Below are positions 1 to 23,373 of a stretch of 23,373 nt of DNA, piece after piece. This stretch comes from Opitutales bacterium (GTDB lineage Bacteria > Verrucomicrobiota > Verrucomicrobiia > Opitutales > JABSRG01). Location: assembly GCA_049599475.1 (NCBI GenBank), contig JBMYOQ010000066.1:1-23373 (forward strand), written 5' to 3'. The notes beneath the pieces are model-generated. The model was given only the letters and a program-made list of their open reading frames with translations. It was not told the origin of the DNA and made no database searches. Each line of letters opens with the position of its first letter. Position 1 is the stretch's first letter. A program made the translations under genes and the position numbers.

Positions 1-138
1 AGGCGCGAAGCCGCGAAGTAGGTTCTGGAAAAGATCCAGAAGATAGAGGAGTTGTCAGTGTTATCGGAAGGCTGCGACTCGGAAAATCAGGCCAGCTTCA
101 AGCATAACAAGCTTCGCGTCTTCGCGCCTTCGCGTGAG
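1..138. repeat. Inverted repeat pair built from 8-nt units (left arm 1-18, truncated by the window edge; right arm 112-138), REP/MITE-like
   Basis: 1-18 AGGCGCGAAGCCGCGAAG is the reverse complement of 112-129 CTTCGCGTCTTCGCGCCT with 1 mismatch. The right arm is CTTCGCGT-CTTCGCGC-CTTCGCGT-GAG. It lies just downstream of the epimerase stop. Confidence 0.75.
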
Positions 139-169
139 CTAAAATTCCAGAACTTAAGCCGAAGCTTCC

Positions 170-1093
170 CTACACCAGCTCGATGCGGACTTTGTAATTC
201 TGCGAGTCGCGAGGTTTTACCCAGTGGAGGCCTTTGTTGGTCTCGTTGCTGTTGGGTGGGCCCATCCAGGGCTCCACGCAGTAGTAGGGCTTGTCGGCGT
301 CCATGGTCCAAGTGACTAGGGTGTGCCAGGAGCTATTGCCCTCAGAATCACTCCAGGATACTTTTATTTGCTCCTCGCCATTGGCTGGGCCGAAGGTGAC
401 TTCTGGCTTTTTGAGTTTGGCGTGGATGCGGTCGCTCAGCTCTGGATTGCTGAATGAATCACTCAGCGGAAAGGTCTTTTCGGCGACCAATTCGCCTTGG
501 TCGTTCTGGCGAAATGCCTTGGCTTTTGGGAAATCGATTTTGTAGTGGCTTCGATCGAGTTCTGGGTGCCAAGGAAGGTTGAAATAGAAATGGTGTCCTG
601 CGCTCCATGGGATGGGTTCGTTACCTGTATTTTCAAGGGTCAGCGATACCTCCATAGCTAGATCGAAGAAGCGGTAATGGACGTAGAAATTGTAATCGAA
701 GGGATAGGCCTCCTTAGCTTCGTCGCTCGGAATGAATTTCGCGATGAAGCCGTCGCTGGCGGCACTCTCCAGCTCAAAGGTGCCTTGACGGGCGTAGCCG
801 TGCATGGCCATGGGCAGAACCTCGCCGGACGGTGCTTTCCATTTGCCGATTTCTCCCTTGTGGAAGGTGCGTGCAGAGAAGGGAAAGAGGATCGGGTTGC
901 CGCCGCGGATCTTGGCGACCTTGTCCCAGTCTGGAGACTCGGGCCAGTGCATGACTTCGCGCAAAGATCCGTCAGCCATCTCGATATCCCAACGCATCAG
1001 GCGGGCTCCTTTTTCTGGGTGTGCCCAGAAGGTGGATACGCCTTTGACCCAGCGGTGCAGGCTCTCTCCGTCCTGATCTATGTGCGCGTGCAT
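170..1093 (-). CDS. Aldose 1-epimerase / galactose mutarotase-like family protein
   Basis: 307 aa; motifs RGGNPILFP, HGYAR, GHHFYF (catalytic His region) and YCVEPW (catalytic Glu region). Confidence 0.88.
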   Translation of the reverse strand: MHAHIDQDGESLHRWVKGVSTFWAHPEKGARLMRWDIEMADGSLREVMHWPESPDWDKVAKIRGGNPILFPFSARTFHKGEIGKWKAPSGEVLPMAMHGYARQGTFELESAASDGFIAKFIPSDEAKEAYPFDYNFYVHYRFFDLAMEVSLTLENTGNEPIPWSAGHHFYFNLPWHPELDRSHYKIDFPKAKAFRQNDQGELVAEKTFPLSDSFSNPELSDRIHAKLKKPEVTFGPANGEEQIKVSWSDSEGNSSWHTLVTWTMDADKPYYCVEPWMGPPNSNETNKGLHWVKPRDSQNYKVRIELV

Positions 1094-1096
1094 GCT

Positions 1097-1759
1097 TTAA
1101 AGCTTGTCTGGAGCAATCGTGCGCAAGCGGTTGGTATACTCCATTCCGGTAGCAAGAGACTCTAGGCGTGCGACAGCTTCGCCGAATGCAGCGTCGTCGC
1201 CTGATTCCAGAGAGCTGACGGCGATCGCGTAGCTAGCTTCAGCGCGGGCGCCTTCGGAGGCTTCGGAATCGGATGCCAGATTGTTCCAAGTAGAGAGCGC
1301 AGAGCTGGCATCTCCAGACTGGGCTTGTGCGTATCCGATGCCCAAGCGTGCACGCTCTGCGAAGGGTGTGCCTTCAAGGCTTTCGGCAGCTTTGCCATAG
1401 AGTGCTTGGGCTTTTGCGAAATCGTCGGCTTCGTAGGCTTCATCCGCGGCTTTGAGTGCCGCAGCCCCTCCGAGGGGAGAGCCTGCATTTTCGGTCGCGA
1501 AGCTTTCGAGAGTCTCACCGGCCACAGCGTCCAAGTAGGCAGCTTGTTGGTCTGCGATTTGGCCACGGCGCATCGCGTCGACAGCCTGAAGCCCGACCAC
1601 GGCTACTACGAATACTGCAGTCGCAATGAAGACGAAGCCCTTGTTCTTTTTCCAGAGCAGCGCCAGCTTCTCTTCTTCTGAAGCGTGTGGGTAGTTTTCG
1701 TCGACGTTTACAAGGTTGCGATCGTCGTCTGCTGGTTTGGGCGTTTCTTTGTCGGCCAT
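1097..1759 (-). CDS. Membrane-anchored tetratricopeptide-like protein (YfgM-like)
   Basis: 220 aa; short acidic N-terminus, LWKKNK followed by one TM helix (GFVFIATAVFVVAVVGL), then Ala-rich TPR-like helices; 3 nt from the epimerase start. Confidence 0.7.
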   Translation of the reverse strand: MADKETPKPADDDRNLVNVDENYPHASEEEKLALLWKKNKGFVFIATAVFVVAVVGLQAVDAMRRGQIADQQAAYLDAVAGETLESFATENAGSPLGGAAALKAADEAYEADDFAKAQALYGKAAESLEGTPFAERARLGIGYAQAQSGDASSALSTWNNLASDSEASEGARAEASYAIAVSSLESGDDAAFGEAVARLESLATGMEYTNRLRTIAPDKL

Positions 1760-1812
1760 GGGTTAAAATTCAAGGGATCTTGTGTAGAAAGGGGAGCTAG
1801 CTAAACAGGCGC

Positions 1813-2676
1813 TTAATCGAAGACAACCGTTTTATTGTTGTAGACGAGGATACGGTTTTCCAGATGCCAGCTTGCAGCCTGGGCAAAAGCGGTTTTTTCG
1901 AGGTCCTTACCCTTGCGAATCAGGTCGCGCACGCCTTGGCGGTGAGAGACGCGGGAGATCTCCTGCTGGATAATGGGCCCTTCGTCCAGGTCCTCGGTGG
2001 CGTAGTGAGCCGTAGCTCCAATGAGTTTCACGCCGCGCTTGTAGGCCTGGTGGTAGGGCTTTCCGCCAGCGAATGCAGGGAGGAAGGAGTGGTGAATGTT
2101 GATAATCGGGCAGCTAGCAGCCTGAATAAGATCCGAGGATAGCACCTGCATGTAGCGGGCTAATAGCACGAGCTCGACCTTGTGCTGTTTTAAGATTTCC
2201 ACCTGCCGCTGCTCTGCCGCAGCCTTGGTCGCCTTAGCTACAGGGACGTAGTAAAACGGGATTTGGTAGTGGGCTGCGGCCTCGCGGAGCTCTTCGTGGT
2301 TGGAGATGATACATGCAATCTCGCCACGAAGTTCGTTTGCCTTGAAGCGCAAGATGATGTCGTGGAAGCAATGCGGGATCTTCGAAACGAATACCGCGAC
2401 GGGCACTTTGTCTGAAGACAAGCCTACCTTGCAGTTCATTTCTAGATCGTCCTGGGCAAATGTGCGGAAGGCATTCGCGGTCGCCTGCAGGTCTGTTCCC
2501 TCAACCTGTGTCCATTCGAGTCTTTGGAAAAAGACGTTTTCCTCGCGGTCGTGATGCTGGTCCGCGTGACGAATATTACCTCCGTTTTCAAAGATCCACG
2601 TCGTTAGCTTCGCCGCGATTCCTGGTCGGTCTGGACCATGGATCAAGGCTACGAGGGATGTGGCTTCGGCGGGCAT
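1813..2676 (-). CDS. purU: Formyltetrahydrofolate deformylase
   Basis: N-terminal ACT domain (GPDRPGIAAK), LARYMQVLS, INIHHSFLPAF, GVKLIGATAHY, LDEGPII, C-terminal NKTVVF. Confidence 0.97.
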   Translation of the reverse strand: MPAEATSLVALIHGPDRPGIAAKLTTWIFENGGNIRHADQHHDREENVFFQRLEWTQVEGTDLQATANAFRTFAQDDLEMNCKVGLSSDKVPVAVFVSKIPHCFHDIILRFKANELRGEIACIISNHEELREAAAHYQIPFYYVPVAKATKAAAEQRQVEILKQHKVELVLLARYMQVLSSDLIQAASCPIINIHHSFLPAFAGGKPYHQAYKRGVKLIGATAHYATEDLDEGPIIQQEISRVSHRQGVRDLIRKGKDLEKTAFAQAASWHLENRILVYNNKTVVFD

Positions 2677-2697
2677 ATATGCGTTTGAAATAGAACT

Positions 2698-2765
2698 GGT
2701 AGAACGAACCGTCTTGGTGAGCCGAGTGTTTTGGCTGGCGGCTCACTGAGACGATGCGCCCGACC
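2698..2765. repeat. Inverted doublet of REP-like elements (REPIN-like) between carB and purU
   Basis: 2698-2724 GGTAGAACGAACCGTCTTGGTGAGCCG matches the reverse complement of 2739-2765 (GGTCGGGCGCATCGTCTCAGTGAGCCG) at 20/27. Perfect inner 8-bp stem GTGAGCCG/CGGCTCAC, 14-nt spacer, GTAG at the left outer end. Confidence 0.65.
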
Positions 2766-2771
2766 TATAAT

Positions 2772-5700
2772 TTACATGCTGCGGACGAGTTCAGTGTATG
2801 CTTGGACTGACTTCACTTCCACGTCGTGCTTGCGGAGCGCCTTGATGGCATCTACAGCAGCGCGGGCACCGGAAATCGTGGTGAAGATACAGACCCCATG
2901 CTTCACAGCCTCTGTGCGGATGAGGTTTTCGTCCTTACGTGGGATCGTGCCGCTCGGTGTGTTGATGATGAGCGTAATCTTCTCGTTCTTAATCAAGTCG
3001 ATCACATTTGGACGTCCTTCAGAAAGGCGGAAGATGCGTGTGACCTCTACGCCATTCTCTTCGAGTGCGCGGGCTGTGCCCACAGTGCTCACGATGCCGA
3101 AGCCGAGATGCGAAAGCTGTCTAGCGACGTCGATGACCTTCGCCTTGTCCGAATCCTTTACAGATAGGAATACATCGCCCTTGGATGGAAGTGACGGCTT
3201 TGCCGCCATCTGTGCCTTAGCGAAGGCGAGGCCTAGATTCTTATCCAGCCCCATGACCTCACCCGTGGAGCGCATTTCTGGGCTCAGGATAATGGGCGCT
3301 CCTGGGAAGCGAGCAAATGGGAAAACAGACTCCTTAATCGCGTTAAATGGTGGCACGATCTCTTCCGTAAAGCCGAGCTCCTTGAGCGTCTTACCCGCCA
3401 TGACCTTTGCTGCCATCTTGGCTAGCGGCACGCCGATGACCTTGGATACAAATGGAACAGTTCGCGAAGCGCGCGGGTTGACTTCCAAGACAAAGAGTTC
3501 GCCATCCTTGATCGCATACTGGGTGTTCATTAAGCCGATCACGCCGAGTTCCTTAGCGAGCGCTTTGGTCGACTCCGTTACGCGGTCGATCATGGCCTTA
3601 CCCAGTGTGTGTGGAGGCATGACCATAGAGGCATCTCCGGAGTGAACCCCTGCGAATTCTACGTGCTCGAGCATGCCACCGATGACAGTGGTTTCGCCAT
3701 CAGAGATGCAGTCCACATCGAGCTCGATTGCGTCTTCGAGGAACTTGTCGAGGAGAACCGGTTTTCCGGGAGCTACGTCGAAAGCTTCGCGGACCACCTT
3801 CTTCATTTCGCCCATGTCATAGACGATGAACATGCCGCGCCCGCCGAGTACGAATGAAGGGCGCAGGAGGATTGGGAAACCAATTTCGCCGGCCATTTCG
3901 TAGGCTTGTTCTGGCGACATCGCGGTGCGGTTGTCTGGCTGGCGCAGTCCGAGTGTGTCCAGGATGTTTTTAAATCGTTCGCGGTCCTCTGCGAGATCGA
4001 TCGAGTCCGGTGATGTGCCGATGATATTTACACCGTGAGCCTGGAGATCTGTTGCGAGATTCAGCGGAGTCTGTCCGCCAAACTGGACGATCGCTCCATC
4101 GCACTTCTCCTGGTAGTAGATTTCGAGGACGTCCTCAAGGGTGAGGGGTTCGAAGAACAAGCGGTCTGAGGTATCGTAGTCGGTAGATACAGTCTCAGGA
4201 TTTGAGTTCACCATGATGGTCTCAAAACCATCGTCCTGAAGGGCGAAAGACGCGTGGACACAGCAGTAGTCGAACTCGATACCTTGGCCGATACGGTTGG
4301 GTCCCCCGCCAAGAATCATTATCTTTTTGCGGTCGCTAGGGTTCAGTTCATTTTCGCTGCCGTAAGATGAGTAGAAGTAAGGTGTGTAGGCTTCAAACTC
4401 AGCCGCACAGGTATCGACGAGGCGATACTGGGTAAAGATGCCTTGCTTCTCGCGATACTTGCGGACGTTGAGGCGGTTGTTGCCCAAAAGATGTGCGATC
4501 TGGACGTCCGAGAATCCATATTCCTTGGCCTTGCGCAGGGTGTCCTCGGTGAGGAGGTCGAGACGGGAGCCGCGTAGGCTCTGTTCCATGTCGGTGATTT
4601 GCTTAAGCTGGTAGAGGAACCACGGATCGATACCGGTGAGGTCTTGGATCTCGTCGAGAGGCATATCCGCCAGGAAGGCGTAGCGGATGTAGAAGAGGCG
4701 CTCTGCGGACGGGCGAGATAGGCCGTTGCGAAGGTTGAGGCCCTTCGGCATCGTGGCCTCGCCATGCTTGCCGCCGGCTCCGAAGCCAAGCGCTCCGATT
4801 TCGAGAGAGCGGAGTGCTTTTTGGAAAGACTCTTTGAATGTGCGGCCGATGGCCATGGCTTCACCCACAGACTTCATCGAAGACGTGAGGGTGGAATCGG
4901 CATCTGGGAATTTTTCGAAAGTGAAACGCGGGATCTTGGTGACGACGTAGTCGATCGTAGGCTCGAAGCTGGCAGGCGTTTCGCGTGTGATGTCGTTGCG
5001 CAGCTCGTCGAGTGTGTAGCCCACAGCAAGCTTCGCGGCGATCTTCGCAATCGGGAAGCCTGTTGCTTTCGAGGCCAAGGCAGAAGAGCGCGATACACGT
5101 GGGTTCATCTCGATGACGACCATGCGGCCCGTCTTCGGGTCGACCGAAAACTGGATGTTGGACCCACCGGTCTCAACCCCGATTTCACGAATAACAGCGA
5201 AGGACGCATCGCGCATCAGCTGATATTCCTTGTCGGTCAAGGTCATCGCGGGGGCGACCGTGATGGAGTCCCCGGTGTGGACGCCCATTGGGTCGAAATT
5301 CTCAATCGAGCAGATCACGACGCATTGATCATTGCAGTCGCGCATGACTTCCATCTCGTATTCCTTCCAGCCGATCAAGCACTCCTCAACGAGAACTTCG
5401 TGGACCGGTGAGATATCCAAGCCGTTCTGGATCATCTGCTCGTACTCTTCGCGGTTGTAGGCGATGCCGCCACCGGATCCACCGAGAGTGAAAGATGGGC
5501 GAATGATGATCGGGAAATCTCCAATTTCATCGAGCGCGTCGAGTGCTTCCTGGAGGGTCTTCACGACGAGAGACTTGGCGCAATCGAGGCCGATTTTATA
5601 CATGGCCTTCTTGAAGAGTTCGCGGTCTTCACCCTTCTCGATGGCTTCTTGCTTAGCTCCAATGAGCTCTACGCCGTATTTGTCCAGGATACCTGCATTG

Positions 5701-6008
5701 GCGAGATCCAGAGAAAGATTGAGGCCAGTCTGTCCTCCCAGGGTAGGAAGGAGCGCGTCCGGCTTTTCCTTAGCGATAATCTTTTCAACCACTTCTACGG
5801 TGAGCGGCTCGATGTAGGTAACATCGGCGAACTCTGGGTCCGTCATGATGGTAGCCGGGTTGCTGTTCACGAGAACAACGCGGTATCCTTCTTCTCGAAG
5901 TGCCTTACAGGCTTGGGTCCCAGAGTAGTCAAACTCACAGGCTTGGCCGATCACGATCGGTCCAGATCCAATTATCAAAATGGTTTCAATATCAGTCCGT
6001 TTAGGCAT
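2772..6008 (-). CDS. carB: Carbamoyl-phosphate synthase large subunit
   Basis: 1078 aa; MPKRTDI start, [35 protein letters not shown], second ATP-grasp half [17 protein letters not shown] and [10 protein letters not shown]-terminal MGS-like domain. Confidence 0.99.
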
Positions 6009-6204
6009 GCGTCAGGTCTAGTTTAGAAGGCAAATAGCGGAGGAATAACATTCACGAAAGCGTTAGGCGCAAGCTCTTTCATGAGAATCCCGGGGGGAAT
6101 GGGCATGAAGGGCCATTGCTTGCGAAGCGCTCGGGCCAAAGTCGCTCGCCAAAACGTTAAGCCTTAGCCCTGCATTTAGCTTCCGCCCGGATGCCAGTAT
6201 CTCG

Positions 6205-6229
6205 GTGGCGCTCGTTCTCCGAACGGGCG
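6205..6229. repeat. Single REP-like hairpin in the DUF2062-carB intergenic region
   Basis: GTGG followed by CGCTCGTTC-TCC-GAACGGGCG: 9-bp stem with one non-Watson-Crick (T-G) pair and a 3-nt loop. Confidence 0.4.
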
Positions 6230-6299
6230 GATCTGTGGCCAATTGAGGTCACCAAAAAACAAGCCGGCCTTTGATGGCTAGACCCTCGATGGAGTTGTC

Positions 6300-7037
6300 T
6301 CAAGCGCTCTTCTCTTTTCCCGTGGAGCTGGGCGCCTTAGGTGCTTTTTCCTTCTGTTGTTGGAAGGGCACGAGGGTAAGGCCTGAGCGAGGAATCTTTT
6401 TTATCCCAAACCGGAATCCCGCCTTGTAGAGCTGTGAAAGCACAGTGCCGATTGCGAGGCCGACAACGAAGCCCCCAAGGATTGTCGAGCTGCTCAAGTA
6501 GAGAAGGTTTTCCACTTTGGCCTGTTGTGCGAACTCGATGAGGCTGGAAAGGGAAGACGAGGCCTGCGTGATTTGCTCGTTGATGGCCTCGTCGCCCAAA
6601 GAAGATTCGGGGCGTGCTCCGATAAGCCTGAAGAGAACATCTCCGATTTTATAGGATGCAAAGTAGATCGGAACCATCGTACCCGGATTCGAAATCCACT
6701 GGAGGCCGATCATCACCGGAAGGTTTCCGCGGACGAAGACGGCTAAGAAAAAGGCTGTGAAGATTTGGATCCCTACGATGGGGAGAAAGGCCAAAATGCA
6801 GCCCCAGAAAATGGCATTGGCGACATACTCGGTCTTAAATGACCAGAGGTAGGCGCGCTTGAGGGCAGATTTGTGAAACCACTTGATAACGGGATATCGA
6901 TGCAGGGACGCGCGGCGTGGCAGGTAGCGCAAAATGGCTTTCACCTGTCGGATGCGTTTATGCCTGGCTTTGCGCAGGCGTAGGCGTTCCTGCTGCGTCA
7001 GCGGCGTGTCGTACGTGGCTTGAGGGTCTATTTTCAA
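6300..7037 (-). CDS. DUF2062-family membrane protein (start uncertain; TTG at 7037 preferred over the ORF-track start at 7169)
   Basis: LPRRASLHRYP, YLWSFK..VANAIFWG..AFLPIVGIQ, RGNLP....QWISNPGT..PIY....KIG, and a C-terminal TM helix are the DUF2062 pattern. The upstream extension reads like non-coding divergent-promoter sequence. Confidence 0.75.
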   Translation of the reverse strand: MKIDPQATYDTPLTQQERLRLRKARHKRIRQVKAILRYLPRRASLHRYPVIKWFHKSALKRAYLWSFKTEYVANAIFWGCILAFLPIVGIQIFTAFFLAVFVRGNLPVMIGLQWISNPGTMVPIYFASYKIGDVLFRLIGARPESSLGDEAINEQITQASSSLSSLIEFAQQAKVENLLYLSSSTILGGFVVGLAIGTVLSQLYKAGFRFGIKKIPRSGLTLVPFQQQKEKAPKAPSSTGKEKSA

Positions 7038-7195
7038 TTTGGGTTTTGAGAAGGCGCTGATTTGCGTGGTGGCGCAAAGATCTAATATATCGCCAAAAAC
7101 GAGGGGGAAATCAACATAAGTTCGTGGGAAATTTGTATGCTTCGTCTTGGTAGGGAGGTGTTTGCACAATTTTCGGAAGTGTTTTTAGTGCCCGG

Positions 7196-7993
7196 ATGCC
7201 TGAACTTGCAGAAGTCGCTTACTATTCGAATCAGTGGTCGCCGGGCCTGAATAAGCAGGTAGACCGGGTGTGGCTCAATCCAGAGTCGCGTGTGTTTCGG
7301 GGGGCTGATTTGGAGGCGTTTAATGCACTTGTCGGGCAAACATTTGTTTCGATCCAAACCCACGGCAAACGGATGCTTTTCGGATTCACGGGAGGCCTCT
7401 GGCTGTCTGGGCACCTGGGGATGACTGGAAAAATGCTCGCCGAGGACCCCGAGATTAGACCTTTTGCAAAACATGATCGCCTAATCCTTTCCCTCAATGG
7501 CGTAGATCTCGTGTTTAACGACTCGCGGCATTTCGGGCGCATGGAAGTGATCGCGGATAAAGGAGAGCTACCAGAGTATTGGGCGGCGCTACCGTATGAT
7601 GTCAGGAGCGGTGCCTTCGATTTAAAATATTTCAAAGCACATTTGGCGCGCCGGCCTCGTGCGAATGTGAAGGCTCTTCTGCTGGACCAATCGGTCTGCC
7701 CGGGAATCGGAAACTGGATGGCAGATGAAATCCTCTGGCGGGCCAAGATCGACCCCACGAGGACGGTGGAAAGCCTGAAGCGGCAGGAGCCGTCTCGGTT
7801 CTTCAAAGCCCTAAAAGCCGTCACTGACGATGCCATGCGCGTGATCGCTCCAGACTGGGGGGACGCCCCGGATAGTTGGCTCTTCAATCACCGCTGGAAG
7901 GATGGCGGAATTTGCCCGAAGACGAACACACCCTTGGTGCGCGAGCCCATCGCCGGGAGAACGACCTGTTGGTCGCCCGCTTGGCAAAAGTGA
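7196..7993 (+). CDS. Fpg/Nei-family DNA glycosylase/AP lyase (MutM-like)
   Basis: N-terminal catalytic PE motif (MPELAEV), HGKRML, HLGMTG, DSRHFG, H2TH motif KALLLDQ...GIGNWMADE, C-terminal finger GRTT. Confidence 0.92.
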   Translation: MPELAEVAYYSNQWSPGLNKQVDRVWLNPESRVFRGADLEAFNALVGQTFVSIQTHGKRMLFGFTGGLWLSGHLGMTGKMLAEDPEIRPFAKHDRLILSLNGVDLVFNDSRHFGRMEVIADKGELPEYWAALPYDVRSGAFDLKYFKAHLARRPRANVKALLLDQSVCPGIGNWMADEILWRAKIDPTRTVESLKRQEPSRFFKALKAVTDDAMRVIAPDWGDAPDSWLFNHRWKDGGICPKTNTPLVREPIAGRTTCWSPAWQK

Positions 7994-7996
7994 ATC

Positions 7997-8686
7997 TTAA
8001 CTCCGGTCGAGGAGTTCGCTTAGGCGCTTTACCCCGTCCGTTGCTGAAGCTTCGATCGCAGTAAATGAGGACAAGCCCTGGAAGTCTGGGACGCTCTTAT
8101 CGATCACAAATCCTTTGCAGTGATCGGGGATGTCATAGACGAGCGAGGCGGCCGGGTAGACCGCGAGGGAGGTTCCGATCACCACGAAAATATCTGCCTG
8201 TGCGGCGATTTTCATGGCCTCATACATCGCAGGAACATCTTCGCCAAACCACACAATGTTTGGGCGTAGTTGATGGCCATCTGGAGCCACGTCGCCTAGC
8301 TGAATATTTTTCTCCCCCAGATTGTAGATAGTATCGGTGTCGGCGACTGAGCGTGCCTGCATCAATTGTCCATGTAAATGGAGCACGTTTGAACTGCCGC
8401 CGCGCTCGTGTAGATCATCCACGTTTTGAGTGATAATGGTGACATCGAAATGCTCCTCCAGCTCGGCCAAGCCAACATGTGCGGCATTGGGTTGAGCCTG
8501 GCGCAAGTCGTCCCGCCGCATATTATAAAATTTCAAGACCAGCTCCGGATCTCTCTCGAAAGCCTCGGGTGTTGCGACATCCTGCACGCGATGACCCTCC
8601 CACAGTCCGCCGGCGTCCCGAAATGTCTTCAATCCACTCTCAGCACTGATACCCGCTCCGCTTAAGACAACTAGCTTCTGTTTCAT
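7997..8686 (-). CDS. cobB: NAD-dependent protein deacylase, class III sirtuin
   Basis: SGAGISAESGLKTFRD, FYNMRR (Tyr/Arg succinyl pocket), TQNVDDLHE, HLHG, LRPNIVWFGE, IGTSLAVYPAA. Confidence 0.92.
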   Translation of the reverse strand: MKQKLVVLSGAGISAESGLKTFRDAGGLWEGHRVQDVATPEAFERDPELVLKFYNMRRDDLRQAQPNAAHVGLAELEEHFDVTIITQNVDDLHERGGSSNVLHLHGQLMQARSVADTDTIYNLGEKNIQLGDVAPDGHQLRPNIVWFGEDVPAMYEAMKIAAQADIFVVIGTSLAVYPAASLVYDIPDHCKGFVIDKSVPDFQGLSSFTAIEASATDGVKRLSELLDRS

Positions 8687-8849
8687 AGGTCTACGGAGGA
8701 ATCACTAAACTCAATGAAGCGGCCGATGCAATCGAACAATCGGCACCGGTACTGTGGCAGTAATCACTGGGTATTATTTGGGTCTGGGGAAGCGTGTTGA
8801 GGTCTTTGCTTGTTCTCGCACAATGCACTCGGGTATCTTTCCCCCGAAA

Positions 8850-11531
8850 ATGGGCGAGGAATCTCATCATACTCAGCTGTTTACATACTTGCACGATTGC
8901 TACAAGGAAGACTCCTACAATCCTTCTGCGATAGATATCTTTAAGCTGGATTCGGAGGACCGACGGTTGCTGACCGGTGTAGACCATGCGGCAAAAGGGT
9001 TTCCTGAACCCTTGGGCTTGGATAGCGCATTTGCAGAGCGCGTGCGCAAGGCTTTCGCGGAGGCGGACAATGGACTCGAGTTTGTCTATGGGTTTTTATT
9101 TGTTGTGGGTAAGTTTACTGTTCCCGAGGGTAAGACTGTTTCGGTGGCAGCCCCGTTGTTTATGCGGTCTATCACTGAGGATGAGCATGGAGATTTTTAC
9201 CCAAGCGCTGAATTTTCGCTGAATCGAAGTCTGCTCTCGATGCTTTTGCCGGATGGCGAAGAGTCTGCGCTAGCGTTGGAGGAATTCGAATCCATCGTTG
9301 AAGCTAGGGCGGGAAGCCGATTTGAGCGGGTCCCTCTGAGCGGATGGTTAGGGCGATATCTTGAGTTTGTAGATCAAACGGAGCTGGTGAATTTTCCGGA
9401 GTGTATTGAGTCTTTTGATGCGAAGAAAAGGGCCGGTGGTCTGAGTTTGAAATCGTCGTCTGCCGTTTACCTGCAAAAAGATCCTGAATCGAGGCGGGGC
9501 ATCTTGTCGACTCTCCGGAAGCTTTCACGTGGAGAATTGAAGTATTCAGAACCCTTAAAGGCATTTTTAGGAAAATCGTCTCAGTCCCTGAAGTCGATGA
9601 ATGGAAATGACACCTTCTATTTTCGGACACTGAGCGATGCCCAGCTATCTGCTATTAGGAATGCTAAGCGGAATCCGCTAAGTATCGTATATGGGCCACC
9701 TGGTACCGGAAAATCATATACAGCGGCCTCCTTGGCTATTGATCATCTTGCGACGGGAAAATCTGTATTGATTGTCTCTAAGCGAGTGGAGGCGGGAAAT
9801 GTTATTGCTCATAAAATACAGGAAATACTGGGGCAAGACCCTGGGATTATGTACGTCGGCCGGCAGGCAGCATTGGATGCATCTGTAAGCCGCATCGACC
9901 ATATGCTTTTCTCAGAGCCTGCGGACCGAGTGGAGCAGTTGATCACTGCGCGGGCCCAATTCTCAAAAGAGCATCAATTTTTAAATAGGCTTAAAAGAGC
10001 CTTCGGACGTATCGGAAAATTGGAAACGAAAATCGGAGAGCTGGAAGCCGAAGGCTCTATTAAGGGCAAAGTGGCCACACCTTTTTTGAAGGGGACCCTT
10101 TCCTTATTCCCGAAATTGTCATCTGTCTATCAGCGAATGGAAGAGCAGCAGGGTCTGCGAGGCGACAGTCTGAAAGCGCTAATTAACGAATTGGTATCGG
10201 TGAATCAGGCTGATGCGGTCAAAAATTGGGAGTCTTCCCTTCAGTCTTATCGTAAATATATACGCGCTCGAAAACCGCATACCCGCGAGAAATATCGAGA
10301 AGATTGTGACTTTCGAGGCGTGCTCAAAGTATTCCCAATATGGGTCGCCACGTTCAACGATCTCTTTCGCTTTTTCCCCAATCAAAGTGAGCTCTTCGAT
10401 TTAGTGATCATTGACGAGGCGTCACAGTGCGACCTCGCCTCGGCTGTTCCCGCATTGTTGCGGGCTAAAAGGGCAGTGATTTCAGGGGATCCGAATCAGT
10501 TGAGGCATTTTTCATTTCTGTCCTACCGTTTACAGGAGTCTCTGGCAAAGGGAGTCGATACGGAGCAATGGAATTATCGGAACCGGAGTGTTCTCGATCG
10601 AGTGATGGATTTGGACGGCGGGCCAGATACGCGGGTTTTCCTAGATGAGTATTATCGGTCGCCCGAGGCCTTGATATCTTTCAGCAATCGGCGATTTTAT
10701 TCCAACCGTCTTAAGTGTATCCAGAGTTTTCCTGGAACGGCTTCGGGAGAATGCTTTGAGATTGTTGAGGTCGCGGATGCCATCTGGAAAGATGGACGAA
10801 ATGCAAGAGAGGCTTCGGAAATATCTACAGTCCTGGAAGGCATTTTGCAGGGAGACCAGAGTGTTGGAATCATTGCGCCGTTCCAAAAGCAGGTAGATGC
10901 AATCGTTAAGCATTTGGAGTCTGTGAATATACGGGCTGATAAGCTTAAATTGATCGGCACTCCCTATGGGTTCCAGGGAAATGAAGTAGATGTCTTGATC
11001 GTCTCACTGGCCGTAACAGATACAAGCCATCCGAATCTTTGGAGAATTCTGGATCAGCCTAATCTGTTTAATGTCATGATGACGCGGGCAAGGAAGCGAA
11101 TAGTTATATTCAGATCGTTTTCTGAGCATGTTCCTCGGGAGCGCGCGCTCATTAGAGGCTATATCGATCAGATGAAGGCAAGCATCGCCAAGTCCGGCGA
11201 GCCTTGTATCCTACGAGAATCCAAGGCAGTAGGAGGCGACGCTGATCGTCTGCTTGAGGGATTGCGGAAGCGAGGCTACTGCTGCACGGTTGGAGTCGAG
11301 TGGCTTGGCGCCATCATTGATGTAATCGTAGATACGTCTGCGGGGCCGTATGTAATCGATTTGGTTGGGGGTTCGAATAGGTATTTCAAAGTGTTCAGCA
11401 GAGAGCTGTATGAGATTTTATCGCGTGCTGGTATTATTGTAATACCCATATCGATTATCGAGTTTAGAGCGAATTCTGAAGCTGTATTGAAAAATTTGAT
11501 CCAAGGCTTACCGGAACCATTACCGCGTTAG
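8850..11531 (+). CDS. Superfamily-1 helicase (DNA2/NAM7/Upf1-like, AAA_11/AAA_12) with C-terminal restriction-endonuclease-like domain; start uncertain (ATG 8850, ATG 8823 or GTG 8754)
   Basis: Walker A GPPGTGKS, Walker B IIDEASQ, motif III SGDPNQL, LDEYYRS, IIAPFQKQV, GFQGNEVD, motif VI NVMMTRAR; coiled-coil-like insert; C-terminal LRKRGY...IIDVIV...IDLVG...ILSRAG segment. Confidence 0.85.
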   Translation: MGEESHHTQLFTYLHDCYKEDSYNPSAIDIFKLDSEDRRLLTGVDHAAKGFPEPLGLDSAFAERVRKAFAEADNGLEFVYGFLFVVGKFTVPEGKTVSVAAPLFMRSITEDEHGDFYPSAEFSLNRSLLSMLLPDGEESALALEEFESIVEARAGSRFERVPLSGWLGRYLEFVDQTELVNFPECIESFDAKKRAGGLSLKSSSAVYLQKDPESRRGILSTLRKLSRGELKYSEPLKAFLGKSSQSLKSMNGNDTFYFRTLSDAQLSAIRNAKRNPLSIVYGPPGTGKSYTAASLAIDHLATGKSVLIVSKRVEAGNVIAHKIQEILGQDPGIMYVGRQAALDASVSRIDHMLFSEPADRVEQLITARAQFSKEHQFLNRLKRAFGRIGKLETKIGELEAEGSIKGKVATPFLKGTLSLFPKLSSVYQRMEEQQGLRGDSLKALINELVSVNQADAVKNWESSLQSYRKYIRARKPHTREKYREDCDFRGVLKVFPIWVATFNDLFRFFPNQSELFDLVIIDEASQCDLASAVPALLRAKRAVISGDPNQLRHFSFLSYRLQESLAKGVDTEQWNYRNRSVLDRVMDLDGGPDTRVFLDEYYRSPEALISFSNRRFYSNRLKCIQSFPGTASGECFEIVEVADAIWKDGRNAREASEISTVLEGILQGDQSVGIIAPFQKQVDAIVKHLESVNIRADKLKLIGTPYGFQGNEVDVLIVSLAVTDTSHPNLWRILDQPNLFNVMMTRARKRIVIFRSFSEHVPRERALIRGYIDQMKASIAKSGEPCILRESKAVGGDADRLLEGLRKRGYCCTVGVEWLGAIIDVIVDTSAGPYVIDLVGGSNRYFKVFSRELYEILSRAGIIVIPISIIEFRANSEAVLKNLIQGLPEPLPR

Positions 11532-11547
11532 CGAATGTTTCAAAGCT

Positions 11548-14500
11548 CTAGTTCTGCGTGCTGATTTGGAGCCGGAGGAAGAGGGCGTCTAGGGTGTCGT
11601 CTAGGCGGATCGTTTGTTGTTCTATGGGGGTGCCGAAGGTGGTGGTGTATTCGGCAGTGAAGTTGCTGTTTGCGCTCCAGGTCTCGAGGTCGGGAGAGGT
11701 TTGGACTTCGTAGAGGATGTTGGAGTCGTCGGTTCGTATGTTGAAGTTGAGCGCGAAGGGGTCGCTAGAATCGGGCGTAGTGAGAGGGGCTATGGATGCA
11801 TTTGCCACGGTGGGGTCCCAGCCGAAGGCGTATTCCTCGAGGTTGGTGATGCTGTCACCGTCGAAATCTTCATGAAGCCCGCCGATATTGATGCCCCAGG
11901 ATTCTAGCCAGTAATCGGTGAATGTATTGAAATCGTCGGCGCGCGTCCCGACGAAGAATGCGTCGTTTTGGCTTTGCTCCAGTTTGTTGCCATCGCCCGC
12001 CGCTGCATAGAGGTCTGGGTTGTAGAACTCCCAGTCTGCAGGTAGATCTCCGATTGTTTCTGAGGTGTGGCTGCTGTCGTGATTGTCCCAGGCTTCTTGT
12101 GTATTTAGGATAGGGATACGTGCCTCGACAGACCGCATGTAGCTCATGAGGTCTTCGTACAACTCGTCGCCACGAGTCGGGTTTTGCGCATAGATGTTTT
12201 CGTACTCACCTGGGTCGGAGGACAGATCAAAGAGCATTTGGGGTGGAGATTCTGGGTGGAGCAATGGCGCTTCGTAAAAATACATTAGTTTGTCATTCCC
12301 TTGTATTACGCATGAGTGAGGCAATGAGCTGCGATAGTGTGGGTAATGGAAATAGAGGGATCGATTTATGAAGGAGTCTGGCTGCTCCTCGCCTTTCATG
12401 AGGCTTTTAAGGCTGATGCCGTCGATATCTATCAGACGACCTGGGTCGCCTCCCGCCCAATCCAAAAATGTCGGGAGCAGATCATAGATCGCAACATTCG
12501 CGGTAGATAGGGAGCCGGGGGAAATGCCTGGCCCTGTCGCGAACATGGGGACGCGGATGCCGCCTTGCCAGACCCACCATTTTCGCATGTGAAGGGGCTG
12601 CTGGTATTCAGGGCGTATGTCTTGGAAGAAGCCGTGATTGAAGCCATTGTCAGACATTACCACTACATAGGTGTTGTCGCGGATGCCGAGTTCGTCCAGT
12701 TTGTTGTAAACGCTAGCAATATGGCCATCGAGCTCGTAGAAATTAGCGAGCCATGATGCGGGGTCGCGCCGATAGCCGATCGTATCTTTATCTATGCCTT
12801 CACGATTGTAGTAGTCATATGTTTCCTCAAGGTAGTCTTGGAACATTCTCCAGGTGTCCTCGAAACACTCTTGGCCGTTGTGGACGGCGTAGTGGGAAAG
12901 CTGAACATAAAATGGATTTCCAGAATTGTGCTGCGCTTCCATGAAGTCCATTGCGCCGGTGGTGATGTGATTCATGAGCTTTGGGTCCACGATCACTGAG
13001 AGATCCCTGTCGCCGTTTTCGTCTCTGGTTACGGTTTGGCCAGGGCTGTTTGAGGTATTCCCGTCATGAAGCAGGTAGCCTTCCTCGCCCGGGTCGCCTC
13101 CGGCGTGCCATTTGCCGAGGTGAGCACTGCGATAGCCCAAAGGTTCCAGGGCTTCCGGTATGGTCGTGAATTGGGGCCGCAGACTTCCTGTGGAAACGTT
13201 CGCGAGAACCGGGTAGCCATGGCTGTCGAATCTGAAATATCCATCTGAAGGACCGCCGACTACGGTGAATCGGTTGCGCGCACCGGTAGTGCCTGTCTGA
13301 AGTGAGGCACGGGCGGGCCCGCATTGTGGAGAAGAGAATGCATTGCGGAAGATCATACCCTCGCTTGCCATCCGATTCAGGGTGGGCATCGATACGATCT
13401 CGGGGACCCCCGAGTTTAGCATGCGATCGTCCATGAGGACGGGAGATCCGTTCCAAGCCCAATCGTCTACAAGGATCATGACAATGTTTGGCGGTGCGTT
13501 CCATGTGTATAGTAGCTCCTCGCGAATTTCGGTGAAGAGCTCGGAATCAAGGGCACTGTCGTAGATGCGGACCTCGCCAACAATGCCGCTAAGAAATTGG
13601 CTGGCCTCATCAATGCTTCCCAGGGTCACACGGTTGCTTGTCGAAAAATCGCGTTTTGCTATGCTGGCACTGACGACCTCATAGTTTTTGGATTCCCAGA
13701 GTTCGAGGGTTTCAGAAACTGCGTCGTATCGTAGTGCGATCACGATGCTATCTCCCGCCTCAATGTTACGGTATGTCGGAGACTCGATACTGGTATCAGC
13801 GACCCGAGCTCGGATCGATCCCTGATCAGTCAGGCTGATCTGCAGGCCGTTGGAACCGTCGGTGGAGTTGCCCAGAATATCATTCAATACTCCTGGGACT
13901 ATCTGATCGCTTTTGATTGTGAGGAAAATGGAGAAACCATCAGTGCCGCCCGATTGGTTCAACCAGGCATCTGAATTGGAAGGCCTGAATAGGCGCAGGC
14001 TATTTGCGGAGCTCCCGAAATCGACTCCAGCTTTGCCCGAAGGGAAGGTGAAGGCACTGTCCGAGTAGTAGAATACGCTTCCTGAGCCCGTGTAGTCTGC
14101 CGCGTTATTGCCGGAAAGACTTGAGTCCGGCCACTGTGCGACGAGGCCATCAGGGGCTTCATCGGCATTGAGCTCTTGTATGGGACTGGGTTGTTGGGGT
14201 GTGGCATCGACTTCTGCGCTCAAAGCACTGGTTTCGCCGTTGGTGCTGAGGGCACTTACCGCGTAGTAGTAAGTGACTCCATTTTCGGGGGTGTCGTCGA
14301 TGTAGTCGCTGGTGAGGGATGTGCCTATAGCGTCGTCACTGGATGCCGGTGACGATGTTGATCGATAAATGGTATACGACTCGGCCGCGTTGTTTGAATC
14401 ATCATTCCAGTCGAGACTGACTGTGGAGACTCCCGCTATGGCACTCAAATTTTGGGGTGTTTCGGCCGCTCCTAAGAAGGCGATCTCGAGGGTCATCGTA

Positions 14501-15096
14501 TCGAGCCGACCCTGGCCAGCGAGGGCGAATTGGTCCCCGTCTGAAATGGTTATATTGCCGTCCCAGAACTCTCCGGTGTTGATACGTTCCCCGGCACCAG
14601 GATTGCCGGGCGTACCGACGAGCCTCCAGAGCTGCGCGCTGCTGTTGTCTAAACTAAGGGCGCGGATGCTAAGCTCTTCATTGGGGTCCAGGTTCAAACT
14701 GCTGAGATCAAAGGTCCATAGAATCGCTTCGCCGCCCTCTACCCGGCCGACACCACCGTCGCTGATACCGAGGCCGCTACTGTTTCCATTTACCGGATGA
14801 AGAGTGCCACCGGTCCAGGTGTCCCCATCCCAGTCAGATGATACGTCATTCCTGCCTTCGATGATAATGGAAAACGCGCCGTCTCCAGAATCTCCATCGC
14901 GAAATGAACCCGTGAGTCCGGGAATATCCCCTGAGCCATCAGTTGTCGATGCCGAGGGACTATTCAGGTTCGAAATTTGGGTGGTGTATTTCGAATTGTT
15001 TGGCTGGATATTCCCGCTCGGGGAAAAATCGATAACAAGCTCTGCGTTCAAGGTGTGTACGACGAAGCAGGCGCACGTGAGGGTAATGCGATTCAT
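11548..15096 (-). CDS. Secreted modular S1 (formylglycine-dependent) sulfatase with FN3 and LamG-like domains and a C-terminal putative surface-sorting module (ATG 15096; ORF-track TTG at 15105)
   Basis: Signal peptide MNRITLTCACFVVHTLNA; FN3 (PQNLSA...LDWND...YTIYRS...TYYYAVSA); LamG-like (FLSGIVGEVRIYDSAL); sulfatase PNIVMILVDD, CGPAR (CxPxR, Cys codon 13321-13323), LGKWH, MSDNG, GGIRVP, LFDLSSDPGE; tail DFDGD..NLEEYAFG.DP...YEVQTSPDLETW...FLRL. Confidence 0.88.
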   Translation of the reverse strand: MNRITLTCACFVVHTLNAELVIDFSPSGNIQPNNSKYTTQISNLNSPSASTTDGSGDIPGLTGSFRDGDSGDGAFSIIIEGRNDVSSDWDGDTWTGGTLHPVNGNSSGLGISDGGVGRVEGGEAILWTFDLSSLNLDPNEELSIRALSLDNSSAQLWRLVGTPGNPGAGERINTGEFWDGNITISDGDQFALAGQGRLDTMTLEIAFLGAAETPQNLSAIAGVSTVSLDWNDDSNNAAESYTIYRSTSSPASSDDAIGTSLTSDYIDDTPENGVTYYYAVSALSTNGETSALSAEVDATPQQPSPIQELNADEAPDGLVAQWPDSSLSGNNAADYTGSGSVFYYSDSAFTFPSGKAGVDFGSSANSLRLFRPSNSDAWLNQSGGTDGFSIFLTIKSDQIVPGVLNDILGNSTDGSNGLQISLTDQGSIRARVADTSIESPTYRNIEAGDSIVIALRYDAVSETLELWESKNYEVVSASIAKRDFSTSNRVTLGSIDEASQFLSGIVGEVRIYDSALDSELFTEIREELLYTWNAPPNIVMILVDDWAWNGSPVLMDDRMLNSGVPEIVSMPTLNRMASEGMIFRNAFSSPQCGPARASLQTGTTGARNRFTVVGGPSDGYFRFDSHGYPVLANVSTGSLRPQFTTIPEALEPLGYRSAHLGKWHAGGDPGEEGYLLHDGNTSNSPGQTVTRDENGDRDLSVIVDPKLMNHITTGAMDFMEAQHNSGNPFYVQLSHYAVHNGQECFEDTWRMFQDYLEETYDYYNREGIDKDTIGYRRDPASWLANFYELDGHIASVYNKLDELGIRDNTYVVVMSDNGFNHGFFQDIRPEYQQPLHMRKWWVWQGGIRVPMFATGPGISPGSLSTANVAIYDLLPTFLDWAGGDPGRLIDIDGISLKSLMKGEEQPDSFINRSLYFHYPHYRSSLPHSCVIQGNDKLMYFYEAPLLHPESPPQMLFDLSSDPGEYENIYAQNPTRGDELYEDLMSYMRSVEARIPILNTQEAWDNHDSSHTSETIGDLPADWEFYNPDLYAAAGDGNKLEQSQNDAFFVGTRADDFNTFTDYWLESWGINIGGLHEDFDGDSITNLEEYAFGWDPTVANASIAPLTTPDSSDPFALNFNIRTDDSNILYEVQTSPDLETWSANSNFTAEYTTTFGTPIEQQTIRLDDTLDALFLRLQISTQN

Positions 15097-15227
15097 GGGG
15101 GACAACGGGGAGGGTGGTGAATAGGGTCCGAGTAAACACCTAGCAAAAATACGGCTTTTGTAAAACGTATATTCGTTGTCCTGGTCGCTTATTTTATAGA
15201 TTTATACCTAGGCGACAGTTGGTATTT

Positions 15228-16094
15228 CTAGCGCGCCAAAAACGCCTTTAAAATGCGATCAGCGGAGTAACCAAGTAAGAAATAAATGACTCCAGTGATG
15301 ATCCATATCTCGAAAATGCGGCTATTGGAGTTGGCGATATCTTGGGCGGCGAAGGTCAGATCGTGGACCGAAATGAGAGAGAGGATGGCGGTATTTTTGA
15401 GGATAGACACAACACTATTCCCCATGGGGAGTCGGATGATTTTGAGCAATTGGGGAATCAATACAAAGCGCAGCGTTTGGATGCTATTCATGCCCAGGGA
15501 GCGCCCCGCTTGCTCTTGGCCCGGAGGAATGCCTTTTAAGCCACCCCGTACGATTTCTGTAATGAAAGCTCCCTCGATAATCGAGAGGGCAATGATTCCA
15601 GAAAGCATGTATTCAAAGGCATCGGGTGAGGCGAAAATGAGCTTCCGCAGGCTTCCCTCGTCGAGCCATTCGGTGAATGTGTTGAGGGGCAGGAGTGGAA
15701 TCAGTTGGCCTGTGAGGAAGAAGTGAAGGATGAAAATGGATACAAGGGGTGGTAGGTTGCGCAAAGTGGCTACGTAGGCGGTGCTCAGGACCCGCAGACT
15801 CGTTGAATTGGAAGCATGTGAGAGGCCGCCGATGAAGCCGAGGATGCTTGCCAGTAGGACAACGCAAAGGGTAATTTTAAGCGTGTTTAATATCGTTGAG
15901 GCGTAGAATGAAAGGCCTCCGAAAGATTCATTGGGATCACTGATCCACTCCCAGGCCTTGGCCCAGTCCCAATCGTAATTAAATGAAGTAAACGCATGTA
16001 GTAGAAACCAGGATACAGCTCCAACAATAACAAGCAGGACCGCGCAGTCTAAGATGCGAAACCGAGGTGTCACGGTATCGGGTGCGTGGCTCAT
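15228..16094 (-). CDS. Polar amino-acid ABC transporter permease (ATG at 16094 chosen to avoid overlap with the binding-protein gene)
   Basis: YDWDW, NTLKIT, YVATLRNLPPLV, EGAFITEIVRGG, GQEQAGRSLGM (EAA loop), ILKNTAILS; multiple TM helices. Confidence 0.9.
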   Translation of the reverse strand: MSHAPDTVTPRFRILDCAVLLVIVGAVSWFLLHAFTSFNYDWDWAKAWEWISDPNESFGGLSFYASTILNTLKITLCVVLLASILGFIGGLSHASNSTSLRVLSTAYVATLRNLPPLVSIFILHFFLTGQLIPLLPLNTFTEWLDEGSLRKLIFASPDAFEYMLSGIIALSIIEGAFITEIVRGGLKGIPPGQEQAGRSLGMNSIQTLRFVLIPQLLKIIRLPMGNSVVSILKNTAILSLISVHDLTFAAQDIANSNSRIFEIWIITGVIYFLLGYSADRILKAFLAR

Positions 16095-16131
16095 TCTGGA
16101 CAGGAGGGATTGGGTGAATTGGGCGGTTGCG

Positions 16132-16911
16132 CTATTCTTTCCAGTCGAGGGTGCGGAACCAGTAGTCGCGCCGCTCTTTGAGCCAGCCGTCTGCTTTGCG
16201 AGCCTCAATCCACGTGTTGAAAATTTCGATACTCTCGCTGTCTCCTTTGGAAAATGCCATTCCCTCATTTCCTTCAAATAGCATATTATCGAAGGGGAGG
16301 AATAGGGTGTCAGCGTGCTCCACGCTTTGGTGCTCTGGTTTGGGGCTGGAGGCCAAGGCTGCATGGGCGCGTCCATTGAGGACCTCTTGGAAGGCCTGGC
16401 TGTCGTCGTCGAACTGGCGTAGGCGGGCCTTGGGCATCAATTCCTTGGCAGCTTTGGCCGCGGTGGTTCCGCGTCGGGCGCTTAAGGTGACGCGGCGACT
16501 GTTGAAGTCTTCGATCGTTTTGAGGTCCTTAGCTTTCTCTTTGTGAGCTGCGAGTTGAACGCCGCCTTGCGCATAGGGAATGGAAAAATCTACGGTCTTC
16601 TGGCGCGCTTCGGTAATTGTCATGCCGCCGATAATCACATCGAACTTTCCTGCAATGAGTGCTGGGATAATGCCGTCCCAGGCTGTGGGTATGAATTGTA
16701 TTTCCAGGTCGTGATCGGCGGCGAATCGGGTAGCTAGGTCTATTTCAAAACCGATAAGATCGCCTGCCTTGTCGCGCATCGCCCAGGGCACAAAAGTCGA
16801 CATGCCAACGCGGATTGTGCCGCGCTCTGTTATTTTTTCCCAAAGCTCTTGAGCATGGATGGGGAGCGCGCAGAGAGCGATTGTGGCGAGAACTAAGAAT
16901 TGTTTAATCAT
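16132..16911 (-). CDS. Polar amino-acid ABC transporter substrate-binding protein (SBP_bac_3)
   Basis: Signal peptide; RGTIRVGMSTFVPW, LIGFEIDLA, TAWDGIIPALIAGKFDVIIGGMTITEAR..VDFS.PY. Confidence 0.93.
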   Translation of the reverse strand: MIKQFLVLATIALCALPIHAQELWEKITERGTIRVGMSTFVPWAMRDKAGDLIGFEIDLATRFAADHDLEIQFIPTAWDGIIPALIAGKFDVIIGGMTITEARQKTVDFSIPYAQGGVQLAAHKEKAKDLKTIEDFNSRRVTLSARRGTTAAKAAKELMPKARLRQFDDDSQAFQEVLNGRAHAALASSPKPEHQSVEHADTLFLPFDNMLFEGNEGMAFSKGDSESIEIFNTWIEARKADGWLKERRDYWFRTLDWKE

Positions 16912-16972
16912 GACTTTGGATTTTTAGAAAGGAATGGCGAATGATATTCCTCAGATTCAAGAATTGGGCAAA

Positions 16973-17728
16973 TTAGGTCTTTAGACGTTTCTCCAAGAAA
17001 ATAGCGGTTGTAGAAAGGGGAACAGTGATGAGCAGATAGAGGGCCCCGACGGTGAGCCAAATTTCAAAGCTCATAAATGTATCGGCAATGATATCTTTGC
17101 CCTCGGTGACCAGTTCGAAAATTGCGATGGCTGAGAGGAGGGCGGAGTTCTTAATCAAATTGACAGCCTCATTGGTAATGGCCGGAAGGACGATCCGGAC
17201 GGCTTGCGGCAAGAGGACGCGAATGAAAACGATTAGAGGTGGAAGTCCCAAGCTCTCGGCAGCCTCTTTTTGTCCTTTAGGGATACTGTCGAGGCCGCTT
17301 CGATAAATCGGTGCGAGATAGGCCGCATGAAAGGCAGATAGTGAGAGGACTGCTACCCAGAAGCGGTCGATGTCTAAAATAGGCCCGAGGATGAAGTAGG
17401 TGATGTAAAGCTGAACCAGTAGCGGCGTATTCCGCACGCAGGTGAAAAAGGTTTCGGCGGGGATGCGGACACTCCAGGTGTGGTGGGTGCGGGCGAAGGC
17501 CAAGATGAGTCCGCATAGGAGGGCGGCAATCAGACTTAGGCCGCTGATTTTAAGCGTTTCTATGATGCCGTAAAGAAGCGGTCCCATGAACCATTCACCT
17601 TCATCTTGTTCGGCGATGTATTGGGGGACTTCATTCCATTGCCAAGTGTAGTCCAAGCGGGACGCTCCCAGCACTATGAGCGCGAGCAGGGTCCCTAAAA
17701 TAATGATGCTTGGCGCGAACCTCCTCAT
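16973..17728 (-). CDS. Polar amino-acid ABC transporter permease (likely start ATG 17728; ORF track 17779)
   Basis: YTWQW, GPLLYG..ETLKIS, RNTPLLVQLY, GQKEAAESLGL (EAA loop), LPQAVR, NLIKNSAL. Confidence 0.9.
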   Translation of the reverse strand: MRRFAPSIIILGTLLALIVLGASRLDYTWQWNEVPQYIAEQDEGEWFMGPLLYGIIETLKISGLSLIAALLCGLILAFARTHHTWSVRIPAETFFTCVRNTPLLVQLYITYFILGPILDIDRFWVAVLSLSAFHAAYLAPIYRSGLDSIPKGQKEAAESLGLPPLIVFIRVLLPQAVRIVLPAITNEAVNLIKNSALLSAIAIFELVTEGKDIIADTFMSFEIWLTVGALYLLITVPLSTTAIFLEKRLKT

Positions 17729-17859
17729 TGGCTCATGCATTCCGTTGAAAGTTCTGAATAGGCGGCGATGACCCCGCATGAGCGCTGTGTCTCATAACTC
17801 GCTAAGGCTTCATGTCTATTCACGTCCATGGATGGCAAATTTTTTAAGTCTTCGAGCGC

Positions 17860-18618
17860 CTAATGTCTGAGGATGCGGCTGAGGAAATCCTGGGCGCGCG
17901 CGGATTCGGGTTGTTCGAAAAAGGCGGTCGGGTTGCGATCTTCGATGATTTCCCCCTTGTCCATGAAGATGACACGGTCGGCAACTTCTCGGGCGAAGCC
18001 CATCTCGTGGGTCACGCTGATCATCGTCATCGACTCTTGCGCTAGGGAGCTCATTACATCGAGCACTTCGGCGATCATCTCGGGGTCGAGGGCCGAAGTG
18101 GGCTCGTCGAACAACATCACCTTGGGCTTCATGCACAGGCTCCGTGCGATGGCGGCGCGCTGTTGTTGTCCACCCGAAAGTTCTCTGGGGTATTTGTGGG
18201 CTTGGTCGGCGATCTTCACCCGGTCCAGGAGTTCCATGGCCTGGGCCTGCGCTTCGGCTTTGGAGAGTTTTCTCACCTGGGTGGGAGCCAAGGTAAGGTT
18301 TTGCAAAATAGTCAGATGGGGAAACAGGTTAAACTGCTGGAAGACCATTCCAATCTCGCGCCGCGTGTGCGAAATGTTTTTGGGATTTGGCCAGATTTGC
18401 TCACCGTTGGCATAGATGGACCCTTTTTGAGGCGCCTCGAGGAGATTCATGCAGCGGATTAAGGTGGATTTCCCTGAGCCTGATGGCCCACACACCACAA
18501 CGCGCTGACCATCGGGGATAGACAGCGAAATATCTTTGAGGGCATGGAAGTCCCCGAACCACTTATCTACGTGTTCAAGCTGGATTGCAGGGGCTGCAGA
18601 TCTTGGTGACTCCTCCAT
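17860..18618 (-). CDS. Polar amino-acid ABC transporter ATP-binding protein (GlnQ-like; likely start ATG 18618)
   Basis: Walker [21 protein letters not shown], signature LSGGQQQR, Walker [15 protein letters not shown]-loop VTHEMGFA. Confidence 0.95.
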
Positions 18619-18645
18619 GAGATACAACAAAGCTGGGCGATTGCC

Positions 18646-18680
18646 AAATCCCAAGAACCAAATCGGAAATCCCAGAAACC
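18646..18680. promoter_or_regulatory. Imperfect 14-bp direct repeat upstream of the ABC operon, possible operator
   Basis: AAATCCCAAGAACC (18646-18659) and AAATCCCAGAAACC (18667-18680), 12/14 identical, 21-bp period. Confidence 0.3.
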
Positions 18681-18690
18681 GTGTGGGAGT

Positions 18691-19020
18691 CTAGCTTTTG
18701 GATTCGGGATCTGAGGTCTGAGATTTCAATGCCTTCAGCTCCTCGGGCTTGAGCTTTCTTTTGATATTGTCGAGACGCGGATGGTCGAAGGGTATCATGG
18801 GGCTGATCACGAGCAGGTTATTGCTCTTTTGGACCTGGGTGAGCATGCCAGCGCCCGTGTAGCCGCGGATATACCAGTGCGTGCCCGAATAGGCATCGCC
18901 GGCTTCCTCGACGATTTCTGTGACACAGAGTATCTTGATCTGGCTGTCGTGTTTACCGGCTCGCGTAGAAAGGGCGAGGATGTCGCCTACGCAGATAATG
19001 CGGTCCATGATGTCTTGCAT
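18691..19020 (-). CDS. Hypothetical small cytoplasmic protein
   Basis: 109-aa ATG ORF that fills the gap between the chemoreceptor and the ABC operon on the same strand as both; no family recognised. Confidence 0.6.
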   Translation of the reverse strand: MQDIMDRIICVGDILALSTRAGKHDSQIKILCVTEIVEEAGDAYSGTHWYIRGYTGAGMLTQVQKSNNLLVISPMIPFDHPRLDNIKRKLKPEELKALKSQTSDPESKS

Positions 19021-19078
19021 CTAGGAATTCTGGACGCGATGGGCCCGCGATAGCAAAGGTTTTTAGCGGGTCCGCAAT

Positions 19079-20731
19079 CTAAGCAGTTTCTGTGGAGCGT
19101 GATTTAGAAGTAATCAGAGACTCTAGGCTACCCACCATATTCTCGAGGCGTTCGGTCTCCGTGATGAGGCTCGTCGCGCATGAGTTGGTGCGCTGGGCGA
19201 GGGATGCATTCTCGTCGGTTTGTTGGGAAATGTCGCCTAGGAGTGCGGTAAACGGGGTTAAGCGGGTGTCCTGCTCTCGGCAGAGATCTACGATGTAGGC
19301 GGCGGCAGATTTTACTTCCTCGATCTGTTGGGTAATGGTCTCGAATGCGGCTTCAACTTTGAGAAAGGTCCTGCGCCCGTCCTCTGCATTTTGAATATTT
19401 TCGGTAATTTGTTGCTCGGCTTCGTCGGCTGCTGTCGAGGCGTGTAATGCCAAACTCCTGACTTCTTCGGCCACAACAGAAAACCCTTGGCCAGCCTCAC
19501 CCGCGCGTGCTGCTTCCACGGCGGCATTGAGAGCCAGCAGATTGGTTTGGAAAGATACTTGATTGATACGCTCGGCGATACCTTGCACTGAAGTGCAGCC
19601 TTTTTCTATGCGATCCATGGCTGTCCTTAAATCACCGATACAGAGGGAACCTTGCTCGACTTGTTGAGAGACTACCTGGCTGGCATCATTGACCTTCGAT
19701 GTTTGGTCTTGGTTTTTCTGAACGATTTCAGTGATGTGCCCGATTTGATCCGTAAGGTGGTTCACGGCATCATTCGTTTTTTGCGATGCAGTGGAAAGGT
19801 TTTCTGAGAGCTCTAGGACGGTGCCGCCGGTCTGGGACATGGTATTGCCGGCATCGTCAATGGTCCCGACTGCTGACTTGAGGCCTCTGTTTATATATTT
19901 TCCTGCAACGACCCCAATGATCAGGCAGAGTAAAAAAAGGCAGGCGTTGGTGTAGAGCAGATTTGCGAGATTGTCCCTGAGTAGGGCCTCGCTCTCTTCG
20001 AGGGAGTGGACGAGATACAGGTTTGCGTTACCGACACCTGGGATTTCGCCAATGGAAAAGGACCTGTAGCGATAGAGTGGGCTGGGCGACTGGATATCAA
20101 ACTGTGTAGTAGATTGCCCAAGGATATGGCCTCCGACTTCGATTATCGCGGAGACATTGGAGGCCTCGGCAATTCTGGTGGCCAGTGTATTATCGTAGGA
20201 CTTCGCCGCGACGAGTACGCCAGTCGGGTCGCTTGGGTCTCCTATGGGTTTGGCGATCGCACGAACAAGGGCACCATCAACTATGATTTTGGAACACAGT
20301 GTCTCGCCTTCAAGAGCTGCTTCCACGATGCCCTGGACTTCGGGTTTATCCGCCATGATTTCTGAAATGCCGGCTGATGCTATGAACTCCCCGTAGAAAT
20401 CGTAACAGTCTACAATATCTATTGAAAATTGCTTGGACAAGGGGCCGAGTGAATCGACGATGGTTGCTGGGTCGCCGCTATCGATCACGGAGACCGTCAA
20501 TGGCAGCATGCTGAAAATGTCTGCGTCTTTCTCCAGAGTTTGAGAAGCGGAGTCTAGAAAATAGCGTGCTGTTACCTCCGCGCTGTCGAGGGTGCTTGTG
20601 GCATTGGTTTCGTTTTGACTCTTGGAAGATGTAATGGATTGCCATGACACACCTGTTGAAATAATACCTACAGTCGCGAAGATCAGAAAAGCGATTTTTG
20701 ACTGAATGGTCCTGAGGCGTGATGCGATCAT
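19079..20731 (-). CDS. Methyl-accepting chemotaxis protein with periplasmic (Cache-like) sensor domain
   Basis: TM1 ([16 protein letters not shown]), about 225-aa extracytoplasmic region, TM2 ([15 protein letters not shown]), hairpin tip [35 protein letters not shown]. Confidence 0.93.
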
Positions 20732-20778
20732 AGATGTGTGTGGTTGGCGAGGCTCGGTATTTTGAGTTCAGCGCTCTA

Positions 20779-21348
20779 TTATAAATCTGTATTTTTGTAG
20801 TCGAAGTAAGTGTGAAATAAGAAGTCGCGGTGTTCTACGCCGTTGTGGCATTGGATGCATTGAGTAAAGGCTGCTTGATAATTTCCACGAAAGCTATCGA
20901 AGAGCACTTCACCTTCGGGTGTCGCCTGGACGTATCGCCATTGTCCTGTTTGCATTTTATGCATGAATGTTACGTCAACGAGCTTGGAGCTGCCATCTTC
21001 CCGGATCTCGATGCTCGATTTAGCGATGAGCGTATCTGGAGCATACATTTTGAAACCGCCCGCTTCTTCGATCTCGAATTCATCCGCTCCCTGGGTTTCT
21101 AGCCGTTCTAGCTTATAATTATGTCCGAACGTTTCGATGGCTTCGTATTCACGAATATAGGAGGCGATGGTCTTGTTCCAATGAAGCGTCGAGGGACGTT
21201 CTTCGATTATTTTGTGCCATGATTTATATTCGCGCAGCCAGGTTTCGATTTCGCTGAGGGGTTTATCCGTTGTTTTTGCGCTGGGTGCACTGCATCCCCC
21301 GGCGACAAGCGCTAGAATCGTGATAATGATGGGCAGTGCTTTATTCAC
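20779..21348 (-). CDS. Cytochrome P460 / c'-beta family monoheme cytochrome, probable lipoprotein (GTG start)
   Basis: Lipoprotein-like leader ending LVAGGC19; YKSW; YAPDTLIAK110; FMHK...WRY; C-terminal CIQCH (C164-H168, nt 20845-20859) followed by DFLF. This is the motif order of the P460 fold. Confidence 0.72.
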   Translation of the reverse strand: MNKALPIIITILALVAGGCSAPSAKTTDKPLSEIETWLREYKSWHKIIEERPSTLHWNKTIASYIREYEAIETFGHNYKLERLETQGADEFEIEEAGGFKMYAPDTLIAKSSIEIREDGSSKLVDVTFMHKMQTGQWRYVQATPEGEVLFDSFRGNYQAAFTQCIQCHNGVEHRDFLFHTYFDYKNTDL

Positions 21349-21361
21349 CAGAAATTTCCCT

Positions 21362-21985
21362 CTAGTCGAAGGTGAGTTCTAAAGACCCATAGGTCTTCCC
21401 CTTGCGCGTAAGGTCGATTGTTTTGCTTTCGCCGGGTGCGATGTCTACAACTGCGCTGTCGAAGCGAGGGATCCACACCTTGATGCTTTGGGCCTCTGCA
21501 GGGACACCTTCTAGGCTAACTTCTTTGTTGAGCTCACCCTTGGCAAATTCGGCAACAGCTACATGTTGGGATTTCAAGTTTCCCACCCAAAGACGCATTT
21601 TGGGATGAATTTTGCAGCCGACGGAAATGAATGTATTGTCCGACCAGTTTACGTCCATGTCGGCGCTGTTGCCTGGATCGCTTAGTTTGGAGTCGAACTC
21701 GATTCCGGCGGCTGAATCACTCGCGAAGACGTTGTGCTGTACGGTATCTGAATTGTCGAAGGTGATCTTTGAGCCCGCGGGCGCGATCACGATATTTTCC
21801 GAAAACTCCTTATTGACCTGGTTGACTCGAATTGTCACCGGCTCGACTTCCTTATCGGATTCGATATAGATGATCGAGGCTTCTGGTGCGCGTTTGGTAT
21901 ACGAAAATACGCCTTTGATGGTATTTGTACCGTAGGCGAGGTTTGCGCAAAGGAGTAGTGCCAAGGTGCTGATATGGTGTTTCAT
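21362..21985 (-). CDS. Exported cupredoxin (type-1 copper; family often annotated 'methylamine utilization protein')
   Basis: Signal peptide; Q..KEF...IV...GSKITFDNSD...H84NVF and C124-K-I-H127-P-K-M130 give a full His/Cys/His/Met ligand set; extra C-terminal beta domain (IKVW). Confidence 0.82.
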   Translation of the reverse strand: MKHHISTLALLLCANLAYGTNTIKGVFSYTKRAPEASIIYIESDKEVEPVTIRVNQVNKEFSENIVIAPAGSKITFDNSDTVQHNVFASDSAAGIEFDSKLSDPGNSADMDVNWSDNTFISVGCKIHPKMRLWVGNLKSQHVAVAEFAKGELNKEVSLEGVPAEAQSIKVWIPRFDSAVVDIAPGESKTIDLTRKGKTYGSLELTFD

Positions 21986-22011
21986 CGGACAGTATGATTG
22001 GGTTAACGTTT

Positions 22012-23025
22012 CTATTTAGAAGCTACCGATACATCTACAACTGGACCTTCAGGAATTTCGGGGCGCTCGATGGTGACTGGATCTGTGAGCGCTCCCATGA
22101 ATGCGACGAGTGCATAAATCTCCTCTTCGGAAAGATTTAGCTTTTTGACGAGTGCACTCTTGTTCTTTTCGTCAGGCCCGCCGCCTTGGTTGTAGAAGCG
22201 GACGACATCCTCTAGGGTCTTTTCTGAGCCGTCATGCATGTAGGGTGCACTCAGAATGATATTGCGTAGGCCTGGCGTCTTGAACGCACCCGGGAGGGAT
22301 TGTACGATATCGCCGCGACCGTTGTCGCCGTTGTCGATGCCGAGGTTATGAAAACTCTCGTCGGTGAAATTGGGTCCGCTATGGCAATCGATGCACTGGG
22401 CTTTGCCTTTAAATAGCTCGAGGCCGTGAGCGGCTAGGGGGCTCATTGCGGATTTGTCTCCGGCAATGTAGCGATCAAATGCAGAATTATCAGAAATGAA
22501 CGTGCGCTCAAATGCGGCGATAGCCTTGCCAATATTTTCTAAGGTAACGCCATCTGGATAGATTTTAGTAAAAGCTTCCTGATAGTAGGGGACGGCTCGA
22601 ATACGCGCTTCAGCCTTAGGGCCGGGCATGTTCATCTCGCCCTCGGCCTGAATGGGACCGATCGCCTGCTCCTCGAGTGAACCCGCACGACCATCCCAGA
22701 AGAAGGTAGTTCCCCACGCGAGATTGTAGAGGTGCGGCGCGTGACGGCCGAGTTTATTGTCCATCGTGCCCTGGCCGAATGCAACGCCATCGCTAAACCC
22801 GAGTTCTGGGTTGTGGCATGTTGCGCATGACATGTCGGCGTTGAGAGACAGCCGATTATCGAAAAATAGAAATTTACCCAGCTCTATTTCCTCTGGGGAG
22901 TGGGGTTCCCAGTCGGGATATTCTATGTCGCTCCGATCTGGGGTTCCAAGATCAGCGGCATGCGATATCGCGCAGGACGCGATTAGAGCTAGTATGCTCT
23001 GAAGGATACGGGATTTTTGATTCAT
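22012..23025 (-). CDS. Diheme cytochrome c peroxidase/MauG superfamily protein, MauG-type
   Basis: Signal peptide; LGKFLFFD.RLS, CATCH (67-71), FFWDGRA, EQAIGPIQAEGEM, CIDCH (211-215), FKTPGLRN, APYMHDGS...VVRFY278, LVAFM.ALT. Confidence 0.93.
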   Translation of the reverse strand: MNQKSRILQSILALIASCAISHAADLGTPDRSDIEYPDWEPHSPEEIELGKFLFFDNRLSLNADMSCATCHNPELGFSDGVAFGQGTMDNKLGRHAPHLYNLAWGTTFFWDGRAGSLEEQAIGPIQAEGEMNMPGPKAEARIRAVPYYQEAFTKIYPDGVTLENIGKAIAAFERTFISDNSAFDRYIAGDKSAMSPLAAHGLELFKGKAQCIDCHSGPNFTDESFHNLGIDNGDNGRGDIVQSLPGAFKTPGLRNIILSAPYMHDGSEKTLEDVVRFYNQGGGPDEKNKSALVKKLNLSEEEIYALVAFMGALTDPVTIERPEIPEGPVVDVSVASK

Positions 23026-23131
23026 ACAGCAAATTGCAATGGGTTTTGAGGTCCTTCAGCAGCGAGAAATGTATGAATGGAAATCGCGGACTGTACTGTT
23101 ATCTTTAGGCCATTTTCGATTAACAATGAAT

Positions 23132-23160
23132 TTTCTAACGTTTAATTTCGATGGTTTCAA
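23132..23160 (-). promoter_or_regulatory. Candidate sigma70-type promoter for the MauG-cupredoxin-P460-MCP cluster
   Basis: Minus strand reads TTGAAA-N17-TAGAAA in AT-rich intergenic DNA about 105 nt upstream of the ATG at 23025. The -10 element is weak (lacks the final T). Confidence 0.3.
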
Positions 23161-23373
23161 TCGAGTCGCTATTCACCCTCCTGGGTGTTTAAGAGATATC
23201 GAATTGGAGGCAGATAGTGTAAAATAATTGTTTCTAAATCCCCAAAGTGCGCCTGGGCTCCCAGCATTTTAGCTATTTTGCCAGGTTTTTAGGCCGAATA
23301 TACCTGGGGTCCCGCAGTTATAATCTTTTATGAAGCGTCCAGTATTCTCCCCAAATTTGTTTCCTTTTAAGCG

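Follow-up and report, generated by a model that had tools for sequence, protein, structure and literature searches.

A haem with six-coordinate Tyr/His ligation is common to the dihaem enzyme described here and to the MauG-preMADH, MbnH-MbnP and BthA systems (3l4m, 6e1c, 6nx0; PMC6405878, PMC11951088), as are, in the portions of those sources available, the distal Gln, Pro and Glu and an inter-haem Trp. With MauG and MbnH a candidate protein partner is encoded beside the enzyme, and that is also the arrangement here; unlike in those pairs, however, a cupredoxin and a P460-fold protein are the candidates, and the enzyme's clade is tied to membrane receptors. For the P460-fold protein the comparison is with cytochromes P460 and c'-beta (6amg, 2je2, 6hiu, 7ead; PMC11928373, available part), which have the fold, the C-terminal CxxCH and the position of the cross-link Lys in common with it; NsP460, too, is without the distal carboxylate. 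The cap register holds Trp, where solved members have Phe or Arg, and, unlike the known proteins as that part of the source presents them, there is an invariant neighbouring His, a hydrophobic Arg44/His80 register and a helical acidic insertion. The subfamily occurs next to receptors in motile lineages of heterotroph type, with no nitrifier context.

Sensing through a partner protein, as proposed here, is the case where a solute-binding protein serves a chemoreceptor. Where H-NOX or NosP operates with a DGC or kinase (PMC8846402, in part), a separate co-encoded protein holds the sensing cofactor, as would be the case here, and outputs are likewise interchangeable; co-component systems (the available portion of PMC9214523) involve partner-protein sensing of the same general kind. 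Unlike such systems, the present one is periplasmic, combines three metalloproteins, one of them an oxidising enzyme, and serves two unrelated receptor input folds. In the sCache_heme (DUF3365/Tll0287) NO sensors, extracytoplasmic haem c is likewise combined with Cache-type signalling, but the haem is within the Cache domain, and the Cache domain here is without CxxCH (PMC12889525, partial text). An uncharacterised cluster of DUF3034, group-1 truncated haemoglobin, 'methylamine utilization protein' and EAL genes has a cupredoxin of the same family directly before a dCache_3-type sensor and, again as here, a haem protein alongside, though the globin and the DUF3034 protein replace the dihaem and P460 proteins and the cupredoxin is of another subfamily (21-28% identity). 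A literature search found no description of a module of three metalloproteins and a receptor, nor of an enzyme-made P460 cofactor, and the accessible parts of PMC11481889 (Hmr pathway), PMC8717448, PMC11904497 and PMC2474590 hold nothing bearing on the module.

The window, the whole stretch of 23,373 nt that was analysed, is an entire contig (C66). Four minus-strand ORFs encode, in order, a dihaem cytochrome c of the bCcP/MauG superfamily and Tyr/His type (22012..23025, 337 aa, PF03150), a type-1 cupredoxin (21362..21985, 207 aa, from Cu ligands and model fold), a monohaem cytochrome P460-fold protein (20779..21348, 189 aa, GTG start, from model fold) and a methyl-accepting chemotaxis protein (MCP; 19079..20731, 550 aa, MCPsignal). 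The ORF coordinates agree with the first-pass annotation in separating these co-directional genes by 26, 13 and 47 nt, and the metal sites that it saw in three products are intact: two CxxCH in the dihaem protein, H84/C124/H127/M130 in the cupredoxin and one CxxCH in the P460-like protein. The intergenic region ahead of the dihaem gene, presumed to hold the promoter (23026..23373, minus strand), reaches the contig end after 348 nt; it is AT-rich as claimed (GC 0.41 versus 0.525 for the window), and since a scan of these 348 nt gave no sigma70-like site, its promoter-like character is a matter of composition. Promoter and terminator scans were at chance level. The export signals of all four products were called by eye and from hydropathy, by which the three metalloproteins are predicted to be exported, and the periplasmic parts of all four proteins are acidic (pI 4.2-5.3).

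Among the 27 genome loci that carry this P460 subfamily, 23 keep the order dihaem-cupredoxin-P460-like, whereas none of 53 other P460-family loci has it, many control loci having short flanks; the trio is thus conserved in other genomes, the linkage on which the original proposal had been staked. Three of the four exceptions are cut by contig starts, and the fourth is a lone copy in a genome with the full operon elsewhere. Reverse anchoring on the dihaem gene yielded six more complete units (L135, L137, L138, L139, L141 and L156), of which L139 duplicates L060. Carriers include Shewanella olleyana, S. gaetbuli, Pleionea sediminis, Litorivivens lipolytica, Algibacillus agarilyticus and Acanthopleuribacter pedis. 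At 25 of the 27 loci a membrane sensor lies alongside: directly after the P460 gene there are 16 MCPs and six GGDEF proteins, before the dihaem gene one MCP and one kinase, and at a further locus a cut dCache_3 protein. Output in the sensor slot therefore varies between MCP, GGDEF and kinase, as had been predicted. That the four genes constitute one functional unit is very probable. Pairwise distances among the three proteins are positively correlated across 23 loci (rho 0.24-0.55), which was not used because shared ancestry explains it. An amino-acid ABC transporter (15228-18654), considered as a ligand donor, was set aside, since a comparison of neighbours, made from ORF lists with family scans of some, showed no conspicuous counterpart at the 27 related loci.

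The dihaem protein has two CxxCH and a CCP_MauG match of 194.7 bits (PF03150, cut-off 25.6), which places it in the bCcP/MauG superfamily. In alignment its Y278 corresponds to MauG Tyr294, where canonical bacterial cytochrome c peroxidase has Met; with the peroxidase Met/His haem missing and the MauG/MbnH Tyr present, it is not a canonical peroxidase, and its earlier description as MauG-type stands. It is not MauG proper (TIGR03791 267.7 bits, below the cut-off of 443.85; no mau operon) or MbnH proper (TIGR04039 228.1 bits, below 362.85; no adjacent mbnP). Y278, Q120, P124, E130 and H215 are invariant in 23 of 23 operon dihaems and W110 is kept in 22, and the residues required for MauG-like bis-Fe(IV) chemistry (Tyr, Glu130, Trp110) are present; the Tyr ligand is required for that state in BthA and MauG according to the available part of PMC6405878. 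As to the reported absence of the usual mau, mbn and hao contexts, it holds for MbnP (PF20243), with no match in the 96.6% complete genome in a search whose control responded; MauA (PF02975) and the HAO families also gave no genome match, but there the control set was silent for both. Beside the dihaem gene, in the window and in the related loci scanned, mauA and mauB are absent. The best matches among solved structures score low, at about 168 bits for bCcPs, 133 for MbnH and 79 for MauG. The window's enzyme has an acidic N-terminal extension and a clade-specific Y100-N-L-A-W104 motif, Y100 being present in 30 and W104 in 29 of 31 operon members, versus 5-8% of 61 outgroup dihaems for each. 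With a sensor-linked sister group the operon dihaems form one clade (FastTree 0.95), and a signalling gene lies within 2.5 kb at 3 of 61 other dihaem loci. The dihaem, cupredoxin and P460 parts are separable, because sister-clade dihaems adjoin MCPs with neither of the other two adjacent (L147, L148, L151, L152).

The cupredoxin matches the Copper-bind profile at E 0.007; H84, C124, H127 and M130 are invariant in 26 of 26 sequences with amicyanin spacing, and the model (pLDDT 93) resembles 4hcf (Z 12.6) and amicyanin 1aac (Z 11.8), so that ligand set and modelled fold together confirm the type-1 assignment. The cupredoxin domain (about residues 49-137) sits inside a beta-sandwich. Database homologues are labelled 'methylamine utilization protein', and a search of a 90%-cluster database returned two relatives. 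A dihaem-cupredoxin fusion precedes a Cache/adenylate-cyclase sensor on two near-identical contigs (L144/L145). At 20 of 20 other loci fetched, seven of them held out of the profile, a cupredoxin is paired with a related Cache sensor and no haem partner, and at L254 a cupredoxin of the operon type is found in the same situation.

Taken together, the three exported metalloproteins may be the input module of the receptor encoded next to them. By analogy with family chemistry, periplasmic H2O2 would bring the Tyr/His dihaem to a high-valent, bis-Fe(IV)-type state; the type-1 cupredoxin, from the fusion and the gene order, would be its one-electron partner, oxidised on peroxide turnover; and the receptor's periplasmic domain, to judge from the two-gene cupredoxin and Cache units, would read the cupredoxin's redox state or a turnover product. 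The P460-fold protein may be a haem partner that does not oxidise hydroxylamine, serving either as the enzyme's protein substrate or as a second input binding NO or similar. Output would be to the chemotaxis pathway here, and in other carriers to c-di-GMP, cAMP or a kinase. An oxidant or redox type of signal is rather probable, and a periplasmic oxidant-sensing input for the adjacent receptor is evenly poised. The specific wiring from dihaem through cupredoxin to receptor is proposed tentatively, its standing lying between doubtful and balanced. Against the input-module reading stand the acidity of all four periplasmic parts, the separability of the parts in the sister clade, a receptor input domain that changes fold beside an unchanging triad, the pocket-like polar residues of the four-helix domain and, as regards classical chemotaxis, the missing methylation consensus.

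The Cytochrome_P460 match of the P460-like protein (22.7 bits) is under the cut-off of 27, and a 90%-cluster search found only itself; the P460/c'-beta fold is confirmed at the level of the model (Z 12.8 to 7ead, rmsd 2.8 over 120 aligned residues; Z 11.4 to 6hiu; next unrelated Z 4.7). K110 corresponds to NsP460 Lys106, the cross-link position, and is Lys in 97 of 97 sequences, as expected of a cytochrome P460, the cross-link itself being predicted. Cytochrome c'-beta proper, which needs Phe, Met or Leu there, is thereby rejected. S53, H56 and W57 (S-x-L-H-W) are equally constant (97/97). The distal carboxylate position is Thr127, aligned to NsP460 Ala131, and the column reads T in 71, S in 12, A in eight, N in two, V in two and F in one (96 of 97 sequences shown); hydroxylamine oxidation, entertained in the first-pass annotation, is unlikely because this catalytic carboxylate is missing. 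Its 'lipoprotein' label also loses ground, the lipobox-like AGG-C19 having a counterpart of any kind in 2 of 35 operon homologues.

It is considered unlikely that the dihaem's main job is to modify this protein, by the haem-Lys110 cross-link or by oxidation of Trp57/His56, with the matured haem protein binding NO, NH2OH or another N-oxide and reporting via the cupredoxin or directly. MauG, which modifies preMADH, and MbnH, which modifies MbnP, are the precedents. Besides the Lys, the capping register is Trp (Trp57) and the Arg44/His80 register V, I, M or F, each in 97 of 97; mutation at these positions blocks self-maturation in Nitrosomonas P460, and a remote oxidant would get round such a block. 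MauG-family enzymes oxidise partner proteins over long range (PMC11951088, part available), and Tyr100/Trp104 could serve as hole-hopping sites. Against this, the sister clade retains Tyr100 (8/8) and Trp104 (7/8) with no adjacent P460 gene seen, the dihaem is fused to the cupredoxin and not to the P460 protein, Trp57 was placed at the cap by ungapped register of the sequences and not by superposing structures, and the Lys is kept in other P460 branches without any dihaem. Maturation of the P460 cofactor by the dihaem in trans is held unlikely. So, too, is its fuller version, in which long-range hole hopping would make the haem-Lys cofactor of a protein unable to mature itself (Trp-capped, no Arg), and a covalent mark or high-valent state would be relayed via the blue-copper protein to chemoreceptor or cyclase. 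If true, it would mean an enzyme-made P460 cofactor and signalling that records peroxide exposure by periplasmic protein-cofactor chemistry. A naturally occurring Trp cap combined with an invariant Lys opens the in vivo origin of P460 cross-links to direct testing.

The receptor has an MCPsignal domain (102.7 bits), two TM helices (13-31, 258-276), which together identify it as an MCP, and no HAMP match. Its periplasmic domain is dCache_3/CHASE4-like (PF14827 14.2 bits versus a cut-off of 25.7; the L079 homologue reaches 35.2) and has homologues in five other operon sensors (E 1e-9 to 2e-19); of the genome's 16,821 ORFs, the receptor's alone matches the cupredoxin-adjacent sensor-domain profile (E 3e-8). 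Input domains of operon sensors fall into 24 double four-helix bundles, the gammaproteobacterial type, six dCache-like and four unclustered, the first two being unrelated folds. Two sensor-domain alignments gave nothing under E 0.04 against solved structures (best, LytS sensor 5xsj, E 0.049). A predicted complex of cupredoxin and MCP periplasmic domain scored 0.28 with the mark at 0.32 and speaks neither way. The strict methylation consensus is missing from the window's MCP and is in 0 of 23 operon MCPs versus 7 of 14 other MCP-like proteins of the genome, the remaining seven lacking it too, so classical adaptive chemotaxis is not assured; genome matches include seven CheW-domain proteins and eight flagellins.

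Small molecules are the usual ligands of Cache and four-helix domains. The triad could detoxify or convert a periplasmic substrate while the receptor, with no metalloprotein contact, itself binds substrate or product, which we consider unlikely. Two unrelated input folds beside an unchanging triad are easier to reconcile with a diffusible signal than with a single conserved protein contact; the four-helix domain has invariant polar residues (N, R, W, D) resembling a small-ligand pocket, and downstream of the sister-clade dihaem L150 the NIT-domain profile is matched weakly (24.6 bits, cut-off 24.9). The cupredoxin and Cache sensor pairs lacking any enzyme argue the other way, as does the dCache family, in whose 19 sequences G and P alone reach 90% and no pocket residue is invariant.

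Copper sensing or handling, with cupredoxin occupancy as the signal and the dihaem building the Cu site like MbnH in MbnP, is very improbable: the dihaem's C-terminal haem region does match MbnH best (6e1c, E 1e-10) and the cupredoxin is the sensor's one constant partner, but H/C/H/M is the classical type-1 electron-transfer set, the window's partners have no WxW motif, the genome has no MbnP match, and scans of part of the neighbours picked out no copper-transport gene. That the genes cluster by chance, or that the MCP has nothing to do with the trio, is scarcely credible and counts as refuted, since order is kept across distant lineages and the window MCP's periplasmic domain is of a module-specific type. 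In favour of it, kin seldom carry the unit (a search of 400 other genomes from the phylum gave no full-length P460-subfamily match, and 40 relatives no single-protein match), and the lower GC3 of the operon genes (0.51-0.60 versus 0.62-0.71) suggests recent acquisition. Viral contigs gave no single-protein match either.

Periplasmic oxidant sensing as the role of the module would point to an unstudied extracellular sense that steers swimming or biofilm behaviour in many unrelated bacteria, and the findings suggest that marine and sediment bacteria read periplasmic oxidants via a metalloprotein relay with exchangeable outputs. They offer a testable context for Tyr/His dihaem enzymes outside mau/mbn clusters, for carboxylate-less P460 proteins and for the widespread cupredoxins labelled 'methylamine utilization protein'. 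Named species carry the module, and genetics and biochemistry are therefore feasible. One RNA run (5% of words present) yielded a single identical contig piece of 266 nt, lying within the dihaem gene, besides three partial matches that are unrelated, which says nothing on expression. Plasmid matches of the dihaem protein, at 43-47%, are from Rhizobium.

The four minus-strand genes, for a dihaem enzyme (22012-23025), a cupredoxin (21362-21985), a P460-like protein (20779-21348) and an MCP (19079-20731), form, as judged from gene content, a real and conserved signalling module, the genomic case being strong and the mechanism one that we infer. Re-reading of the window's ORFs reproduced the gaps (26, 13 and 47 nt) and metal motifs as first described; the upstream region is AT-rich as stated (GC 0.41), with no sigma70-like match in it. 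The full-text literature, with subscription journals mostly outside it, yielded no description of the operon or of the cupredoxin-Cache pair treated below, and the module is apparently undescribed; the first-pass annotation likewise knew of no characterised precedent for the combination. In working mode it may be likened to partner-protein sensing by H-NOX with a DGC or kinase (PMC8846402).

The trio recurs in other genomes, as had been proposed. When one genome per species was scanned with a P460 alignment of 10 sequences, the best 80 of 151 confirmed places comprised, with scores cleanly apart, 27 full-length subfamily members (L055-L081) and 53 other P460-family loci. The order dihaem, cupredoxin, P460 is kept at 23 of the 27 (related loci are not independent, and two derive from one MAG), whereas neither a dihaem nor a cupredoxin was matched at any of the 53 controls; the scan undercounts, since it relies on exact peptide patterns. 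Contig starts cut L056, L057 and L069, the cupredoxin still being visible in two, and L075 is a lone P460 copy whose genome holds a complete MCP-dihaem-cupredoxin-P460 unit elsewhere (L253). In that SAR324 genome (G432; L075, L253-L256) there are also another clade-like dihaem, accompanied by a divergent cupredoxin, and two more cupredoxins of operon type, of which one precedes a Cache-cyclase. By record title the loci are from Gammaproteobacteria (the majority), Planctomycetales, Fibrobacteria, Lentisphaeraceae, Opitutales, Acanthopleuribacter and SAR324.

A membrane sensor adjoins 25 of the 27, directly downstream as 16 MCPs and six GGDEF proteins, with one upstream MCP, one divergent kinase and one cut dCache_3 protein besides, so that the suggested exchange of outputs in the sensor slot is seen in place; of the two lacking a classified sensor, L080 shows a truncated membrane protein of no assigned class and L075 has no sensor. 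Among the control P460 genes, the 42 whose contigs extend at least 1.5 kb further downstream have no MCP, GGDEF, kinase or cyclase gene within 1 kb, though one short control contig (L082) did have a signalling gene within that distance.

The operon MCP has two TM helices, a weakly dCache_3/CHASE4-like domain and no HAMP match. Cupredoxin matches occur in 37 of 401 phylum genomes, its own included, and at all 20 loci examined, from 48 places listed, a related periplasmic-domain sensor is present (directly downstream in 19) with a class III cyclase, histidine kinase or Ser/Thr kinase output; a dihaem or P460 match was found at none of the 20. Plasmid matches add a GGDEF-EAL output; two of the three examined also carry DUF3034 and a truncated globin. 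Because a profile from 15 cupredoxin-adjacent sensor domains picks out the operon MCP alone (E 3e-8) among 16,821 ORFs of the window's genome, and also matches all seven held-out cupredoxin loci, sequence evidence places the MCP within the module and marks cupredoxin plus Cache receptor as its minimal unit, to which the haem proteins are added. At 24 loci, however, the receptor beside the triad carries an unrelated domain, a double four-helix bundle, a finding that disfavours a single conserved receptor contact. This unnamed domain of about 285 aa (sensors of L055-L081 and L135-L156), common to MCP and GGDEF outputs, has invariant polar residues (invariants N-x-P-A, R, G, W-x-x-D), and profile search found no solved relative. 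The strict methylation consensus is absent from all 23 operon MCPs but present in 7 of 14 other MCP-like proteins of the window's genome, a weak hint of non-classical adaptation.

Beside cupredoxin and kinase pairs recurs a 400-440-aa protein without a Pfam match, at a guess an outer-membrane barrel (L039:9734-11005, L041:9531-10790, L042:4202-5407, L045:5519-6850, L048:4401-5633, L255:3105-4358). In the Thalassomonas genome a 604-aa protein (L257:4323-6137), which has two CxxCH motifs and is without a Pfam match, carries a cupredoxin domain of operon type at its C-terminus; its gene is followed by those for a molybdopterin oxidoreductase and DmsC/4Fe-4S.

The MauG-type assignment of the dihaem holds, Tyr278 aligning with Tyr294 of MauG and with the Tyr of MbnH, where bCcPs carry Met. 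Though of MauG/MbnH type, it scores below both the MauG and MbnH equivalog cut-offs and lies outside MauG, MbnH and canonical bCcPs. Gln120, Pro124 and Glu130, with Trp110, correspond to the peroxidatic pocket and inter-haem Trp (roles in MauG in part after PMC6405878). Operon and sister-group dihaems form a single clade (FastTree support 0.95) marked by Tyr100 and Trp104.

With the dihaem alignment as metagenome anchor, the best 80 of 384 confirmed places gave six complete units and two triads cut by contig ends; L142, L143 and L146, short or broken, are uninformative. In the sister group, the near-identical L144 (623-5220) and L145 carry a natural dihaem-cupredoxin fusion (569 aa) preceding a 928-aa dCache_1-HAMP-GAF-PAS-adenylate cyclase sensor, and in L147, L148 (2634-6758), L151 and L152 an MCP directly precedes the dihaem with no cupredoxin or P460 adjacent, a SulP/STAS transporter following the pair in L148 and L151. 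Two short contigs, L149 and L150, also belong here, the latter with a weak NIT (nitrate/nitrite-sensing) match just downstream (1141-1749). At 61 other dihaem loci from the same best 80, many with short flanks, there are no P460 genes, eight cupredoxin-like neighbours and three kinases within 2.5 kb. Other dihaem clades also adjoin cupredoxin-like genes (L165, L171, L172, L209, L173, L153-L155), the sixth-ligand Tyr being missing in L153 and L155. The window's genome has a second CCP_MauG-family dihaem (C16:73124-74815; 563 aa, Tyr-type, with a long N-terminal extension) and some 10 very large proteins with dihaem-like regions.

Gene linkage, folds and metal ligands are established; the steps that we infer beyond them would include oxidation of the Tyr/His dihaem by H2O2. 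The fusion and gene adjacency suggest the cupredoxin as its electron partner, and what the receptor reads may be the state of the cupredoxin or else a product. The cupredoxin (207 aa) is predicted to have its domain inserted in a beta-sandwich (pLDDT 93), and neither His84 nor the C124-x-x-H127-P-x-M130 loop varies among the 26 compared.

The P460-like protein (189 aa, P460 fold) would serve either as a second input that binds a ligand or as the dihaem's substrate. In a pool of 97 subfamily members, made up of the window's own, 34 taken from loci and 62 of 73 other representatives (lengths of 170-260 aa being kept), Ser53, His56, Trp57, Asn77, Lys110, Met129, Trp137 and CxxCH are invariant, Lys110 aligning with the cross-link Lys. 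In an ungapped sequence register via a second P460 branch, not a superposition, Trp57 aligns to the capping Phe76 of Nitrosomonas P460 (NsP460) and Ile61 to its His80, the Arg44 equivalent. The subfamily thus appears naturally to bear changes at both positions needed there for self-maturation yet retains Lys, which speaks for a substrate matured by the dihaem; that reading loses ground because sister dihaems hold the Tyr100/Trp104 motif without a P460 neighbour. Hydroxylamine turnover, raised in the first-pass annotation, is probably not this protein's activity, since it has Thr127 where active P460 enzymes have Glu or Asp (Table 2) and NsP460 without its distal carboxylate is inactive (both from PMC11928373). 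It belongs with neither catalytic P460 nor c'-beta.

The source genome (4.68 Mb, 96.6% complete; the window is an entire contig) has seven CheW-domain and eight flagellin matches, and 15 MCP-like ORFs besides the operon's. Lower GC3 in the four operon genes (0.51-0.60, vs 0.62-0.71 in five neighbours) and the lack of any full-length P460-like relative among 40 relatives and 400 genomes of the phylum (four of these have ordinary C-terminal P460 matches only) make horizontal acquisition likely. Between the MCP and a polar amino-acid ABC transporter (15228-18654, minus; ATPase, permease, binding protein, permease) lies a 109-aa ORF without family match (18691-19020, minus), its GC3 (0.71) unlike the operon's. 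A 1185-aa ORF (11548-15105, minus) has a sulfatase domain from residue 539 on and an N-terminal half without Pfam match, and a lower-GC stretch near a Sir2 gene encodes a 925-aa SF1 (Upf1-like) helicase (8754-11531, plus) with sub-threshold matches to the anti-phage helicases ProA and Hhe.
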